A stretch of DNA of 64,000 nucleotides from assembly GCA_045863395.1 (NCBI GenBank), contig BTVJ01000020.1, positions 1 to 64,000 of the forward strand, written 5' to 3'. This DNA comes from Myxococcales bacterium. GTDB lineage: Bacteria; Myxococcota_A; UBA9042; JABWCM01; BTVJ01. This document shows, one piece after another, positions 1 to 64,000 of the stretch. Numbering within the stretch: the first letter of the stretch is position 1; each line of letters begins with the position of its first letter. The position numbers and the translations under genes were made by a program. The notes beneath the pieces are model-generated. The model saw only the letters and a program-made list of their open reading frames with translations. It was not told the origin of the DNA and made no database searches.

Positions 1-30
1 GTCCGACGCAGCCGCTGCGCGAGGTGTAGT

Positions 31-135
31 ATGAAGCACGCTCCCTCGACGTGGACGTGCTCACCTGCAGCCGATGTGTGGTGCCCATGGTCGTCCTCGC
101 CTTCCTGACCGCCCCCAGCGTCCACAGCCCGCGCC
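31..135 (+). pseudogene. Remnant of the C-terminus of an IS91-like transposase
   Basis: Translates (with a frameshift) as MKHA/LDVDVLTCSRCVVPMVVLAFLTAPSV, resembling the 'DVLxCPRCGGxMxxIAxIxDP' Zn-ribbon tail of IS91-type transposases; no intact ORF. Confidence 0.4.
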
Positions 136-1173
136 ACCGTGAGCCACGTCCTGTCCGTCCTCGGCCCACGGCCCGGTCGGCAACCTGCCTCGTCATCACG
201 GCGCGCGCCGAGGCATCATCTCGGGCGGGATGCACACCTGCGTCCTTCCCTAAATTCGACATCGGGCAGTCTCAAAGTCGTTGACACGTTCCGGCCACGC
301 CGCCGGTTCAGTTCGTCAAACTCCTGAGTCCACCTTTGAGAGGACAGTGCGAAGAGCGACTCCAAGGGCTCCCATCCCACGCGACTGCGCGCCTGGGCTG
401 TTGCGGACGACGACATATACGCCCCGGTAGCTGGCTCTCGCTTCGTTTTCTTGGGTGCGGCGACGAGACCCAGCTAGGATCAGGGGGGGGGGATCCACTA
501 GCGGCCGCCGTGGGGGATCAGGAAATGGCCGGCCGTGAAGTCCTCCCCGTGCTCGACGCCCACGCGCGACACCCAGCGCCCTTCCTACCCGAGGAATTCG
601 TGCCCTGGGTCCACGCGAAGTTGCCCGACAGCCAGCGCACCTGTCTACGCCGCCAACAGATCATGCGCCGCGCACGTTCAGCCAAGAACCGGCCCCTGCT
701 GCTCGCTGAGCTGGAGAACCGCTATCGGGGCCTCCCGCCGGGCGGATAGCGGGCCGTTGAAAAAAGAGCGGCCAGCTCATTTGTACCTCGGGCTGTCACG
801 CCGGAGGAAGCCAGCGATCGACACAATGCTCCGAATTTTGGCAGTCAACCAGCACGGCTCAAGCCCTGTCGGATGATTGTTCGCCAGAACAGCACAATCG
901 AACCGTACTACTTGGCGGAGTGGAAATCAGAACCTCCCCTGCACGCACGTGAGTCAGAGTCCGCAACGTCTTGCGCATCGTTCGCAATACCAGCACAGTT
1001 ACATCGGTCATCCACGCGGTCCAGCACCCGGTACCTAGCGGATTGACCACCGCTCCTATTCAAGCGCACTGTTTGAGGCGTGCCCGGAACAGCATGTCGC
1101 TGCGGGCGACGAGGGGCGCCGCCCGACGCAGACACGGCAATGGACGGAGAGGTCATGAGGACACGAGTCGGCT

Positions 1174-1237
1174 GGATCGACGGATCGACGGTTCGACGGA
1201 TCGACGGTTCGGCGGAGCGACGGAGCGACGGATCGAC
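1174..1237 (+). repeat. Tandem octamer repeat, 8 units, consensus GGATCGAC
   Basis: ggatcgac ggatcgac ggttcgac ggatcgac ggttcggc ggagcgac ggagcgac ggatcgac read directly from the sequence. Confidence 0.9.
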
Positions 1238-1291
1238 GGAGCTCGTAGAACACGCGACGCCCGTCGTTCGTGGGCGCACTGCCTGCTGGTG

Positions 1292-3442
1292 ATGGCGTGC
1301 TTTGCCGTGCCGGCCACGGCCCAAGCGTCTGAGGAGCCCTGGCTGGAGCTCAGCGAGCCAAGCGCGCAGTCCACCCAAGACGGGGTCACCGTCGTGACCT
1401 TTGGCGTCATCCCTGCTCTGGACCAGATCACGACGATCTCGGCTTCCATCACGTCAAGCGCCGACGCTTCTGGCAACGCGCCGGCAGTGCAACTCAATCA
1501 CAGCTCGTTCGCGGCCAACGCGTCGAACGCCTATGAGCCATTCGCTCTGACGGTCGCTCCCGCCACGGACAGCGATGGCTCCCTTTCGGTCGTCGAGATC
1601 GAGTTCGCCCCCGACTCGAAGGCATCGCATCCAAAGCGGAGTCGGTTCTGCTTCCGCCATGAGGGGTCCGCCGTTCAGCTCATCTCATTCGAGGAGTATC
1701 ACGAGATTCTCACCGGAGATGGACCACATCCCACGCTGCTCTCAGTACCCACATTGCTGCCACCGCCCTCGGGATACGAGCACGCCACCCCGGCGGAAAA
1801 TCCATGGTCGACCCCGGAGGAGAAAGCGTTTGCCGAGGAGCTGCTGGCACGCCATGGATTGGCCACCATGGAGGGACCATTGGACCAGGTCGCAGCCACG
1901 GTGCTCGGCGGCGCCGACGTAGGGTCTGGCGGATGCAACTCGGCCGGCCGCAGCGCCCAGTCGTGGATGGTCATCGCGGCGGCGCTTGCCCTGGGTTTCT
2001 CCCTGTCTCGGCGACCCCGGTCTGGGCGCATGCTCCTCGTCCCGGTGGCAGTCTTGACTGTTCTGACACTGCCGTCAGCGGCGAAAGCCGCGACCTGTTA
2101 CCTGCAGGGCTACGTGGCGTTCTGGGACACTATCGAGTGGCGCTATTCGGAGTCCGGATCACGGCACGGCACGTGTGACACGGGCGACACGAGTTGTGTC
2201 GTCACGGACGCCGACTGCTGTTACAGCGGTATACCCTACGTCGCAGTGAAGCTGCACCGTGGGAGCACCGCATGGGGGGACGTCATCCAGACGACGACAA
2301 GCGGTTCTGGCGGCTATTTCGTCATCTGGGACACGGAGTGCGATCCGCAGCAGGACTACTTCATCAGCGTGCACTATCAGCGTTCGGAGTGGCCAGCGCA
2401 CTTTACACTCACCTCGCAGACAGGCACCGAGGGTTACCGTCAGACATTTACTACCCCCCTGACGCTGAGCACCTCGTCCTGGACCAACGCAGGACAGCTC
2501 TCGGTGAACGCATCGGGTGATACCACCTCCCTTTCCGGCGATCTTGCCGCAATCTGGAAGACGGCGTACATGACCGCCGCCGCCGTCGAGGCCGATGGAG
2601 AGACCCGCCTTCGCAAGGTCCTCGGCAGCGGAAACTCCTACGACCGCATCATGATGCGCCGTTACAGCGTGCCGCTGAGCTTCGCCGACTGCGACGATAA
2701 CGGTAACGGCGTCAAAGATGACCACTGGGTGGCCCTTGACCCGTCCGATTCGCGGAGGACCACTCCGGCACACGAATTGGGTCACATACTGCATGTGCGA
2801 ACAGTGGGTTGCAGCGGCGACCGCGTGGGCTACGGCGGAGAAGGCTGGGGCAAGGGCATTCCAGAAGGAGGGTTCTACGAAGGCTATGCAAACCTCATTC
2901 GCGTCCTCACGTTCTGGGACCCATCCTCCACGGCGACGGCTACCCTGCGATCCTACTATCCGTGCACGGACATGAGCGGGTACGACAACTCCAACGACAC
3001 ATCGGACCCGCGCAACATCTGGTACGCCATTTGGGAGCTACTGGACTCGGACAACTCCGATGGCGATGCATCTACAGACTACTTCGACCTCACGTTGAAG
3101 AACTGGAACGATGCCATGTGGAGCATCCAGAGCCAGAACCCGGCGACTTGCTCCCAGGGGCAGAATCGGACAGTGTGCGAGTTCTTCAGGGACCCGGTGG
3201 ACCCAGAGCTTGAGTGCGATGATGGCAATGGCTCGGAGGACTGTGACCCCAGTGATACCTGTGAATGGGAATTGTGCTACACAGGCGACCCCCACGGTCG
3301 CAACCTCCGCGACGTAGGCTACACCCTCGCCGCCCTGCTCAGCATCTCGGACACCAACGTCGGCAACACCTTGTCGGCGTCCCACTGCGTGGGTCCGCGT
3401 GACGACAACTACCCCTATACCGGAGGGTATCACTTCGACTGA
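1292..3442 (+). CDS. Secreted protein with internal MYXO-CTERM-like segment and C-terminal HExxH zinc-metallopeptidase-like domain (start uncertain; frame open from 971)
   Basis: Signal-peptide end ATAQA; GGCNS-TM-RRPR at 1928-2020; second signal-like segment ending AKA; HELGHILH at 2771; Cys/Asp-rich C-terminus. Confidence 0.7.
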   Translation: MACFAVPATAQASEEPWLELSEPSAQSTQDGVTVVTFGVIPALDQITTISASITSSADASGNAPAVQLNHSSFAANASNAYEPFALTVAPATDSDGSLSVVEIEFAPDSKASHPKRSRFCFRHEGSAVQLISFEEYHEILTGDGPHPTLLSVPTLLPPPSGYEHATPAENPWSTPEEKAFAEELLARHGLATMEGPLDQVAATVLGGADVGSGGCNSAGRSAQSWMVIAAALALGFSLSRRPRSGRMLLVPVAVLTVLTLPSAAKAATCYLQGYVAFWDTIEWRYSESGSRHGTCDTGDTSCVVTDADCCYSGIPYVAVKLHRGSTAWGDVIQTTTSGSGGYFVIWDTECDPQQDYFISVHYQRSEWPAHFTLTSQTGTEGYRQTFTTPLTLSTSSWTNAGQLSVNASGDTTSLSGDLAAIWKTAYMTAAAVEADGETRLRKVLGSGNSYDRIMMRRYSVPLSFADCDDNGNGVKDDHWVALDPSDSRRTTPAHELGHILHVRTVGCSGDRVGYGGEGWGKGIPEGGFYEGYANLIRVLTFWDPSSTATATLRSYYPCTDMSGYDNSNDTSDPRNIWYAIWELLDSDNSDGDASTDYFDLTLKNWNDAMWSIQSQNPATCSQGQNRTVCEFFRDPVDPELECDDGNGSEDCDPSDTCEWELCYTGDPHGRNLRDVGYTLAALLSISDTNVGNTLSASHCVGPRDDNYPYTGGYHFD

Positions 3443-3527
3443 TGCCTTCGGTCCTGGGACCGCACCGTCCAACGACGGACGGTGCGGCCAGGGATGCGAG
3501 TCGGAGCCTGCAGGGCGGAGGTTCGGG

Positions 3528-4892
3528 ATGACGTGCATCCGATCGCTCGCGACGTCAATCGTCATTCTCGTGGGGTGTGGAGGGTCTGGTACTTCTCCCC
3601 CGACCCCGACGGGCCCGTCCCCAGACGTGAGGGACGTCTCCGCATCCCCGTCGGATGCCCATTCTGACACCGATGACGACGCGCCCGACCTGCACGATGG
3701 CGCCGACGGTCTCGCCGACGCTGACGGTCACGACGTGATTGCCGAGGATGTGCCCGGAGAATTTCCCGCGTGCCAGCCGGACTGCGAGGGACGCCAGTGT
3801 GGAGACGACGGGTGTGGTGGTGTTTGCGGCGTCTGTGAGAACCTGCTGGACCGCTGCACGGATGGAGTCTGCGAGTGCAGCCTGAGCTGTCCCAAGGGCC
3901 TCTGCGGCGTGGACTCCTGCGGCCGATACTGTGCGTGTGCAGAGGGCAAGATCTGCACGTTGGACAACGAGTGCATCCAGGCAGCGCCGCAGTGCGACGA
4001 ACACGGCTTCTGTCTGATCCCGGCCGCGACGTTTCTGATGGGGGACGACCGCGTGCCCCCTGATGGCGAGCTGATTCCAGGGCTGGACATGCACGTCCCG
4101 GCACACCCCGTCACGATCACGAGGCCGTTTCGTATCCAGCGTACGGAGGTCACTCAGGCCGCCTGGTTGGAGCTCATGGGTGGCCCCAATCCCTCCCAGG
4201 CAGAGGCCTGCGGCGGCGCCTGCCCTGTCACGCGGGTCACGTTCTTCGATGCGCTGCGCTACGCCAACGCCATGAGCGCGCGCGACGGTTTGGCGCCATG
4301 TTACGATCTGGAGGGCTGCGGCGTCGCCGAGAACGGCGTCTCGACCGAGTGTGAGCGGGCCACCTACGTAGGAGCGGCGTGCGTCGGTTATCGCATCCCG
4401 AGTGAGGCGGAGTGGGAGCTGGCTGCGCGCGGGGGCACTACCGGGTGCTTCCCGGGCGGCGATCTGGCGATCCTGGACGACCACTGCGTCGCAGTTCCCG
4501 AGATCGATCCCTATGGCTGGTACTGCGCGAACAGCTTCGCGACCTACGACGGGGCTTTGGAGTGCACGGGTCATGAGGGAAAGACGTGCGGGCTGCAGCC
4601 GGTGGGCACCAAGCTGGCGAACTCCTTCGGACTCCATGACATGCACGGGAACGCTCGGGAGCTCGTAGCTACGCTGTTGGAGCCGTATCCTGCTGCTGCG
4701 GAGGTCGATCCCGGGGTTGACCTGGTGTTTGAGCTGGGGAAGGCGGGAGTGTCGAGAAACGGCACCTATAGTTCGGGTGCTGCGCTCCTCTGCTCCTTCT
4801 GGAGGGCCGGCCCCGGCTTGAACTACAAGAGCGTCAAAGGAGGGACCCAGGGGTTTCGACTGGCGCAGTCCGTGCCCCACACCCCGAGGTGA
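3528..4892 (+). CDS. Lipoprotein with Cys-rich repeats and SUMF1/FGE-sulfatase-fold domain
   Basis: GGAGG RBS; lipobox ILVGC; CxxxxCGDDGCGGxCG repeat; motifs FLMG, TEVTQ, RIPSEAEWELAARGG, NSFGLHDMHGNARE, GFRLA. Confidence 0.85.
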   Translation: MTCIRSLATSIVILVGCGGSGTSPPTPTGPSPDVRDVSASPSDAHSDTDDDAPDLHDGADGLADADGHDVIAEDVPGEFPACQPDCEGRQCGDDGCGGVCGVCENLLDRCTDGVCECSLSCPKGLCGVDSCGRYCACAEGKICTLDNECIQAAPQCDEHGFCLIPAATFLMGDDRVPPDGELIPGLDMHVPAHPVTITRPFRIQRTEVTQAAWLELMGGPNPSQAEACGGACPVTRVTFFDALRYANAMSARDGLAPCYDLEGCGVAENGVSTECERATYVGAACVGYRIPSEAEWELAARGGTTGCFPGGDLAILDDHCVAVPEIDPYGWYCANSFATYDGALECTGHEGKTCGLQPVGTKLANSFGLHDMHGNARELVATLLEPYPAAAEVDPGVDLVFELGKAGVSRNGTYSSGAALLCSFWRAGPGLNYKSVKGGTQGFRLAQSVPHTPR

Positions 4893-5136
4893 CCCACCTG
4901 GCCTGGCCCTTCTTTCGGCCATCGCGTCCGTGCTACGAGCGAATGAGCTAGCGGGAGTAGTGGCAAGGCGGCCGCTTGCGGGGCCGGCCGCTTCGCATTC
5001 CATGGCCTCATTCCGGAGGGAGCGCCGGCTGTGGTCAGCATCACGACCCGGCGCACGGAGGCGGTGACGACGCCTGCGGCGGGCGTGGAAGCGCCGTGGA
5101 GAGTCTGGCGAGGTCGTCCCGCTGAGGAGCCGCGCC

Positions 5137-5973
5137 ATGCCATATGCGGGCTTCCTGGTGCGGGCCCTCGAGGCGGTCAAGTACCTCATCGAGAACTGGG
5201 AGGACCCGAAGAACGCCCCGGAGGCGCTCTACGAGCTGGCCAAGGCCCTGCCAAGCATCGGCCGCATGCTGGCGCGGGTCGACTGGAGCAGCGTCGAGTG
5301 GGGCAAGACGTTGACGGCGCTCGTCATGGCCGACATCCCCAACTTCGCGGAGATCAAGCAGATCGCCCGCTTCGCGCGGGAGGCGGACGCCAAGGGCCTG
5401 CTGCCCGACGAGATCAAGGGGAGCGAGCTGTACCAGGCCATCATGAACACGGACTCGGCGAACGCCATCGCGAGCGCCCTCGAGAAGCTGAGCGACAAGG
5501 AGCGGGAGGCGCTGCTCGACGCGCTGAAGAAGGGCAAGCGCGAGGGCATGGAGCTGCCGGACGACGTGGAGGCGTTCCTGCTCGACAAGGCGCGTGTCAC
5601 GGCTACTGCCAAGGACCTGCGGGACCTCGAGGCCATGGAGGGCGACCTCCAGGCCCTGGGGATGGCGAGCGCCACGGCGCAGGTGATCGGGGCGGCGGGC
5701 GGGAGCGACGCGGCGGCGGGCAGCGTCGTTGGCGTCCCGAGTCGCCGCGCCCCCCGCCGACCGCGGCGCACCGCCGCTTCCGTCTGGCCGAGGACCGCCG
5801 CCCCCGCTCGCGGGCTTCGCGCCCAGCGCCCCCCGGGCGACCAAGGGGGGCCCTCAGGACCGGATGGCTGCAGCCAGGCGCCGAAGGAACGGCCGCACGT
5901 CGTCGCTGGAGATCGCGACCGACCACTCCGCGACCGTCGTCGGAACGCCGAGCAGAGCCAACATGGCGCATAG
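5137..5973 (+). CDS. Hypothetical helical protein; the 3' third is probably read-through into non-coding sequence
   Basis: GAGGAG RBS and genome-like codon usage to about 5710, then an Arg/Pro-rich tail overlapping the convergent gene. Confidence 0.5.
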   Translation: MPYAGFLVRALEAVKYLIENWEDPKNAPEALYELAKALPSIGRMLARVDWSSVEWGKTLTALVMADIPNFAEIKQIARFAREADAKGLLPDEIKGSELYQAIMNTDSANAIASALEKLSDKEREALLDALKKGKREGMELPDDVEAFLLDKARVTATAKDLRDLEAMEGDLQALGMASATAQVIGAAGGSDAAAGSVVGVPSRRAPRRPRRTAASVWPRTAAPARGLRAQRPPGDQGGPSGPDGCSQAPKERPHVVAGDRDRPLRDRRRNAEQSQHGA

Positions 5974-6432
5974 TCTCTCCCGGTCTGGGGACCTGTGACG
6001 CTCGAAGAGCTCCTCGATGTCGCGGAGGTCTCGTGGGCGCCCCGCCAGCAGCTTGAAGGCGACGACGTCCTCGAGCCTCGCGAGCGGCACCCGATGACCA
6101 CCTGGCAGCTCCCGCTCGGCTGCCCCCTCGATCACGTGCCGCTCGAAGTCGCTGTCCGCGAGCAGGAGGTCGAGCCGGTACCGATTGGCGTGAACCGCCT
6201 GGATGACGGACCCGACGAGCTGAACGTCCAAGAAGCCCGCTTGCTCGAGGACCCGCAAGACGGAGGGTACGGCGCCCGCCTCGACGGCCACTGACAGGTC
6301 CACGTCGCGCGTGGCGCGGGTGTTTCCGTGGAGGATGGCCGCCACGCCACCGATCAACGCGAAGGGGACACCGCCGTCAGCGAGAGCGTTGGAGGCGTCC
6401 TTCAGTACGGTCTCCAACGGGCTGTCGTTCAC
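5854..6432 (-). CDS. Nucleotidyltransferase-family protein (Pol-beta/MNT-like)
   Basis: LIGGVAAILHG..RATRDVDL catalytic motif and C-terminal KLLAGRPRDLRDI motif. Confidence 0.8.
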   Translation of the reverse strand: MNDSPLETVLKDASNALADGGVPFALIGGVAAILHGNTRATRDVDLSVAVEAGAVPSVLRVLEQAGFLDVQLVGSVIQAVHANRYRLDLLLADSDFERHVIEGAAERELPGGHRVPLARLEDVVAFKLLAGRPRDLRDIEELFERHRSPDRERLCAMLALLGVPTTVAEWSVAISSDDVRPFLRRLAAAIRS

Positions 6433-6718
6433 GGAGCACCCTCTTCATGTCAAGGAGTTGCGCGAGGTGCTCCTGGGCGGTCGGGCCCACGCCAGGCGGC
6501 AACTCGACAGGCCAGATCGGGCGCAGAGCCGGAGCGTCGTGCTCCGGTGCGTTTGGCTCGTGTTCTCGGGTGGCCATCGTCGGGAGGGTAGGCGCCGAGC
6601 CGGCCCGCGTCAACGGCGACCAGTGGATGGTGTCCCCTGACAAGGTCATGCCGGGCACGAGCCCCTGCTGATCGCGCACCTCGCGAGGGATGACGACCTG
6701 ACCTCTTGCCGAGAGCAC
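6377..6718 (-). CDS. Truncated AbrB/MazE-type DNA-binding domain in frame with a small ORF (alternative ATG at 6577)
   Basis: N-terminus LSARGQVVIPREVRDQQGLVPGMTL matches the AbrB/SpoVT pattern; overlaps the start of the nucleotidyltransferase gene. Confidence 0.55.
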   Translation of the reverse strand: MLSARGQVVIPREVRDQQGLVPGMTLSGDTIHWSPLTRAGSAPTLPTMATREHEPNAPEHDAPALRPIWPVELPPGVGPTAQEHLAQLLDMKRVLRERQPVGDRTEGRLQRSR

Positions 6719-6982
6719 TGCGGTGGAGATGGCCGGCCTCCCTTGCGCCCGCCCAAGCCGATGGCAAGGCTAGCCCTCCAGGCAACGTGACGCGAGAGCG
6801 GCTCTGCCTCGGCCGGGAGCCGCGGGGCTGCCTTGGTCCAGCGCGGGGGCTCCGTCGACGACCACGTCCGGACGTCCAACTGCAACGGCCCGGCGCGGAC
6901 GACGCCGCGAAGGACCCTCGTTGGGTGGGACAGGAGGATGGGGGCGACCTGTGAGGGGGTACCCGCAACAGCGAGCCCACCG

Positions 6983-8041
6983 TCAGCGCGCGAAGCGGAG
7001 CCGCGCCACGATTCCCCGGTGGTCCGACAGGGCGGGACCGTCATGAAGGACCCGCCCCTCCGTGACGACGAAGCCCGGGCGCACGAACAGGTAGTCCAGG
7101 CGGCGGCTGGGGGCGTCCGCGGGGAAGGTGAACGTGGCCGGGTCGTCGGGTCCGGCTGGCCCCAGCGCCTCCCGGAGCCCGTCCATTGCGTAGATCCTGG
7201 CCATGGACTTGTCCTCCCGGAAGTCCGCGTCCGGCTCGTCCGCAAAGCCATGGCGGCGGGTGGCGCCGGGCGGGAGCGCGTTGAAGTCACCGACCAGCAC
7301 GACCCGATCCGTCTCCAGCCCGCGCAGCACGTCCTCCAGGATGCCCACCTGAGCCTCCCGGTTGGGCACGTCAAACGCCTCCAGGTGCACGTTGACCAGC
7401 TCCACGACCCGACCGCCGCCCGCCTCGATGGTGACCGCCTGGAGCGCCCGGTGCAGGTAGAACCAGTTGTACCAGAACGGGTTTGCCGCGGGCTGCGGCA
7501 GCCGGTAGCGCACCGACGACCGGATCGGCAGGCGCGAGAGGACGCACTGGCCGCTCTTCATGCGCCCGTAGTGCCGAGCCGGTGGCCAGTAGGGGAACGG
7601 GACGTAGTTGTTCTCCCACGTCAGCGCGCACGCGTAGTTGGACCAACCGAGCTTCTCCGTGAGGTACCGGGCCTGGTCGATGCCGTGGCTGCGGTGGGCG
7701 CCGAGATCCACCTCCTGCAGCGCCGCCACGTGCGCGCCGGTCGCCTCGATCTGCGCGGCGAGGGCGTCCAGGGTTCGCTCGATGTGGTCCCGGGTCCAGG
7801 GTCCGGCCTCATCACCACCGGGCCCCCGCCCGTAGGCGATGTTGTAGCCGACGACGATCAGCTCGTCGCCGACCCCGCTCTCCGCTCGCGTCGCCCCCGC
7901 AAAGACATGCACCTCGCCCGGCGATACGGAGCGGCTGTCCGTCGTCCCGCTCGCCGCCCACCAGAGCAGGAGGGCGGCCACGACGAGCACGCCGAGCAGA
8001 GCGAGCAATGCGACCATCGTGACCCTTCTGAGCAGCTTCAT
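6983..8041 (-). CDS. Endonuclease/exonuclease/phosphatase (EEP) family protein, membrane anchored
   Basis: Motifs YNI, LQEVD, NVHL, GDFN, LDY, SDH; N-terminal transmembrane helix. Confidence 0.9.
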   Translation of the reverse strand: MKLLRRVTMVALLALLGVLVVAALLLWWAASGTTDSRSVSPGEVHVFAGATRAESGVGDELIVVGYNIAYGRGPGGDEAGPWTRDHIERTLDALAAQIEATGAHVAALQEVDLGAHRSHGIDQARYLTEKLGWSNYACALTWENNYVPFPYWPPARHYGRMKSGQCVLSRLPIRSSVRYRLPQPAANPFWYNWFYLHRALQAVTIEAGGGRVVELVNVHLEAFDVPNREAQVGILEDVLRGLETDRVVLVGDFNALPPGATRRHGFADEPDADFREDKSMARIYAMDGLREALGPAGPDDPATFTFPADAPSRRLDYLFVRPGFVVTEGRVLHDGPALSDHRGIVARLRFAR

Positions 8042-8164
8042 GATGGGGACTGGTGTAGCAGCAACGGGACATGGCGGCAACTCTGGAGCCCGGTCGAAGC
8101 CGGTCGAGGCCACCCTCCCCCACGTCCCCGCAACAATCCGCCGCACTCGCGTGTTCAAGCGGGC

Positions 8165-9226
8165 GTGAACGGACGCGGCTCACTTCCCATCGGCAGCGTG
8201 CTCGGCTTCCCCGTGCGGGTGCACTGGACCCTCCCGGTGGCGCTCCTCGTCCTCGGCGTCGCGGGCGGCGGCGGAGCCCTCGGGTTCCTCCTCGTCCTCG
8301 CCATCGCCGCCGGGCTGTTCGGCAGCGTTCTGCTCCACGAGCTGGGCCACGCGGTCGTCGCACGCCGCCTCGGTGTCCAGGTGCAGGGCATCCTGCTGAC
8401 CCCGCTGGGCGGCATGTCCTTCCTCACGTCACAGCCACGGCGCCCGCGTGACGAGGCGCTGATCGCAGCCGCCGGGCCCGCCGTCAGCCTGCTCCTCGCC
8501 GCCGTGTTCGCGGGCGCCTACTACGGCATCGAGGGAGGCACGGACCCGACTTCCCCCCTTGCCGCCCTGCTGGCCATCAACCTGATCATCGGCCTGTTCA
8601 ATCTGGTGCCGGCCTTCCCCATGGACGGGGGGCGCCTGCTCCGCGCCGCGCTGACGACCCGCATGGGCATCGCCGGAGCGACCCACACCGCGGCCGGTGT
8701 CGGGCGCTTCCTGGCGGTCCTCGCGATCGGGTGGGGGCTGGCTTCGGGCACGTGGATGCTCGCGCTCGTCGCAGTCTTCGTGTTGGTGGCCGGGCGCCTG
8801 GAGGAGCGCGGGGTGGTGACCCGAGAGGTAATCGCCGGCCTCGTCGCCCGCCAGGTGATGCAGACCCCGGTCACGGCGCTGGACCCGGTGATGGGGGCAA
8901 GCGCCGCCTGGGAGATAGCGCGCATGATCCCCCAGGCGGTCTTCCCCGTGCTCTGGGGCGACCGCGTGCTGGGCATCGTCGCCCGGGCGGACCTTGCGCG
9001 CCTCAAGGATGACGGCCACGGCAACGCCCCCCTGTCCATGCACATCGACAGGGAGGTCCCGCGCGTGGACGAGGAGGCTACGGTGGAGGAGGTGCTGCGG
9101 GCGATGGTGGAGGCAAAACGAGGCGCCGCCGTGGTCACTCGCGAGGGCCAGCTCAGCGGCGTCCTCACCGTGGACGACATGCTCCGCCGCGCCGCGCGCC
9201 TCCGCGCCCCGGGTCTGCCCGGCTGA
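8165..9226 (+). CDS. Site-2 protease (M50) with tandem CBS domains
   Basis: HELGH and FNLVPAFPMDGG motifs, several TM helices, C-terminal CBS pair; GTG start within the 6833 ORF. Confidence 0.92.
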   Translation: MNGRGSLPIGSVLGFPVRVHWTLPVALLVLGVAGGGGALGFLLVLAIAAGLFGSVLLHELGHAVVARRLGVQVQGILLTPLGGMSFLTSQPRRPRDEALIAAAGPAVSLLLAAVFAGAYYGIEGGTDPTSPLAALLAINLIIGLFNLVPAFPMDGGRLLRAALTTRMGIAGATHTAAGVGRFLAVLAIGWGLASGTWMLALVAVFVLVAGRLEERGVVTREVIAGLVARQVMQTPVTALDPVMGASAAWEIARMIPQAVFPVLWGDRVLGIVARADLARLKDDGHGNAPLSMHIDREVPRVDEEATVEEVLRAMVEAKRGAAVVTREGQLSGVLTVDDMLRRAARLRAPGLPG

Positions 9227-9310
9227 CCCGCCGCCCTTCGTGTTGCGGGCCCGCGCGCCATCGTGGTAGTCGTCGCCTGGGGACCCTCGCCCGCCCCAGG
9301 AGGCCCGCTG

Positions 9311-10360
9311 ATGTACGCACCCGTCCTGCGCTGGCTCACCGCGGCGCTCACCCTCGCAGCCACGGTCGCGCTGGCCCAGTCCCCCGAGGACCAGCTTGGC
9401 CTCGGCATCCGCAGCTCTGTCCAGCAGGGCGAGCAGCCGGCGCTGCTCTTCGCCCCCACCGTTGACCTCAAGCGCATCGGCGTGACGCTGCGCCGCCCCC
9501 GCGACCAGAAGGTCGTCGTCCTGGAGTCCGGCCCCGTCCGAAGAGGCGCGACCGTCGAGCTGCCGTGGACCCAGCCCGACGGCGCCCACGCCTACGAGGC
9601 CCACATCGAGGCCACCCCTGCCGGGGGCGCGGCGTTGGTCCTCGACATCGCCTTCGAGTGCGCGACCGTGCCGCCGCTCGCTATCACAATCGACAAGGCC
9701 GGGGTCGACCTGGACGCCCGCACCCTCCGCTTCAAGGCGACGCGTCCCGTCACCCGGGCGGTCGTCAAGGTGCTGGGCGACACGGAGCTGCTCGGCGAGG
9801 CGGATGTGGATCTGGGCACGGTCCCCACGGGGCGCGCCGCGTCCGTCACGTGGACCCAGAGGCCGGGCACCATCCGCCGCATCGAGCTCACGGCCCATGA
9901 CGACAAGGGCTTCTGGTCGTCGGTCGAGGTGCGCTCCGTCTACGTGGAGCCCTGGGAGGACCGCATCTACTTCGCCTTCGGCAGCGACGCGGTGGAGGAT
10001 CGGGAGAAGCCCAAGCTGGACGCAACTTTGCGGCGCATCGAGGAGGCCCTCGCCACCGCCCGGCGCGAGGTCGGCGACTCCCTCGATCTGCGCCTCTACG
10101 TGGCGGGCTACACGGACACGGTCGGCACGCCCCAGAGCAACCAGGACCTGTCCGAGCGCCGGGCGCGCAGCATCGGGGGCTACCTGCGGAGCAAGGGGCT
10201 ATCGATCCCGGTCTATTACCAAGGCTTCGGGGAGTCGGTGCTCGCGGTGAAGACCGGCGACGAGGTGGAGAACGAGCGGAATCGGCGCACCGTGTACGTG
10301 CTCAGCAGCCAGACGCCCATGTCCGAGCTGTTCCCCCGGACGGCGTGGCGCAAGCTGTGA
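9311..10360 (+). CDS. OmpA-family peptidoglycan-binding domain protein
   Basis: Signal peptide; C-terminal IYFAFGS..GYTDTVG..NQDLSERRA..NRR OmpA_C motifs. Confidence 0.9.
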   Translation: MYAPVLRWLTAALTLAATVALAQSPEDQLGLGIRSSVQQGEQPALLFAPTVDLKRIGVTLRRPRDQKVVVLESGPVRRGATVELPWTQPDGAHAYEAHIEATPAGGAALVLDIAFECATVPPLAITIDKAGVDLDARTLRFKATRPVTRAVVKVLGDTELLGEADVDLGTVPTGRAASVTWTQRPGTIRRIELTAHDDKGFWSSVEVRSVYVEPWEDRIYFAFGSDAVEDREKPKLDATLRRIEEALATARREVGDSLDLRLYVAGYTDTVGTPQSNQDLSERRARSIGGYLRSKGLSIPVYYQGFGESVLAVKTGDEVENERNRRTVYVLSSQTPMSELFPRTAWRKL

Positions 10361-10373
10361 TGTGAAGGCTGGG

Positions 10374-10447
10374 TGCGCGACACAGGATTCGAACCTGTGA
10401 CCTACGGCTCCGGAGGCCGTCGCTCTATCCAACTGAGCTAGCCGCGC
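10374..10447 (-). tRNA. tRNA-Arg(CCG); CCA not encoded
   Basis: Cloverleaf GCGCGGC TA GCTC AGTTGGATA GAGC G ACGGC CTCCGGA GCCGT AGGTC ACAGG TTCGAAT CCTGT GTCGCGC A. Confidence 0.97.
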
Positions 10448-10461
10448 TCTCGAACGCTGCG

Positions 10462-10490
10462 GTTATAGACCGGCCCGCCAGCCCTGTCAA
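10462..10490 (-). promoter_or_regulatory. sigma70-type promoter of tRNA-Arg
   Basis: TTGACA-17 nt-TATAAC, ending 14 nt upstream of the tRNA. Confidence 0.8.
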
Positions 10491-10519
10491 TGCGCCAGTC
10501 GCGGTGATCAGCGCTGGCG

Positions 10520-11245
10520 TCAGTCCTGGAAGGTGCGGCCAGGGTTGCGCCGCATCCACTCGCGAACGACCTCCGACGCGTCCGCTCTTCCCTGCCCGGT
10601 CTGTCGAAGCAGCTCGGGCTGGGGCTCCCACGGGGCCGGCGGGGCCTCCGGGCGCACAGGAGCGCCGCTCGTCCGTCCAACGGGCAGCCGCGCGGGCGCA
10701 TCCGGCGCCACCGGGAGCGGCGCCAAGCCGCGCGCCACGCCCTCTACCGGGGTCGGCACCTCGGCGTTCAGCGGGTTGAGCCGGTTCTCTGGCCCGAGGG
10801 GCACGGAGAACCGCAGCTTTGCCCGGTTGGTCCCCTCAGCGAGGATCAGGACGCGCGCCTTGTCGTACAGGCCGCTCTGCGCCCCCAGCAAGGTCGTTGG
10901 CGTGTGGTGCACCGACCAGCCGCGCGCCTCCTTCGTCACCGAGTAGTCCCGGTGCATCCAGAACTCCACCAGCCGGTCTACCGGCGCCACGTAGTCGTAG
11001 ACCTGGCTCCCCTTGCGCTCGCTGACCAGCGTCATGCCGACAGGCACCTGGAAGCCGTAGATCCGGTCGGCGGCGACGCGGAGCCGGCCCAGGTCGTCGA
11101 GCTTCTGCTTGATGTGGGAGGGCCGCGGCGCAGGTCGTGGCGGAACCGTCGCAGCCTCCTGCACCGGAGACGGCCGCGGGGGCGGCGGCTGGTCGCCGCA
11201 CCCCCACAACGCCAACGCAACCCCCCATGGCAGCGTCCGTCGCAT
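10520..11245 (-). CDS. Hypothetical lipoprotein, last gene of the minor pilin operon
   Basis: Lipobox LWGC and Pro-rich linker; start overlaps the pilY1 stop (TGATG). Confidence 0.75.
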   Translation of the reverse strand: MRRTLPWGVALALWGCGDQPPPPRPSPVQEAATVPPRPAPRPSHIKQKLDDLGRLRVAADRIYGFQVPVGMTLVSERKGSQVYDYVAPVDRLVEFWMHRDYSVTKEARGWSVHHTPTTLLGAQSGLYDKARVLILAEGTNRAKLRFSVPLGPENRLNPLNAEVPTPVEGVARGLAPLPVAPDAPARLPVGRTSGAPVRPEAPPAPWEPQPELLRQTGQGRADASEVVREWMRRNPGRTFQD

Positions 11246-14200
11246 CAGTCGTAGACGGTGCCCCAGGAGATGGGGAGCACCGTGGAGCGAGGCGGCCGGA
11301 TCGTCCTCCGGAAGGTCTGGATCTTCGCCGCCTCCGAGTCCTTGGGCGCCTTGGGCCCGACGATGTCGCCGGCGCCCGCCACCTGCACCACGAGCTCCAT
11401 GTCACCCACCCCGACGGTGCCCGTCGATGCCCCGCCGGTGGCGTCCCCGCCCTGCTGGGTCAGGTAGTCGAGGGGCACCTCCCCCACGCACGAGGGCCGC
11501 TGAATGAGCTGCACACCGTAGGGCACCACGGTACCGAGCGGGATTGAGTGGACCAGGTCGTCGGGGGTCAGGAAGGTCCCGTCTTTGTCGAGCTGCGGCA
11601 GCGGCGTCCCGGTGCCCAGCGTGTCGTTGGGGTCGGGCCGGTAGTAGTGCACGCCCCACAGGCGCGCGGCCTCCTCGTCCTCCACACCACACGCCGCCTC
11701 CGGATCGAAGCGGAACGTCGTGAAGTAGACCACCTCGTCGAAGGCCACGGGCTGGCCGACCACCATGGTCCCCTGCGCCAGCACCTGCCCCTCGGCGACC
11801 TCCTCGTCGAACAGGAGCTTCCAGTTCTCCTCGGCAGACACCCCGATCTCCTCCCCCGTGTCAGGGTCGTAGTCCACCTTCTCCGACAGGGAGTAGATGG
11901 CATGGAGCGCGTCCACCGTCTCCGTGAGATCGATGTTCGTCGTCGCATAGATCACGGTGAGGAGACCCGTCGTCCGCTGGAGCACGAGGGTCGGCGGATC
12001 CTCGATGGGCCCCCGGAGCGGGCTCCCCGGGGCATAGCCGAGGGCCGCGTAGGCGTCGTGGAAGAAGCTGAGGGTCCACTTGGACGGGTCGGGCGACGTC
12101 AGGTCGAGCCGCCAGAGCTGCCCACCGCGGTCACCGATGAAGCACCGGGTCGTCACGGCGCTGTTGGTGGTGCTGAAGCAGGCCGGCGAGCCGACCATGT
12201 CATACACCATGCGGGCCCTGTCCTGAGCCGTCAGCCCCGGGTCGCCGTTCCGGTTGGCCCGGAAGTCACGGATGATGAGGCCCGAGGCCGCGTCCACAAC
12301 GTACAGCGAGGCGCCTACGGCCTTCGGCAGGAAGTCGTCGTGGCCACCGCACCCGTCGGGCACGACCTGGTCGGTCTCCTCCTCGAAGCGGCCGCCACCG
12401 AAGACCGCGACCGCGCGGTCCTGCTTCGCCACGCCGTTGTACCCCTCCAGGTACACGGTCCCGAGCGCGGGCCGGCTGAAGGTGTTGCCCAGATAGCAGA
12501 AGTCGTTGCTCCGGTCGGTAGCGCTCGACGCGACGCACCCGGCCTCGGCCTCGCACCGCCGCTCGTGGCTGATCTCCCACAGGTACTTGGGCTGGGTCGG
12601 GTCGGTGACGTCCAGCGCGAAGTAGCCACGACCTCCCTCTCGGTAGCCCTGGATCAGGAGCGAGATCCAGCGGTCGCCCTCGGACTCGGGATTGGCCGCG
12701 AGCTTCTCCGCAAACGGAAGGATGTCCTTCACGACCGGCGCCAGATCCATGAGGAACCGCACCTGCGCGGCGTTCTCCTGGAGGCGTGGCAGCAACGCGT
12801 TGGGGATGAACGACCAGAGGGCCTGCCCATAGTCCTGGGCATCCAGATCGGGGTCGCGGTCGATGCGGAAGGCGGTCAGCGCGCCTATGTGCGAGGGGAC
12901 GAACAGCACGGTGGGCCGATCCTTGATGCGCTCCTGGAAGTAGCGGAAGGACGGGATCAGGCTCGACTGGTTGCGCTGGTCGTGCTGCACCGCAGGCGTC
13001 CCGTGGCCCATGGCGCCCATGCGGTAGCCTTCGCGGCGGCTACCGGGCGCCGCCAGGACGAAGTCGACGAGCTCATCGCGAAACTGCTCGCGGTGTGCCT
13101 GCACGTTGGAGTGGAGCACCTGGGTCCCGAGCGTCTGCTTGGGGTTGCCCGGCGGCACGTACTGCGGCGTCAGGCTCAAGAAGTCCTGGGGCGCATCCGC
13201 GACGTTGGAGAGCCCCTTGTCGGGCACGCCCAGGAGCTCAGGCGTCAGGTCGTCGTTGGTCTTCGCGAACAGGGTGGTCCCGTCACCGACGATGGCGTAG
13301 GTGGGCGGGGCCTCCTCGGCCGCGTTGAACGCGTCGGAGATCGAGAAGGTGCGGCACAGGCCAGCGCCGTCCGAGGCGGTGCGGCACTCGTCGATGCACT
13401 CGAAGATCGCCTGCTCCAGGTAGCCCTGCTGGTCGATGCTGTTGACCGGGACGTTCCCATAGGCGGAGTTCACCTGGTACTGGGCGTCGGTGCTGCGCGT
13501 CGCGTTCGTATAGACCGGGACCGTGCGGCTCTTCACGCCCGCCGTGATCTCACCGAGGATCTCAGACAGCTTGAGTACGAGCTGGGCCTGGTTCTGGGCC
13601 TCGAAGGCCTTGGCGTTCGGGTTCTCTGGATCTCCTGCCACCGCGATGGCGTCGAGGGCCTCCTTCACCAGGTCGCTCGCGAGAGAGTAGGCCACCACGT
13701 AGGTGCGCACCCCGAGGGGATGCGTGGCGTACAGGTCCGCGGCCGCCTCGGGTGAGGTCAGGTAGTCGCCGTCCCCCTCCCCCATGGTCGGGCGGCCGTC
13801 GGTGAACAGGATCACGCTCCGCGTGCGGCAGCCGTAGAACGGGTCCCCCAGACCGGTGTTGCTGGAGTACTGCTGCAGGCGCGGGTCGGTCAGCAGGTAG
13901 TACTGTGCGTCGGTCAGCAGCGGCGACACGGGGGAGCCCCCAAAGGGGACCGTGCCGAGCATGGTCTCCTGCACCTTGCGGTTGTTGCTCCGGATGATGC
14001 CAGGAACGTCCTTCGAGGCGACCCCGATGACGCCGCCCTGGGTGAAGCCTCCGCTGGCCAGCTCGTTGGCGTACTCGTTGCGCGCACCCATGTTCACGAG
14101 CTGCGCCAGCACGTTGTGCACGTCGAGCCCGTAGCTGAAGCCCCCCTCGACCCCCTGGCTCGTGCCCAGGTTGTTGTCGAAGGCCATGAACGCGAACGCA

Positions 14201-14595
14201 GCGTAGTCCTCGTTCACGTCCAGGAAGCCGTTGGGCGCCTGGGCAGGCATGCCATGGGCGCGGGGGACTGCGTGGGGGATGGGGTAGCCATAGTCCTCGC
14301 GGTCCGTCGGGGAGACCCGCCAGTCGTAGGAGCACCAGTACTGGTTCAGCGTGCCAGTGAAGACCTCCAGCGCCACCGCCCAGCGCGACTTGGCGTACGG
14401 CATCAACGGGTCGTAGGCGTCGGTGCACACGGGGACGACGTTCTCGTCCTCGGCGTACTCCATGGACCCCGACGTGTCGAGCAGGATGAGGACGAACGGG
14501 ACCTTCTGTCCCAGCCCCGGGACCGGCTGCGCCACCGCCCCCCCCGCCCAGAGGAGGGCCAGGGCCGCAGCAGCCGTGCGGGCCCCGAGCATCAT
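11245..14595 (-). CDS. pilY1: PilY1/PilC type IV pilus tip adhesin with vWA domain
   Basis: Signal peptide; MIDAS DTSGSM..FTDG; PilC beta-propeller motifs GGRGYFALDVTDP and GDRGGQLWR; follows four minor pilins; ATGA overlap with pilX. Confidence 0.88.
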   Translation of the reverse strand: MMLGARTAAAALALLWAGGAVAQPVPGLGQKVPFVLILLDTSGSMEYAEDENVVPVCTDAYDPLMPYAKSRWAVALEVFTGTLNQYWCSYDWRVSPTDREDYGYPIPHAVPRAHGMPAQAPNGFLDVNEDYAAFAFMAFDNNLGTSQGVEGGFSYGLDVHNVLAQLVNMGARNEYANELASGGFTQGGVIGVASKDVPGIIRSNNRKVQETMLGTVPFGGSPVSPLLTDAQYYLLTDPRLQQYSSNTGLGDPFYGCRTRSVILFTDGRPTMGEGDGDYLTSPEAAADLYATHPLGVRTYVVAYSLASDLVKEALDAIAVAGDPENPNAKAFEAQNQAQLVLKLSEILGEITAGVKSRTVPVYTNATRSTDAQYQVNSAYGNVPVNSIDQQGYLEQAIFECIDECRTASDGAGLCRTFSISDAFNAAEEAPPTYAIVGDGTTLFAKTNDDLTPELLGVPDKGLSNVADAPQDFLSLTPQYVPPGNPKQTLGTQVLHSNVQAHREQFRDELVDFVLAAPGSRREGYRMGAMGHGTPAVQHDQRNQSSLIPSFRYFQERIKDRPTVLFVPSHIGALTAFRIDRDPDLDAQDYGQALWSFIPNALLPRLQENAAQVRFLMDLAPVVKDILPFAEKLAANPESEGDRWISLLIQGYREGGRGYFALDVTDPTQPKYLWEISHERRCEAEAGCVASSATDRSNDFCYLGNTFSRPALGTVYLEGYNGVAKQDRAVAVFGGGRFEEETDQVVPDGCGGHDDFLPKAVGASLYVVDAASGLIIRDFRANRNGDPGLTAQDRARMVYDMVGSPACFSTTNSAVTTRCFIGDRGGQLWRLDLTSPDPSKWTLSFFHDAYAALGYAPGSPLRGPIEDPPTLVLQRTTGLLTVIYATTNIDLTETVDALHAIYSLSEKVDYDPDTGEEIGVSAEENWKLLFDEEVAEGQVLAQGTMVVGQPVAFDEVVYFTTFRFDPEAACGVEDEEAARLWGVHYYRPDPNDTLGTGTPLPQLDKDGTFLTPDDLVHSIPLGTVVPYGVQLIQRPSCVGEVPLDYLTQQGGDATGGASTGTVGVGDMELVVQVAGAGDIVGPKAPKDSEAAKIQTFRRTIRPPRSTVLPISWGTVYD

Positions 14596-15182
14596 GGTTC
14601 CGCTTGTGTGGCGAGGCATTGCGCAGCGCTCCAGGTGATTCCCCCTTCAGAACAGTCGACGGGGCCTACCATGACCCGCGCCAGAATCCGCTTGCGACCC
14701 ATGCGACGCTCGGTCATGGCGTCCGTCTCCCCCAGGGATCCGCCGACCCAGCCCGACGTGTACCAGGAGAAGACCCGCATGCAGTACCGCTCCCCGCTGC
14801 TGCCCGGTGCCGGCGTGTCGCCTGCCTCGGGCACCATCTTCGTGACGAAGTCGGGGCCTTTGCCGCCAGCGACGACCCACTGATCGAGCCCGAAGGAGCC
14901 CCACGCCTTGCTGTCGAAGGCGTTCTGGCCGAGCTGGTTCGCCCACACCTCGCACTGGTTGGCCGTCTTCATGAAGTCGACGGCGTTGCCCGACGCGGCG
15001 GTCATCGTCAGCATGGACCCGGTCTCTGCCACGGCAAGCCCCTGCCGCGCCATCTTGTAGTTGCCGGCGCTGGCGATCTCCTCGACCGTGCTGCGGACGG
15101 CGACGACCGCGATGGCGCCCAGCACGAGCAGGATCAGCATCGCCGTCACGAGCACCGCCCCTCTCTCGTCGGGTCGCCTCAC
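14592..15182 (-). CDS. pilX: Minor pilin PilX
   Basis: ERG/AVLVTAMLILLVL class III signal lacking Glu5, as typical of PilX; GTGA overlap with pilW. Confidence 0.8.
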   Translation of the reverse strand: MRRPDERGAVLVTAMLILLVLGAIAVVAVRSTVEEIASAGNYKMARQGLAVAETGSMLTMTAASGNAVDFMKTANQCEVWANQLGQNAFDSKAWGSFGLDQWVVAGGKGPDFVTKMVPEAGDTPAPGSSGERYCMRVFSWYTSGWVGGSLGETDAMTERRMGRKRILARVMVGPVDCSEGGITWSAAQCLATQAEP

Positions 15183-16369
15183 ATGTTCCTCATGGTTGCG
15201 TTGAAGAGCTGCACTCGGAGGGCCAACGACTCGACGCGCGCCGAGCCCTCCATGGCCGGGTCCACCTCGTAGCGCCTGAGCGGCGCGAACACGCCCTCGC
15301 GGGCCACGAAGGGCTGATCCGGGTCCTCGTCGGCAGACCGCACGGACAGCTTGACGGTCACGAAGCGCAGGTCCTCGGGCCGCGCCGTGACGCCCTGCCC
15401 GAGGATGCCTGCGCCGGACACGTCGACGACGCTGGTGACATCCGGGAACACGGCCAGATTGGGCACCTGGCCCTGGACCGCCGTGTCGACCACGAAGTCG
15501 TAGAGCTGCAGGTCCACCGCGTTCTCGACCAGCACGAGCCGCGTGCCCGCGATGGCAGGCCCCGCCACGTCGTTCCAGGCGACCTCCTCCCGCACCAGGT
15601 CCGTCTTGCCTGCGGGAGCCTGAAGGTTGCCCTCGGCGTCCGGCACGAGCGCCCGCTCGTCGGCGGCGATGCGGTACCGCACGAAGCCGACCGGGTTCAC
15701 GTAGATGCTCTTGTAGATGCCGCTGGTCAGCGCGGACGGAGCGGGAACCCCGATGGTGATGGTCATGGTCGAGTAGTCGGCGCTCGCGATGGGGAAGTAG
15801 TAGTGGGTGCCCTCGGTGCGGTGCTCCACGTGGAGCAGGCGGGCGTCCGGGTTGCTGGCCGGCAGGAAGGCCGCCTTGAACTCCGCCTCGCCGAGCAGGA
15901 TGGTGGAGGCATCGAGGTGGAACGTGGTGCCGTCGATCTGCTGCACCGGGAACGCCACCGTCGTCGGGAGCGTCGCCGGTGAGTCCGGGAACACCACGTG
16001 GGTGAAGTAGTCGCCGAAGAGCAGCAGCGCCACCGGCTCCACGTTCACGTTCTGCTGCACCGGGACGCTGCCCGGGAACGCGGGCAGGACCATGAAGGAG
16101 AGCAGCGGCTGAGACGGGAGCGGCGGACGCACGAACGGGTCCGTGTTGGAGTTCAGCGTGGCGCTCACACCGGCGCGTCGCACGTCCGCCTTGATGTGGT
16201 CGAGGCCGAAGCGCAGGCGGCCGTAGGTGTCCAGCACATCGCTCTGGACGCGGTAGCCCCGGACGCTGCGCGTGTAGGTCAGGTACACGGCAGCCATGAC
16301 GACCGACGCAACCATGCCCGCGACCATGAGCTCGATGAGCGTGAAACCACTGGTTCGAACCCGCCTCAC
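15179..16369 (-). CDS. pilW: Minor pilin PilW
   Basis: G/FTLIELMVA prepilin motif; IKADVRRAG motif; operon position. Confidence 0.82.
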   Translation of the reverse strand: MRRVRTSGFTLIELMVAGMVASVVMAAVYLTYTRSVRGYRVQSDVLDTYGRLRFGLDHIKADVRRAGVSATLNSNTDPFVRPPLPSQPLLSFMVLPAFPGSVPVQQNVNVEPVALLLFGDYFTHVVFPDSPATLPTTVAFPVQQIDGTTFHLDASTILLGEAEFKAAFLPASNPDARLLHVEHRTEGTHYYFPIASADYSTMTITIGVPAPSALTSGIYKSIYVNPVGFVRYRIAADERALVPDAEGNLQAPAGKTDLVREEVAWNDVAGPAIAGTRLVLVENAVDLQLYDFVVDTAVQGQVPNLAVFPDVTSVVDVSGAGILGQGVTARPEDLRFVTVKLSVRSADEDPDQPFVAREGVFAPLRRYEVDPAMEGSARVESLALRVQLFNATMRNM

Positions 16370-16371
16370 CT

Positions 16372-16998
16372 TTAGAAAGCCTCCCAGGTGCGGTTGCGCA
16401 CCAGCATGCCGGGGAGCGTGAACTGCGCCACCGCCGCGCGGTCGGCGACCATGTCCGGCGGACAGCTCTGGTATTCGGAGAAGTCGGCCGCGTCTCGCGA
16501 CCAGGACACACGCACCTCGGCGCGCAGGGCCTCGTCGGCGATCACCCACGTCAGCCGGTGGTGCACGCAGAAGCGGCGCTGAACGTCCGGCTTGATCTCG
16601 AGGCGCGCTCCCGAGTCCAGGTCCAGCCCCGACACGGTGACCGCGTCCCCCAGCAACCCCACGCGCGCGTCCCCTTGCGCCTCGGGCCACGCGCTCACCC
16701 AGTCCGTGCTCGCTCCCACCACCGGCGCTGCCATGAAGCCGTTGTCCGACAACCTCGGGAGCAGCGCCGCGTCCGTCTGCCCGACCGTCGTCCAGTTGAG
16801 GGCCTCGACCTGCAGCGAGCCGAGGTAGTGCTCCGCCAGGGTCATCGCCTGGGTTAGCGCCAGGGAGTCCGACGCGCCCTGGATCGTGCGCACCTGCAGG
16901 TTGAGCAGCCCCATGAAGCCGATGGCCAGGATGGTGGCCGCCACCATGACCTCGACGAGGCTGTAGCCAGCGCGAGCTATCGTCATGACCACGCGCAT
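16372..16998 (-). CDS. pilV: Minor pilin PilV
   Basis: G/YSLVEVMVAATILAIGFMGL prepilin motif; C-terminal VRVSW. Confidence 0.82.
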   Translation of the reverse strand: MRVVMTIARAGYSLVEVMVAATILAIGFMGLLNLQVRTIQGASDSLALTQAMTLAEHYLGSLQVEALNWTTVGQTDAALLPRLSDNGFMAAPVVGASTDWVSAWPEAQGDARVGLLGDAVTVSGLDLDSGARLEIKPDVQRRFCVHHRLTWVIADEALRAEVRVSWSRDAADFSEYQSCPPDMVADRAAVAQFTLPGMLVRNRTWEAF

Positions 16999-17663
16999 CA
17001 GTACCGGGCCCTCGCGACGCCGTTGTAGGAGACGATGAGCTGGTTCAGCACGCCATGGGGGGCGTCGTCCCTGTACTGCTGGAACTCGATGAGCACGTCA
17101 CCCGTGGCAGGCGCCATCACGTCCGGATTGGCGACCGGGGTGTTGGTCTCCGGGTCTCGCATGCTGCCGTCCCCTTTGAAGCACATGACCCGGCCAGCCC
17201 CGAAGTCCTGGGGGACGACTGTGACCACCCGGACGTCGGTCTTGAACACCCGCGGGGCGACCTCGCCGAGGGCCGGCGTCTCGTCGACGCTCGAATCCTC
17301 CGGCGCGAGGACCACGCGGCGGATGATGCGACCCTCCGTAGCGACCTGGCCACAGGACTGCCCCGGCTCACCCTCCCGGACCACCACCTCGCCATTGAGG
17401 AGCGAGCCCGTCGGTGTCACAGCCACCGTATAGGCGGCGCCGGACGCGATGGCCTGGGAGTGTGCGAGCTGGACGGCGCCGAGGAGCTCCTCTTTGACCA
17501 GGTCCATGTCCTGGCGCCCGAGGAGCTGGCTGACCGTCGGGACCAGCACGGCGGACAGGGCGATCATGATGGAGATGACGAGCAGCATCTCCATGATGGT
17601 GAAGCCTGCCGCCGACCTGCGGTGCGGCTGGTGCTTCGGCTCGCGTCGTCGGGGCTCGGTCAC
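16998..17663 (-). CDS. fimU: Minor pilin FimU/FimT (GspH-like)
   Basis: G/FTIMEMLLVISI prepilin motif; AHSQAI helix; GAGGA RBS before GTG. Confidence 0.78.
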   Translation of the reverse strand: MTEPRRREPKHQPHRRSAAGFTIMEMLLVISIMIALSAVLVPTVSQLLGRQDMDLVKEELLGAVQLAHSQAIASGAAYTVAVTPTGSLLNGEVVVREGEPGQSCGQVATEGRIIRRVVLAPEDSSVDETPALGEVAPRVFKTDVRVVTVVPQDFGAGRVMCFKGDGSMRDPETNTPVANPDVMAPATGDVLIEFQQYRDDAPHGVLNQLIVSYNGVARARY

Positions 17664-17710
17664 GGCGTCCTCACTGCGAAGCCCTCGGGCGGAGGGCGGT
17701 GCAGCCACTG

Positions 17711-17726
17711 TGCACGAAACACGCCA
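17711..17726 (-). promoter_or_regulatory. Putative sigma54 -24/-12 promoter of the minor pilin operon
   Basis: TGGCGTGTTTCGTGCA (GG-N10-GC), 47 nt upstream of the fimU start. Confidence 0.6.
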
Positions 17727-17820
17727 CCCGGGCGACGCTCCGGGCCGGGCCTGGAGCGGGAGCCGCGCGGGTTCGTCGTGGGGTGCGCACCTCGCAAAGT
17801 TTGCCACACCAGAAAACATT

Positions 17821-19092
17821 TCACAGCGGGCCCCCTCGCAGGAAGGGCGGGACAAGCTCGCCGCGCGCCAGGTCGTCGAGCTCCTCACGCGCCCGAATCA
17901 CATGGATCTCGCGGCCTCGCACCATAACCTCCGCAGCCCGGGCGCGGGAGTTGTAGTTGGACGCCATGCTGAACCCGTAGGCCCCGGCGCTCATCATCGC
18001 GAGCAGGTCCCCGCGGCACACCGGAGAGAGCTCCCTGTCGCGGGCGAGGAAGTCGCCGGTCTCGCAGACCGGACCCACCACGTCCACGCGTGAGCGGCCC
18101 GGAACCTCGGGCGCCACCACGGGCTCGATGGAGTGCCACGCGCCGTACAGGCTCGGCCGCAGCGCGTCGTTCATGCCCGCATCCACCACGACGAAGTCCT
18201 TGGCGTCATTGGACTTCGTGAAGAGGACACGGGTCAGCAGGACCCCGGCGTTGCCCACGATGACGCGCCCGGGCTCAAAGACCAGGGTCAGGTCGCGCCC
18301 CCTGACCTCGTCGATGATCGCCCGAGCATAGTCGGCTGGATGGGGCGGAGTCTCCTGGTCGTAGGCGATCCCGAGGCCCCCACCCAGGTCCAGGTGCGAG
18401 ATGGTCGTCCCATCGGCCCGTAGCTCCTCCACGAGGGACAGGAGGCGCCGCAGTGACGCGATGATGGGCTCCGTCTGGGTGAGCTGGGAGCCGATGTGGC
18501 AGTCGAGTCCGATGACCTCGATGCCGGGCAGGCGGCGAGCCAGGGCGTACACCTCACGCGCCCGCGAGATGGGGATGCCGAACTTGCTCGTGCGAAGACC
18601 CGTCGAGATGTAGGGGTGGGTCTCCGGGTCCACGTCCGGGTTGATGCGCAGCGCCACGGGCGCCCGCCCGCCCCTGGCCTCGGCGATGGCGCTCGTCACG
18701 ACGAGCTCCTCCTCGCTCTCCACATTCAGACAGAGCACGCCTGCGTCCAGGGCGGCGACGATCTCGTCGTCCCGCTTGCCGACGCCGCTGAACACGATGG
18801 AGCGAGGGTCCGCGCCGGCGCGCAGGGCCCGGTAGAGCTCGCCGCCGCTCACGATGTCGAAGCCGCTCCCCAGGGCCCTGAACAGCCTCAGCACTGCGAC
18901 GTTGGAGCAGGCCTTCACGGAGTAGCAGATCAGGTGCGGGTGATCGGCGAAGGCACCGTCGAACACCCGAAAGTGTCGCTCCAGGGTCGCGTGGCTGTAG
19001 ACGTAGGTCGGCGTCCCCACCTGCGCGGCGATCTCGTGCAGGGGCACGTCCTCACAGTGGAGCACGCCCCCACGACGGTCGAAGTGGTGCAT
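17821..19092 (-). CDS. lysA: Diaminopimelate decarboxylase
   Basis: YSVKA PLP lysine, [34 protein letters not shown]. Confidence 0.97.
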
Positions 19093-19153
19093 CCCGGCCG
19101 GCCTCCTCACCCTCATGGTGTCCTGGGACAAATACCACGAGCGCGCCGCCTCG

Positions 19154-20053
19154 TCACATCTCCTTCGCGGTCATCGCCCAACACCGCCGGTGATGCTCGG
19201 CGTCCCGGTCGTTTCCCTGGCGCTCGAAGCACCGCGCCAGGTGGAGGTGGCACTCCGCCAGGGTCCCATCCAAGGACAGGGCGGTCGCGAAGCGCTCGAT
19301 GGCCTGCTCGACGCGGCCCTGGGCGACCTCCACGTGGCCGAGCGCGCAGTGCGCCTTCGCGTATGAGGGGCTCAGCCGCAGCGTCCGGAGGTAGCTGCGC
19401 CGGGCAGCGTCCAGGTCGCCGAGCTTGAGGCGGCAGTTGGCCAGGTTGTAGTGCGCCTTCACATAGCGCGGTGCGATGCGGACCACCGCCTCGTACTCCG
19501 CCACCGCCTCCGAGGTGCGCTCCAGCAGCCCGAGCGTGTAGGCGGCCATGAAGCGGGACTTGAAGAAGGAGCCGTCGACCCGAGCGGACTGCTGGAAGCA
19601 GCGGAGCGCAGCGTCCAGGTCCCCGAGGGCCTTCACCGTGTGACCGAGGTTGAACCACGCCCGCGCGTTGCCCGGATCCAGCGCCACGGCTGCCCGGTAG
19701 GTGCGCGCCGCTGCGCGCAGGCTCCCCTCCTCGAACCAGGCGTTGGCCAGCGCGAAGCATACGCCACCGTTGGCGGGGTCCTGGACGTGCGCCCGCTCGA
19801 GGAGCAGCCGCGCCGCACGCGGAGAGCCCAGGCGCATGGTGGCCAGCCCCAGGCCATAGAGGGCGCGCACGTCGTGCGGGCTTGCGGCTGCGGCGCGCTG
19901 GTAGAGGAGCCAGGCGAGGTCCGGCCTCCCCCCTTCGAGCCGCAGGCGCCCCACCGCGCACAGGAGGGTCGTCGATCGCGGCGCGGCCCGCAGCACCAAG
20001 CCTGCCAACGCCGCTCCTACGGTCGACGCGCTCCCCACCCCGCACACCTCCAC
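19154..20053 (-). CDS. Tetratricopeptide repeat protein (start uncertain)
   Basis: About 7 TPR units (AWFNLG, AHYNLA, AHCALG). Confidence 0.85.
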
Positions 20054-20103
20054 GTTGACAGGGGCCCTGCAAACACCTTATGAGACTCGCGCGCAGGAGG
20101 ACC

Positions 20104-21141
20104 ATGGCCACGTCGCAGCGAGAGAGCGAAACATACACCGTCGGGATCGTGGGCGCCACGGGCCTCGTCGGGCGCGAGATCGCCCGGCTGCTGGCGGAGC
20201 GGCGCTTCCCCGTCGAGGACCTTCTGCTGTTCGCCACGGAGGACTCCGAGGGAACCCGAGTCGCAGTCGGCGAAGATCAGGTCTCTGTGAAGGTCTTGCG
20301 CAGCGGCTGGCACGGAGCAGTGGACCTCGTGTTCCTCGCGGTGCCGCCGGATGTCGCCGCCGTCGAGGGCCGCGCCGCCGCCGCGGAGGGCATCGCGGTC
20401 ATCGACGTGTCGTCGGCGCACCGCTTCGATCCGGACGCGCTGCTCTGCGTGCCGGAGATCAACGGGGCCGCGCTCGACGAGCACGGGGGCATCATCGCGT
20501 GCCCGTCAGCGCCGGTGGCTCCCCTGGCGGTGGCCCTCGCGGCCGTGATCGACCCGCGCCAGATCGAGAGGATCGCGGTGACCGTGCTGCTGCCGGCCTC
20601 CGAAGGCGGCATCCACGCGATGGAGGAGCTGTCCGACCAGTCCATCGCCTTGTTCAACCAGAAGGACATGCCGCTCCAGCACTTCCCGGAGCGGCTCGCC
20701 TTCAACGCGATCCCGGTGGTGGGCACGCTCGGCCCCGATGGCGAGGCCACGGCAGAGGCGTCCCTCCGCGCGGAGCTTCGATCCTTGTTCTCGGCGCCGG
20801 GCCTCGACGTGATCGCGACCGTGGTCCGGGTGCCCCTCTTCTCGGGGCAAGCGGCGTCCGTGGTCGTGGACTGCCGGACCCCGGTGGACAGGCAGGCACT
20901 CAGGGCGCGGCTCTCGGCCTCTCTTGGGTCCCATGGCGTCGAGCTCGTCGACGAGGGGCACGCATCCGAGCAGCCGCTCCCGGGTACCGTGTCCGAGGTG
21001 GACGCCGTCCAGGTGGGCCGGGTCCGCACCCACGGCCCGCGGACCTTCTCTCTCTGGGTGGTCTCGGACAACCTGCGGAAGGGGTCGGCGCTCAACGCGG
21101 TCCAGATCGCGGAGCGCCTCGTGGCGGACGGCCTGCTGTAG
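20104..21141 (+). CDS. Aspartate-semialdehyde dehydrogenase homologue (USG-1-like, catalytic residues altered)
   Basis: GATGLVG Rossmann motif, VPEIN, AFNAIP, VRVP, DNLRKGSALNAVQIAE; NPNC appears as CPSA and GHS as GQA. Confidence 0.88.
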   Translation: MATSQRESETYTVGIVGATGLVGREIARLLAERRFPVEDLLLFATEDSEGTRVAVGEDQVSVKVLRSGWHGAVDLVFLAVPPDVAAVEGRAAAAEGIAVIDVSSAHRFDPDALLCVPEINGAALDEHGGIIACPSAPVAPLAVALAAVIDPRQIERIAVTVLLPASEGGIHAMEELSDQSIALFNQKDMPLQHFPERLAFNAIPVVGTLGPDGEATAEASLRAELRSLFSAPGLDVIATVVRVPLFSGQAASVVVDCRTPVDRQALRARLSASLGSHGVELVDEGHASEQPLPGTVSEVDAVQVGRVRTHGPRTFSLWVVSDNLRKGSALNAVQIAERLVADGLL

Positions 21142-21442
21142 GCTTCGAGGACCGAGAGGGGGCACGCAGCGTGGGAGGAACCCGTGTCTTTTTGACAAAT
21201 TGACACCTGTGTGGTTCGCTCCGGGGGGTTTTGCCATAATGGCAGCCCCCGCCCGGCTCCGAGGAGGCGTCGCGGACCGAGCGCGCCCCTCGATGCCACG
21301 GGTCGAGAGACCAGAAGTCGTGAAGTTGCCGCGGGTTGCGCGGCGCGATGGGCGCGGAGCCGGATGGCACGACCCTTGAATGACGGCCCGGCGCCCTACT
21401 CCGGGCACCGATTGCCAGCCAGTTGAACTGCGAGTCGCACGC

Positions 21443-22918
21443 ATGCTGACCTTGAGCCACCTGCCACGCACCACGCTCCGCGCGGCGGCCCCGCTGCTGG
21501 GCGCCGTGGCGCTCCTGCTCGGTGGACCTGCCCGGGGGCAGGACGCCACCACGGGCGGGACCACGACGGAGCAGGAGGCCATCCCGGACTTCAGGCTCAC
21601 GAAGATCGAGGGGATCCCGTCCTCCATCGACTTTGCGAGCCGCTTTGGCGCCGGCAGCACCCGCTTCGACTTCGAGCACAGGACGAACATCGCCGACTGC
21701 CCTGCCTACAACCTCGAGGATGGCTCGACGACGGGCGCCCTGGAGCACTACGAGCAGGTCACGGGCGCAGCGGAGGAGGACGGGGGGAGCCGGGACGACA
21801 CGTCCGGCGGCTCGGCCGTCGATCCGGGCACCTGCACGCTCGGCGACACCGAGCCACGCGTGAAGATCTCCTGGAGCGGCGACTCCTCGCTTGCGGGCGC
21901 CCAGTGGCGCGCCTTCGTCGGGCACTGCACGAAGGCCACGGACCTCAGCGGAGACGTCGGGACCACGTGCTACGCCCTCACCGACGACACCAAGGCCTTC
22001 TCGTCGGGCAACAACACCTTCGAGGCGCCGCTGACCGTCCTGATCGGCACACAGAAGATCACTGGCAACAGCACCCTGGACGACCGGCGCTGCTGCAGCG
22101 CGACGACCACGGGCGCAGACGGCAACTCGGTCAGCCTGTGGGTCGCCGTCACGGACCCGTCGGGCATCGCCGGCGCCACCTGGCAGAAGGTGGTCTTCGC
22201 GTGGGACTACGTCGCCCCGGGCACGCCGTCCGGGGTGGCGGTGGACGACGCGGGCGAGACCATGAAGGTGAGCTGGAACGCCCCCTCCAACGCGACGGCG
22301 GAGGCGGTGACCTACACGGTCTACTGGGACACCCAGTCCTTCACCTCACGCGGTCAGGCGGGCAGCTCCAAGTCGGTAAGCGGCAAGCTCACCTCGACCA
22401 CCCTGACGGGTCTCGCGGTGGGTACCACCTACTACGTGGGGGTCGGAGCGACCGACGACTTCGACAACGAGGGGCCCCTGTCCAGCGTGGTGAGCGGCAC
22501 GCCGGTGGAGACCCAGGACGGCTTCGAGCGGTACAAGTCAGCGGGAGGCGGCGAAGAGGGTGGGTACTGCTTCGTCGCCACCGCCGCCTATGGCAGCCCT
22601 CTTCACCCGCACGTCCAGCTGTTGCGCGGCTTCCGGGACTCGTGGCTCCTGACCAACGAGCCGGGGCGCGCCTTCGTGAGCTTCTACTACGCGAACGGCC
22701 CGCGCTGGGCCTCGTTCGTGGCTCCGTCGAGCCCGCTCCGCGTGGTCGTACAGGTCCTGCTGGTGCCCCTGCTGCTGCTCGCCTGGTTCCTGGTGAAGCT
22801 GACGCTTCTTGAGAAGGTGCTGGTCGTCGCCGCCCTGTGGATGGCGCGGCGCGTCGTGCGCGAGGTGCTGCGCCGACGCTACTGGGCGCCACCGCTAGTC
22901 CCCACGAGGAGGTCTTGA
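21443..22918 (+). CDS. Secreted fibronectin type III protein with CFI-box-CTERM domain
   Basis: Signal peptide; Fn3 (VSWNAP..YTVYW..LTGL..YYVGV); GYCFVATAAYGS..LRGFRD..GRAFVSFYY..GP followed by TM and basic tail. Confidence 0.85.
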   Translation: MLTLSHLPRTTLRAAAPLLGAVALLLGGPARGQDATTGGTTTEQEAIPDFRLTKIEGIPSSIDFASRFGAGSTRFDFEHRTNIADCPAYNLEDGSTTGALEHYEQVTGAAEEDGGSRDDTSGGSAVDPGTCTLGDTEPRVKISWSGDSSLAGAQWRAFVGHCTKATDLSGDVGTTCYALTDDTKAFSSGNNTFEAPLTVLIGTQKITGNSTLDDRRCCSATTTGADGNSVSLWVAVTDPSGIAGATWQKVVFAWDYVAPGTPSGVAVDDAGETMKVSWNAPSNATAEAVTYTVYWDTQSFTSRGQAGSSKSVSGKLTSTTLTGLAVGTTYYVGVGATDDFDNEGPLSSVVSGTPVETQDGFERYKSAGGGEEGGYCFVATAAYGSPLHPHVQLLRGFRDSWLLTNEPGRAFVSFYYANGPRWASFVAPSSPLRVVVQVLLVPLLLLAWFLVKLTLLEKVLVVAALWMARRVVREVLRRRYWAPPLVPTRRS

Positions 22919-22921
22919 GCG

Positions 22922-23644
22922 ATGGGCGTCCGCCTGTTTGCTCCCATTGCGCTCGCTGCCACGGTGGTCGGGGTCTCGACCCCGGCGGTCGCGGAGCGCA
23001 TCGAGTCGCCCATCAACTGGCAGTTCGAGATCAAGATGGGCCCCTACAAGGCGTCCATCGACGACGAGTTCGGCGGCGCGGCGTCACCCTTCACCGACAT
23101 CTACGGGTCGAGCGACGTCCTCATGGGCCTCGTAGAGGTGGACTACCAGTTCTGGCGAGGGGTGGGCTCGCTGGCGGTGGGAGGCACCATCGGGTACGCG
23201 CTGGACAACGGCACCGCGATCATCCAGGGCACCGAGACCAAGTCCAACGACGAGACGAGCTTCAATGTCGTCCCGATGCAGCTCTCGCTGAACTACCACT
23301 TCGACTACCTGGACGTGAAGTTCGGGGTGCCGCTGGTGCCCTTCTTCAAGATCGGGCTCGACTACTGGGTGTGGTGGTTCCGGGACTCGGCGGGGGACAC
23401 GCCCAAGTTCGGCGGCGGCGAGGGCTCCGGGGGGACGTTCGGCTGGCACTGGTCGGCCGGCCTCAAGATCAACCTGGACTGGATCGACAACGACTCGGCC
23501 GTCGCCATCGACAACGAGTTCGGCGTCAACAACAGCTACCTGTTCGGGGAGTTCATGTGGGCCGACGTCGACGACTTCGGCAGCTCCAGCTCCCTGCGAG
23601 CCGGCGACCACACCTTCTTCTTCGGGCTCGCCTTCGAGCTCTGA
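22922..23644 (+). CDS. Outer-membrane beta-barrel protein (resembles the MXAN_2562 family)
   Basis: Signal peptide, alternating aromatic beta-strands, C-terminal FFFGLAFEL; family name recalled, not searched. Confidence 0.75.
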   Translation: MGVRLFAPIALAATVVGVSTPAVAERIESPINWQFEIKMGPYKASIDDEFGGAASPFTDIYGSSDVLMGLVEVDYQFWRGVGSLAVGGTIGYALDNGTAIIQGTETKSNDETSFNVVPMQLSLNYHFDYLDVKFGVPLVPFFKIGLDYWVWWFRDSAGDTPKFGGGEGSGGTFGWHWSAGLKINLDWIDNDSAVAIDNEFGVNNSYLFGEFMWADVDDFGSSSSLRAGDHTFFFGLAFEL

Positions 23645-23660
23645 GCCGGGCGCCGCGCCC

Positions 23661-24398
23661 ATGCCTCACATCAAGCTCCTCATCGAGTTCGACGGGACCG
23701 ACTTCCACGGCTGGCAGCAGCAGGCCGAGCAGCGCACCGTCCAAGGGGTGCTCGAGGAGGCCATCGCCTCCATGAACGGGGAGCGCACGCCCGCCCGCGC
23801 GTCGAGCCGTACGGACGCGGGGGTCCACGCCCGTGCCATGCCGGTCTGCTTCCGCGCCGGCCGGAGCATCCCGCCCCGCGGCTGGCTGCGAGGGCTCAAC
23901 TCGCTTCTGCCCCGAGACCTGAGCGTCCACAGCGTGGAGGAGGTCGCGGACGACTTCGACCCCCGACGCTCGGCGAGGGGCAAGACCTACCGCTACCGCA
24001 TCTGGAACGCGCCCCACCCGAGCGCTCTGGAGGCACGCACGTCCTGGCTGGTCCATCCCCCGCTGGACCTTGACGTCATGCGCCAGAGCGCGCAGCCTCT
24101 GCTCGGCGAGCACGACTTCAGCGCGTTCCGGGCTGCACACTGCGACAGCCGCAGCACGATGCGCCTCGTGGAGGACATCACGGTCCAGGGGGCGGGCGCG
24201 ATCATCGAGATCGCGATCACGGCCAACGCCTTCTTGCGCAACATGGCGCGCATCGTCGCGGGGACGCTCGTGGAGGCAGGGCTGGGGCGCCGGAGCCCAA
24301 CCGACGTCGCCCTTGCCCTCGCGTCGGGGGAGCGTGCCAGGGCGGGAGTGACGGCCCCCCCGCATGGCCTGTTCCTGGAGGAGGTGCGCTACCCTTGA
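23661..24398 (+). CDS. truA: tRNA pseudouridine(38-40) synthase
   Basis: FDGTDFHGWQ, SRTDAGVHA, GEHDFSAF, AFLRNMAR, TAPPHGLFL. Confidence 0.97.
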   Translation: MPHIKLLIEFDGTDFHGWQQQAEQRTVQGVLEEAIASMNGERTPARASSRTDAGVHARAMPVCFRAGRSIPPRGWLRGLNSLLPRDLSVHSVEEVADDFDPRRSARGKTYRYRIWNAPHPSALEARTSWLVHPPLDLDVMRQSAQPLLGEHDFSAFRAAHCDSRSTMRLVEDITVQGAGAIIEIAITANAFLRNMARIVAGTLVEAGLGRRSPTDVALALASGERARAGVTAPPHGLFLEEVRYP

Positions 24399-25120
24399 AC
24401 CAGACCCGGCTCGTCCTCTACAACGCGGTGGCCCTGCCCATCATGTACTCGGCCACGGCGCTGTACGCGCTCGTCGGGGGCCTGTCGACGCTGATCTCGC
24501 CGAGCGGGCGCCTCTACATGAAGACGGCGCGCGCCTGGTCCCGCATGCTGCTCCGCATGAGCGGCACGACGATCTCGTCCCGAGGCACCGACGGCGTGGA
24601 CTGGTCCCGCCCCTTCATCCTGATGAGCAACCACCAGAGCCACTTCGACATCCCGTGCCTGTTCGCCACGGTGCCCGTGGACCTGCGCTTCCTGTCGAAG
24701 CACGTGCTGGCCTGGATCCCCATCTTCGGCTGGTCCATGTGGGCGGCGGGCTTCATCTTCATCAACCGCAGCGACCAGAAGAAGGCGTTCGCGAGCATCG
24801 ACAAGGCCATCAGGACGGTCCGCGAGGGGCGGAGCATCGTCGTCTTCCCCGAGGGGACGCGCAGCAAGGACGGCGCGCTCAAGGACTTCAAGAAGGGCGC
24901 GTTCCACATGGCCGCAGAGGCGGGCGTGCAGATCGTGCCGGCGTGGGTGGAGGGCTCGCGCCACATCATGCAGAAGAACAGCGGCCTCGTCCGCCCGGGC
25001 ACGCACGTCGACGTCCGCTTCGGGAGGCCCTTCCTCGTAGACCCGCGGGAGCCGGACGCCAAGGCCACCATCGCGGCTCGGGTGCGATCCGAGCTGGAAC
25101 GGCTCTCCACCCTCGGCTGA
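24395..25120 (+). CDS. plsC: 1-acyl-sn-glycerol-3-phosphate acyltransferase (PlsC family)
   Basis: NHQSHFD (HX4D) and FPEGTRS motifs; overlaps the truA stop. Confidence 0.9.
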   Translation: MNQTRLVLYNAVALPIMYSATALYALVGGLSTLISPSGRLYMKTARAWSRMLLRMSGTTISSRGTDGVDWSRPFILMSNHQSHFDIPCLFATVPVDLRFLSKHVLAWIPIFGWSMWAAGFIFINRSDQKKAFASIDKAIRTVREGRSIVVFPEGTRSKDGALKDFKKGAFHMAAEAGVQIVPAWVEGSRHIMQKNSGLVRPGTHVDVRFGRPFLVDPREPDAKATIAARVRSELERLSTLG

Positions 25121-25221
25121 CAGTTACAATCAGCCGCGATCATCTCGCCGGATTTTCGGGAAGCCGCGTGCCTGGGTGGTGGAGCGGGTGCCCAGAGGGG
25201 CTGGAGACCGGAAACCGTGGA

Positions 25222-26001
25222 TCAGCGAGCGCTCACCTGCTCGACCTCGTCCAGCAGCATGTCCAGATCCTGCACGAGGACGTGGCGCCCGCGGAACTCG
25301 GCGACGCCGTCCTCCTCCAGCGCCTTGGTGGTGCGCGCGATGGTCTCGGGGCGCGTGCCGAGCATGGCGGCGATGTCCTGGCGGGCGAGCGGTAGCTCGA
25401 TGACCAGCGTCCCATCCTCGTCCACGGTGGCGCAGCGATCCTTCAGCACGAGGAGCAGGTGCGCGACCCGAGCGCGGACGGGCAAGGACGCGGCCGCGAG
25501 GCGCTGGTCCTCCGAGTCGCGCAGATCGTCGGAGATGCGCTTGAGGAACCGCATCCCCAGCGCGGGGTTGAGGTCGAGCAGCCGGCGCACCGCCGCCCGG
25601 TCCACGAAGCAGATCCTGGCCTCGGTGAGCGCCTCGGCGCTCGCCGTGTAGCCGCCTCCCGAGAAGTAGGTCCGGTACCCGAGGGTCTGCCCCTCATGGG
25701 CCAGGCGCACCAGCACGGAGTTGCCCGCGGCGTCCGTCTTGCGGATGGCGACGGTCCCCGACTCGATGCAGTACACGCCCAGGCACGGGTTGCCCTGGTA
25801 GAAGATGATCTGACCTGGCCGGTAGGTGTTGCAGATCTTGGAGTCATTGAGGCTCGAGACCTCGTCCTCCTGGAGAACGCCCCACTCCGACGCCGGGCGC
25901 ATCTGGCACGTGAAGCAACTGTCCCCCGAGCCGCCCTTGCCACGGGCAGGCTCGTGACGACACCCGTCAGACCCTGTGAACAGCTTGTCCCTGCGCTCCA
26001 C
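25222..26001 (-). CDS. FNR-like Crp/Fnr family transcriptional regulator
   Basis: N-terminal Cys cluster (C..CFTC), central RIC Cys, cNMP fold, HTH RQDIAAMLGTRPETIAR; divergent from the cco operon. Confidence 0.9.
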   Translation of the reverse strand: MERRDKLFTGSDGCRHEPARGKGGSGDSCFTCQMRPASEWGVLQEDEVSSLNDSKICNTYRPGQIIFYQGNPCLGVYCIESGTVAIRKTDAAGNSVLVRLAHEGQTLGYRTYFSGGGYTASAEALTEARICFVDRAAVRRLLDLNPALGMRFLKRISDDLRDSEDQRLAAASLPVRARVAHLLLVLKDRCATVDEDGTLVIELPLARQDIAAMLGTRPETIARTTKALEEDGVAEFRGRHVLVQDLDMLLDEVEQVSAR

Positions 26002-26020
26002 TTGGACGAACCCCGTGTTC

Positions 26021-26034
26021 TTGATCCAGATCAA
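26021..26034. promoter_or_regulatory. FNR box (perfect consensus)
   Basis: TTGAT-CCAG-ATCAA. Confidence 0.88.
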
Positions 26035-26040
26035 CCCGCA

Positions 26041-26058
26041 CCTTGATCGATGCCAAGG
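26041..26058. promoter_or_regulatory. Second, imperfect FNR-like box
   Basis: CC-TTGAT-CGAT-GCCAA-GG, centred 22 bp from the first box. Confidence 0.6.
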
Positions 26059-26123
26059 CGCCTCACAATGCCCCCCGGTACAACCCTCCACTGTTCCGGT
26101 CTCCTCCGGAGCTGGGAGGCATC

Positions 26124-26546
26124 GTGACCACGCGCGCCGCGAATACTAGCCATGTTGCCACCACCATCGCCACCCTGGAGGCGACGGAAGAGGTCACGAG
26201 GCTCCGATTTCCTCAAGGTCAGATCCTGCTGTACCAGACCCACCTGCCGCCAGGCGCCTTCGTATTCCTCCGTGGGTCTCTGCGGCTGGAGGATACCCAC
26301 TCGCGCGGCGCCCACAAGGCCACGCTGAACGTAGTGGTGCGTCCAGACCGGCCGCTGGTGGTGCCTCCGGCGGACGAGCTCGACCTCCCGGCAGGAGTCA
26401 CCGTGTACCTCCACACCGACTCCGAGGTGCTCTTCATCCCACGTACCCTGCTGCACGCGCAACCAGAAATCGCGCAGCTCCTCGACGATGCGGGGCTGCC
26501 CACCTGTTCGCTCCAGTCCGTCTCGCACACATGGGAGTCTGCATGA
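26124..26546 (+). CDS. Stand-alone cNMP-binding-like domain protein, first gene of the cco operon
   Basis: GGGAGG RBS and GTG; FPQGQILLYQ..GAFVFLRGSLRL..DSEVLFIPR resembles the Crp sensory barrel; no HTH; ATGA overlap with ccoN. Confidence 0.6.
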   Translation: MTTRAANTSHVATTIATLEATEEVTRLRFPQGQILLYQTHLPPGAFVFLRGSLRLEDTHSRGAHKATLNVVVRPDRPLVVPPADELDLPAGVTVYLHTDSEVLFIPRTLLHAQPEIAQLLDDAGLPTCSLQSVSHTWESA

Positions 26547-28792
26547 ACGCGCCGTCCGGCCGGCTCGACAAGTTCGTCTACGATGACGCGATCGTGAGGA
26601 AGTTCACGATGGCGACGGTGATCTGGGGGGCGGTCGGCATGCTCGTCGGCCTGATCCTCGCGCTCCAGCTCGCGGTCCCGGCCCTCAACCTGGGGCTCCC
26701 CTGGACCACCTTTGGCCGCCTGCGCCCGCTGCACACCAACGCAGTCATCTTCGCATTCGCCGGAAACGCGGTGTTCGCGGCGATCTACTACTCCTCGCAG
26801 CGGCTGCTCAAGGCTCGCATGTTCAACGACCTGCTGAGCAGCCTGCACTTCTGGGGCTGGCAGCTCATCATCGTCGCGGCGGCCATCACCCTCCCCCTGG
26901 GCTACACCCAGGGCAAGGAGTACGCCGAGCTGGAGTGGCCCATCGACCTCGCCATCGCGCTGGTCTGGATCATCTTCGCCGTCAACTTCTTCGGCACCAT
27001 CTTCCGCCGCCGCGAGCGCCACCTCTACGTGGCCATCTGGTTCTACATCGCGACCGTCATCACCGTGACCCTGCTGCACGTCTTCAACAGCCTGGTCATC
27101 CCGGCCGGGCTCCTGAAGAGCTACTCCGTGTACTCGGGCGTCCAGGACGCCTTCATGCAGTGGTGGTACGGCCACAATGCCGTGGCCTTCGTGCTGACGA
27201 CCCCGTTCCTCGGGCTGATGTACTACTTCCTGCCCAAGGCGGCGAACCGGCCGGTCTTCTCCTACAAGTTGTCGATCCTGCACTTCTGGTCCCTGGTGTT
27301 CCTCTACATCTGGGCGGGTCCACACCACCTGCACTACACGGCGCTCCCGGCCTGGGCCGCGACCCTCGGCATGCTCTTCAGCGTCATGCTCTGGATGCCG
27401 TCCTGGGGCGGCATGATCAACGGCCTGCTCACCCTGCGCGGCGCGTGGCAGAAGGTCGCCGAGGACCCGGTCCTCAAGTTCTTCGTCGTCGGCGTCACCT
27501 TCTACGGCATGAGCACCTTCGAGGGGCCGCTCCTGTCCGTGAAGAGCGTCAACTCCCTGTCCCACTACACGGACTGGACCATCAGCCACGTCCACGGCGG
27601 CGCCCTCGGCTGGAACGGCTTCATGACCTTCGGGATGGTCTACTGGCTCGTCCCGCGGCTCTTCCAGGCCAAGCTGTGGAGCAGGAAGGCCGCCGAGGTG
27701 CACTTCTGGATCGGCACCGTCGGCATCGTGCTCTACATCGTCTCCATGTGGACCGCCGGCATCACCCAGGGGCTCATGTGGCGCGCCTTCGACGCGACGG
27801 GCCGCCTGCAGTACCCCGACTTCGTCGAGACCGTCATCAAGCTCATGCCCATGTACTGGGTGCGCGCGCTGGGCGGCACGCTCTTCCTCGCGGGCGTCAT
27901 CCTCATGATCGTCAACGTCTTCATGACCTGGGCGCGCCGCCCGAAGGTCTACGACGAGCCGGTCGTCGAGGCCGCGCCGCTGGATCCGAGCCACGTGGAG
28001 GACACCACGGCGCCGTCGCCTCTGCGCCAGGACGGTGCGGCCGTCGCGCACGTCGCCTACTCGCTGGAGCGCTTCTTCGCGGCGAGGTGGCACCGCCGCT
28101 GGGAGGGCCTGCCCGTCCTGTTCACGGTGTGGACGGCCGTCGCGGTCATCGTGGCGTCCCTGTTCGAGATCGTGCCGACCTTCCTGATCAAGTCGAACGT
28201 GCCGACCATCGCCTCCGTGGCGCCCTACACCCCCCTGGAGCTGGCGGGCCGTGACCTCTACATCGCCGAGGGGTGCTACAACTGCCACTCCCAGATGGTC
28301 CGCCCGTTCCGCGACGAGACGGAGCGCTACGGCGAGTACAGCAAGCCGGGTGAGTTCGTCTACGACCACCCGTTCCAGTGGGGCAGCCGCCGCATCGGGC
28401 CGGATCTGCACCGGGTGGGCGGCAAGTACCCGCACCTGTGGCACGTGCGGCACATGGAGGACCCGAGGTCGACCACGCCGCAGTCCATCATGCCGCCGTA
28501 CAAGCACATGCTGACGGACGACCTGGACCTCGATGCCCTGGAGGCCGGCGTCAAGGCCATGGTGACCCTGGGCGTGCCCTACCCGCCCGAGGTGGTGGCG
28601 GGCGCGAAGGAGCACGCCATGGCGCAGGCGGACACAATCGCCGCGGAGATCGTCGCGCAGGAGGGTCCCGCGGGCCTCGGGCGCAAGAACATCATCGCGA
28701 TGATCGCCTACCTGCAACGTCTCGGGACGGACATCAAGGCGAAGCCGCCGGAGGCCCCGGCGCCCGACGGCGCCAAGATGGCGGCGCGGTGA
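26543..28792 (+). CDS. ccoN: cbb3-type cytochrome c oxidase, fused subunits I/II (CcoNO)
   Basis: GRLRPLHTN, QWWYGHN, GPHHLHY, HVH; C-terminal CcoO with CYNCH and WGSRRIGPDL. Confidence 0.97.
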   Translation: MNAPSGRLDKFVYDDAIVRKFTMATVIWGAVGMLVGLILALQLAVPALNLGLPWTTFGRLRPLHTNAVIFAFAGNAVFAAIYYSSQRLLKARMFNDLLSSLHFWGWQLIIVAAAITLPLGYTQGKEYAELEWPIDLAIALVWIIFAVNFFGTIFRRRERHLYVAIWFYIATVITVTLLHVFNSLVIPAGLLKSYSVYSGVQDAFMQWWYGHNAVAFVLTTPFLGLMYYFLPKAANRPVFSYKLSILHFWSLVFLYIWAGPHHLHYTALPAWAATLGMLFSVMLWMPSWGGMINGLLTLRGAWQKVAEDPVLKFFVVGVTFYGMSTFEGPLLSVKSVNSLSHYTDWTISHVHGGALGWNGFMTFGMVYWLVPRLFQAKLWSRKAAEVHFWIGTVGIVLYIVSMWTAGITQGLMWRAFDATGRLQYPDFVETVIKLMPMYWVRALGGTLFLAGVILMIVNVFMTWARRPKVYDEPVVEAAPLDPSHVEDTTAPSPLRQDGAAVAHVAYSLERFFAARWHRRWEGLPVLFTVWTAVAVIVASLFEIVPTFLIKSNVPTIASVAPYTPLELAGRDLYIAEGCYNCHSQMVRPFRDETERYGEYSKPGEFVYDHPFQWGSRRIGPDLHRVGGKYPHLWHVRHMEDPRSTTPQSIMPPYKHMLTDDLDLDALEAGVKAMVTLGVPYPPEVVAGAKEHAMAQADTIAAEIVAQEGPAGLGRKNIIAMIAYLQRLGTDIKAKPPEAPAPDGAKMAAR

Positions 28793-28795
28793 GAC

Positions 28796-29011
28796 ATGCG
28801 GCTGTCGGACATCATGAGCCGCATGGGGCTGACCACCTGGGCAGAGGTCGCCCTGGTCATCTTCTTCGGGGTGTTCGTGGGGATAGCGATCTACGTGTTC
28901 GCGGTGCGCAAGCGGAGCCGCTGGGAGAAGGCGCGATACCTGCCGCTGGAGCAGGACCCGCCGGCGGGCGACGACGACCAGGGGAGCGGTCAGGGACCGA
29001 AGGACGAGTGA
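28796..29011 (+). CDS. ccoQ: cbb3 oxidase subunit CcoQ
   Basis: Small single-TM protein with an ARYLPL motif, between ccoO and ccoP. Confidence 0.85.
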   Translation: MRLSDIMSRMGLTTWAEVALVIFFGVFVGIAIYVFAVRKRSRWEKARYLPLEQDPPAGDDDQGSGQGPKDE

Positions 29012-29018
29012 GGGTGAC

Positions 29019-29678
29019 ATGAGCGACGCGCAGGACAAGCTTCTCGTCGACCACGACTACGACGGGATCCAGGAGTACGACAACCCCATGCCGCGGTGGT
29101 GGCTCGGGCTGTTCTACGGGACCATCGTGTTCTCCTTCGTGTACGTGGCCTACTTCCACGGAGGCCCGGGGCTCTCGGAGGTCGCGGCCTACGAGGCGGA
29201 GATGAAGGCCTTCTACGAGTGGGAGGCCGAGCAGGCGCTGGCGGCGGGTGAGGTGACCGAGGAGTCCATCAGCAAGCTCATGGCAGACGAGGGCATGGTC
29301 CTGAGCGGCCGAGCTGTCTACGAGGCGAAGTGCCAGGACTGCCACGGCCCGCGGGGCGAGGGCAAGATCGGCCCGAACCTCACAGACGACTACTGGCTCC
29401 ATGGGGCGCGGCTCGTCGACATCCACAAGACGGTGTCCGAGGGGGTCAAGGACAAGGGCATGGAGGCCTGGAAGCGCAAGCTCAAGCCGGACGAGCTGCT
29501 CAAGGTGGTCGCGTACGTGGGCACGCTGCGAAAGACCCACGTCGAGGGCAAGGCGCCGCAGGGCGACAAGGTGGACTGGGAGGCCCTGGCGCCGCCGAGC
29601 GAGCCGGCGGGCGGCGCGTCCGGCGCGTCCGGCGCGGCCCCCGTGGCCCCCGTGGCCCCCGCGGTCCAAGGGCAGTAG
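29019..29678 (+). CDS. ccoP: cbb3 oxidase subunit CcoP (monoheme)
   Basis: HDYDGIQEYDNPMPRWW; single CQDCH; GPNLTDDYWLHG. Confidence 0.93.
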   Translation: MSDAQDKLLVDHDYDGIQEYDNPMPRWWLGLFYGTIVFSFVYVAYFHGGPGLSEVAAYEAEMKAFYEWEAEQALAAGEVTEESISKLMADEGMVLSGRAVYEAKCQDCHGPRGEGKIGPNLTDDYWLHGARLVDIHKTVSEGVKDKGMEAWKRKLKPDELLKVVAYVGTLRKTHVEGKAPQGDKVDWEALAPPSEPAGGASGASGAAPVAPVAPAVQGQ

Positions 29679-29710
29679 CGCAGCAGGGTGAAGGGGGCCC
29701 CAGGAGCACC

Positions 29711-31108
29711 ATGGTTCACGCACCCGCCGAGGCGAAGCAGCAGGTCCTCTCGACGCTGAACCGGGACGGCTCGCGGCGGTGGATGCAGCCGCGGCTGTCG
29801 CCCGGGCGCTTCTGGAGGAGGCGGGCCGCGACCGCCTGGGCGCTGATCGCCCTGTTCGTGCTGCTCCCCTACATCCAGATCAACGGCAAGCCACTGGTGC
29901 TGCTGGACCTGCCACGGCGTCACTTCACGCTCTTCGGCACGACGTTCCTGCCGACGGACACCGTGATGCTCATGTTGCTCGGCGTGAGCATCGTGCTCAC
30001 CGTGTTCCTGCTGACGGCCCTGTTCGGGCGCGTCTGGTGCGGCTGGGCCTGCCCCCAGACCGTCTACATGGAGTTCCTGTTCCGCCCCATCGAGCGCCTG
30101 TTCGAGGGCGCCCCGGGACGCCGCTCGCGACTGGAGCGCCTCGCCCCTGGCGTCCGGCGCGCTCTGAAGCTGGGCGTCTTCGCCGTGCTCTCACTGTTCC
30201 TCGCCCACGTCTTCCTGTCTTACTTCGTTGGGGTCGACCAGCTCGCGCAGTGGGTGCGGCGCTCACCCTTCGAGCACCCGACGTCCTTCCTGGTCATGGC
30301 GGGTACGAGCCTGCTGATCTTCCTGGACTTCACCTGGTTCCGCGAACAGACCTGCGTCGTCGCGTGCCCATACGGGCGCCTTCAGTCCGTGCTGCTCGAC
30401 CGCAAGTCCCTGATCGTCGGCTACGACTATGGCCGGGGCGAGCCCCGCGGCAAGATCGCCAAGTCCGCCGACCGGGCGGCCGGCGACTGCGTGGACTGCC
30501 GGGCCTGCGTGACCACCTGCCCCACCGGGATCGACATCCGCGAGGGCCTGCAGATGGAGTGCATCCACTGCACCCAGTGCATGGACGCCTGCGACGCCAT
30601 CATGCGAAAGGTGGGCCGCCCCGAGCGCCTGATCCGCTACTCGTCACAGGACGAGCTGGCGGGCCAGGGCACGAAGATGCTGCGGACGAGGGTCATCCTC
30701 TACCCGCTGGCGGTCATCGTCGTGGTGGGCCTGCTGGTCTGGCAGCTCGCGACGAAGACCACGGCCGACGTGATGATCCTGCGCGGCATCGGGAGCCCGT
30801 ACAGCGTGCTCCAGACGGGGGAGGTGTCCAACTCCATCCGCGTGAAGATCACGAACCGCTCCGACCGGGACCAGAGCTACTCCATCGCGCTCCGCGGCAT
30901 GGACGAGGCGCGCATCGTCGCCCCTTCCAACCCGCTGCGGGTCGCAGCCGATGCTACGGAGACCGCCAACGTGTTCGTGATCACGCCGACCGGCGCGCTC
31001 CTGGGCGGAAGCGTGGACGTCCGCTTCCATGTGACGGACGGCGCGAAGCTCGACGTGGAGCTCCCCTACAAGCTGCTCGGGCCCGAGACCGGCGGAGGTG
31101 CCCCATGA
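29711..31108 (+). CDS. ccoG: Cytochrome c oxidase accessory ferredoxin CcoG/FixG
   Basis: GRVWCGWACPQ, CPYGRLQ, CVDCRACVTTCP, CIHCTQCMDAC. Confidence 0.95.
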   Translation: MVHAPAEAKQQVLSTLNRDGSRRWMQPRLSPGRFWRRRAATAWALIALFVLLPYIQINGKPLVLLDLPRRHFTLFGTTFLPTDTVMLMLLGVSIVLTVFLLTALFGRVWCGWACPQTVYMEFLFRPIERLFEGAPGRRSRLERLAPGVRRALKLGVFAVLSLFLAHVFLSYFVGVDQLAQWVRRSPFEHPTSFLVMAGTSLLIFLDFTWFREQTCVVACPYGRLQSVLLDRKSLIVGYDYGRGEPRGKIAKSADRAAGDCVDCRACVTTCPTGIDIREGLQMECIHCTQCMDACDAIMRKVGRPERLIRYSSQDELAGQGTKMLRTRVILYPLAVIVVVGLLVWQLATKTTADVMILRGIGSPYSVLQTGEVSNSIRVKITNRSDRDQSYSIALRGMDEARIVAPSNPLRVAADATETANVFVITPTGALLGGSVDVRFHVTDGAKLDVELPYKLLGPETGGGAP

Positions 31109-31617
31109 TGCGGAGACCATGGTTCTGGCCGGGATTCATCGTCGGTCTCTTGCTTCTGGGGGTGGTCGCCAACGTCACGCTGCTGGTGATCGCGAGCAAC
31201 GACCCGTCCTTCTCCGTGGAGCCCGATTACTACCAGAAGGCCCTCGACTGGGACCAGACAATGGCCCAGGAGCGCGAGAACCAGCGCCTCGGCTGGGGGG
31301 CGTCCCTGGTCACCCTGCCGAGCCAGGACGGGATGCGCGTGGTCGCCCGGGTCACGGACCGCCTCGGGGCTGCCGTCGCCCCGGACGCACTCACGATCGA
31401 GGCATCCCACAACGCTCGGGGAGCGCACGTCCTGAGCGCGACCTTCTCACGCCACGGCGACGGGACCTACGTGGCCGAGATGCCCATCCGGCGCCCCGGG
31501 CTGTGGCAGTTCCGCCTGGCCGCTGTGCGGGGTGCGGAGCGCTTCACGCAGACCATCTCACAAGACGTGCTCCCCGAAGTGCGGGCGCAGGCTGCCGGGA
31601 GCGGAGCCGGGACGTGA
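31105..31617 (+). CDS. ccoH: FixH/CcoH family protein
   Basis: N-terminal TM and VEPDYYQKALDW motif; ATGA overlap with ccoG. Confidence 0.85.
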   Translation: MMRRPWFWPGFIVGLLLLGVVANVTLLVIASNDPSFSVEPDYYQKALDWDQTMAQERENQRLGWGASLVTLPSQDGMRVVARVTDRLGAAVAPDALTIEASHNARGAHVLSATFSRHGDGTYVAEMPIRRPGLWQFRLAAVRGAERFTQTISQDVLPEVRAQAAGSGAGT

Positions 31618-32351
31618 GCGCGCTCATCGGGTCGGTCACCATCGCGAGCATCTTGGGGAGCCTTCACTGCATGGGCATGTGCGGCGGCCTCGTCGCCTTC
31701 TGGGCAGGAACCGACCGGAGCCGCGGGCGCGCTCGCCTCGGTGGCCTCGTCGCCTATAACGGGGCGCGCGCCTCCATCTACGTCACGCTGGGGCTCGTCG
31801 CGGGCGGCATCGGCGCCGCCGTGGACGTGGCAGGCGAGGCCGCCGGGCTCCAGCGAGCGGCGGCCGTGCTCGCTGGGTCGACCATGGTCGCCTGGGGGGT
31901 CATCGCGCTGCTCAGGGTCCTCGGCGTTCGCCTGGGGAGCCTGGGCGTCCCCGACGGCCTGCGGCGCGCCACCACCCGGGTCATCGGCGCCCTGCGAGGC
32001 CACCACCCCGTCCTCCGCGCGGCGGCCATGGGGCTGCTCACGGCGATCCTCCCGTGCGGCTGGCTCTATGCCTTCGTGATCACCGCAGCCGGCGCTGGAT
32101 CTGCGCTCGGAGGCGCAGCGGTCATGGCCGCCTTCTGGGCGGGCACCCTCCCCGTCCTGGTCGGCCTTGGCGCCGGTCTCCAGGCCGTGTCTGCCCCCCT
32201 CCGTCGCCACCTGCCCGCGGTGACCGCGGTGGCGCTGGTGGTGGTCGGCCTGCTCTCCATCGTGGGTCGCGCCGGGATCGAGATGCCCTCTGCTCGCGCC
32301 AGCCACACAGCCAGCGTCCCGAGCGACGCTCCGTGCCATGGCCCACGCTGA
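31614..32351 (+). CDS. Sulfite exporter TauE/SafE / DsbD_2-like membrane protein of cco clusters
   Basis: GSLHCMGMCGG, YNGAR..Y, LPCGWLY, FWAGTLP. Confidence 0.88.
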   Translation: MSALIGSVTIASILGSLHCMGMCGGLVAFWAGTDRSRGRARLGGLVAYNGARASIYVTLGLVAGGIGAAVDVAGEAAGLQRAAAVLAGSTMVAWGVIALLRVLGVRLGSLGVPDGLRRATTRVIGALRGHHPVLRAAAMGLLTAILPCGWLYAFVITAAGAGSALGGAAVMAAFWAGTLPVLVGLGAGLQAVSAPLRRHLPAVTAVALVVVGLLSIVGRAGIEMPSARASHTASVPSDAPCHGPR

Positions 32352-34791
32352 CGCGACCGGGGCGGGGCAGGCGCGCTCGATGGAGGCCACCTGCTGCACC
32401 CACTGCGGCCTCCCGGTGCCCGCCGGGCTCGTGGTCCCGAACGCGACCGACCAGTTCTGCTGCGAGGGCTGCCGCACGGTGTGGTTCGTGCTGCACGACA
32501 ACGGCCTCGACCGCTACTACGACTTCGTGGAGCAGCGGGGCGAGACGGTGCGCCCCGCGAAGACCACCGCCAAGAGCTACGCAGAGCTCGACGACCCTGC
32601 CTTCACCGAGCTCTACACGCGGACAACGGAGAGCGGCCTGCGGACAGTCGAGCTCTACCTGGAGGGGGTGCACTGCTCGGCGTGCGTGTGGCTCGTGGAG
32701 AAGATCCCGGGCGTCATGGGGGGCGTCGCGAGTGTGCGCCTCGACCTCCGCCGCTCGCTGGCGGAGGTGACGTGGGACCCCGGTACCACCCCCCTCAGCT
32801 CCATCGCACGCTTCCTCGACTCCCTCGGCTACCCGCCGCGCCCCTACCGCGGCGTGAAGGTGCGAGAGCTGCGCCGCCAGGAGGACCGCGCGCTCCTGGT
32901 GCGCATCGGCGTCGCTGGGGCGGCGGCGGGCAACGTCATGCTCATGGCCTTCGCGCTCTACGGCGGCATGTTCGAGGGGATGGAGGCGGAGTACCGCCGC
33001 CTGTTCCACTGGGCGAGCATGGCCATCACGCTCCCGGCGGCGGTGTGGGCGGGCTCGGTCTTCTTCCGAGGCGCCTGGGCCGCGCTGCGCACCCGCACGC
33101 TCCACATGGACCTCCCCATCGCCATCGGGCTCGGCGCCGGCCTGGTGGGGGGCACGGTCAACACGCTGCGCGGAACGGGCGACATCTACTTCGACTCGGT
33201 GGCCGTCCTGGTCTTCCTCCTGCTGGTGGGGCGCTGGATTCAGAACAGGCAACAGCGGGCCGCCAATGACGCCGCCGAGCTGCTCTACTCCCTCGCGCCG
33301 TCCACGGCGCGGGTCATCGCTGGAGACGGCGTCCGCGAGGTGCCCATCGAGGCCCTGCTGCCGGGGACGCTCGTCGAGATCCGCGCCTGTGACTCGGTGC
33401 CGGCCGACGGGATCATCGCGTCCGGGACTACTGAGGTGGATGCGTCCCTGTTGACCGGCGAGTCCCGCCCCATTCGCGCCGGCGAGGGCGACCGGGTCCA
33501 CGCAGGCACCGTCAACCTCTCGGCCCGCGTCGTCGTGCGCGTGGAGGAGGCCGGCGAGCGCACCCGGGTCGGTCGCCTGATGCAGCTCGTCGAGGAGGGC
33601 TCACGGCGCCGCGCCCCCATCGTCCGCATGGCGGACCGCATCTCCGGGGTGTTCGTCGCGGCGATCCTCACGCTGGCGGCGACCACGGTGCTGCTGTGGT
33701 GGCGCGTCGACCCGTCGTTGGCCGTGGACCACGCCATCGCCCTGCTGATCGTCACCTGCCCCTGCGCCCTGGGCCTGGCGACTCCCCTCGCCGTGTCGGT
33801 CGCCATCGGCCGCGCCGCACAAGCGGGGATGCTGATCAAAGGCGGCGACGCCCTGGAGCGCATGGCCCGCGGGGGCCAGATCTACCTGGACAAGACGGGC
33901 ACCCTCACCGAGGGCCGCACCGCCCTCGTCCAGTGGCTGGGAGACCGCACGGTGGAGCCCCTCGTCCGTGCGCTGGAGGCGGAGTCATCGCACCCCGTCG
34001 CGCGTGCGATCCTTGCGGCGTCCGAGGCTCCCGTGAGCCCTCCCGTCCTGGCGGACGTCACCCAGACCACCGGCGGAGGCATCGAGGGGAGGGTCGGTGG
34101 ACGGAGCGTCGTCATTGGGTCGCCGGCCTTCGTGGCCGCACGGGCCGGCGCGAGCCCGTGGCTGGACGAGAGCGTCGCGACCTTGACCCAGGAGGCCCTG
34201 ACGCCGGTCGCGGTTGCCGTCGATGGGCACGTCGTCGCTGCCCTCGGCTTTGGCGACCCGGTACGCCCCGAAGCCCGCGGGACGGTGGAAGCCCTCCAGG
34301 CCCGCGGCTTCACGGTGGGGATCCTCTCGGGAGACCACCCCGAGGTAGCGCAAAGCGTCGGGCGCGCCCTCGGCCTGCCCCCCGACGCCTGCCGTGGCGC
34401 CTGCTCCCCCGAGGACAAGCTCCTGGCCGTGGAGAAGGCGGCAACCCGCGGCCCGGTCATCATGGTCGGCGACGGCGTCAACGACGCGGCGGCGCTGTCG
34501 GCAGCCTCCGTCGGCGTGGCGGTCCACGGCGGCGCAGAGGCGAGCCTCGCCACCGCCGACGTCTATCTCACGCGCCCGGGCCTGCTGCCACTGGCCACGC
34601 TCATCGACGGGGCGCGCCGGACGGTGGGCGTCATCCGGCGCAACCTGGCGTTCTCGCTCTGCTACAATGTGGTCGGTGTCGCGCTCTGCCTGGCGGGGCT
34701 CATCGACCCGCTGCTGGCCGCGATCATGATGCCCGTCAGCTCGCTGACCGTGCTGACCAGCTCGTTCCGAGCGCGGACGTTCCCGAGGTAA
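32338..34791 (+). CDS. ccoI: Heavy-metal (Cu) P1B-type ATPase CcoI/FixI
   Basis: N-terminal CxHC..FCCxGC, HCSAC, TGES, CPC, DKTGT, GDGVND. Confidence 0.95.
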   Translation: MAHADATGAGQARSMEATCCTHCGLPVPAGLVVPNATDQFCCEGCRTVWFVLHDNGLDRYYDFVEQRGETVRPAKTTAKSYAELDDPAFTELYTRTTESGLRTVELYLEGVHCSACVWLVEKIPGVMGGVASVRLDLRRSLAEVTWDPGTTPLSSIARFLDSLGYPPRPYRGVKVRELRRQEDRALLVRIGVAGAAAGNVMLMAFALYGGMFEGMEAEYRRLFHWASMAITLPAAVWAGSVFFRGAWAALRTRTLHMDLPIAIGLGAGLVGGTVNTLRGTGDIYFDSVAVLVFLLLVGRWIQNRQQRAANDAAELLYSLAPSTARVIAGDGVREVPIEALLPGTLVEIRACDSVPADGIIASGTTEVDASLLTGESRPIRAGEGDRVHAGTVNLSARVVVRVEEAGERTRVGRLMQLVEEGSRRRAPIVRMADRISGVFVAAILTLAATTVLLWWRVDPSLAVDHAIALLIVTCPCALGLATPLAVSVAIGRAAQAGMLIKGGDALERMARGGQIYLDKTGTLTEGRTALVQWLGDRTVEPLVRALEAESSHPVARAILAASEAPVSPPVLADVTQTTGGGIEGRVGGRSVVIGSPAFVAARAGASPWLDESVATLTQEALTPVAVAVDGHVVAALGFGDPVRPEARGTVEALQARGFTVGILSGDHPEVAQSVGRALGLPPDACRGACSPEDKLLAVEKAATRGPVIMVGDGVNDAAALSAASVGVAVHGGAEASLATADVYLTRPGLLPLATLIDGARRTVGVIRRNLAFSLCYNVVGVALCLAGLIDPLLAAIMMPVSSLTVLTSSFRARTFPR

Positions 34792-34796
34792 GGCGG

Positions 34797-34964
34797 ATGT
34801 CGGTCATCTACATCGTGCTCCCCCTGGCGCTGCTCTTCGCGGCGGGGACCGTGGCGATCTTTGCGGTCTCGGTGCGGCGAGGCCAGTTCGACGACCTGGA
34901 CACGCCAGGCGAGCGCATCCTTCACGACGAGGAGCCAACGCAGGATCGTGGAGGACAGAAATAG
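34797..34964 (+). CDS. ccoS: cbb3 oxidase assembly protein CcoS
   Basis: MSVIYIVLPLAL..GQFDDLDTPGERIL signature. Confidence 0.92.
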   Translation: MSVIYIVLPLALLFAAGTVAIFAVSVRRGQFDDLDTPGERILHDEEPTQDRGGQK

Positions 34965-35111
34965 CGACAGCCGTCGCCGGTGTTTGGCAGTACACGAGGG
35001 GCCACGGGGGTGGTACATTTGCGCCACACCGCCGCTCAAGCGACGCCAGCTCCCGGGTAGCACCGAGCAACCCGGGGCTACACCGCGTCCAGTGGTGGCC
35101 GGAGCCACACC

Positions 35112-37298
35112 ATGGCCGACATCGCCCCGAGGATGGACCTCCCCGCCTACGTGAAGCAGGCCGAGCTGTCGCCGGAGGAGGCAGCCCAGCGCCAGCTCCT
35201 GGTCTCGTTCTGCTTGACCTTGGCGCGTGCCATCCTCCAGAACAGCTACTACTCACCGGACCACCCGCAAGCCCGCAAGGTGGCGGAGGAGCCCTTCCAG
35301 CAGCTCAAGCAGCTCGGAGCCTTCTGGGACGAGATCACCTTCCTGAACACCTCCTACCAGGAGACCGAGAGCATCGCCCTCGACGGCGTATACCAGGAGC
35401 CCGTGCCCCTGGAGGTGCTCATCGGGGGACCGGCGGGCGAGCACTTCGCGGGGAAGCTCCTGAGCTTCTCCAAGCGCAACCGGCTGGTCTCCTTCAGCAT
35501 CAAGAACCTGATTCGCGAGGACGAGTTCCACCGCTTCATCGGCGTGTTCGTCGAGCGTCACATCGACATGGACTCGTTGCTCCGGTTCGACGACCGCGCC
35601 GACGAGGTCCGCAACCAGCGCCGCTTCACCGAGTCCCTCATCGAGCACAACGTGGTCAACGTCACCATCGTGCTCGAGGACGACCTGGTCGACGACCGGC
35701 GGCGCCTCCCCTGGCGGGTCAAGGTGGCCATCTCGAGGCTCCGCAAGGACCTGCGCCACATCCCGCTCTACAGCAAGTCGACCGACGCGGAGCTTCGCGA
35801 GGCGAAGATCCGCCTGATCAGCGACATCCTCCGGCCCCTCTCCAAGGGCATCTTCCTCAAGCAGCTCATGCTCAACCTGGATCTGATCGCGGAGGAGGTC
35901 GCCGAGTTCCATGGCCTGGACCTGGAGCCCGATCTCATCGACGCCCTCCCCATCGACCGACAGGCGCTCCTCGCCGAGGCGCTCCTCGTCGAGCACGAGC
36001 GGCGCGCGCGGCCAAGCCTCCAGGAGCGCGGTCCAGAGCAGCGTCCGGACCTGGAGGAGACCATCGACCGCCTGCTGCTGCTCATCGGCATGCGGCTCGC
36101 CCAGCACGCAGAGGTCCAGGTCGCGGACACCCTGCTGCGGCAGCTCCACGACCACGGGGCGGTGCCGCTGAGCTGCCTGCCACGCGCCATGCAGGTCCAG
36201 ATCCGCATGGATCGGTGGACCAGCGCCTTCCTGCGAGACACCGGGTCATTCCTGAAGCTCTTCGATCAGGTGGAGAGCCCGGACGCCTACCTGCAGCACC
36301 TGCCGCACATCGTGGCGATCATCCCCAACCTCATTCGGATCGAGCGGTACGAGGACGCCAACCGCATCATCGAGACGCTGGCCGCCCACCGTCGCACCGA
36401 AGGAGGCTTCAAGGGACGCTCGGCCCTCGTGGTCGAGGCCCTGGGACGCCTCGACCAGCAGGAGATCGTCACCATGCTCGTCGAGGCCATGGAGACCAAG
36501 CCCCCGGAGGTGCGCGGCGCCGTGGGGCGGCTCTTCCTCGTCATGGGCGCCGCCGCCGTCGCGCCGCTGGTGCGGGTCATCGAGCAGGGTGATCGTGAGG
36601 ACGTGTGCAGCGACGCAGCCATGGCGCTGGTGCGCATCGGCCCGGAGGCCGTGGCTCCCATCACGGCGCTCCTCGAGACCCACAAGGTCGGCCGCCGGGC
36701 AACCCGCTACCTCCTGAAGGTGCTGGCCGAGCTGGGGGGGCGCGATGCAGGCCGCACCATCCTGGCCTATGCGCGGCACCCGGCGGGGCCGGTGCGGGCC
36801 GAGGCGCTCTCTACGCTCGCGCGGCTCTTCGGTGATCGGGCGGCGCGGGCGCTCGTCCCGGCGATGGAGGACCCGGACCCAGACGTGGCGAGCCGGGCGG
36901 TGCACCTGGTCGAGCGCGTGGGGCTCCGCGACGACGATACGATACTGAGGCTCCAGGCGCTGATCCGCCCCACCGAGGCTCCGCCCGAGGCGGCCCAGAT
37001 CGCGGCGGTCAGCGCACTCTCCAGGCTCGGCGAGCTGGAGCTCGGAGACGGCACGACCGCCGAGGATCTGATGATCGAGGCGTTCGAGCGCTTCGACCAG
37101 TCCAAGCTCACTGCCTTCCTCTACCGCGGCAAGGAAGGGCCCCATGACCGCGTGCGCATCGCGCTGTGCGACGGGCTCGTGGCCGTCGGCGGCCCGCAGG
37201 CGCTTACGCACCTCGAAGATCTCTCCACCGAGTCCAGCCCTGTGGTGCGTGAGCGGATGAAGCGCGCCGCCTCCGAGCTGCGGGCGCGCCTCGGGTAG
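35112..37298 (+). CDS. HEAT repeat domain protein
   Basis: N-terminal YSPDHP motif; C-terminal HEAT/PBS-like repeats (AAMALVRIG, VRAEALSTL, EDPDPDV). Confidence 0.8.
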   Translation: MADIAPRMDLPAYVKQAELSPEEAAQRQLLVSFCLTLARAILQNSYYSPDHPQARKVAEEPFQQLKQLGAFWDEITFLNTSYQETESIALDGVYQEPVPLEVLIGGPAGEHFAGKLLSFSKRNRLVSFSIKNLIREDEFHRFIGVFVERHIDMDSLLRFDDRADEVRNQRRFTESLIEHNVVNVTIVLEDDLVDDRRRLPWRVKVAISRLRKDLRHIPLYSKSTDAELREAKIRLISDILRPLSKGIFLKQLMLNLDLIAEEVAEFHGLDLEPDLIDALPIDRQALLAEALLVEHERRARPSLQERGPEQRPDLEETIDRLLLLIGMRLAQHAEVQVADTLLRQLHDHGAVPLSCLPRAMQVQIRMDRWTSAFLRDTGSFLKLFDQVESPDAYLQHLPHIVAIIPNLIRIERYEDANRIIETLAAHRRTEGGFKGRSALVVEALGRLDQQEIVTMLVEAMETKPPEVRGAVGRLFLVMGAAAVAPLVRVIEQGDREDVCSDAAMALVRIGPEAVAPITALLETHKVGRRATRYLLKVLAELGGRDAGRTILAYARHPAGPVRAEALSTLARLFGDRAARALVPAMEDPDPDVASRAVHLVERVGLRDDDTILRLQALIRPTEAPPEAAQIAAVSALSRLGELELGDGTTAEDLMIEAFERFDQSKLTAFLYRGKEGPHDRVRIALCDGLVAVGGPQALTHLEDLSTESSPVVRERMKRAASELRARLG

Positions 37299-37312
37299 CA
37301 GGGCCAGGTTGC

Positions 37313-38572
37313 TCACGGGCAGGGGGCCCCGCCGTTGGCTACCCTCTCCAGGAGCGCCGGGTCGTCCTCCAGGCGCCGCCGACTCCCTTGGGTCCAAGTG
37401 GGGAGGTCCGGCACCCCGTGCGCCAGGAGCAGATGCACGAGCGCCCGCGCATCTCCCCGCTGCTGCTCACACCGCGCGCGCTGATACAGGGCGACGAAGG
37501 TCTCGGAGGTCAGGCGCGCCACCGGGTCCGGAGCTGGTGGCGTCCAGCGCTGCACCGCCGACCGAGCCCAGAGGCCGCTGTCCCAGAGGCGAGCCGCGCT
37601 CTGACCGTCATCGCCGACGACCAGCACCGCGTGAGGCCCCGCGACGCAGACGTCCACCGCATGATCGTCCCGGACAATCCCGCGGGCCTCGGCCGCCTCC
37701 ACGTCCCACAGGAGCACCGACCCACTGCCGAACGCGACGGCGAGGAGGCCATCCCGCATGCTCAGCGCGGCGCACGGGCCGTCGAGCTCGATCCGCCCCC
37801 TCAGCCCCACTCCCGTGCCGTCCGGGTGCGGCGCCACACCCCAGAGCCACACCTGGCTCCCGCGACAGGCCGCCACGACATCGCCGCTGGCTGCGAGCGC
37901 GCTCGGGCCCCCGTCGTCGAACGGCCTCAGCCACGCCTCGGGGCGGGCCCCGGTCGCCCCCCACACGCGGACCCAGCCCGTGCGGTCCGCCGTGATCACG
38001 CGCCCGCGGGCGCCGAAGCCTACCGCCGTCACTGGCGCGCCGTGCTCCGCGAGCATCCTGACGAGCGCGCCGGTCCGACCATCGACGACGAGCACGGGGC
38101 CGGCGGCGCTCCGGGACCACACGGCAAGCTCGCGGCCGTCGGGGTGGACGGCCACCGCAAACGGCACCCGGAGGATCTCGGCGCCGGGCAGGGGCACGGC
38201 GCCGTCCCCCTCCAACTCCCGCAAGGAGGTGCCGTCGAGGAGCAGCAGGCTCCCCCGCAAGAGGACCACCTCCCCGCGCTGCGGTTGCAGTCGCTCCACA
38301 GGCCCCTCGGCGGTACGTCGGACCATGAGGGCGCCGCTCCCCTGCAGGAGGATGCTCTCGGTCGTGCCATCGACGGCGCAACGATCCACGGGCGCTGACT
38401 GCCCCAGGCGCTCGGGCGCCAACTGGGGCGCGACGACGTGGTCCGGGCGCGACAGGCTGGGTGTGCACCCCGCCGCGGCGACGTGGACGACAAGCGTGAG
38501 GGACCACGCCGCAAGCCCGCGACGCCTTTGACAATCCCACGTTGGTAGGGTAGTTGTGCGGCCGTCGCTCAT
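37313..38572 (-). CDS. WD40-like beta-propeller protein, probable lipoprotein (start uncertain)
   Basis: EHGAPVTAVGF..VRVW, VWLW, VLLWD, ARLWD repeats; AAAGC lipobox-like. Confidence 0.7.
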   Translation of the reverse strand: MSDGRTTTLPTWDCQRRRGLAAWSLTLVVHVAAAGCTPSLSRPDHVVAPQLAPERLGQSAPVDRCAVDGTTESILLQGSGALMVRRTAEGPVERLQPQRGEVVLLRGSLLLLDGTSLRELEGDGAVPLPGAEILRVPFAVAVHPDGRELAVWSRSAAGPVLVVDGRTGALVRMLAEHGAPVTAVGFGARGRVITADRTGWVRVWGATGARPEAWLRPFDDGGPSALAASGDVVAACRGSQVWLWGVAPHPDGTGVGLRGRIELDGPCAALSMRDGLLAVAFGSGSVLLWDVEAAEARGIVRDDHAVDVCVAGPHAVLVVGDDGQSAARLWDSGLWARSAVQRWTPPAPDPVARLTSETFVALYQRARCEQQRGDARALVHLLLAHGVPDLPTWTQGSRRRLEDDPALLERVANGGAPCP

Positions 38573-38590
38573 GCCCCGGAGGTCCTCCCC

Positions 38591-39751
38591 ATGCCCACAC
38601 TAGACGAGCTCCTGCGGACGCAGCGAACCATCGTGTGCGTCGGCTCGGGCGGCGTGGGCAAGACCACGACCTCCGCGGCGCTGGCGCTGAGAGCAGCCCG
38701 CCAGGGTCGCAAGGTGCTCGTCCTCACTGTGGACCCAGCCAGGCGCCTGGCCAACTCGTTGGGCATGCGGGAGCTCCTGAAGGAGGAGACCCGTGTCTCC
38801 CCAGAGCTCTTCGCAGAGGCGGGCATCCCCTGCACCGGGGAGCTGTGGGCGATGATGCTCGACACCAAGTCCACCTTCGACGGGCTGATTCAGCGACACG
38901 CGCCGGACCCCGTGACTCGCGACCGAATCCTCTCGAGCCCGTACTACCGCCAGCTCTCCACGGCCCTGGCCGGCAGCCAGGAGTACATGGCGATGGAGAA
39001 GCTCTACGAGATCCGCGGTCAGGGCAAGTATGATCTGATCATCCTCGACACGCCCCCGACCGATCACGCGCTGGACTTCCTGGACGCCCCGAATCGCATG
39101 GAGGACCTCATCGGCAGCGCCTCCTTCCGGCTCATGATGCAGGGGGCTCGCGTGGCGGGCCGCGCCGGGCTCGGGTTCCTGCGATTCAACACACTGATCC
39201 TCAAAGGTGTCGGCAAGTTCGTGGGCGCCGACACGTTCCTGAGCATCCTCGACTTCCTGACGAGCTTCGGCGAGATGACGACGGGCTTCAAGGAGCGTGC
39301 CGCCGAGGTAAAGAAGATCTTTCGCAGCCCGGGTGTGTCGTTCGTCGTGCTCTCTGGCCCCGACCCCTACACCATCGACGAGGGCCTCTTCTTCGCGCGG
39401 ACGCTCCAGGCAGAGCGCATGCCCCTGGGCGCCTTCGTGGTCAATCGGGTCCGCAAGCGCTTCCTGCCTCAGGACCTCCCGAACGACATCGAGGCCCGGG
39501 TCGCGACGGCCATGCTGGACGTGCAGGCGCTCCAGATCCACTCGGAGCAGATCGTCCGACGCATCTCCCAGAAGCTCGTCAGCGCGTGGCGGAACCACCG
39601 CACGTTGGTGGGTGCTGACGCCGCACAGGTGGAGCGGCTGCGGGCGGCGCTGGGCTCACCGACGCTGGTCCACACCGTTCCCTACTTCCCGCACGACGTC
39701 CACGACATCGGTGGGCTCCACACCTTCGAGACTCACCTGATGAGCGCCTGA
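38591..39751 (+). CDS. ArsA/Get3-family ATPase
   Basis: GSGGVGKTT Walker A, TVDPARRLANSLG, LDTPP, VVNR. Confidence 0.92.
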   Translation: MPTLDELLRTQRTIVCVGSGGVGKTTTSAALALRAARQGRKVLVLTVDPARRLANSLGMRELLKEETRVSPELFAEAGIPCTGELWAMMLDTKSTFDGLIQRHAPDPVTRDRILSSPYYRQLSTALAGSQEYMAMEKLYEIRGQGKYDLIILDTPPTDHALDFLDAPNRMEDLIGSASFRLMMQGARVAGRAGLGFLRFNTLILKGVGKFVGADTFLSILDFLTSFGEMTTGFKERAAEVKKIFRSPGVSFVVLSGPDPYTIDEGLFFARTLQAERMPLGAFVVNRVRKRFLPQDLPNDIEARVATAMLDVQALQIHSEQIVRRISQKLVSAWRNHRTLVGADAAQVERLRAALGSPTLVHTVPYFPHDVHDIGGLHTFETHLMSA

Positions 39752-39958
39752 GGCTCCTGCCGCTCCGCCCTCACGCCCCAGGTCGGCAGTACCGGGTCGA
39801 CGGCACGCCAGCTCCGACGCTGGGTCCAGCGCCAACGCCACGTCAAGCAGGGCCTCGTTCAGGTCGGGGAAGATCACCTCGCCGTCATCGCCGATGAGCA
39901 CATCGAGGACGAGGGCCTGCACCTTCTTCCCTCCGGGCGCCTCCACTCCGTCTGCCAC
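39656..39958 (-). CDS. Small hypothetical protein
   Basis: GAGGAGG RBS; protein-like core LDVLIGDDGEVIFPDLNEALLDVALALDP; tail overlaps the arsA-family 3' end. Confidence 0.55.
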   Translation of the reverse strand: MADGVEAPGGKKVQALVLDVLIGDDGEVIFPDLNEALLDVALALDPASELACRRPGTADLGREGGAAGASGAHQVSLEGVEPTDVVDVVREVGNGVDQRR

Positions 39959-39987
39959 CGCAACCTCCTCGGGCCCCTCCTGAGGGC

Positions 39988-41991
39988 TCAGCCATCACGC
40001 GCGATGGGCTTTGCGCCCCGCAAGGGGACCTGGCCCTCCCGGTACGCCTGGTCGTACTTATAGACGTCCAGCAGGAACATGACGTGCCCGTCATCATCGA
40101 CGGAGACGGTGTTGTACTCGACATGCACCGGGATCTTGCGCCTGAGCGAGAGGCCGCGCTCCGTTCCCTTCTTGAGGATCTTGTCGAACTCCTCCGGCGT
40201 CAGGCGCCCATCCTTCTCGAAGATGAACCTGGCCATGTCCAGGGCGTTCTCCACCCGCATGCACCCGTGGCTGTACGCACGGATGGTGTTCTTGAACAGG
40301 TGCCGCTTGTTCGTGTCGTGCATGTAGATGGAGTAGTCGTTCGGGAACAGGAACTTGACGAGCCCCAGGGCATTCCACGTGCCGGGCTTCTGGTAGATCT
40401 GCATGGAGCCATCGCTCAGGGGTTGGAGCACATAGTTGTGCTTGTCCCAGTACCCCGGGTCCTTCTCCGCCAGCTTCGCCAGCTCCGTGTCGCGGATTCG
40501 CGTGGGGACCGTCCATCGCGGGTTGAGCACGATGGTCTCCATGGCGCTGCTGAAGAGCATCGTTCGGTTCAGGTTTCCCTCGACGCGGCGCTCTGGATCC
40601 ACCTCCCAGGCGTTGGAACCGACGACCACGTTGTACCGTCGCAGGAGCTTGCCGTCCTCCCAGAACTCCGCCTGGAACTGGGGGATGTTCACACGGATGT
40701 ACATCCCCGCCTCACGGCGGGTGGCGCTCTCCCTCCACCGCTGCAGGGAGAGCCTGATGTCGTCGATGCGGTCCTTGTAGGGCTTGTTCATGGACCGAAG
40801 GGTGGTCCCTGCCACGACCCCGTCCACGTCGAGCTGGTGCGTCACCTGGTAGGTGCGCACGGCCTTCTCGAGCCGCTCGTCGAACACTCCGTCCAGCGCG
40901 CCGGAGAAGTAGCCCTCCTCGGCGAGGCGCTGCTGGAGCTTCCTCACCGGATCACCCTTCTGGCCTCTCCGGTAGGTGCGGTCCGGCAGGCGGGTGAAGC
41001 GGTCGTCCGCCACGAGCTTCTCGTAGAACGCGAGGCCAGCCCGCGTGCGCTCATAGAGAGGATTGTCCGGCCACCAGGAGCGCAGCGTCTTCGCCACGTC
41101 GCCCTTGCCAGCCTCCAGATCGTCCAGCAGCTTCTGCTCGAAGACCTTGAACCCGCTGGACGGGTCTCGCATGGCCCGCCAGGGGTGCGCGACCTTCACA
41201 TACTTGAAGTCGAGGCCATAGCGGAACCAGGCGCTCAACAGGCGGATGTCCAGTGCCTGCAGCGTGTCGTTGAGCGCCTTCTTCGCCTCGAAGAGGGACG
41301 CCTGGAGCGCGACCACCTCGGCGACCGACTCGACGTCCGCGTCCGTGAGCCCCGCCTCGAGGAGGCCGGGCGCCAGATCGGCGGGCGAAGGCTCCCCCCG
41401 CACGAGCTCGAAGAGCGTACGGACCTTGCCAGCCGCACCGCTCAGCTCCTTTCCTCGCAGCTCCTGGTAGCCGGCGCTCCCTGCCTCATAGTCGGCGAGC
41501 AGCTTCTGGAGTTCGGTCAACCGATAGGGCTCGACCGCCACGCCGTGGCTCGGGAGCTCCTCGACCGCGCGGATCAGCTCGACGGCACCCGGCAGGAGCT
41601 CGGCTCCTCGCGCAAACGCGAAGCTCCACCCGTTGGCCTCATAGACCCTCTCCAGCAGGCGCCGGACCCCCTTCTCACGCGCGACGCGCTCCTTGAACGA
41701 TCGGTCGAAGGCATCGAGGAACGGCGCCTCCTGGGCGCGACGCTCCGCGATGGCCTTGCTGAGCGCCAGGGCCAGAGCATCGACAGGGGGCAGCGCCTCC
41801 CGAAGCATCTTGCTCGTGGGCGCCAGGCTGGCGGGCGCGGGTGCCGGAGGGGAGGGGTTGGTCGCACCCGCGGCAATCTGAGAGGGCGACGCCTCCGCGG
41901 ATGCCTCCGTGGGCACCGAGCTGCCGCAGGACGCCCCGCTGAACAGGAGCGCCAAGGCGAGCAGCCCCGTGGAGCATCGGGCACGGTTCAT
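39988..41991 (-). CDS. L,D-transpeptidase (YcbB/LdtD-like) lipoprotein with PG-binding domain
   Basis: Lipobox GASC; PG-binding LQQRL..DGVF..YQ..DGVV; YkuD motifs IYMHDT and SHGCMRV. Confidence 0.92.
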   Translation of the reverse strand: MNRARCSTGLLALALLFSGASCGSSVPTEASAEASPSQIAAGATNPSPPAPAPASLAPTSKMLREALPPVDALALALSKAIAERRAQEAPFLDAFDRSFKERVAREKGVRRLLERVYEANGWSFAFARGAELLPGAVELIRAVEELPSHGVAVEPYRLTELQKLLADYEAGSAGYQELRGKELSGAAGKVRTLFELVRGEPSPADLAPGLLEAGLTDADVESVAEVVALQASLFEAKKALNDTLQALDIRLLSAWFRYGLDFKYVKVAHPWRAMRDPSSGFKVFEQKLLDDLEAGKGDVAKTLRSWWPDNPLYERTRAGLAFYEKLVADDRFTRLPDRTYRRGQKGDPVRKLQQRLAEEGYFSGALDGVFDERLEKAVRTYQVTHQLDVDGVVAGTTLRSMNKPYKDRIDDIRLSLQRWRESATRREAGMYIRVNIPQFQAEFWEDGKLLRRYNVVVGSNAWEVDPERRVEGNLNRTMLFSSAMETIVLNPRWTVPTRIRDTELAKLAEKDPGYWDKHNYVLQPLSDGSMQIYQKPGTWNALGLVKFLFPNDYSIYMHDTNKRHLFKNTIRAYSHGCMRVENALDMARFIFEKDGRLTPEEFDKILKKGTERGLSLRRKIPVHVEYNTVSVDDDGHVMFLLDVYKYDQAYREGQVPLRGAKPIARDG

Positions 41992-42103
41992 CGGTTCCTC
42001 CAGACCAGCGCTCGGGGTCCTCGTGCAGTGGCTCAACTCTAGCTTCGACACTGAACGCCTGTCAACCATACAGCGTGGCAACGATCACCTCGTGCGAGGC
42101 GCC

Positions 42104-43756
42104 CTATGGGGCCGCGGGACCCGGCAGCAGGAAGGTCAGCGCGGCGCCGAAGCGCTTCTCCCAGGCCGCCTCGTTGTGCACGTGCCCGTGACCTACCATG
42201 GACAGGAGGTCGCGATCCGTCCCCAGCCAGTCCGCCCACGTTGCGAAGCCGGGTGGAACGGCGGGGCCCCACGCCAGGTGAGGGACCTCGCTCGGCGGTG
42301 TCCCAGGCGCCAGGTCCACCGGAGGCGTGGCCAGGTCACCGTCCGTGTCCCACTCGGGCCGGCCCTGCCACCCTCGCGCGATGAGGGCGTTGCGCGTCCA
42401 ATCGGAGTAGACCCATGCGTCCGCCTCGTAGGTGACCGCGCCCTCGAAGGTCTGGTCGCCGCTGTCCATATAGAGCCTGAACGCGCCAGGGGCCGGATCC
42501 TCCTGCGCGATGACCTCCCGCAGGCTCGGAGCCCATGCCGCGTCGCCTTTCTCGCCGACCCAGAACGAGCCGGAGAACGATCCGCAGAGCCCGAAGATGC
42601 CCGGCGAGGTCACCGCCAGGTAGAGCGCGGACAGACCACCGAGCGACGAGCCCGCGATGCCCGTGTGCGCAGGCTCGGGCAAGGTCCGCAGGGTCGAATC
42701 GACGAGCGGCTTCACGGTGCCGACGACGAACGCGCCATAGGAGTCCAGCTTTGCCGCCGAGGCCACTCCCTCCCCAAGGTCGATGGGGGCATGGAGGTAC
42801 TCGTCGAACCGATCATGGGTGTCGATGCCCACGAGGATGGCGGGCGCGACGCGTCCGTCCGCCATCAGCGCGTCCGCCGTGACGTCCACGTTCCACGAGC
42901 CGAAGGGGGCCGCCGGGTTCGTGAAGACGTTGAAGCCGTCCTGGAGGTAGATCACCGGGAAGCGGGCCGTCTCGTCCTGAAAGTACGCGGCCGGCAGGTA
43001 GACGTACAGGTCTCGCTCGTTCGCCAGCTCCGAGGACCAGACGCCGGGGATGAGACGCAGCCGGCTCGACCCGGGTCCGTAGATGGCCGAGTTCGGCCCG
43101 AAGGGCCCGAAGTGGAAGTAGACATTGGACGAGTCGACCTTCCACGCGCCGTCCACTCGGAGCTTGTACTCCACGAGGGCCGGGCTCCCCATGTCCACGA
43201 TGCCCCACCACACGTCGGGCCTTACCGGAACCGGCGCAAGAGGCTCACCGCCCTCCCAGCCATTGAAGTCGCCAAGCACGAGGACCTCTCCGGCACCAGC
43301 CTGGACGGTCACGAACAGACAGCGCAGCCCATCGCAGAGCGGCGTCTCCCAGGCGGTCAGGAAGCCGTCGATGCCCACGCCGTCCTGAGCAGCGACGAGC
43401 ACCTCGAAGGCCCCGATGGTCGGGGGCGGGTCGAGGGTGTCCGTGCCCCCACCCACGTCCGGCGAGGCGTCATCGCCGGCGTCTGGGGCGAGGGCGTCGA
43501 CCCCGGGCAGGGAGTCATCTGCAATCTCGTGCGCGTCGAGAAGAGAACCCGTCGCGTCGCCGAGGCCGTCGACCGCCACCCCGACGTCGAACTGTGCCCG
43601 CGAGGTGGAATCCGCCACGGCACCCGGCGAGGTCGAATCCGCCCAGCCACCCGGCGAGATCGCGTCCACCGCCCCGCCCCCGAGGTCCCCTCCGGCGAGC
43701 GGCTCGACGGCCCCGCAGCCCAGGAAGAGCCAGGCCGCCAGGAGGCTCGCTCTCAC
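42104..43756 (-). CDS. Alpha/beta-hydrolase (Fes/IroE-like esterase) lipoprotein with a CBM48-like domain
   Basis: Lipobox FLGC; GDFNGW..EYKLRVDG; YLQDG, GSSLGG nucleophile elbow, HNEAAW. Confidence 0.85.
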   Translation of the reverse strand: MRASLLAAWLFLGCGAVEPLAGGDLGGGAVDAISPGGWADSTSPGAVADSTSRAQFDVGVAVDGLGDATGSLLDAHEIADDSLPGVDALAPDAGDDASPDVGGGTDTLDPPPTIGAFEVLVAAQDGVGIDGFLTAWETPLCDGLRCLFVTVQAGAGEVLVLGDFNGWEGGEPLAPVPVRPDVWWGIVDMGSPALVEYKLRVDGAWKVDSSNVYFHFGPFGPNSAIYGPGSSRLRLIPGVWSSELANERDLYVYLPAAYFQDETARFPVIYLQDGFNVFTNPAAPFGSWNVDVTADALMADGRVAPAILVGIDTHDRFDEYLHAPIDLGEGVASAAKLDSYGAFVVGTVKPLVDSTLRTLPEPAHTGIAGSSLGGLSALYLAVTSPGIFGLCGSFSGSFWVGEKGDAAWAPSLREVIAQEDPAPGAFRLYMDSGDQTFEGAVTYEADAWVYSDWTRNALIARGWQGRPEWDTDGDLATPPVDLAPGTPPSEVPHLAWGPAVPPGFATWADWLGTDRDLLSMVGHGHVHNEAAWEKRFGAALTFLLPGPAAP

Positions 43757-44169
43757 GGCACGACCGGCGCCGGGAGGCCGACCTCCAGCGTGAACTCGGT
43801 GGTCTCCAGCGGGTCGCCGGCGCCAGCGCGCAGATCATCGGGCGTCACGCGGATGCGGAGCTTCGTCGAGGGCGGAATCCCGGTGGTATCCCAGAGAAAC
43901 ACGTGCTCCCTGCCGGGCCACTCCTTCGCGGACGTGAGGCCGACATCGCCGTGGCCGCCCGGCACCGCGACGAGGGGCTTCGGCTCCTGGCCCGGCGCGA
44001 CAAAGACCAGCTCCAGGTCAACCGGGTCTCCCTCCCAGTCCTGGACCCAGAGGGTGATGCGCGCGGTATCCGGGCCCATGGGCACGACAGGCCCGAGGCC
44101 CGTGACAACCGGCACCACGTTGTCGAAGAGGAGCGGCTCGGTGCAAGCACCGAGAGAGACCGCTGCCAT
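43753..44169 (-). CDS. Small Ig-fold-like lipoprotein
   Basis: Lipobox LGAC; overlaps both neighbours (TGATG and GTGA). Confidence 0.7.
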   Translation of the reverse strand: MAAVSLGACTEPLLFDNVVPVVTGLGPVVPMGPDTARITLWVQDWEGDPVDLELVFVAPGQEPKPLVAVPGGHGDVGLTSAKEWPGREHVFLWDTTGIPPSTKLRIRVTPDDLRAGAGDPLETTEFTLEVGLPAPVVP

Positions 44170-46421
44170 CAAGGCGAACCGAGCGCCTCGACGAAGCCCG
44201 GTCCGTGATTGGAGGGAAGACCCCATCTGCGCTTGCTCCACCGCTCGCCGTGGGCGAGCCAGAATCCCATGACGTCGCGCACCGCTCGGTGCGCCACGGG
44301 CTGCTGCTCCTTGACGTCGGTCGACTCCCCCGGATCCGCGTCCAGGTCGAAGAGGTCGTCGTTGTCGCCGCCGCGAAGCATGTACTTCCAACGCCCGATC
44401 TTCAAGGATCGCGCGAGGTCTCCCTTCTGCGCAAACGCAGGCCGCGGGAGGTCGGGGCGGGCACCGAAGACGTCGGCCGAGAGGTCGTCCCCCTGGTGAG
44501 CCTCCACGGCGCCGAGCCCCGCCAGGGACACGACGGTCGGCGCGAGGTCGACGATCTCGACGTCGCCCCGCACGACGCGCGGCGGGAGCCCCCCCTTGCG
44601 CCACAGCAGGAACGGCACCGAGATCAGCTCCTCGTGCAGTCCCTGGCCATGGCCGACGCCTCCGCGCTCGAACATCTCCTCGCCGTGGTCCGAGGTCACG
44701 ACGATCAGCGTCTCGTCGAGCACCCCGAGCTCCTCCAGGTGCGCGATCAGCCGCCCGAGCTGGGCGTCGTTGTAGGCTACCTCGCCGTCATAGGTCGCCT
44801 CCAGACGCTGGCGGTCACGCGCGCTCAGCTTCTGGGCGCCGGACTGGATCCGATTGAGGAAGTGCCCTGAGATGTTGCGCGGAACGGGTCCGGAGTAGGG
44901 CTCCGGGTCGTACTCGAGCGCGTACTCGTCTCGCCAGTGGTAGGCGACGTGAGGATCCACCGTCGCCAGATACATGAAGAGGCGGTCACCCTTGCGCGCG
45001 GCGATCCAGGGGAGCACGTCCTTCAGCATGTTCCCGGTGTGGGCTGGCAGCTCCTCGCGAATGTAGTTCTTGTACGTGCCCCACCCTTGCTTGAAGCCCC
45101 ACTTCGTCGACACGTAGCCGTTCGACAGGAACGCCGCCGTCTTGAAGCCCGCGGCGGCAAAGGTCTCGGACAGGAGCTCCACCTGGCGATCGATCCGCGT
45201 CTCCGCGGTCGTATGGCCATGGACCTCGGGGTGCAGCCCCGTCAGGAGGCTCGCGTGTGACGGAATCGAGTAGGCCCCTTGGACCGTGGCCCATCGGAAC
45301 ACCACCCCCTCGCGGGCGAGGCGGTCCATGTTCGGCGTCCGGACGCGGCTCTGCGGATTGTATGCCCGCAGCCGGTCCGCGCGGAGGGTGTCCACCATCC
45401 AGATGATCACGTTGCGCGCAGGCCCGGAGGAGACGTCCGCCTTGGGCTCGGGCACAGTCAGCCGCGCAGTGGCCCAGCGGACCGGCCCGCTCGCCTCGAG
45501 GCGGAGCCGCACGGCGTCCCCGGCGAGGGCGCCCAGGTCGACCACGCGCGGTGCGCCGTCCGCGGGCCCCTCGGCGCGCACCTCGGGTCCACCCGCGCTC
45601 GGCTCGACGACGACGCGAAACGTGGAGTCCGGCGCACCCCCGACAGGCGTCACCTCCAGGACGGCGGCGTCAGGGACCACCGCATACCACTCGAGTCCGT
45701 CGAAGGCGCCGCCGTCCAGGGCGCCGTCCGGGGTCACCAGGGCCGCCGTGGGGGGCGGGTCCTCCGAGGCGGCCGGTCCTACGGCCACCCATGCGATCGC
45801 GGCCCCGGAGCGGTGGACTCCAACGGGCACGGACCTCCGGAAGTGGAGTCGGATCCGGTTCTCTCCGTCTATGATGGCTCCCGCCGGGATCGCCCGCTCG
45901 ATGACGGTCCACCCACTCCGCAGGCTACCGGTCGCAAGGCGCGTGTCGTTGACGGTGATGTCCACCCGCTGGTCGGAACCGAACGGGTGCAGTCGCACCC
46001 GCAGCACGCACCCCTCCCGACAGGCGGCGGCCCGGAGCGGCACCCGGAGCACGCCTTGCACGCCGCTCGTCATGGCGCACGCCTCACCCTCGACGCGCTG
46101 GTCCATGATCCACGACGACCTCCAGCGCCCCTGGGTGTACTTCGCGGCACCCGGGCTCCCCAGCGGCACGACGAGTGCCCCGCGGTGCGTGAGGTGCGCC
46201 AGGAAGCGGTTCGAGGCCAGGTCGAAGGCGGCGACGCGCAGCGCAGGGGTCGGTGCCGGCGTCGCCACGGGCACCGGAATCCTGGGAGCGGGCGCCTCTG
46301 CTGGGACGGACTCCAAGGCGGGGGACACAGACCGACTCGGGGCCTCGGAGGCCGTCCCCGTCCCATCACAGGCCGCGGCGGCCACGGCCAGCGCAACGGT
46401 CGATATGGCAAGCGCGCGCAT
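44169..46421 (-). CDS. Sulfatase/alkaline phosphatase superfamily lipoprotein
   Basis: VDTLRAD, SIPSHASLLTG (Ser-type, non-canonical), DPH, SDHGEE. Confidence 0.9.
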   Translation of the reverse strand: MRALAISTVALAVAAAACDGTGTASEAPSRSVSPALESVPAEAPAPRIPVPVATPAPTPALRVAAFDLASNRFLAHLTHRGALVVPLGSPGAAKYTQGRWRSSWIMDQRVEGEACAMTSGVQGVLRVPLRAAACREGCVLRVRLHPFGSDQRVDITVNDTRLATGSLRSGWTVIERAIPAGAIIDGENRIRLHFRRSVPVGVHRSGAAIAWVAVGPAASEDPPPTAALVTPDGALDGGAFDGLEWYAVVPDAAVLEVTPVGGAPDSTFRVVVEPSAGGPEVRAEGPADGAPRVVDLGALAGDAVRLRLEASGPVRWATARLTVPEPKADVSSGPARNVIIWMVDTLRADRLRAYNPQSRVRTPNMDRLAREGVVFRWATVQGAYSIPSHASLLTGLHPEVHGHTTAETRIDRQVELLSETFAAAGFKTAAFLSNGYVSTKWGFKQGWGTYKNYIREELPAHTGNMLKDVLPWIAARKGDRLFMYLATVDPHVAYHWRDEYALEYDPEPYSGPVPRNISGHFLNRIQSGAQKLSARDRQRLEATYDGEVAYNDAQLGRLIAHLEELGVLDETLIVVTSDHGEEMFERGGVGHGQGLHEELISVPFLLWRKGGLPPRVVRGDVEIVDLAPTVVSLAGLGAVEAHQGDDLSADVFGARPDLPRPAFAQKGDLARSLKIGRWKYMLRGGDNDDLFDLDADPGESTDVKEQQPVAHRAVRDVMGFWLAHGERWSKRRWGLPSNHGPGFVEALGSP

Positions 46422-46589
46422 CGATGGCCCGGGATACCACCTGAGGACTGCGGGGTCAAGCCGGCTGGCCAGCGCGGCTGGCGCCCCGTTCCAACCTCAC
46501 GTCTCCGCACCCGGCCGTCGCTGCACCCGGGGCAGGGACGATCATGAGCCTCCACGGGAGCCTGGGCCCTTGTTCCAGCGACCGGGAGC

Positions 46590-48698
46590 GTGGCAGACTC
46601 CGACGTCATGACCAGCCACCCGGCACACCTTCGACCGTGCCCCCCAAGCGCTCTGACCGCCGCCAGGCGCCTGTGCGGGTCGGGCACGGACCTGCTGGTC
46701 GCGCTCTTCGTGGCCGCGCTGCTCCCGGGCTGCGGCGACTCTCCGTCGAACACGGTGGGGGACCCTTGCTCTGCGGGCGCCCGGGTCTGCGACGGGCAGA
46801 CCGTGCTCCTGTGCAGCGCCGCCATCTCGACCTTCGTGGTGGAGCGGGAGTGTCCCACCGGCACGATCTGCTCGGCGGGTGAGTGTCGCCCCTCCTTCAC
46901 GGGGAGCGACGAGCTGCCAGACACTGGCGACGCCTCACCGGACCTCCCGGACGCGGGACCTGGCGGCAAGCCCGTGGAGGACGCGGGGGCCACCCAGCCG
47001 CACGATGGTGGCGAGACGGATGGTGCCGGCATGATTGATGGCCTGGCTCCGGCCGACACCGACGCCAACCAGGACGCAGCGACCATGGTGGACACCCCGA
47101 CGCCCATCGACGCACCGCACGTCATGGACACCGCCCCTCTCGACGACGCCACGGAGCCGGACGCCTCAGACGCCCCGGAGGTCGCGGACACGCAGCCCCC
47201 CGACGTCGACCAGCCCATCGACGTGCCGGTCACGCCCGATGCCCAGCCCCCCGACCCCTGCGGCAACGGCAAGCTGGACCCCGGTGAGCTGTGCGATCCC
47301 GCCATCGCGGCTGGCACCGGCGCCTGCCCCACGTCGTGCTACGACCCGCCGGGCTGCGCGATCCTGCTTCTCCAGGGGGACGCCGCCACCTGCAACGCCG
47401 TGTGCGAGAAGGTCCTCGTGTCGGAGCCGATCCCTGGGGACGACTGCTGCCCCGACGGCATGACCGCTGCCATGGACCCGGACTGCGCGGGCGAGTGCGG
47501 CAATGGCAAGAAGGACGGTGACGAGGAGTGCGACGGTGCCGACCTGGGCAACGGCACCTGCGGCACGTTCAGCCCCGCAAAGCCCTCATGCCTCGCGAAC
47601 TGCACGCTCTCGACCCTCCCGTGCCCGGGCACGCACGTGCTCCTGTACGAGAAGGTCAAGAATCTGAAGATCCTGGGTGACCTGTTCAGGGTCCGGTGGC
47701 ACCCCTCCGGCGCCTTCGCCCTGATCCTGGCGGGTGGTGGCGACGTCATCCGCTATGACGCGGACACCGACGAGCTCGTGGTGCTCGGCAACCTGTACGG
47801 TCCTCAGGACCTGGACGTCCACCCATCCGGGGACTACTTCGTCATCGTCGGCGCCGACAAGTCCAAGGTCGGGCACCGGTGGAGGGCCACGGTCGCCGAG
47901 GACCTGACGGTCACGCTCTCGGACGACGGCGTCCTGAGCAACGGGACCCCCGTCGCCGTCGTGTGGTCGGGCTGGAACGACCACTGGATCGCGGGCGCAA
48001 GGAGCGAGTACCCCTACACCAACTGGCTCACCCTCTGGGTGGACGGCGGGCCCCCGAAGCTCAAGGCGTGGTCATCCGGGGCGGGCCTCATCGACCTCAT
48101 GGTCGGGCACCCGTCCGTCTACTTCGGCGAGCCCACCGTGATCACCTCGGAGGGGGTCAACGGCAAGGACAGCAAGGCCTACATCCTGACCGAGGACGCC
48201 CTGCTGTCCTCCGGCATGCCAGCCAGCTTCGGCAACGCCGGGGCCGCGGCGTGGCGGCCCGGCGGCGGCTACGGCCTCGTCGCCGGGTGGTCGGCAGGCA
48301 AGCTCTACGTCCACACGGGATCGGCGTGGACCATGATGGCGCTCCCCAACGGCATCCCCAACGGTGCGGGCCCCAACGGCATCGCGTGGAAGGAGGACGG
48401 CAGCCGCGCCCTGATCGTCGGCAACGCCATCGGAACCTCGCTGCGCGCCATCGTGGTGGACCACCGCCCTGCTGGGAACCCGGCCTTCGACTCGTCGGCG
48501 TTCATCGAGCAGTCGATCAGCGGGTGGAGCAACCCGCCGTACAGCATGACGTCAGACGCGGATCTCCTGGCAGTGGACTGGCGCCCGGGCGAGTGTGACG
48601 AGGGCCTGATCGTCGGCTCGGATCCGGCCACCACCTGGAACCCGACGTTCGGCACGATCATCCGCTTTCGCGACCAGGACGACCCGGACTGCGAGTAG
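46590..48698 (+). CDS. Secreted lipoprotein with myxobacterial Cys-rich repeats and a C-terminal beta-propeller (start uncertain)
   Basis: Lipobox LPGC; Asp/Pro linker; CGNGKLDPGELCD and CGNGKKDGDEECD repeats; WHPSG/WRPG blade motifs. Confidence 0.8.
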   Translation: MADSDVMTSHPAHLRPCPPSALTAARRLCGSGTDLLVALFVAALLPGCGDSPSNTVGDPCSAGARVCDGQTVLLCSAAISTFVVERECPTGTICSAGECRPSFTGSDELPDTGDASPDLPDAGPGGKPVEDAGATQPHDGGETDGAGMIDGLAPADTDANQDAATMVDTPTPIDAPHVMDTAPLDDATEPDASDAPEVADTQPPDVDQPIDVPVTPDAQPPDPCGNGKLDPGELCDPAIAAGTGACPTSCYDPPGCAILLLQGDAATCNAVCEKVLVSEPIPGDDCCPDGMTAAMDPDCAGECGNGKKDGDEECDGADLGNGTCGTFSPAKPSCLANCTLSTLPCPGTHVLLYEKVKNLKILGDLFRVRWHPSGAFALILAGGGDVIRYDADTDELVVLGNLYGPQDLDVHPSGDYFVIVGADKSKVGHRWRATVAEDLTVTLSDDGVLSNGTPVAVVWSGWNDHWIAGARSEYPYTNWLTLWVDGGPPKLKAWSSGAGLIDLMVGHPSVYFGEPTVITSEGVNGKDSKAYILTEDALLSSGMPASFGNAGAAAWRPGGGYGLVAGWSAGKLYVHTGSAWTMMALPNGIPNGAGPNGIAWKEDGSRALIVGNAIGTSLRAIVVDHRPAGNPAFDSSAFIEQSISGWSNPPYSMTSDADLLAVDWRPGECDEGLIVGSDPATTWNPTFGTIIRFRDQDDPDCE

Positions 48699-48740
48699 CG
48701 CCGGGCGGGCCCCCGCCGAGCCGGCACTGGTGGAGGAGCC

Positions 48741-49334
48741 ATGGCCATCCGCGACATCCTGACCGCAGGTCACCCGACCCTGTACGAGCCCACGCGGGAG
48801 CTGGACACTTCGGAGATCACAGCCTCCCGGACCACGCAGCTCATCGCGGATCTGGTGGACACCATGCGCGCGCGGGGGGGCGCCGGCCTCGCGGCGAACC
48901 AGGTGGGGGAGGCGGTCAGGGTCTGCGTCATCGAAGTGCGCGAGCGCAACCCGCGCTATCCGTTTCTTCCGACAATCCCGCTCCGCGTGATGATCAACCC
49001 CCGAATCACGGCGCTCAGTGACGCCCCGCGGCTTCAAAGCTACGAGGGTTGCCTCTCCGTCCCCGGCCTGCGCGGGCTGGTCCTTCGGCACGAGCACATT
49101 CGCGTCGGGTACGTGGACGAGGGGGGCGCAGTCCGAACGCTTCGAGCCCGGGGCACCGCCGCCATCGTGTTCCAGCACGAGGTGGACCACCTGGACGGGC
49201 GCCTCTTCCTGGACCTGGTCACGGACCCCCGCACCCTGGTGACCACCGAGAGCTTCGAGCGCTGGCACCGGGACCCGTGGCTGCTCCGCCTGAGGGCTGC
49301 GGAGATACCTGGTCCCGAGATCATCGACGAGTGA
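48741..49334 (+). CDS. def: Peptide deformylase
   Basis: GAGLAANQ, EGCLS and HEVDH motifs. Confidence 0.96.
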   Translation: MAIRDILTAGHPTLYEPTRELDTSEITASRTTQLIADLVDTMRARGGAGLAANQVGEAVRVCVIEVRERNPRYPFLPTIPLRVMINPRITALSDAPRLQSYEGCLSVPGLRGLVLRHEHIRVGYVDEGGAVRTLRARGTAAIVFQHEVDHLDGRLFLDLVTDPRTLVTTESFERWHRDPWLLRLRAAEIPGPEIIDE

Positions 49335-49424
49335 GCTGCGGTCCGGCTCGTGGGACGACGTACTCGGCCTGCGGCGGAGAGGCGACCCAAGCTGGTGGGT
49401 GGATGGATGAGGCGATCTGAGGAC

Positions 49425-49449
49425 AAAAAAATGTGAGGCGCTGACGACG
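49425..49449 (-). terminator. 3' arm of the closing helix plus U7 tract (putative 3' end of the ncRNA)
   Basis: CGUCGUCAGCGCCUCAC-A-UUUUUUU on the minus strand; long A/T runs are rare in this GC-rich window. Confidence 0.55.
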
Positions 49450-50494
49450 TTCACTGCGGAGGACCCGTTCGCCTCTCCAGAGGACTGAGGTTCGGGCAGG
49501 CGGAGCGTACCGCGTCACCGCGGAGACTCCCAGCTCTCATGAGGTTCGGTTGCCTCTCAGCGTCTTGTATCCGGTCGCCGTAGCGCGCTATTGGTTTGGC
49601 GCTCCCTCTACGCTCTTCGGTCGGCTTTCGCCGCCGCGAACCCTGAGGTATTTCGACGTCCGGGTCGCCCTTCGAGTTCACGAAGGGGTCATCCGCTCAC
49701 AGGCTTTCCGCCTCTTCAGAGCCTTGCGAAGCAGCGCACCGGGCTGACCTTGCGGTAGCTTCTCGGTGTTGCTTCCGATGCTGGGCGAGACCATGCATCG
49801 CTGCTCGTACCCGCCACCCGCTCCCCGGATGGCACCTCTCTTGAGGTTCTCTTCCCCTACAGCGCTATGAGCCAGGAGAGTCCTTTTCTCGCATTCCGTT
49901 GCAGCAATGCCGCTTGGTCCGCGATGACGGAGTTGCCTCCTCCGCCACCTTTCCGCCTTCAGGGTTTCTCACCCTCTTGGCGGCTTTCTCCTCTCTTGGC
50001 CTCGCCGGTCTGTTTCACCCGACAAGCGCTCTTGGGGTTCACGCCCTTCAGAGCTTTTCCCTCCGCGGCAGCCGTATCACCTCGTCGGTGACCTATGCCC
50101 TCATGACGTTCATCGTCGCTCCGTTGCCGGTGCGGCCGCTCGCCTTCAGGGCCTTGCTCTACCTTGGAGTCCGTTGACGGCGCGCCGTGTCTCCACCGCG
50201 TTGCCGTCCCGATGCTCTCTTGGGCTTCACTCCCTCCAGGGACCTCACTCTCTCCGGCGCGGCATCGATTTCGCGACGCCTCCTCTCCCGAGCTTTTCCA
50301 CACTGGCCTTCCGCTGTGGTTTCCCACCCCGGCTCGCCAATGCGACGGCTCCTCAGAGTCTCTGCTTCCGGAGAGCACGGCTTGCCTCTCTCGAGAGCTG
50401 CCGTCCCTCTTGGGATTCTCGGCCTCCAGCTTCGCAAGCGACTGCTGGGTTGGCCCGGGTCACATCCGCTGGCTCGTCACCAGCGCCTCACGGG
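49425..50494 (-). ncRNA. Candidate large (~1.06 kb) modular structured non-coding RNA
   Basis: No credible ORF; sigma54 motif upstream; 17-bp 5'/3' closing helix with two G-U pairs; U7 tract; nine covarying helix/3x3-loop motifs. Confidence 0.8.
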
Positions 50495-50504
50495 AACCAG
50501 TAGT

Positions 50505-50520
50505 TGCAACCCCCAGGCCA
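50505..50520 (-). promoter_or_regulatory. Putative sigma54 -24/-12 promoter of the ncRNA
   Basis: TGGCCTGGGGGTTGCA (GG-N10-GC); predicted +1 near 50494, 3 nt before the 5' helix arm; AT-rich tract upstream. Confidence 0.72.
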
Positions 50521-50826
50521 ACTCGTGCCACAACGAGAATAAATCCACAACCACATGAAAACTCTCGGACAATTCATCAGGACCGGCCCACGGGGGGCCG
50601 CCAGAGACCCTGGCCACGCGACGGTCAGCAATGTGGAACCGACGGAGCCCACTGACGCCTGACCAGCAATAGCGCCGATGCTGTCGCATGCGAAGGAGGG
50701 TGAACATGTCCAGGTTCTGAACACTGCCCCGCCCACTCGCTCCACCTTTCGAAGTGACGCCCGTGGTGTTACACTTCGCCGCCAACGTAGTGGGTGCCGA
50801 TGTTGGCCAGGAGAGCGGAGTTGCTC

Positions 50827-52317
50827 ATGCGCGGGCTGGGTTGGGTGGCAATCGTCGCGGCAGTGTCCTCGGGCTGCTCGGCGACGCTGGAGTTCGAGGA
50901 GTGCTCGCAGGATGCGGACTGCGCGGCCCGCGGGCCCGGCATGGTCTGCTCCACCGAGGGCTTCTGCGTCGACCGCAGCAGCCTGGTCGCAGAGGTCCCA
51001 CTGACCACCGAGGAGTGCAGCGCGGCCTTCGGGCCCGTCAACGAGCCGGGAACCGTCCTGGTCGGCACGCTGCTCCCCACTACGGGCGACAACGCCTCCA
51101 TCGGCGTACCCATGGAGCACGCGGTTCTCCTCGCAATCAAGGAGTTCAATGAGCACGGCGGGCTGACCGGAGGCCGCAAGCTGGCCGTGCTGCTCTGCGA
51201 CACGGGCGGCAGCACGGACAGAGGCGTGAGGGCAGCCAAGCACCTGGTCGCGCTTGGCGTCCCCGGCGCCGTCGGCCCGGCCTTCAGCAGCGTCGCCATC
51301 GAGGTCGCCTCCCGCTTCGCCGCCCCTGGACCCGAGAGCCCGAGCGGCCTCGTGCTGATCAGCCCCTCGGCCACGAGCCCGGCCATCTCGGCACTGAGCG
51401 ACGAGGACCGCGTGTGGCGCACCGTCCCGAGCGACGCGCTCCAGGGCAAGGCGATGGCCCACGTCATCCTCAACAGCGAGAGCTATGGGCTGCCCCCGTT
51501 CGAGCGGGTGACGGTCCTTTATAAAGATGATGCGTACGGCACGGGCCTCCTGACCGCCTTGGTGGAGAGCCTGCCCGGCACTGGGGGGCCGGCGCTGTCC
51601 TCCGTCAAGTACGCGGACCCGACGAAGGAGGTCGTCTACGCCAAGGACCTGCTTCCGAAGCTCGACGAGACGGAGCCGGAGCTGGTCGTGATGATCGGCA
51701 CTGCCGAGACCGCGAAGCTGCTACCCTTCTTCGAGTACGCCTGGCGAAGCCGCCCGACTCCAGTGCGCTGGTTCCTCGCAGACGGCAGCAAGACGGACGC
51801 GCTGTTCACCGAGATCGCGGCGCTGCCTTCCGGGATGGATAAGGCCGGCATCCGGGCCCGCATCCGGGGGACGGCACCGCGGGCGGGGAGCGGCAAGCAC
51901 TTCAACGCCTTCAAAGCGCGGCTGGGGGGGGAGTTCGGGTACCCGGAGCCCCCCGTGTACGCCGCGCAGGCCTATGACGCCACCTACATGCTCGCGCTGG
52001 CGTTGGGCGCGAGCACCCGGTCCTACCCGGACTCGGGCGAGATCGTTGCGGGCCTCCGCAGGCTCACGGGAGGAGCGGAGGTCATCCCGGCGACCCCGTC
52101 GAGCATCACCAAGGGGATCCAGCTCCTCCGGTCAGCTCCCGACGCCAGGATCGACTTCGACGGGGCATCGGGCTCCCTCGACTTCGGCGCCGACGGGGAG
52201 GCGCCGGGCCCCATCGATCTGTGGGCGCCCCACGACGGCGCCTTCGTGGCCTGCGGCCTGCTGGACGAGGGCGCGGCTCCGGTCGATCCGTCGGCGGCCG
52301 GCTGCGACGCGCTGTAG
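50827..52317 (+). CDS. ABC-type (branched-chain amino acid family) substrate-binding lipoprotein with N-terminal Cys-rich module
   Basis: Lipobox SSGC; GGLTGGRKL, GPAFSS, ISPSATSP, RTVPSDALQG, DAYG, AYDA, GASGSLDF. Confidence 0.88.
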   Translation: MRGLGWVAIVAAVSSGCSATLEFEECSQDADCAARGPGMVCSTEGFCVDRSSLVAEVPLTTEECSAAFGPVNEPGTVLVGTLLPTTGDNASIGVPMEHAVLLAIKEFNEHGGLTGGRKLAVLLCDTGGSTDRGVRAAKHLVALGVPGAVGPAFSSVAIEVASRFAAPGPESPSGLVLISPSATSPAISALSDEDRVWRTVPSDALQGKAMAHVILNSESYGLPPFERVTVLYKDDAYGTGLLTALVESLPGTGGPALSSVKYADPTKEVVYAKDLLPKLDETEPELVVMIGTAETAKLLPFFEYAWRSRPTPVRWFLADGSKTDALFTEIAALPSGMDKAGIRARIRGTAPRAGSGKHFNAFKARLGGEFGYPEPPVYAAQAYDATYMLALALGASTRSYPDSGEIVAGLRRLTGGAEVIPATPSSITKGIQLLRSAPDARIDFDGASGSLDFGADGEAPGPIDLWAPHDGAFVACGLLDEGAAPVDPSAAGCDAL

Positions 52318-52324
52318 GGGCTCG

Positions 52325-55015
52325 ATGGCGCTCTTCGAGACCGAGGAGCCGGCGGCCCTCCCCTTCACCCTGGACCTCAGCGCCGCCGGACTGCGCGTTC
52401 GCCTCGCAGGCCTGCGCTCGGGCCCACTGAAGGTGATCGAGCTCGCCATGGAGGCTCCGCCTGGCCTCCAGCCGCTTCCGCCGGAGCGGCCCACTGACGT
52501 GGCCCGCGCGCTGCGCAACCGGCTGCTCTCCCTGGCGGTGGAGGTCGACGAGGAGGACCTTGCGGGCACGCTTCGTCCGCACGGTGTGTCCGCTCGCCTC
52601 CGGGCAGACGGCGCGCGGCTGACCTGGACGACAGGGGGGGTACGCGTCACCGCACGCGCCCACGTGCTCCCCGACACGGCGTCGCTCCCGACGGGCCCGG
52701 GACTGGCGCTCTCCATCGACGACGTGCGGGTGTATGGCTTCGTACCTGCTCCGTGGCCCCGCGCCGTGGGCGCAATGACGGACCGACTGCCGGAGTGGCT
52801 GGCGCCTCGCTCCAGCCGCACGGGCACCACCCTCGTCGCCGTCGACGTGGTCCGCGCAGCCCTCCGTGACATCCTGCCCGGCGCAGGCTGGAAGCTTCCA
52901 GACTCGTCGAGCGCAACCATACAGGCGCTGGCTCACGCCGAGGGGAGGGTGTCGGTGAGGCTCGGGACCGAGTCCCCTGAGCGACCCGCGCCCGCGCTCC
53001 CGGACGAGGATCGCGCCCATCAGGAGGCCGCCGCGCGCCTTCGTCTGAAGCGCGCCCACGGCGACCTCGAGGCGACCATGGCGACGGGCGACACCACCCG
53101 CTCTCTGGCGTTGCTGAGGCGCTGGCTAGAGACCGGCACCGGCGATGCCCACGTCCAGGGGCGATTTCTCGAGGTCGCCTTGGCGGAGCCCCTGCTGCAC
53201 GGGCAGTGCGCGGCCACCGCCCGGGCGCGCATCGCGCTGGACCCGGACGACACCCTGGCCCACTGCGCGTTGCTCGCCATCGGGGAGCACGCCGGGGACC
53301 TGGAGATGGCGATGACGTCCGCAAGCCGACTCGCAGACATCGCGGACGGGGCGGGCGAGCCCTTCGACCTGATCGCGGCGGCCACCACACTTGCACGCCT
53401 GGGCGGAACGGGGGGGACCGCGGCCGTCGAGGGGGCACTGCGGCGGGCAGCGAGCCGGTGCCCGGACGAGCCCTCCCTCCTCCGCGACCTGGCGAGTGCA
53501 GCCCGCTCAGCAGGATTGGGGGACGTCGTGCGAGGACTTCGCCAGCGACTGCTGCTCACGGACCTGCGCGACGACGATGCCGCGGCAGTCGCAACCGAGC
53601 TCGCCCGCGACGCCCTGTCCGAGGGGGACCTCGCGAGCGCCCGTGTGTACGTGGACTTCGCGTTGCGGCGAGCGCCCGACGCCGTCACGGTCCTCGAGCT
53701 GGCGGCGGACGCAGCGAGGCTCCGGGGGGATGCGGCTGTGCGGCGGGACGCGTTGATGCGCCTCGCGTCTCCAGAGGTAGCCGCCAACGAGCCGGGTGTC
53801 GCGCTGCGGGCAATGAGAGCCTTGGCGCAGGAGCTGCCTCCGACCGAGGGGGTCGCGCTTGCCCGCAGGGCCCGTGCGCTCGCTCCCACGGACACGGAGA
53901 GCCAGGTCGCGCTGGCGGAGGCATACGAGCGCGCGGGAGACGTGCCCGCGGCCTTCGCCGAGTGGAGGGCCCTGGCCGCATCGGGCGACGCAGGGCTGGA
54001 GGGCCGCGCGGCGGCCCACCTCGCCGCGCTTGCGACGGCGGCGCCCTCCCTGCGACACGCGGCGCGGCTGCACGTAGCGCAAGTCGTCGCCCAGCGCCCA
54101 TCCCAGGCGGAGGCGCTCGATGCCCTCGCGCTCCTCGCGGACGACACGGCGAGCTGGGACGAGGTGCTCGGCGCATACGAGCGGGCCGCGCGGGCAGCAG
54201 AGCGTGGGCCGCTCGCAGCCCACTTCGAGCTCTTGATCGGGCTGGTACAGGAGGACCGGCTGGGCCTCACGCACGACGCGATGGATGCCTTCGAGCGTGC
54301 TCTCGACGCCGACCCGGAGGGCACCGGGGCCGCCACCGCCAGAGAGCGCCTCGCCCGTCTCTACGAACAGCTCGGCCGCTGGGATCGCCTGAGCGACCTC
54401 CTGCGCCGCACGGCCCGAGAGTCGGAGTCCGTACCGGACCAGGTCGGCGCGAAGCTGCGCCTGGCCGCGCTCTGCATGGGTCCGCTGGGACGACGCTCCG
54501 AGGCAGTGGCGATCCTGCGCGAGCTCCTGGAGGAGCGTCCGCGCGATCTCCCGGTGCTGCGGGCTGCGGCCGGACTCCTTCGAGACCCGTGCAGCGCCGC
54601 CGATGTGGACCTGAGGACCCGCGTGCTGCTGCGGCTCGCTGCACTGGCGCCGGCCCCCGAAGGGCATGAGGCCGCGGCGGAGGCCGCCAGCGTCCTGGCT
54701 GGCGTCGGCCGCCAGATCGAGGCACGGGCCGTCCTGGTCCAGGCAGGTCTGGACCACCTGCGGGTCCAGGAGTCGGTCCGGCACATCGGCACCTCGCGGC
54801 CCGAGGCCACCGATGCCCCCCATGACACCCGCGCAGCGTCCGACGCAGCAGCCGCTGGCGATCTCGAGCGCGCACTGAGCCTGCTCGCGCCCCACGTTCT
54901 GTGTGAACGCCCGGATTCCGAAGCGGCCGCCCTCCTGTGCGAGCTCCTGGAAGCCACTGGCAGGGTCGATGACCTGGCCGCCGTGGAGGCTCACCTCCGC
55001 GCAGCCGGAGCTTGA
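52325..55015 (+). CDS. Large TPR-like helical repeat protein
   Basis: Ala/Leu-rich TPR-like units (AFERALDADP, RLARLYEQLGRW). Confidence 0.7.
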   Translation: MALFETEEPAALPFTLDLSAAGLRVRLAGLRSGPLKVIELAMEAPPGLQPLPPERPTDVARALRNRLLSLAVEVDEEDLAGTLRPHGVSARLRADGARLTWTTGGVRVTARAHVLPDTASLPTGPGLALSIDDVRVYGFVPAPWPRAVGAMTDRLPEWLAPRSSRTGTTLVAVDVVRAALRDILPGAGWKLPDSSSATIQALAHAEGRVSVRLGTESPERPAPALPDEDRAHQEAAARLRLKRAHGDLEATMATGDTTRSLALLRRWLETGTGDAHVQGRFLEVALAEPLLHGQCAATARARIALDPDDTLAHCALLAIGEHAGDLEMAMTSASRLADIADGAGEPFDLIAAATTLARLGGTGGTAAVEGALRRAASRCPDEPSLLRDLASAARSAGLGDVVRGLRQRLLLTDLRDDDAAAVATELARDALSEGDLASARVYVDFALRRAPDAVTVLELAADAARLRGDAAVRRDALMRLASPEVAANEPGVALRAMRALAQELPPTEGVALARRARALAPTDTESQVALAEAYERAGDVPAAFAEWRALAASGDAGLEGRAAAHLAALATAAPSLRHAARLHVAQVVAQRPSQAEALDALALLADDTASWDEVLGAYERAARAAERGPLAAHFELLIGLVQEDRLGLTHDAMDAFERALDADPEGTGAATARERLARLYEQLGRWDRLSDLLRRTARESESVPDQVGAKLRLAALCMGPLGRRSEAVAILRELLEERPRDLPVLRAAAGLLRDPCSAADVDLRTRVLLRLAALAPAPEGHEAAAEAASVLAGVGRQIEARAVLVQAGLDHLRVQESVRHIGTSRPEATDAPHDTRAASDAAAAGDLERALSLLAPHVLCERPDSEAAALLCELLEATGRVDDLAAVEAHLRAAGA

Positions 55016-55158
55016 CCGGCGAGGTCCCAGCATCGCCCGACACCCCCGGCCCAGGCAGCACACACGAGGCACCGGGCCGGGTCAGAGTCCGCCGCGAAGG
55101 CCATGGTTGCGCCCCCGGCGGCACTTCGCTATAAGCGCCGCAGCAATGGAGGACGCGC

Positions 55159-55998
55159 ATGGCACTCGACGACACGTGGTACACAGAGCAATGGGCTGGC
55201 GAGGGCTCGGCGATCTCGCTGCAGATCGAGCGCAAGCTCCATGACGAGCAGTCCTCGTTCCAGCGAATCGAGATCTACGAGACAAAGACCTTCGGGCGCC
55301 TGATGACCCTGGACGGGCTCGTCATGGTCACCGACCGCGACAACTTCGTCTATCACGAGATGCTGAGCCACCCGGCGCTCCACTGCCACCCGGACCCGCG
55401 AGACGTCCTGATCATCGGCGGCGGGGACTGCGGCACCCTGCGCGAGGTGCTCAAGCACGAGTCCGTTCGGCTCGCGGTCCAGGCCGAGATCGACGAGCGC
55501 GTCACGCGCGTCTCGGAGCTGTACTTCCCCCAGCTCTGCGAGTCCAACGGGGACCCCCGCGCGGAGCTCCGCTTCGTCGACGGGATCCGATGGGTCGCGG
55601 CCGCGGCGCCGGGCACCTACGACGTGATCATCGTGGACAGCACCGACCCCGTGGGCCCCGCGGAGGGCCTCTTCACGGAGGCCTTCTACGCGGACTGCCA
55701 TCGGGCCCTCCGCCCTGGCGGCGTCGTGGTGGGCCAGAGCGAGTCGCCCCTCTTCCACCTCCCCATCTTGCGATCCCTCCACGAGACCATGCGGGGCGCG
55801 GGCTTTGCCGATGTGCGGACCCTCACGTTCCCCCAGTGCACCTACCCGTCCGGGTGGTGGTCCGTCACGCTTGCCGGGCGGGACGCGCCTCTGGAGCGGC
55901 GCCGCCCCGTGTCCGTCGACACGCGCTACTACACGCCCGCCATCCACGACGCGGCCGGCGTCCTCCCCGCCTTCGTGCAGCGGGCTCTGGTGCCCTGA
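55159..55998 (+). CDS. speE: Spermidine synthase (polyamine aminopropyltransferase)
   Basis: YHEMLSH, VLIIGGGDCG, EID, DVIIVDSTDPVGP, TYPSGWW. Confidence 0.96.
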   Translation: MALDDTWYTEQWAGEGSAISLQIERKLHDEQSSFQRIEIYETKTFGRLMTLDGLVMVTDRDNFVYHEMLSHPALHCHPDPRDVLIIGGGDCGTLREVLKHESVRLAVQAEIDERVTRVSELYFPQLCESNGDPRAELRFVDGIRWVAAAAPGTYDVIIVDSTDPVGPAEGLFTEAFYADCHRALRPGGVVVGQSESPLFHLPILRSLHETMRGAGFADVRTLTFPQCTYPSGWWSVTLAGRDAPLERRRPVSVDTRYYTPAIHDAAGVLPAFVQRALVP

Positions 55999-58806
55999 TC
56001 AGGTGCGCTTGACCTGGCTTGGCCCGGCCCTTCGGAGGCCCTCGATCAGCAGGTCCGGGGTGAGGATCTCTGGAAGGACGATGGGGCTGTCCGGGTCGCT
56101 CCCCGGGAGGATCACGTAGAGCGGCACCCCTGCCCTGTCGAAGCGCCTCAGCCACGCGGAGATCGCCTCGTCCTTGTTGGTCCAGTCGGCGCGCACCATG
56201 ATGATGCCCAGCTCACGCATGACGCTCAGGACCGCGTCGCTCTCGATGACCGTGTTCTCGTTGACCTTGCAGGTCCAGCACCAGGCCGCCGTGAAGTCGA
56301 TGAACACCGTGTGCCCGGCCCCGCTCAGCGACGTCACCCGCTCATCGGTGAAGTGAGTCCACTCCCCTGCGACCGGAGGGGTGTCCCCCGAGTCCTCGCA
56401 CATGGCCGCCTGCGCGGGGGGCGAGTCCAGCTGCAGAGTGCCAAACGCCCCTGCCGCGATCACCGCCCCGGCCAGCGCTGCCATCACGACCTGACGTCCG
56501 CGGGTGGCGGTCAGGCCGCCAAAGCGCCCGTACATCCAGACGGCCACGGCCACGATGCCCAGGAACAGGATCGCGCCCACCAGCGCGCGGGTCGACACCT
56601 GGTAGGACAGCACATCCAGGAGCCAGATCACGGTCCCGACCAGCAGGAACCCCATGAGGTGCTTGAAGTGGTCCATCCACGGCCCAGGGCGCGGGATCTT
56701 CCGCAGCCACGCCGGGAAGCGAGCCAGGATCACGAAGGGGAGCGCCAGGCCGAGCCCGACGACCATCAGCACGGCAAAGATCACCGGGGATGGCTGACCG
56801 AAGGCGAAGCCCAGCGCCGTCCCCAAGAAGGGGGCCGTGCAGGGAGTCGCGAGCAGCGTGGCAAAGACGCCGTTGAAGAACGAGCCGAGGAGGCCGTGCT
56901 GCGAGGCGACGCCTGCGGCGGCCTGCATCCCGGGGAGGTTCACCTCGAAGACGCCGAAGAGCGACAGGGAGAACGCAAAGACGATGGCCATGAGGGCCAC
57001 GACGAACGCCGGGTTCTGGAACTGGAAGCCCCAGCCCACAAGCTCGCCGGAGGCCTTCAGGCCGATGACCAGGATGGTCAGGACCAGGAAGGACACCATC
57101 ACGCCCGCGCCAAAGGCGAGCCCATGGTGCCAGATGGCGCGGCGGTCCTCGCCCGCCTGCCGCACGAGACCGAGGGCCTTGATGGACAGCACCGGAAGGA
57201 CGCAGGGCATCACGTTCAGAAGCAGCCCCCCGATGAGCGCGAACAGCAGCATCTGCCACAGCCCTACGTCGCCTCCCGCCGCGATGACCGTTGCGGCCCC
57301 GCTCATGGCCGGCCGCTTCGGGTCGTCGGGCAGCGCCGGCAGCAACGCGAAGGCCGGGTCGCTGATGGGCACGACGGTGGCTCCCGGAGCGGCCAGCGGC
57401 ACCTCCAGGCTCACGGCGAGTCGATGCAGCACCCCATCGTCGGCGACGGCCTGGACCACTCCCGCGATGCGTCCGGGCGTCCGCCCCTCCGGCCCACCCA
57501 CTCCCAGGACCCGCACGATCAGGGCCCCGTCCGCGGCGACGCGATGGTCCAGGCCCTCGATGTCGACCCCAACCCCAACCTCGGGCAGGAAGACCGGCAC
57601 GTGCTCGTCGTGGTGCTGAGCGAGTCCGCCCCTCCTCGCTCGCACCTCGAACAGGGCGGCGAAGCGATCACCCGGGCGCACCGCGCTTGCGCTCAGCACT
57701 CCCCGTGCAGTGAGCTCTTCGCTCGCAGCCGGAGGGACCCGCGCCGCCATGTGGTCGAAGATCGGTCGGGTCTTGTCGTCGACCCCGGGCGCCCCCCCGC
57801 CTGGCAGGGTCAAGCTCAACGTGGCGCTCCCCGGCACACAGTTCTTCTCGCACACGAGCCAGGACACGGCCGCGGACACGGGCACCGGACCATCGGGGAC
57901 GACGGGCGGCGGCACCACGGTGGCGTAGAGCATCACCTCGTCAGAGTAGCCGTAGGCGGTCAGGCCGCCCGCCTCGGCGTACCGCCCAGGCGCAGGCCAC
58001 TGGAGCTCGCCAACCACATAGCCCTCGGGGAGCTTCAGCTCCACCTCGGTGGGGAGCCCGGAGTCACCGCTGTTCTTCCAGTAGACGTGCCAACCCCGCT
58101 CGAGGGCGATGTGCACCCCGACGCGAAGCGGCTCCCCGGGGGCCACGCGGACGCTGTCCGCCAGGAGCCGCGCCGTGACGTGCGGGCGGTCAGCCCGTGC
58201 CGTGTCCGGGACGTCGCCGAAGTCTCGCGACGAGGGGGCTCCAAAGGTCGACGCAGGCGCGGGCGCAGCGGCGGCCTCCGCCGAGACGGCGACGCCGAGA
58301 GCCGGCATCCCGAGAGCTGTCCGCACCCGGGCGAGACGCGCCGCAAAGGCTTGTGGTCCCTCGAACTCGCGCAAGGTCAGATCCGTGAGGGGCGTCCCGT
58401 CGGGCCGCAAGAACCAGACCTGCGGGAGCTCCGACATCGAGTACCTGTCCCACAGTGGCTGGTTCTCTGGAGCATCCATGTCGATCTTCGCGAGCACGAA
58501 GCCATCGAGGAGCCCCGTCACCGCCGGGTCAGGGAAGGTCTTCTTCCCCAGCTCGATGCAGGCGACGCACCACTTGGCCCAGAAGTCGAGCATGACGGGG
58601 CGCCCCTCCGCAGCTCCGACCTGGATGGCCTTGGCATGGTCAGTGAGCCAGTCGTCACTCGCACTTGCAGGCATGGCAAGCAACGTCACGACCCCGAGGA
58701 GGGCTGCGCGAGCTGCGCGACGGGTCCATCCGGGACGACGTCGCGCCGCCGGGGGCACGGGAGAGCCTTGGCAAGACGCCTGGAGTCTGGGGAGGGCTGC
58801 GTTCAT
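55999..58806 (-). CDS. DsbD/ScsB-type thiol:disulfide interchange protein with an extra N-terminal thioredoxin (start uncertain)
   Basis: WCVAC thioredoxin; GWHVYWKN..CEKNC alpha domain; MPCVLP and TPCTAP TM cysteines; C-terminal WCWTC. Confidence 0.9.
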   Translation of the reverse strand: MNAALPRLQASCQGSPVPPAARRRPGWTRRAARAALLGVVTLLAMPASASDDWLTDHAKAIQVGAAEGRPVMLDFWAKWCVACIELGKKTFPDPAVTGLLDGFVLAKIDMDAPENQPLWDRYSMSELPQVWFLRPDGTPLTDLTLREFEGPQAFAARLARVRTALGMPALGVAVSAEAAAAPAPASTFGAPSSRDFGDVPDTARADRPHVTARLLADSVRVAPGEPLRVGVHIALERGWHVYWKNSGDSGLPTEVELKLPEGYVVGELQWPAPGRYAEAGGLTAYGYSDEVMLYATVVPPPVVPDGPVPVSAAVSWLVCEKNCVPGSATLSLTLPGGGAPGVDDKTRPIFDHMAARVPPAASEELTARGVLSASAVRPGDRFAALFEVRARRGGLAQHHDEHVPVFLPEVGVGVDIEGLDHRVAADGALIVRVLGVGGPEGRTPGRIAGVVQAVADDGVLHRLAVSLEVPLAAPGATVVPISDPAFALLPALPDDPKRPAMSGAATVIAAGGDVGLWQMLLFALIGGLLLNVMPCVLPVLSIKALGLVRQAGEDRRAIWHHGLAFGAGVMVSFLVLTILVIGLKASGELVGWGFQFQNPAFVVALMAIVFAFSLSLFGVFEVNLPGMQAAAGVASQHGLLGSFFNGVFATLLATPCTAPFLGTALGFAFGQPSPVIFAVLMVVGLGLALPFVILARFPAWLRKIPRPGPWMDHFKHLMGFLLVGTVIWLLDVLSYQVSTRALVGAILFLGIVAVAVWMYGRFGGLTATRGRQVVMAALAGAVIAAGAFGTLQLDSPPAQAAMCEDSGDTPPVAGEWTHFTDERVTSLSGAGHTVFIDFTAAWCWTCKVNENTVIESDAVLSVMRELGIIMVRADWTNKDEAISAWLRRFDRAGVPLYVILPGSDPDSPIVLPEILTPDLLIEGLRRAGPSQVKRT

Positions 58807-59154
58807 CTCGACCTGCCGAGCATGGGCCAGAATACCCGGTGACGCCAAGCGGGTGACGCCAACCAAGCCAACAACCGTGGGAGCTCGCGCCTCATGCCCA
58901 TCCCGCGGTTGGATCGTGGCGGCGCCAGGCTGCGGTGTCCGGTCCCAATCGCTCACTTGCGCACGCCGACGACGCCGAACCACGGGACGACCTCAACCTA
59001 CCGCCCCCATTGCCGGACCGAGGTCAGGGTGACCTCCACTCTGACCGAGCCACGCGGGCCAGGTCGAGCCACGGACGCAGCGGACCACGCGGGAGGGCAT
59101 CAAGCACGGGTGGCGGGGACTCTGAGGCACCGAGCGGGTTCGCAGGTGGCCAAC

Positions 59155-59528
59155 CTAGCGGTTGTCCGACTCCTTCCACGGGATCGGGTCGCCATGGCTC
59201 ATGGCACCCGACTTGGACGCCATGGGGCACATCGCACCCTCTGTGGCCCCAGAGCACTTCACAACCTCCTCGCTCCCCCCAGGGGCGCTGACGTAGGTGG
59301 AACTCCCCGCTGCGCCGTCATCTGCCTTGTCGTCCTGACTGGCGCCCCCGGCGCCCTCCGCGCCACCGGGCTGGGCACTCGGGTCGGCGGGATCGGACTG
59401 CTCAGCGCCGATGCTCTCGACGGCGGTCTCCTCCCCATCGTCGCTCTCCAGCCCATAGTCGACGGCGCAACCCGCGAAGGTGACAGCGAGGGCAGTGGCA
59501 GCAAACCGCAACAGCACCAGGTTCCGCT

Positions 59529-59532
<4 letters not shown>
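59155..59532 (-). CDS. Small secreted lipoprotein with acidic low-complexity linker
   Basis: Lipobox FAGC; ATGA overlap with the activator gene; C-terminal C-x8-C and GDPIPW. Confidence 0.75.
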
Positions 59533-63221
<3,689 letters not shown>

Positions 63222-63345
63222 GGGCTCCTCCTCGCGCGGACGGATTCGGCCCAGTATGGACCAGCCCGCCGGGGCAGCGCAAGGCGCTTCTCCGCTGCGG
63301 CTCGGCAGCGCGGCAGGCGTGTTGCCCGCGCGCATGCCGGCTCGC

Positions 63346-63684
63346 TCAGCCGGGTGCGGCGTGCGCCGCTGCTGGAGCGGTCGCCAGGCGGTCGTGAACC
63401 ACTGTGATCAGTGCCTCGAGCAGGATTCGATCAGCGAGCCCCGTCGCGTCGACCCGATAGGTGCCGGCGCGGATTGACGCCCGGACGTGATCCACCCTGG
63501 CCCGGTCGAGCTCCGCAGCCTGGTCCGAGCCCAAGGGAGCGCTCGCACGGCTCCTCGCGATGACCCGAGGCGGATCCTCGGCTCGCTGCCGCCGCGGTCC
63601 CGAAGTCGAGTTCGTCTTGTTGAGATCTTTCAGGGGACCCTCCGTGCTGCTCTCCAGAGCATGGTTTGACGCGCCGGGAGTCAA
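63346..63684 (-). CDS. flgM: FlgM-family anti-sigma-28 factor (start uncertain; possibly CTG at 63633 after GGAGG)
   Basis: RVDHVRASIRAGTYRVDATGLADRIL matches the FlgM C-terminal sigma-binding signature. Confidence 0.7.
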   Translation of the reverse strand: MTPGASNHALESSTEGPLKDLNKTNSTSGPRRQRAEDPPRVIARSRASAPLGSDQAAELDRARVDHVRASIRAGTYRVDATGLADRILLEALITVVHDRLATAPAAAHAAPG

Positions 63685-64000
63685 GTGCGGCCGTCACTCG
63701 GTGCGGCCGAAGCCCACATCATCTCCTATACCCGGCAGCGCCAGGACTGCGCTCTCTCCGGCCTCTCGCATCGACAACAAGCCACGGGAACTTGACGGGG
63801 AACCGCACTCGTCGCGCCTCGCTCCCCCTGGCGTCGTGCCGCGGTCCGCTCCCGATCGTTTGACTCCCAGCTCGCCGGCTCCCCATACTGGTCGTTGGTC
63901 GCCCTGGCGACGCCACCGGACGGACGGATGACGAACCTCGCCCCCCATCGACGCTGGGTCTTGGCGGCCCTGCTTGCGGCGGCAATGACGGGCTGCACGA

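Follow-up and report, generated by a model that had tools for sequence, protein, structure and literature searches.

Beyond rRNA, RNase P, introns and a handful of "ornate" RNAs, we know of very few bacterial RNAs of such size and complexity as the one considered here, and each such large RNA has revealed unexpected biology. GOLLD and ROOL are frequently found in phages and prophages or beside tRNA genes, and the hosts of OLE, ROOL and GOLLD are Bacillota, Lactobacillales, rumen organisms or phages. Group II introns are built of large helical domains that radiate from a central wheel with short linkers. rRNA precursors have processing stems in which the 5' and 3' flanks pair, and RNase III cleaves these stems. 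OLE, ROOL and GOLLD assemble with copies of themselves, as described in a cryo-EM report (bioRxiv 10.1101/2024.12.08.627333).

The RNA described here shares with OLE, ROOL and GOLLD that it is encoded by a stand-alone ncRNA gene, is in the range of several hundred to ~1,000 nt and possesses an elaborate structure backed by covariation. In contrast to them it is longer, matches none of their covariance models, occurs in hosts labelled Myxococcota or Planctomycetota and has no match among phage or plasmid records. Its four arms are also all closed by copies of one and the same module, a feature for which the available part of the same report (bioRxiv 10.1101/2024.12.08.627333) gives no counterpart in OLE, ROOL or GOLLD. 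A literature search returned no description of such an RNA, with most subscription journals and supplements outside its scope and a prior report therefore possible; within these limits we regard it as a new class of large bacterial RNA, of an architecture that we did not find described.

The gene and its relation to known RNA families

An initial annotation of the window (the whole stretch of 64,000 nt analysed here) had proposed a large RNA gene in the gap between def and a substrate-binding protein gene, and all the features it listed there were re-found in the letters. The gene is a separate unit of ~1.05 kb on the minus strand (49425-50520). Its 3' neighbour is the convergent peptide deformylase gene def (48741-49334, plus strand), and it is divergent from a periplasmic binding protein gene of the Peripla_BP_6/ANF_receptor type (50794-52317, plus strand). 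The binding protein is of the amino-acid type. The G+C content drops from ~0.70 in the surroundings to 0.61-0.65 in the RNA gene, and the minus strand of 49500-50450 has a strong purine excess.

Searched with the Rfam 15 covariance models at gathering thresholds, the whole window yields one tRNA only (10374-10447). Over 49300-50800, with E up to 10, there are two insignificant plus-strand matches (E 1.5 and 8.7), and 20 homologue loci gave 0 matches. The initial annotation did not recognise the RNA as GOLLD, OLE, ROOL, rRNA, RNase P, tmRNA or a group I/II intron, which agrees with Rfam 15, and no score reaches the gathering threshold of GOLLD, ROOL, OLE, HEARO or raiA. The RNase P RNA and the 6S RNA of the genome are encoded elsewhere, at C58 (237.1 bits) and C14 (61.5 bits), both above threshold; each of these RNAs normally has a single functional copy in a genome, and neither model matches the element.

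Homologues and genomic context

A blastn-type search gave patchy matches in 12 of 61 relatives. The nhmmer search, a check proposed together with the initial annotation, aligned locus L002 over model positions 62-1141 (the whole 1.08 kb) and at least 14 further loci over most of the length, so that the patchy blastn matches represent full-length homologues. With a covariance model (R1) built from a 16-sequence alignment of element positions 489-650, the family was found in 54 of the 107 genomes searched from the same class (1-4 matches each). In a sample of 151 genomes from the phylum it occurs in 34 (up to 6 matches each), 19 of which lie outside the class; the family is far wider than one lineage. 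Multi-domain nhmmer matches were obtained in 14 of 15 loci fetched from the phylum sample. The exception, a weak R1 match in genome G118, received no confirmation by nhmmer.

R1 matches extend to 23 of 151 genomes in a Planctomycetota-labelled sample (the phylum of G231, Tepidisphaeraceae), down to E 5e-34, with full-length matches at three loci (up to model positions 73-994), and to 2 of 151 genomes in a Verrucomicrobiota-labelled sample (the phylum of G232, Opitutaceae), one of them strong (1.8e-23); these phylum assignments rest on record labels, and misbinned contigs in metagenome-assembled genomes could inflate the cross-phylum claim. There is no real match in 151 genomes of Pseudomonadota (the phylum of G230, Thermithiobacillus), yet little weight attaches to absences, since samples of genomes were searched and the training set of R1 came from a single class. 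The single match in this last sample (G260, L134) is a coding acidic repeat and a false positive.

The neighbours of the RNA vary. In a set of 118 ORF fragments that flank 35 loci, the RNA has a TolB-type neighbour at 8 loci, in both orientations, and a QueG-type one at 2; the remaining neighbours are of unrelated kinds, among them glutamine synthetase, acyl-CoA dehydrogenase, Dus and LysR. The closest homologue is located just downstream of a glutamine synthetase gene. No conserved protein partner gene was found near the RNA at the 35 loci, and such variable neighbours fit a trans-acting RNA gene.

The copy number of one to six per genome, the variable genomic contexts and the presence in some homologues of a D4 arm enlarged by insertions of 0.3-1.3 kb might also be expected of an RNA that belongs to a mobile or phage-derived element, as is the case for many copies of ROOL and GOLLD. 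However, distant blastn searches found no match in 50,697 phage records or in 72,556 plasmid records, and the 118 flanking ORF fragments of the 35 loci include no integrase, transposase, reverse transcriptase or phage-type gene, which differs from the phage and prophage setting of GOLLD and ROOL. Copies in the same genome appear to be old paralogues: the second copy in the genome of the window is recognised by a blastn match of only 107 bases with 72% identity. The largest D4 insertion (L020) likewise contains no Pfam family. We consider a mobile or phage-derived origin highly improbable.

Coding potential

The initial annotation had seen no protein-like ORF in the gap. This is correct insofar as the ORFs of the RNA gene have no Pfam match and none of them is conserved, but stop-free frames of 92-163 aa do exist on both strands. 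The longest stop-free frames in the element reach 166 aa in sense and 191 aa in antisense direction, and among 40 homologues the longest frames differ in both place and frame. Seven pairwise alignments contain 112 indels, of which 99 have a length not divisible by three, and substitutions are spread evenly over the three codon positions. Homologues that keep a reading frame rather than base pairing had been named at the outset as one finding that would refute the RNA: the pairing is kept and the frame is not.

These long open frames and the position between two genes would suit an element that is something other than an RNA gene, be it the remnant of a protein gene or a leader that acts in cis on def or the binding-protein gene. 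Such a reading is already contradicted and hardly credible. Both neighbours lie on the opposite (plus) strand and the neighbouring genes vary among the 35 loci, whereas a leader or riboswitch would be expected directly upstream of a regulated gene, on its strand and with a conserved gene association; the element possesses its own promoter and terminator, lacks codon periodicity, has predominantly frame-breaking indels, displays strong covariation and gives rise to a transcript confined to its limits. Compensatory pairing, the lack of a coding signal and a discrete transcript in the contigs are what characterises a large structured ncRNA in general, and that the element represents a real family of structured RNAs is close to certain.

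Transcription signals and the closing helix

A sigma-54-type -24/-12 motif is present in the sequence at 50505-50520 on the minus strand, where the initial annotation had placed it. The motif alone is not rare in the window (5 matches against 2.55 expected) and carries weight because its position is conserved in five homologous loci: the GC of the -12 element was observed by eye 12-14 nt ahead of the 5' arm of the closing helix in L001, L002, L009, L017 and L019, with the same type of motif at the same distance as in the window in L002, L009, L017 and L019. At least ten other homologous loci show, by eye, a good -35/-10 pair of the sigma-70 type in the corresponding position; a sigma-70-like promoter was not found on the minus strand at the RNA gene of the window, and neither was a local hairpin terminator. 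The gene for sigma-54, rpoN, is encoded in the same genome. We infer that in its own lineage the RNA is transcribed from the sigma-54-type promoter, which would drive a minus-strand primary transcript; given the usual spacing of the motif, this should begin near 50494.

The 5' arm of the closing helix P1 (50475-50491, minus strand) starts 13 nt past the motif, and its 3' arm (49433-49449, minus strand) is located ~1 kb away. The 17-bp helix, its two G·U pairs and the A-U7 tract behind it were all described in the initial annotation and are borne out by our analysis. P1 comprises 17 positions, 15 of them Watson-Crick pairs and two G·U pairs (50480·49444 and 50479·49445), which would become A·C if the plus strand were read; as DNA the arms are 88% complementary. 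Its score was reached by 0 of 100 shuffles in wide windows and 0 of 200 in narrow windows, and the helix is retained in the minimum-free-energy fold of the whole RNA. Directly after the 3' arm follow an A (49432) and seven U (T at 49431-49425 in the DNA), i.e. the A + U7 tract at 49425-49432 on the minus strand. Because this tract adjoins the 3' arm, we interpret it as a likely termination signal, for which P1 itself would act as the terminator stem. By eye, a U-run directly after the closing helix was also seen in L001, L002, L003 and L006 (U8-10 after the 3' arm in L002, L003 and L006), and most homologues have a separate G+C-rich hairpin followed by a U-run past the 3' arm.

A helix that joins the 5' and 3' ends recurs in other members of the family at the same place and with different sequences. 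It could be evaluated in the 26 of 40 elements that had both ends inside the locus. In wide windows it ranks first among ungapped helices and exceeds the shuffles in 9 of the 26 loci, and the same holds in narrow windows for 12 of 25 valid loci (the raw count of 13 of 26 includes L044, which was left out as an artefact of a truncated locus). Ungapped helix scoring was used here in place of RNAduplex, which over wide end windows gave no discrimination of the closing helix. Shorter closing helices are visible by eye in further loci.

Four arms and a repeated module

The window RNA contains a 26-nt direct repeat with a spacing of ~189 nt, and with filters off R1 gives weak same-strand tandem matches along the element. 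Consecutive repeats pair with each other, the 3' half of one with the 5' half of its successor, and each such pairing closes an arm. Arm D1 (50232-50414) is closed by 50414-50404 with 50242-50232, arm D2 (50044-50224) by 50224-50214 with 50054-50044, arm D3 (49855-50036) by 50036-50026 with 49865-49855 and arm D4 (49473-49845) by 49845-49835 with 49483-49473, all on the minus strand. The arms are ~180-370 nt in length, D4 being the longest and the one with the large insertions in some homologues. They are preceded by the minus-strand junction linkers J1 (50415-50422), J2 (50231-50225), J3 (50043-50037) and J4 (49854-49846), which were placed by a linker consensus, measure 7-9 nt, contain GAA and have a conserved purine core. 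A small minus-strand hairpin, D0 (50426-50448), is predicted 5' of the first arm in the single-sequence fold only.

The closing helices were evaluated in an HMM alignment of 40 elements, from which 13 loci duplicating the same places had been removed. They are paired in 89.5% (D1, 47 double changes), 96.4% (D2, 53), 96.3% (D3, 38) and 97.2% (D4, 43) of cases, compared to 54.7-79.0% in controls with the wrong partner. Folding the repeats as local hairpins instead was rejected, with only 54.7-77.7% paired. The arm-closing helices frequently contain G·U pairs and therefore fit the minus strand only.

The same module is present at the base of each arm and once inside each arm, so that eight copies per RNA are supported. 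It consists of a 3-bp helix, a 3x3 loop with A-N-G opposite G-N-A and a 4-5-bp helix. The inner modules are formed by 50358-50348 with 50293-50283 in D1 (84.2% paired), 50151-50141 with 50108-50098 in D2 (90.8%), 49983-49953 in D3 (100%) and 49703-49694 with 49562-49553 in D4 (97.5%). That of D3, on the minus strand like the others, is the most conserved stretch of the RNA, and D3 additionally has a minus-strand hairpin with a conserved 10-nt loop (50023-50004). A ninth module in D4 (49722-49711 with 49544-49533) is only 61.9% paired and was not accepted.

The opposed outer bases of the module loop covary and behave as homopurine pairs. At one of the two opposed outer positions we counted A·A 213 times, G·G 49 times and mixed combinations 16 times, and in arm D3 this position is A·A in 20, G·G in 19 and mixed in 0 cases; the other position is G·G in 264 and A·A in 9 cases.

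Covariation among the homologues had been suggested as a check in the initial annotation, and the central domain, at arm D3, passes a formal count of it: 97.9% of cells are paired and 15 of 18 pairs are compensatory, a result reached by 0 of 500 shuffles, with 32-49% paired in slid controls. Two further segments, aligned with MAFFT and folded with RNAalifold after sequences outside 0.7-1.35x of the median length had been dropped (leaving 26 and 35), reach 86.2% and 88.5% pairing and contain 172 and 148 cells with double changes, the values in slid controls being 31-54. By the same method no more than 6 pairs were obtained for the segment at element positions 640-850. Few helices emerged when the HMM alignment was scanned for covariation from sequence alone. 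In 18 out-of-sample sequences from other classes and phyla the pairs are 87-100% kept, against 35-69% when slid, except that in the other classes of the phylum arm D1 is poorly recovered, with 56.5% of just 23 cells paired. We consider it very probable that the RNA consists of a 5'-3' closing helix and four arms arranged around a junction with short linkers.

The radiating domains, the long-range closing helix and the GNRA-like loops are reminiscent of group II introns and RNase P, and a multi-arm fold of this size with covarying domains could, as in those RNAs, build the active site of a large ribozyme; several conserved loops and linkers might make tertiary contacts, and the arms resemble the central wheel of the introns. 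Group I and group II introns are marked by a conserved catalytic core such as domain V, by exon context and often by an intron-encoded protein. Against this, no intron or ribozyme model of Rfam matches, there is neither exon context nor an intron ORF nor any Pfam family inside the element, which has its own promoter and terminator and accumulates as a full-length RNA. An eightfold repeated module would also be less usual for one active site than for a scaffold, and there is no candidate substrate. A ribozyme is in our view improbable.

The transcript and its ends

The stretch is present in 20 public runs, 15 of them recorded as RNA, from a total of 14 studies, and the source habitats are sludge, wastewater and aquatic metatranscriptomes. 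We compared assembled contigs, not raw reads, of four runs from four independent studies over 48700-51300. A contig of run X5 covers 49433-50480 at a depth of 7.6 and one of X6 covers 49441-50479 at 513.5, both with flanks at depth 0; in X8 the contig extends over 49437-50480 at 541.5, with flanks at no more than 3.2. X1 is represented by two contigs, 49515-50473 (depth 3670) and 49457-49544 (depth 3403), with flanks of 112.8 over 49121-49486 and ~3 past 51156. This contrast between RNA gene and flanks argues against DNA carry-over. Other contigs, with a depth of 1430-1726, match only 49951-49991, the most conserved core, and diverge outside it, which indicates that the relatives' versions of the RNA are abundant too.

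The single stable minus-strand RNA of ~1 kb that the initial annotation had postulated is accordingly supported by contigs of four studies as an abundant species of 49433-50480. Of the extent predicted there (50494-49430), the length of ~1 kb holds, but the abundant species seems to begin at ~50480, inside P1. Metatranscriptome contigs cannot prove strand, exact ends or processing, which we infer. The contigs themselves show no strand; the minus strand is indicated by the purine skew, the G·U-rich helices and the position of promoters upstream and terminators downstream in the homologues. Contigs of three studies stop at 50479/50480, and the letters that follow at both ends of the X6 contig and at one end of the X8 contig are what we take to be sequencing adapter. 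Such adapter run-on suggests a real molecular end.

Both ends of the abundant species are located inside P1: position 50480 is the partner of 49444, and on the opposite side the contigs end at 49433-49441. For this reason a primary transcript that starts near 50494 and ends in the U-tract would probably be trimmed or cleaved within P1 to yield the abundant species. A helix of flanks ~1 kb apart with the ends of the abundant species inside it parallels rRNA precursors, from which the window RNA differs by its lack of rRNA homology and in that its processing is deduced from contig ends.

Possible function

In wastewater metatranscriptomes few transcripts of the same organism rival the window RNA in abundance. 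Abundance, a trans-acting nature and an own promoter are properties shared with 6S, CsrB and RsmZ, and CsrB-type RNAs likewise carry a repeated motif. The RNA may be thought of as a regulator of this kind, in which the modules sequester a global RNA-binding protein under sigma-54-inducing conditions. Eight copies of a conserved internal-loop module in a highly abundant RNA would suit such titration, as would paralogues that differ in condition-specific promoter type; a weak hint of nitrogen control may be seen in the glutamine synthetase gene near the closest homologue and in the divergent amino-acid-type binding protein gene of the window copy. Known sponges, by contrast, are loosely structured RNAs with their sites exposed in hairpin loops, whereas the window RNA is 3-8 times larger than 6S, CsrB or RsmZ and its modules are internal loops inside helices, load-bearing parts of a closed, covarying multi-arm fold. 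No candidate protein co-occurs nearby, and we hold titration to be unlikely.

The repetition of one module eight times as a load-bearing part of a closed fold leads us to favour, tentatively, a multivalent scaffold as a plausible function. The eight modules would serve as repeated docking sites, and the scaffold could either hold multiple copies of a protein or, by analogy with OLE, ROOL and GOLLD, assemble with itself. Taken as a whole, the explanation of the locus as a gene for a stable, abundant, trans-acting ncRNA of ~1.05 kb with a four-arm fold and eight modules that acts as a multivalent scaffold appears reasonably probable to us.

A more far-reaching picture is offered tentatively, as possible rather than probable. 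Here, a class of giant RNAs would be common to Myxococcota and Planctomycetota, with four paralogous arms that arose by internal duplication and eight homopurine-loop modules that drive the formation of a large particle, either RNA-only or a ribonucleoprotein; its members would terminate on the closing helix, be trimmed inside it in the manner of rRNA precursors and, in some lineages, be under sigma-54 control.

At least two phyla of complex bacteria with large genomes contain the family, whose regular, modular fold makes it attractive for structural work. The internal loop that is repeated in it, and that covaries between A·A and G·G, may represent a new recurrent RNA motif. The complete single-contig genome G045 (9.29 Mb) has a copy at about 4,377,900-4,379,100, which suggests a possible cultured host for genetics.

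Transcription at the 3' end of the RNA gene

One metatranscriptome contig of run X1 (window 49121-49486, depth 112.8) extends from the 3' part of def, the peptide deformylase gene (48741-49334, +), over the U/A-tract into the 3' end of the structured RNA (minus strand), and on the basis of this contig def transcription may proceed into the terminator region of the RNA. This region could act bidirectionally. The RNA contigs of X6 and X8, which originate from two different studies, share a T-to-C substitution (plus strand) at window position 50341 that is absent from the RNA contigs of X1 and X5, and which we interpret as most likely a strain variant.

Diverged copies and insertions

The genome that contains the window also carries a further copy of this RNA, which has diverged (L015, G000:C117:632-791, minus strand). 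It scores 131.9 bits with the covariance model R1, and its blastn match to the window copy is restricted to 107 bases at 72% identity. No clear sigma-54 motif was seen upstream of this copy, which adjoins an outer-membrane efflux protein gene.

Arm D4 carries insertions in several homologues. The 1.3-kb insertion in L020 (G012:C4, locus positions about 155-1452) is not purine-rich and contains an open frame of 305 aa, for which no Pfam family was found. Smaller insertions occupy the same site in L012, L014, L028, L036 and L037.

One R1 match outside the phylum of the window, L134 (G260:C66:85596-88721), was rejected as a false positive: the matching sequence is a protein-coding stretch of many tandem repeats with a high content of codons for Glu, Ser and Leu. 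Labelling and grouping conflict for L071, whose genome (G233) is titled 'Bacteroidota bacterium' and was grouped into the phylum sample of a Thermithiobacillus genome.

Neighbouring protein genes

Upstream of def lies an ORF of 702 aa (46590-48698, +) without a Pfam family. An ORF of 1013 aa (51974-55015, +), whose start lies within the last part of the binding-protein gene, has only weak TPR matches in Pfam. The best relatives of the spermidine synthase gene (55159-55998, +) in the species-genome collection, at 57-70% identity, belong to genomes labelled as Gammaproteobacteria (e.g., Sulfuricaulis, Acidiferrobacterales), and given these relatives the gene may have been acquired horizontally.

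Follow-up and report, generated by a model that had tools for sequence, protein, structure and literature searches.

The minus strand of the window (the whole 64-kb stretch of DNA analyzed) carries the gene for an abundantly expressed, ~1,050-nt non-coding RNA that contains nine copies of one internal-loop module. The element sits in a gene-free gap (49335-50793) bounded by two plus-strand genes. Within the gap, G+C falls from ~0.72 to ~0.62 and the minus strand turns purine-rich. tblastn detected no conserved ORF; the matches were short, fell in several frames on both strands, and lay over one conserved island, and the element is classed as non-coding on these grounds. The large RNA is a free-standing gene product that is stable, abundant, and highly structured. 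It is longer than 500 nt and non-coding, has covarying helices and conserved unpaired bases, and is transcribed as a free-standing unit. The element is most likely a new class among the large 'ornate' bacterial non-coding RNAs, which are a descriptive kind and not a homology family. No prior description of the RNA was found in Rfam 15 or in the open full-text literature.

Few large bacterial RNAs with intricate folds and unknown function have come to light, and each of them (OLE, GOLLD, ROOL, raiA) has opened structural and functional work. The RNA described here is abundant in wastewater and sludge metatranscriptomes and widespread in a phylum known for social behavior and predation. Its modular plan, with one motif used nine times at junction bases, leads to clear testable predictions. 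The features of the element and its surroundings are collected in Table 1.

Table 1. Features of the element and neighboring genes (window coordinates). Lengths are those of the homologues, given as median (range) in nt; p, pairing probability in the thermodynamic fold.
Feature	Position	Strand	Evidence	Length in homologues
Whole transcript, ~1,050-1,070 nt	49425..50494	minus	RNA-library contigs, P1, and promoter-like site	
Promoter-like site, sigma-54 type (TGGCCT-N5-TTGCA)	50505..50520	minus	9/11 consensus positions; 13 nt before first P1 base	
P1 5' strand, terminal duplex	50456..50491	minus	cofold, 31 bp	
P2 hairpin between P1 and D1	50421..50455	minus	thermodynamic only	
Domain D1	50231..50415	minus	module 50415-50403/50243-50231; 8/10 pairs compensatory (helices 1-2)	181 (153-457)
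Sub-domain D1i	50283..50358	minus	module 50358-50348/50293-50283, GNR strand 5'; p 0.79-0.94	
Domain D2	50043..50225	minus	module 50225-50214/50054-50043; p 0.91-0.98	187 (165-397)
Sub-domain D2i	50097..50152	minus	module 50152-50141/50108-50097, GNR strand 5'; 96-97% paired	
Domain D3	49854..50037	minus	module 50037-50025/49866-49854; covariation (helices 9-10)	148 (140-355)
Hairpin D3i	49953..49983	minus	module and conserved GAGAA cap; 95-100% paired (helices 11-12)	
Domain DIV	49472..49846	minus	module 49846-49836/49482-49472; 100% paired, 6/8 pairs compensatory (helices 13-14)	320 (279-898)
Inner DIV sub-domain	49534..49721	minus	module 49721-49711/49544-49534, GNR strand 5'; 97% and 95% paired, 5/8 compensatory	
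Innermost sub-domain 'D5'	49552..49704	minus	module 49704-49694/49562-49552; p ~1.0	
P1 3' strand, terminal duplex	49433..49467	minus	cofold and unconstrained MFE of 50491-49425	
U-run, terminator-like, directly after P1	49425..49431	minus	read from sequence	
Peptide deformylase gene	48741-49334	plus	neighbor of gap	
Periplasmic solute-binding protein gene	50794-52317	plus	neighbor of gap	

The element is transcribed as a discrete, abundant RNA

Between 70 and 81% of the sampled words of 49300-50700 were present in six metatranscriptome runs from five sludge or wastewater studies. Four of these runs, from four studies, were mapped as contigs over 48600-51400. The contigs, whose depth is a rough measure of expression and which reveal neither strand nor exact ends, spanned 49515-50473 at a depth of 3670 (run X12), 49519-50479 at 1011 (X15), 49442-50433 at 131 (X16), and 49433-50480 at 7.6 (X19). 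Together they cover only ~49433-50480, and flanking pieces in the same four runs had depths of 0-113. They are continuous over the whole element, with no joints reported in the four runs. That four independent assemblies stop within a few bases of one another, just inside the gene-free gap, argues strongly for a discrete, abundant RNA of ~1,050 nt. The transcript limits leave out both neighboring genes, which lie on the other strand.

Transcription probably starts near 50494-50491 and ends at the U-run. Upstream, a sigma-54-type promoter-like site predicts +1 near 50494; it reads TGGCCT-N5-TTGCA and agrees with the sigma-54 consensus at 9 of 11 positions. The same arrangement is found in homologues L002, L009, L017, and L033. 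A score of at least 9/11 was obtained in 5 of 26 upstream regions versus 2% of 395 random 220-nt pieces, and the other lineages are without the site. A simple promoter and terminator scan returned no sigma-70 site and a single terminator-like site, on the opposite strand. U-runs occupy the equivalent place in L002, L003, L006, L011, L016, and L021.

Covariation defines the secondary structure

The original prediction read this region as an RNA of six tandem domains, closed by covarying copies of one helix/3x3-loop motif. All 18 arm sequences are present on the minus strand where it had placed them, and its choice of strand is supported. Folding of D2+D3 gave z = -6.15 on the minus strand, with none of 100 shuffles as good, and z = -3.2 on the plus strand. 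When 34 non-redundant homologues were aligned with a structure-blind HMM, every module proved to be retained via compensatory changes; the motif is real and covaries, and its nine fixed positions are conserved. Covariation was tested on alignment A3 (MAFFT, 26 full-length sequences). In the revised nine-module structure 90.8% of cells are paired, and 58 of the 80 pairs changed on both sides in the 26 sequences. The covariation score was 0.484 versus 0.188 in shuffles, none of 500 reaching 0.484, and fell to 0.075-0.134 with slid partners.

An all-against-all column scan of 51 sequences ranked 16 of the 18 module half-helices among the top candidates. The scan also added five hairpin helices, of which 'D5' contains four and the 3' part of DIV the fifth. 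Over the match columns of the same 51 sequences it gave no convincing pseudoknots, loop-loop contacts, or tertiary Watson-Crick pairs.

The tandem arrangement of six domains did not hold, because two of them, D4 and D6, had been given the wrong partners. Swapping the partners (49846-49836:49482-49472 and 49721-49711:49544-49534) raises pairing in the four half-helices to 100/100/97/95%, with compensatory change in 11 of 16 pairs. The original D4 and D6 partners, 69/86/74/88% paired with 2 of 16 pairs compensatory, were rejected. Partner choice in the 3' part is decided by lineages such as L004, L007, L016, L020, L026, and L038. The outer pairing of DIV was chosen independently by RNAalifold and by the unbiased column scan, and the helix of the inner DIV sub-domain is present in the unconstrained MFE. 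The RNA therefore has four tandem domains plus nesting: P1, the P2 hairpin, D1, D2, D3, and DIV are laid out round a six-way junction.

P1 is formed by the two ends of the RNA. Cofolding paired 50491-50456 with 49467-49433, and the U-run follows directly. Equivalent 5'/3' duplexes with different sequences are found in L002, L007, L009, L011, L017, L021, and L026 (20 of the 26 sequences examined). The free energy minimum already holds P1 and most modules, and a fold constrained to contain P1 and the nine modules is less stable than that minimum by 9.8 of 515 kcal/mol. Pairing probabilities in the thermodynamic fold exceed 0.78 for D2, D3, D5, D1i, D2i, and D3i; the value is 0.05 for D1 and 0 for D4 and D6 with their original partners.

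The domains differ in conservation and internal structure. The 5' half of D3 is the most conserved part of the RNA, and the D2 loop matches the module consensus in 33 of the 33 sequences with letters. Eight of the nine D3i pairs are compensatory and 0-1 are broken. 'D5' is nested two levels inside DIV and contains the four further covarying hairpins. The covarying pairs of this region are 49704-01:49555-52, 49697-94:49562-59, 49657-54:49580-77, 49648-45:49608-05, 49641-38:49615-12, and 49602-598:49587-83; 'D5' aligns poorly in alignment A3 (helices 17-19). A length of ~185 nt for each of D1-D3, part of the original prediction, is correct for this copy; across homologues the medians are 181, 187, and 148 nt and single domains reach 457 nt. 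The five linkers first listed are present, and linkers ending in AA are a feature of the family. The junction linkers of the revised layout are GAGAA, GUGAA, GUGAA, AAGAGAA, and CGAA.

Construction of the RNA by recent internal duplication, also part of that prediction, finds no support, since D1-D5 share no sequence beyond the closing motif (43% mean column identity). The invariant columns of the D1-D5 alignment are nearly all in the arms. An ancient internal duplication of domains may have occurred.

One 3x3 internal-loop module recurs nine times

The module consists of a helix, a symmetric 3x3 loop with the consensus 5'-C-RNG-R-3'/5'-Y-GNR-G-3', and another helix. A tally of 9 x 34 instances found 278 with letters, 238 of which fit the consensus. 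The outer R.R opposition is A.A in 202 cases, G.G in 29, and G.A in 2, and covaries as a homopurine pair. The G.G opposition adjoining the R-Y pair does not vary among the instances that fit the consensus, and the middle pair is unconstrained. For the closing R-Y pair the counts are AU 176, GC 53, and GU 4. RNG strands are AGG (68), AAG (54), AUG (52), ACG (28), GAG (20), GGG (6), GCG (4), and GUG (1). Among the 233 GNR strands, 144 have A at the second position and 52 read GGA. The loop would read as three stacked non-Watson-Crick oppositions: A.A or G.G, N.N, and the invariant G.G.

A scanner for C-RNG-AG/CU-GNR-G with 3+2 flanking pairs found 12 pairings in 49425-50470 on the minus strand; the plus strand yielded none. 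The mean in 1000 dinucleotide shuffles was 0.067 (maximum 2), which puts the recurrence of the motif far beyond chance. The pattern is strict and misses 'D5', whose outer closing pair is U-A. The median number of modules per homologue is 9 (range 6-12); shuffled sequences have ~1-4, and antisense strands 0-3.

Each domain and main sub-domain begins with a module, 4-5 bp from the junction, and the module positions next to the junctions are fixed in all lineages. The RNG strand is 5' in D2, D3, and DIV and usually in D1, D3i, and D5; in D1i, D2i, and the inner DIV helix it is the GNR strand that lies 5'. Of 30 sequences, 7 have the D1 module reversed, and some of the D3i and D5 modules are reversed too. 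Such flips are hard to square with a strongly directional bend and easier to reconcile with a binding site or a near-symmetric element.

Comparison of the RNA and its module with known classes

The sole Rfam match at gathering score in the window is a tRNA at 10374-10447. A search of 49000-51000 at E values up to 10 returned one noise match of 18.9 bits against a cut-off of 79, and eight homologous loci gave no matches. The element reached the gathering score of no Rfam 15 model, including OLE, GOLLD, ROOL, HEARO, raiA, RNase P, tmRNA, 6S, and the group I and II introns.

The closest parallels in kind are OLE, GOLLD, and ROOL. The new RNA shares with them a length of several hundred to >1,000 nt, many covarying helices, invariant unpaired islands, restriction to a lineage, and a function unknown at discovery. 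In contrast, it has no match to their Rfam models, belongs to a different phylum, shows no phage or plasmid link, and, unlike OLE, has no adjacent partner genes. None of the three is known to contain a single internal-loop module repeated nine times. The layout of the RNA resembles that of group II introns in its multi-domain wheel, its insertion-tolerant variable domain, and its similar size. It differs from them in that no group II model matched at E values up to 10, no domain-5-like hairpin was detected via those models, no RT or maturase domain lies in or near the element, and the RNA contigs contain no spliced joint.

Judged by sequence criteria, the module is neither a k-turn, a UAA/GAN motif, nor loop E. 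The likeness to k-turns is one of logic: a short internal loop is reused at helix bases, its letters are conserved while the flanks covary, and it could both set shape and bind protein. However, the module loop is symmetric, with 3 nt on both strands in all nine copies and no 3-nt bulge, and it has no conserved tandem G.A/A.G; G faces G. The symmetric loop, together with the placement of the candidate A in the covarying R-Y Watson-Crick pair, sets the module apart from the k-turn. A UAA/GAN motif opens with U on one strand and with GA on the opposite one. The module has the same purine-rich 3x3 loop, Watson-Crick flanks, and G-first strand, but U-first RNG strands number 0 of 233 and the second GNR base is free. 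Loop E/sarcin-ricin motifs are asymmetric AGUA/GAA-type loops with a bulged G; they too are purine-rich internal loops with Watson-Crick flanks, whereas the module is symmetric and has no conserved GUA.

Possible roles of the module

The reading we favor, holding the chances about even, is that the module is an RNA-intrinsic architectural or docking element within a compact, scaffold-like particle. It is preferred because the modules are tied to junction bases, occupy ancient positions, and are accompanied by many other conserved loops. The P1 duplex of both ends closes the six-way junction that carries the P2 hairpin and D1, D2, D3, and DIV. Each module might act as a strut of fixed geometry or, alternatively, dock the A-rich linkers and the many conserved GNRA-type loops. 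The docked domains could then come together as a single compact and perhaps oligomeric particle, which would work as a scaffold or RNP core. OLE, GOLLD, and ROOL are described as forming RNA-only homo-oligomers (Kretsch et al., Nature 2025, PMC12286853), which points to one possible role for a repeated docking module.

Two observations weigh against this reading: the column scan gave no pseudoknot or loop-loop pairing, and the module is flipped in part of the copies. Strict invariance of the loop bases across nine sites is also expected if one shared protein reads the loops. A multivalent array in which each module binds one protein copy or one protomer of an oligomer is a tentative second account. 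Such an RNA might conceivably sequester the protein as a sponge, as CsrB/RsmZ do for CsrA, or assemble a large particle. The array would explain why the loop letters, including the invariant G.G, are identical at nine sites whatever the helix sequence, why end-for-end flips are tolerated in D1, D3i, and D5, and why lineage-specific expansions add copies (6-12 per RNA). The high abundance of the RNA also fits. Stretches of purine-purine oppositions, with their widened major groove, are classic sites of peptide binding. Against the array, no conserved gene accompanies the RNA, and the nine sites keep their positions in different classes of the phylum, whereas the number and placement of sites in known sponge RNAs change quickly. 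The many other conserved unpaired bases and hairpin loops are also needless for a mere array. CsrB/RsmZ resemble the element in carrying many copies of one short motif in a single abundant RNA. They are small, fast-evolving RNAs that present GGA in hairpin loops or in single strands. In the element the repeated unit is an internal loop made of two strands, GGA is just one of the allowed GNR strands, and positions are fixed over the phylum.

A more specific and rather doubtful proposal is that RNG/GNR is an uncatalogued 3D motif whose nine copies serve as connectors that fold the ~1-kb RNA into a protein-free or protein-poor nano-particle, perhaps self-assembling, under sigma-54 control in some lineages. 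If so, it would be a fourth, phylum-specific case of natural RNA quaternary architecture with its own building principle. A module that proved to be a new tertiary or protein-binding motif would be a ready-made part for RNA nanotechnology.

It is improbable that the RNA acts as a large ribozyme or as an enzyme's RNA subunit, with modules that merely build the fold round an active site of conserved unpaired bases. Candidates for such a site are the UGAAACA loop in D3, the GAACCAAUA loop in D5, and the GGCAGC..CGARAG..GCAAGCC element in D1. Size, complexity, and near-invariant unpaired islands (19 invariant columns in 118 nt) are in keeping with catalysis, as is the domain wheel closed by a terminal helix, a plan also seen in RNase P and group II introns. 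No substrate, linked gene, or sign of self-cleavage or splicing was found, however; the RNA contigs are continuous and jointless, there is no Rfam ribozyme match, and a canonical RNase P RNA is encoded elsewhere in the source genome.

Distribution and genomic context

As far as searched, the family is confined to Myxococcota, with one to six copies per genome. blastn detected conserved islands only: 12 of 61 relatives gave matches, as did 13 of the 107 class genomes. Iterated nhmmer searches recovered collinear full-length homologues of ~0.85-1.4 kb. A pattern for the D2/D3 boundary matched 20 loci among 185,579 species (one genome per species), and all 20 were confirmed by nhmmer. These loci are labeled Myxococcota/Myxococcales (12), Deltaproteobacteria (4), Proteobacteria (2, one MAG), Planctomycetota (1), and 'bacterium' (1). 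Covariance model R1, built on 50062-49945, finds 1-4 copies per genome in 60 of the 107 class genomes. It also matches 38 of 151 sampled genomes of the phylum, 20 of them outside the class, with up to 6 copies. The ~44% of class genomes with no R1 match indicate that the RNA is not universally essential.

No conserved neighbor gene was found among the 74 flanking ORFs of 20 loci, whose Pfam families are varied and unrelated. tolB recurs upstream in 4 loci, and feoB and MatE recur downstream in 2 and 3 loci, respectively; the rest are unrelated. Some homologues have 0.7-2.2 kb non-coding inserts between the 5' and 3' blocks. ORFs in the inserts had no Pfam match (L037, L025) and no codon-position GC bias (L037, L025, L024). 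An origin as a mobile-element or phage RNA (as GOLLD and ROOL often are), as a degenerate group II intron, or as a long UTR of a neighboring mRNA is very improbable: several copies in some genomes (6 in G113, 4 in G028 and G048) and the six-armed wheel would suit mobility, but genes for integrases, transposases, reverse transcriptases, or phage proteins are absent from the 74 flanking ORFs, neither viral contigs (pattern scan) nor plasmids and phages (blastn) yielded a match, no group II intron model fits, the inserts lack coding signs, and the transcript excludes both neighbor genes.

The source genome carries a second, partial copy on contig C117, and a full-length homologue is present in the closed 9.3-Mb genome of another member of the class (G045), at ~4377914-4378987 of C1. 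In the RNA libraries, the D3i hairpin was also covered at high depth (1726, 1430, and 176) by short pieces from related RNAs of other organisms.

Transcript ends and upstream sequence

The two ends of the RNA, encoded on the minus strand (49425..50494), pair to form the terminal duplex P1. RNA contigs end within this duplex on both sides, at 50480 and 50479 in two studies and at 49442 in one study. Position 50480 is paired with 49444 in P1, which places the opposing contig end 2 nt away from its partner. A staggered cut of the RNase III type would produce an offset of this size, and these contig-based positions provide no more than a weak hint of such a cut. Upstream of P1 lies a sigma-54-type promoter-like site, and the same spacing to P1 is found at four homologous loci (L002, L009, L017 and L033). 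The site is absent from the other lineages, in some of which sigma-70-like boxes seem to stand in its place.

Inserts, further copies and related RNAs

Some homologues, among them three loci listed below, carry non-coding inserts at the boundary between tandem domains D1-D3 and the 3' block. The L037 and L025 inserts gave no Pfam match, and codon-position GC bias is absent from all three. They may be expansion segments or split genes.

The window's genome has a second copy of the RNA, which has diverged from the first: it is 72% identical to the window RNA across the D3 region and scores 112.9 bits with R1, a covariance model built on 50062-49945. Paired model hits in genomes G048 and G227 are 0.8-3.6 kb apart and may represent tandem RNA copies or duplicated D3-like domains.

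Features of the window and of homologous loci
Feature	Location	Strand	Remark
Sigma-54-type promoter-like site	window 50505-50520	minus	13 nt upstream of P1 first base
Insert	L037:4215-6440		2.2 kb
Insert	L025:2558-3860		1.3 kb
Insert	L024:2699-3396		0.7 kb
Second RNA copy (locus L015)	C117:662-783		2.3-kb contig of the window's genome
Model-hit pairs on one contig	G048:C114:24312-25387; G048:C217:48425-49375; G227:C29:352-4064
tRNA gene	window 10374-10447	minus	sole Rfam match within the 64-kb window
Isolated strict-motif pairings	window 60197-60503, 41929-42025	minus
Isolated strict-motif pairings	window 7535-7715, 15091-15147	plus

A scan of both strands of the window showed that five isolated pairings outside the element also fit the strict motif, the 3x3 loop module with 3+2 flanking pairs. 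This number is close to chance expectation for 2 x 64 kb.

The metatranscriptomes that contain the window RNA also hold contigs from other organisms that match only D3i, the hairpin inside D3 (window 49951-49991). Their depths are 1726, 1430 and 176, so the related RNAs that other members of the community carry seem to be abundant as well.
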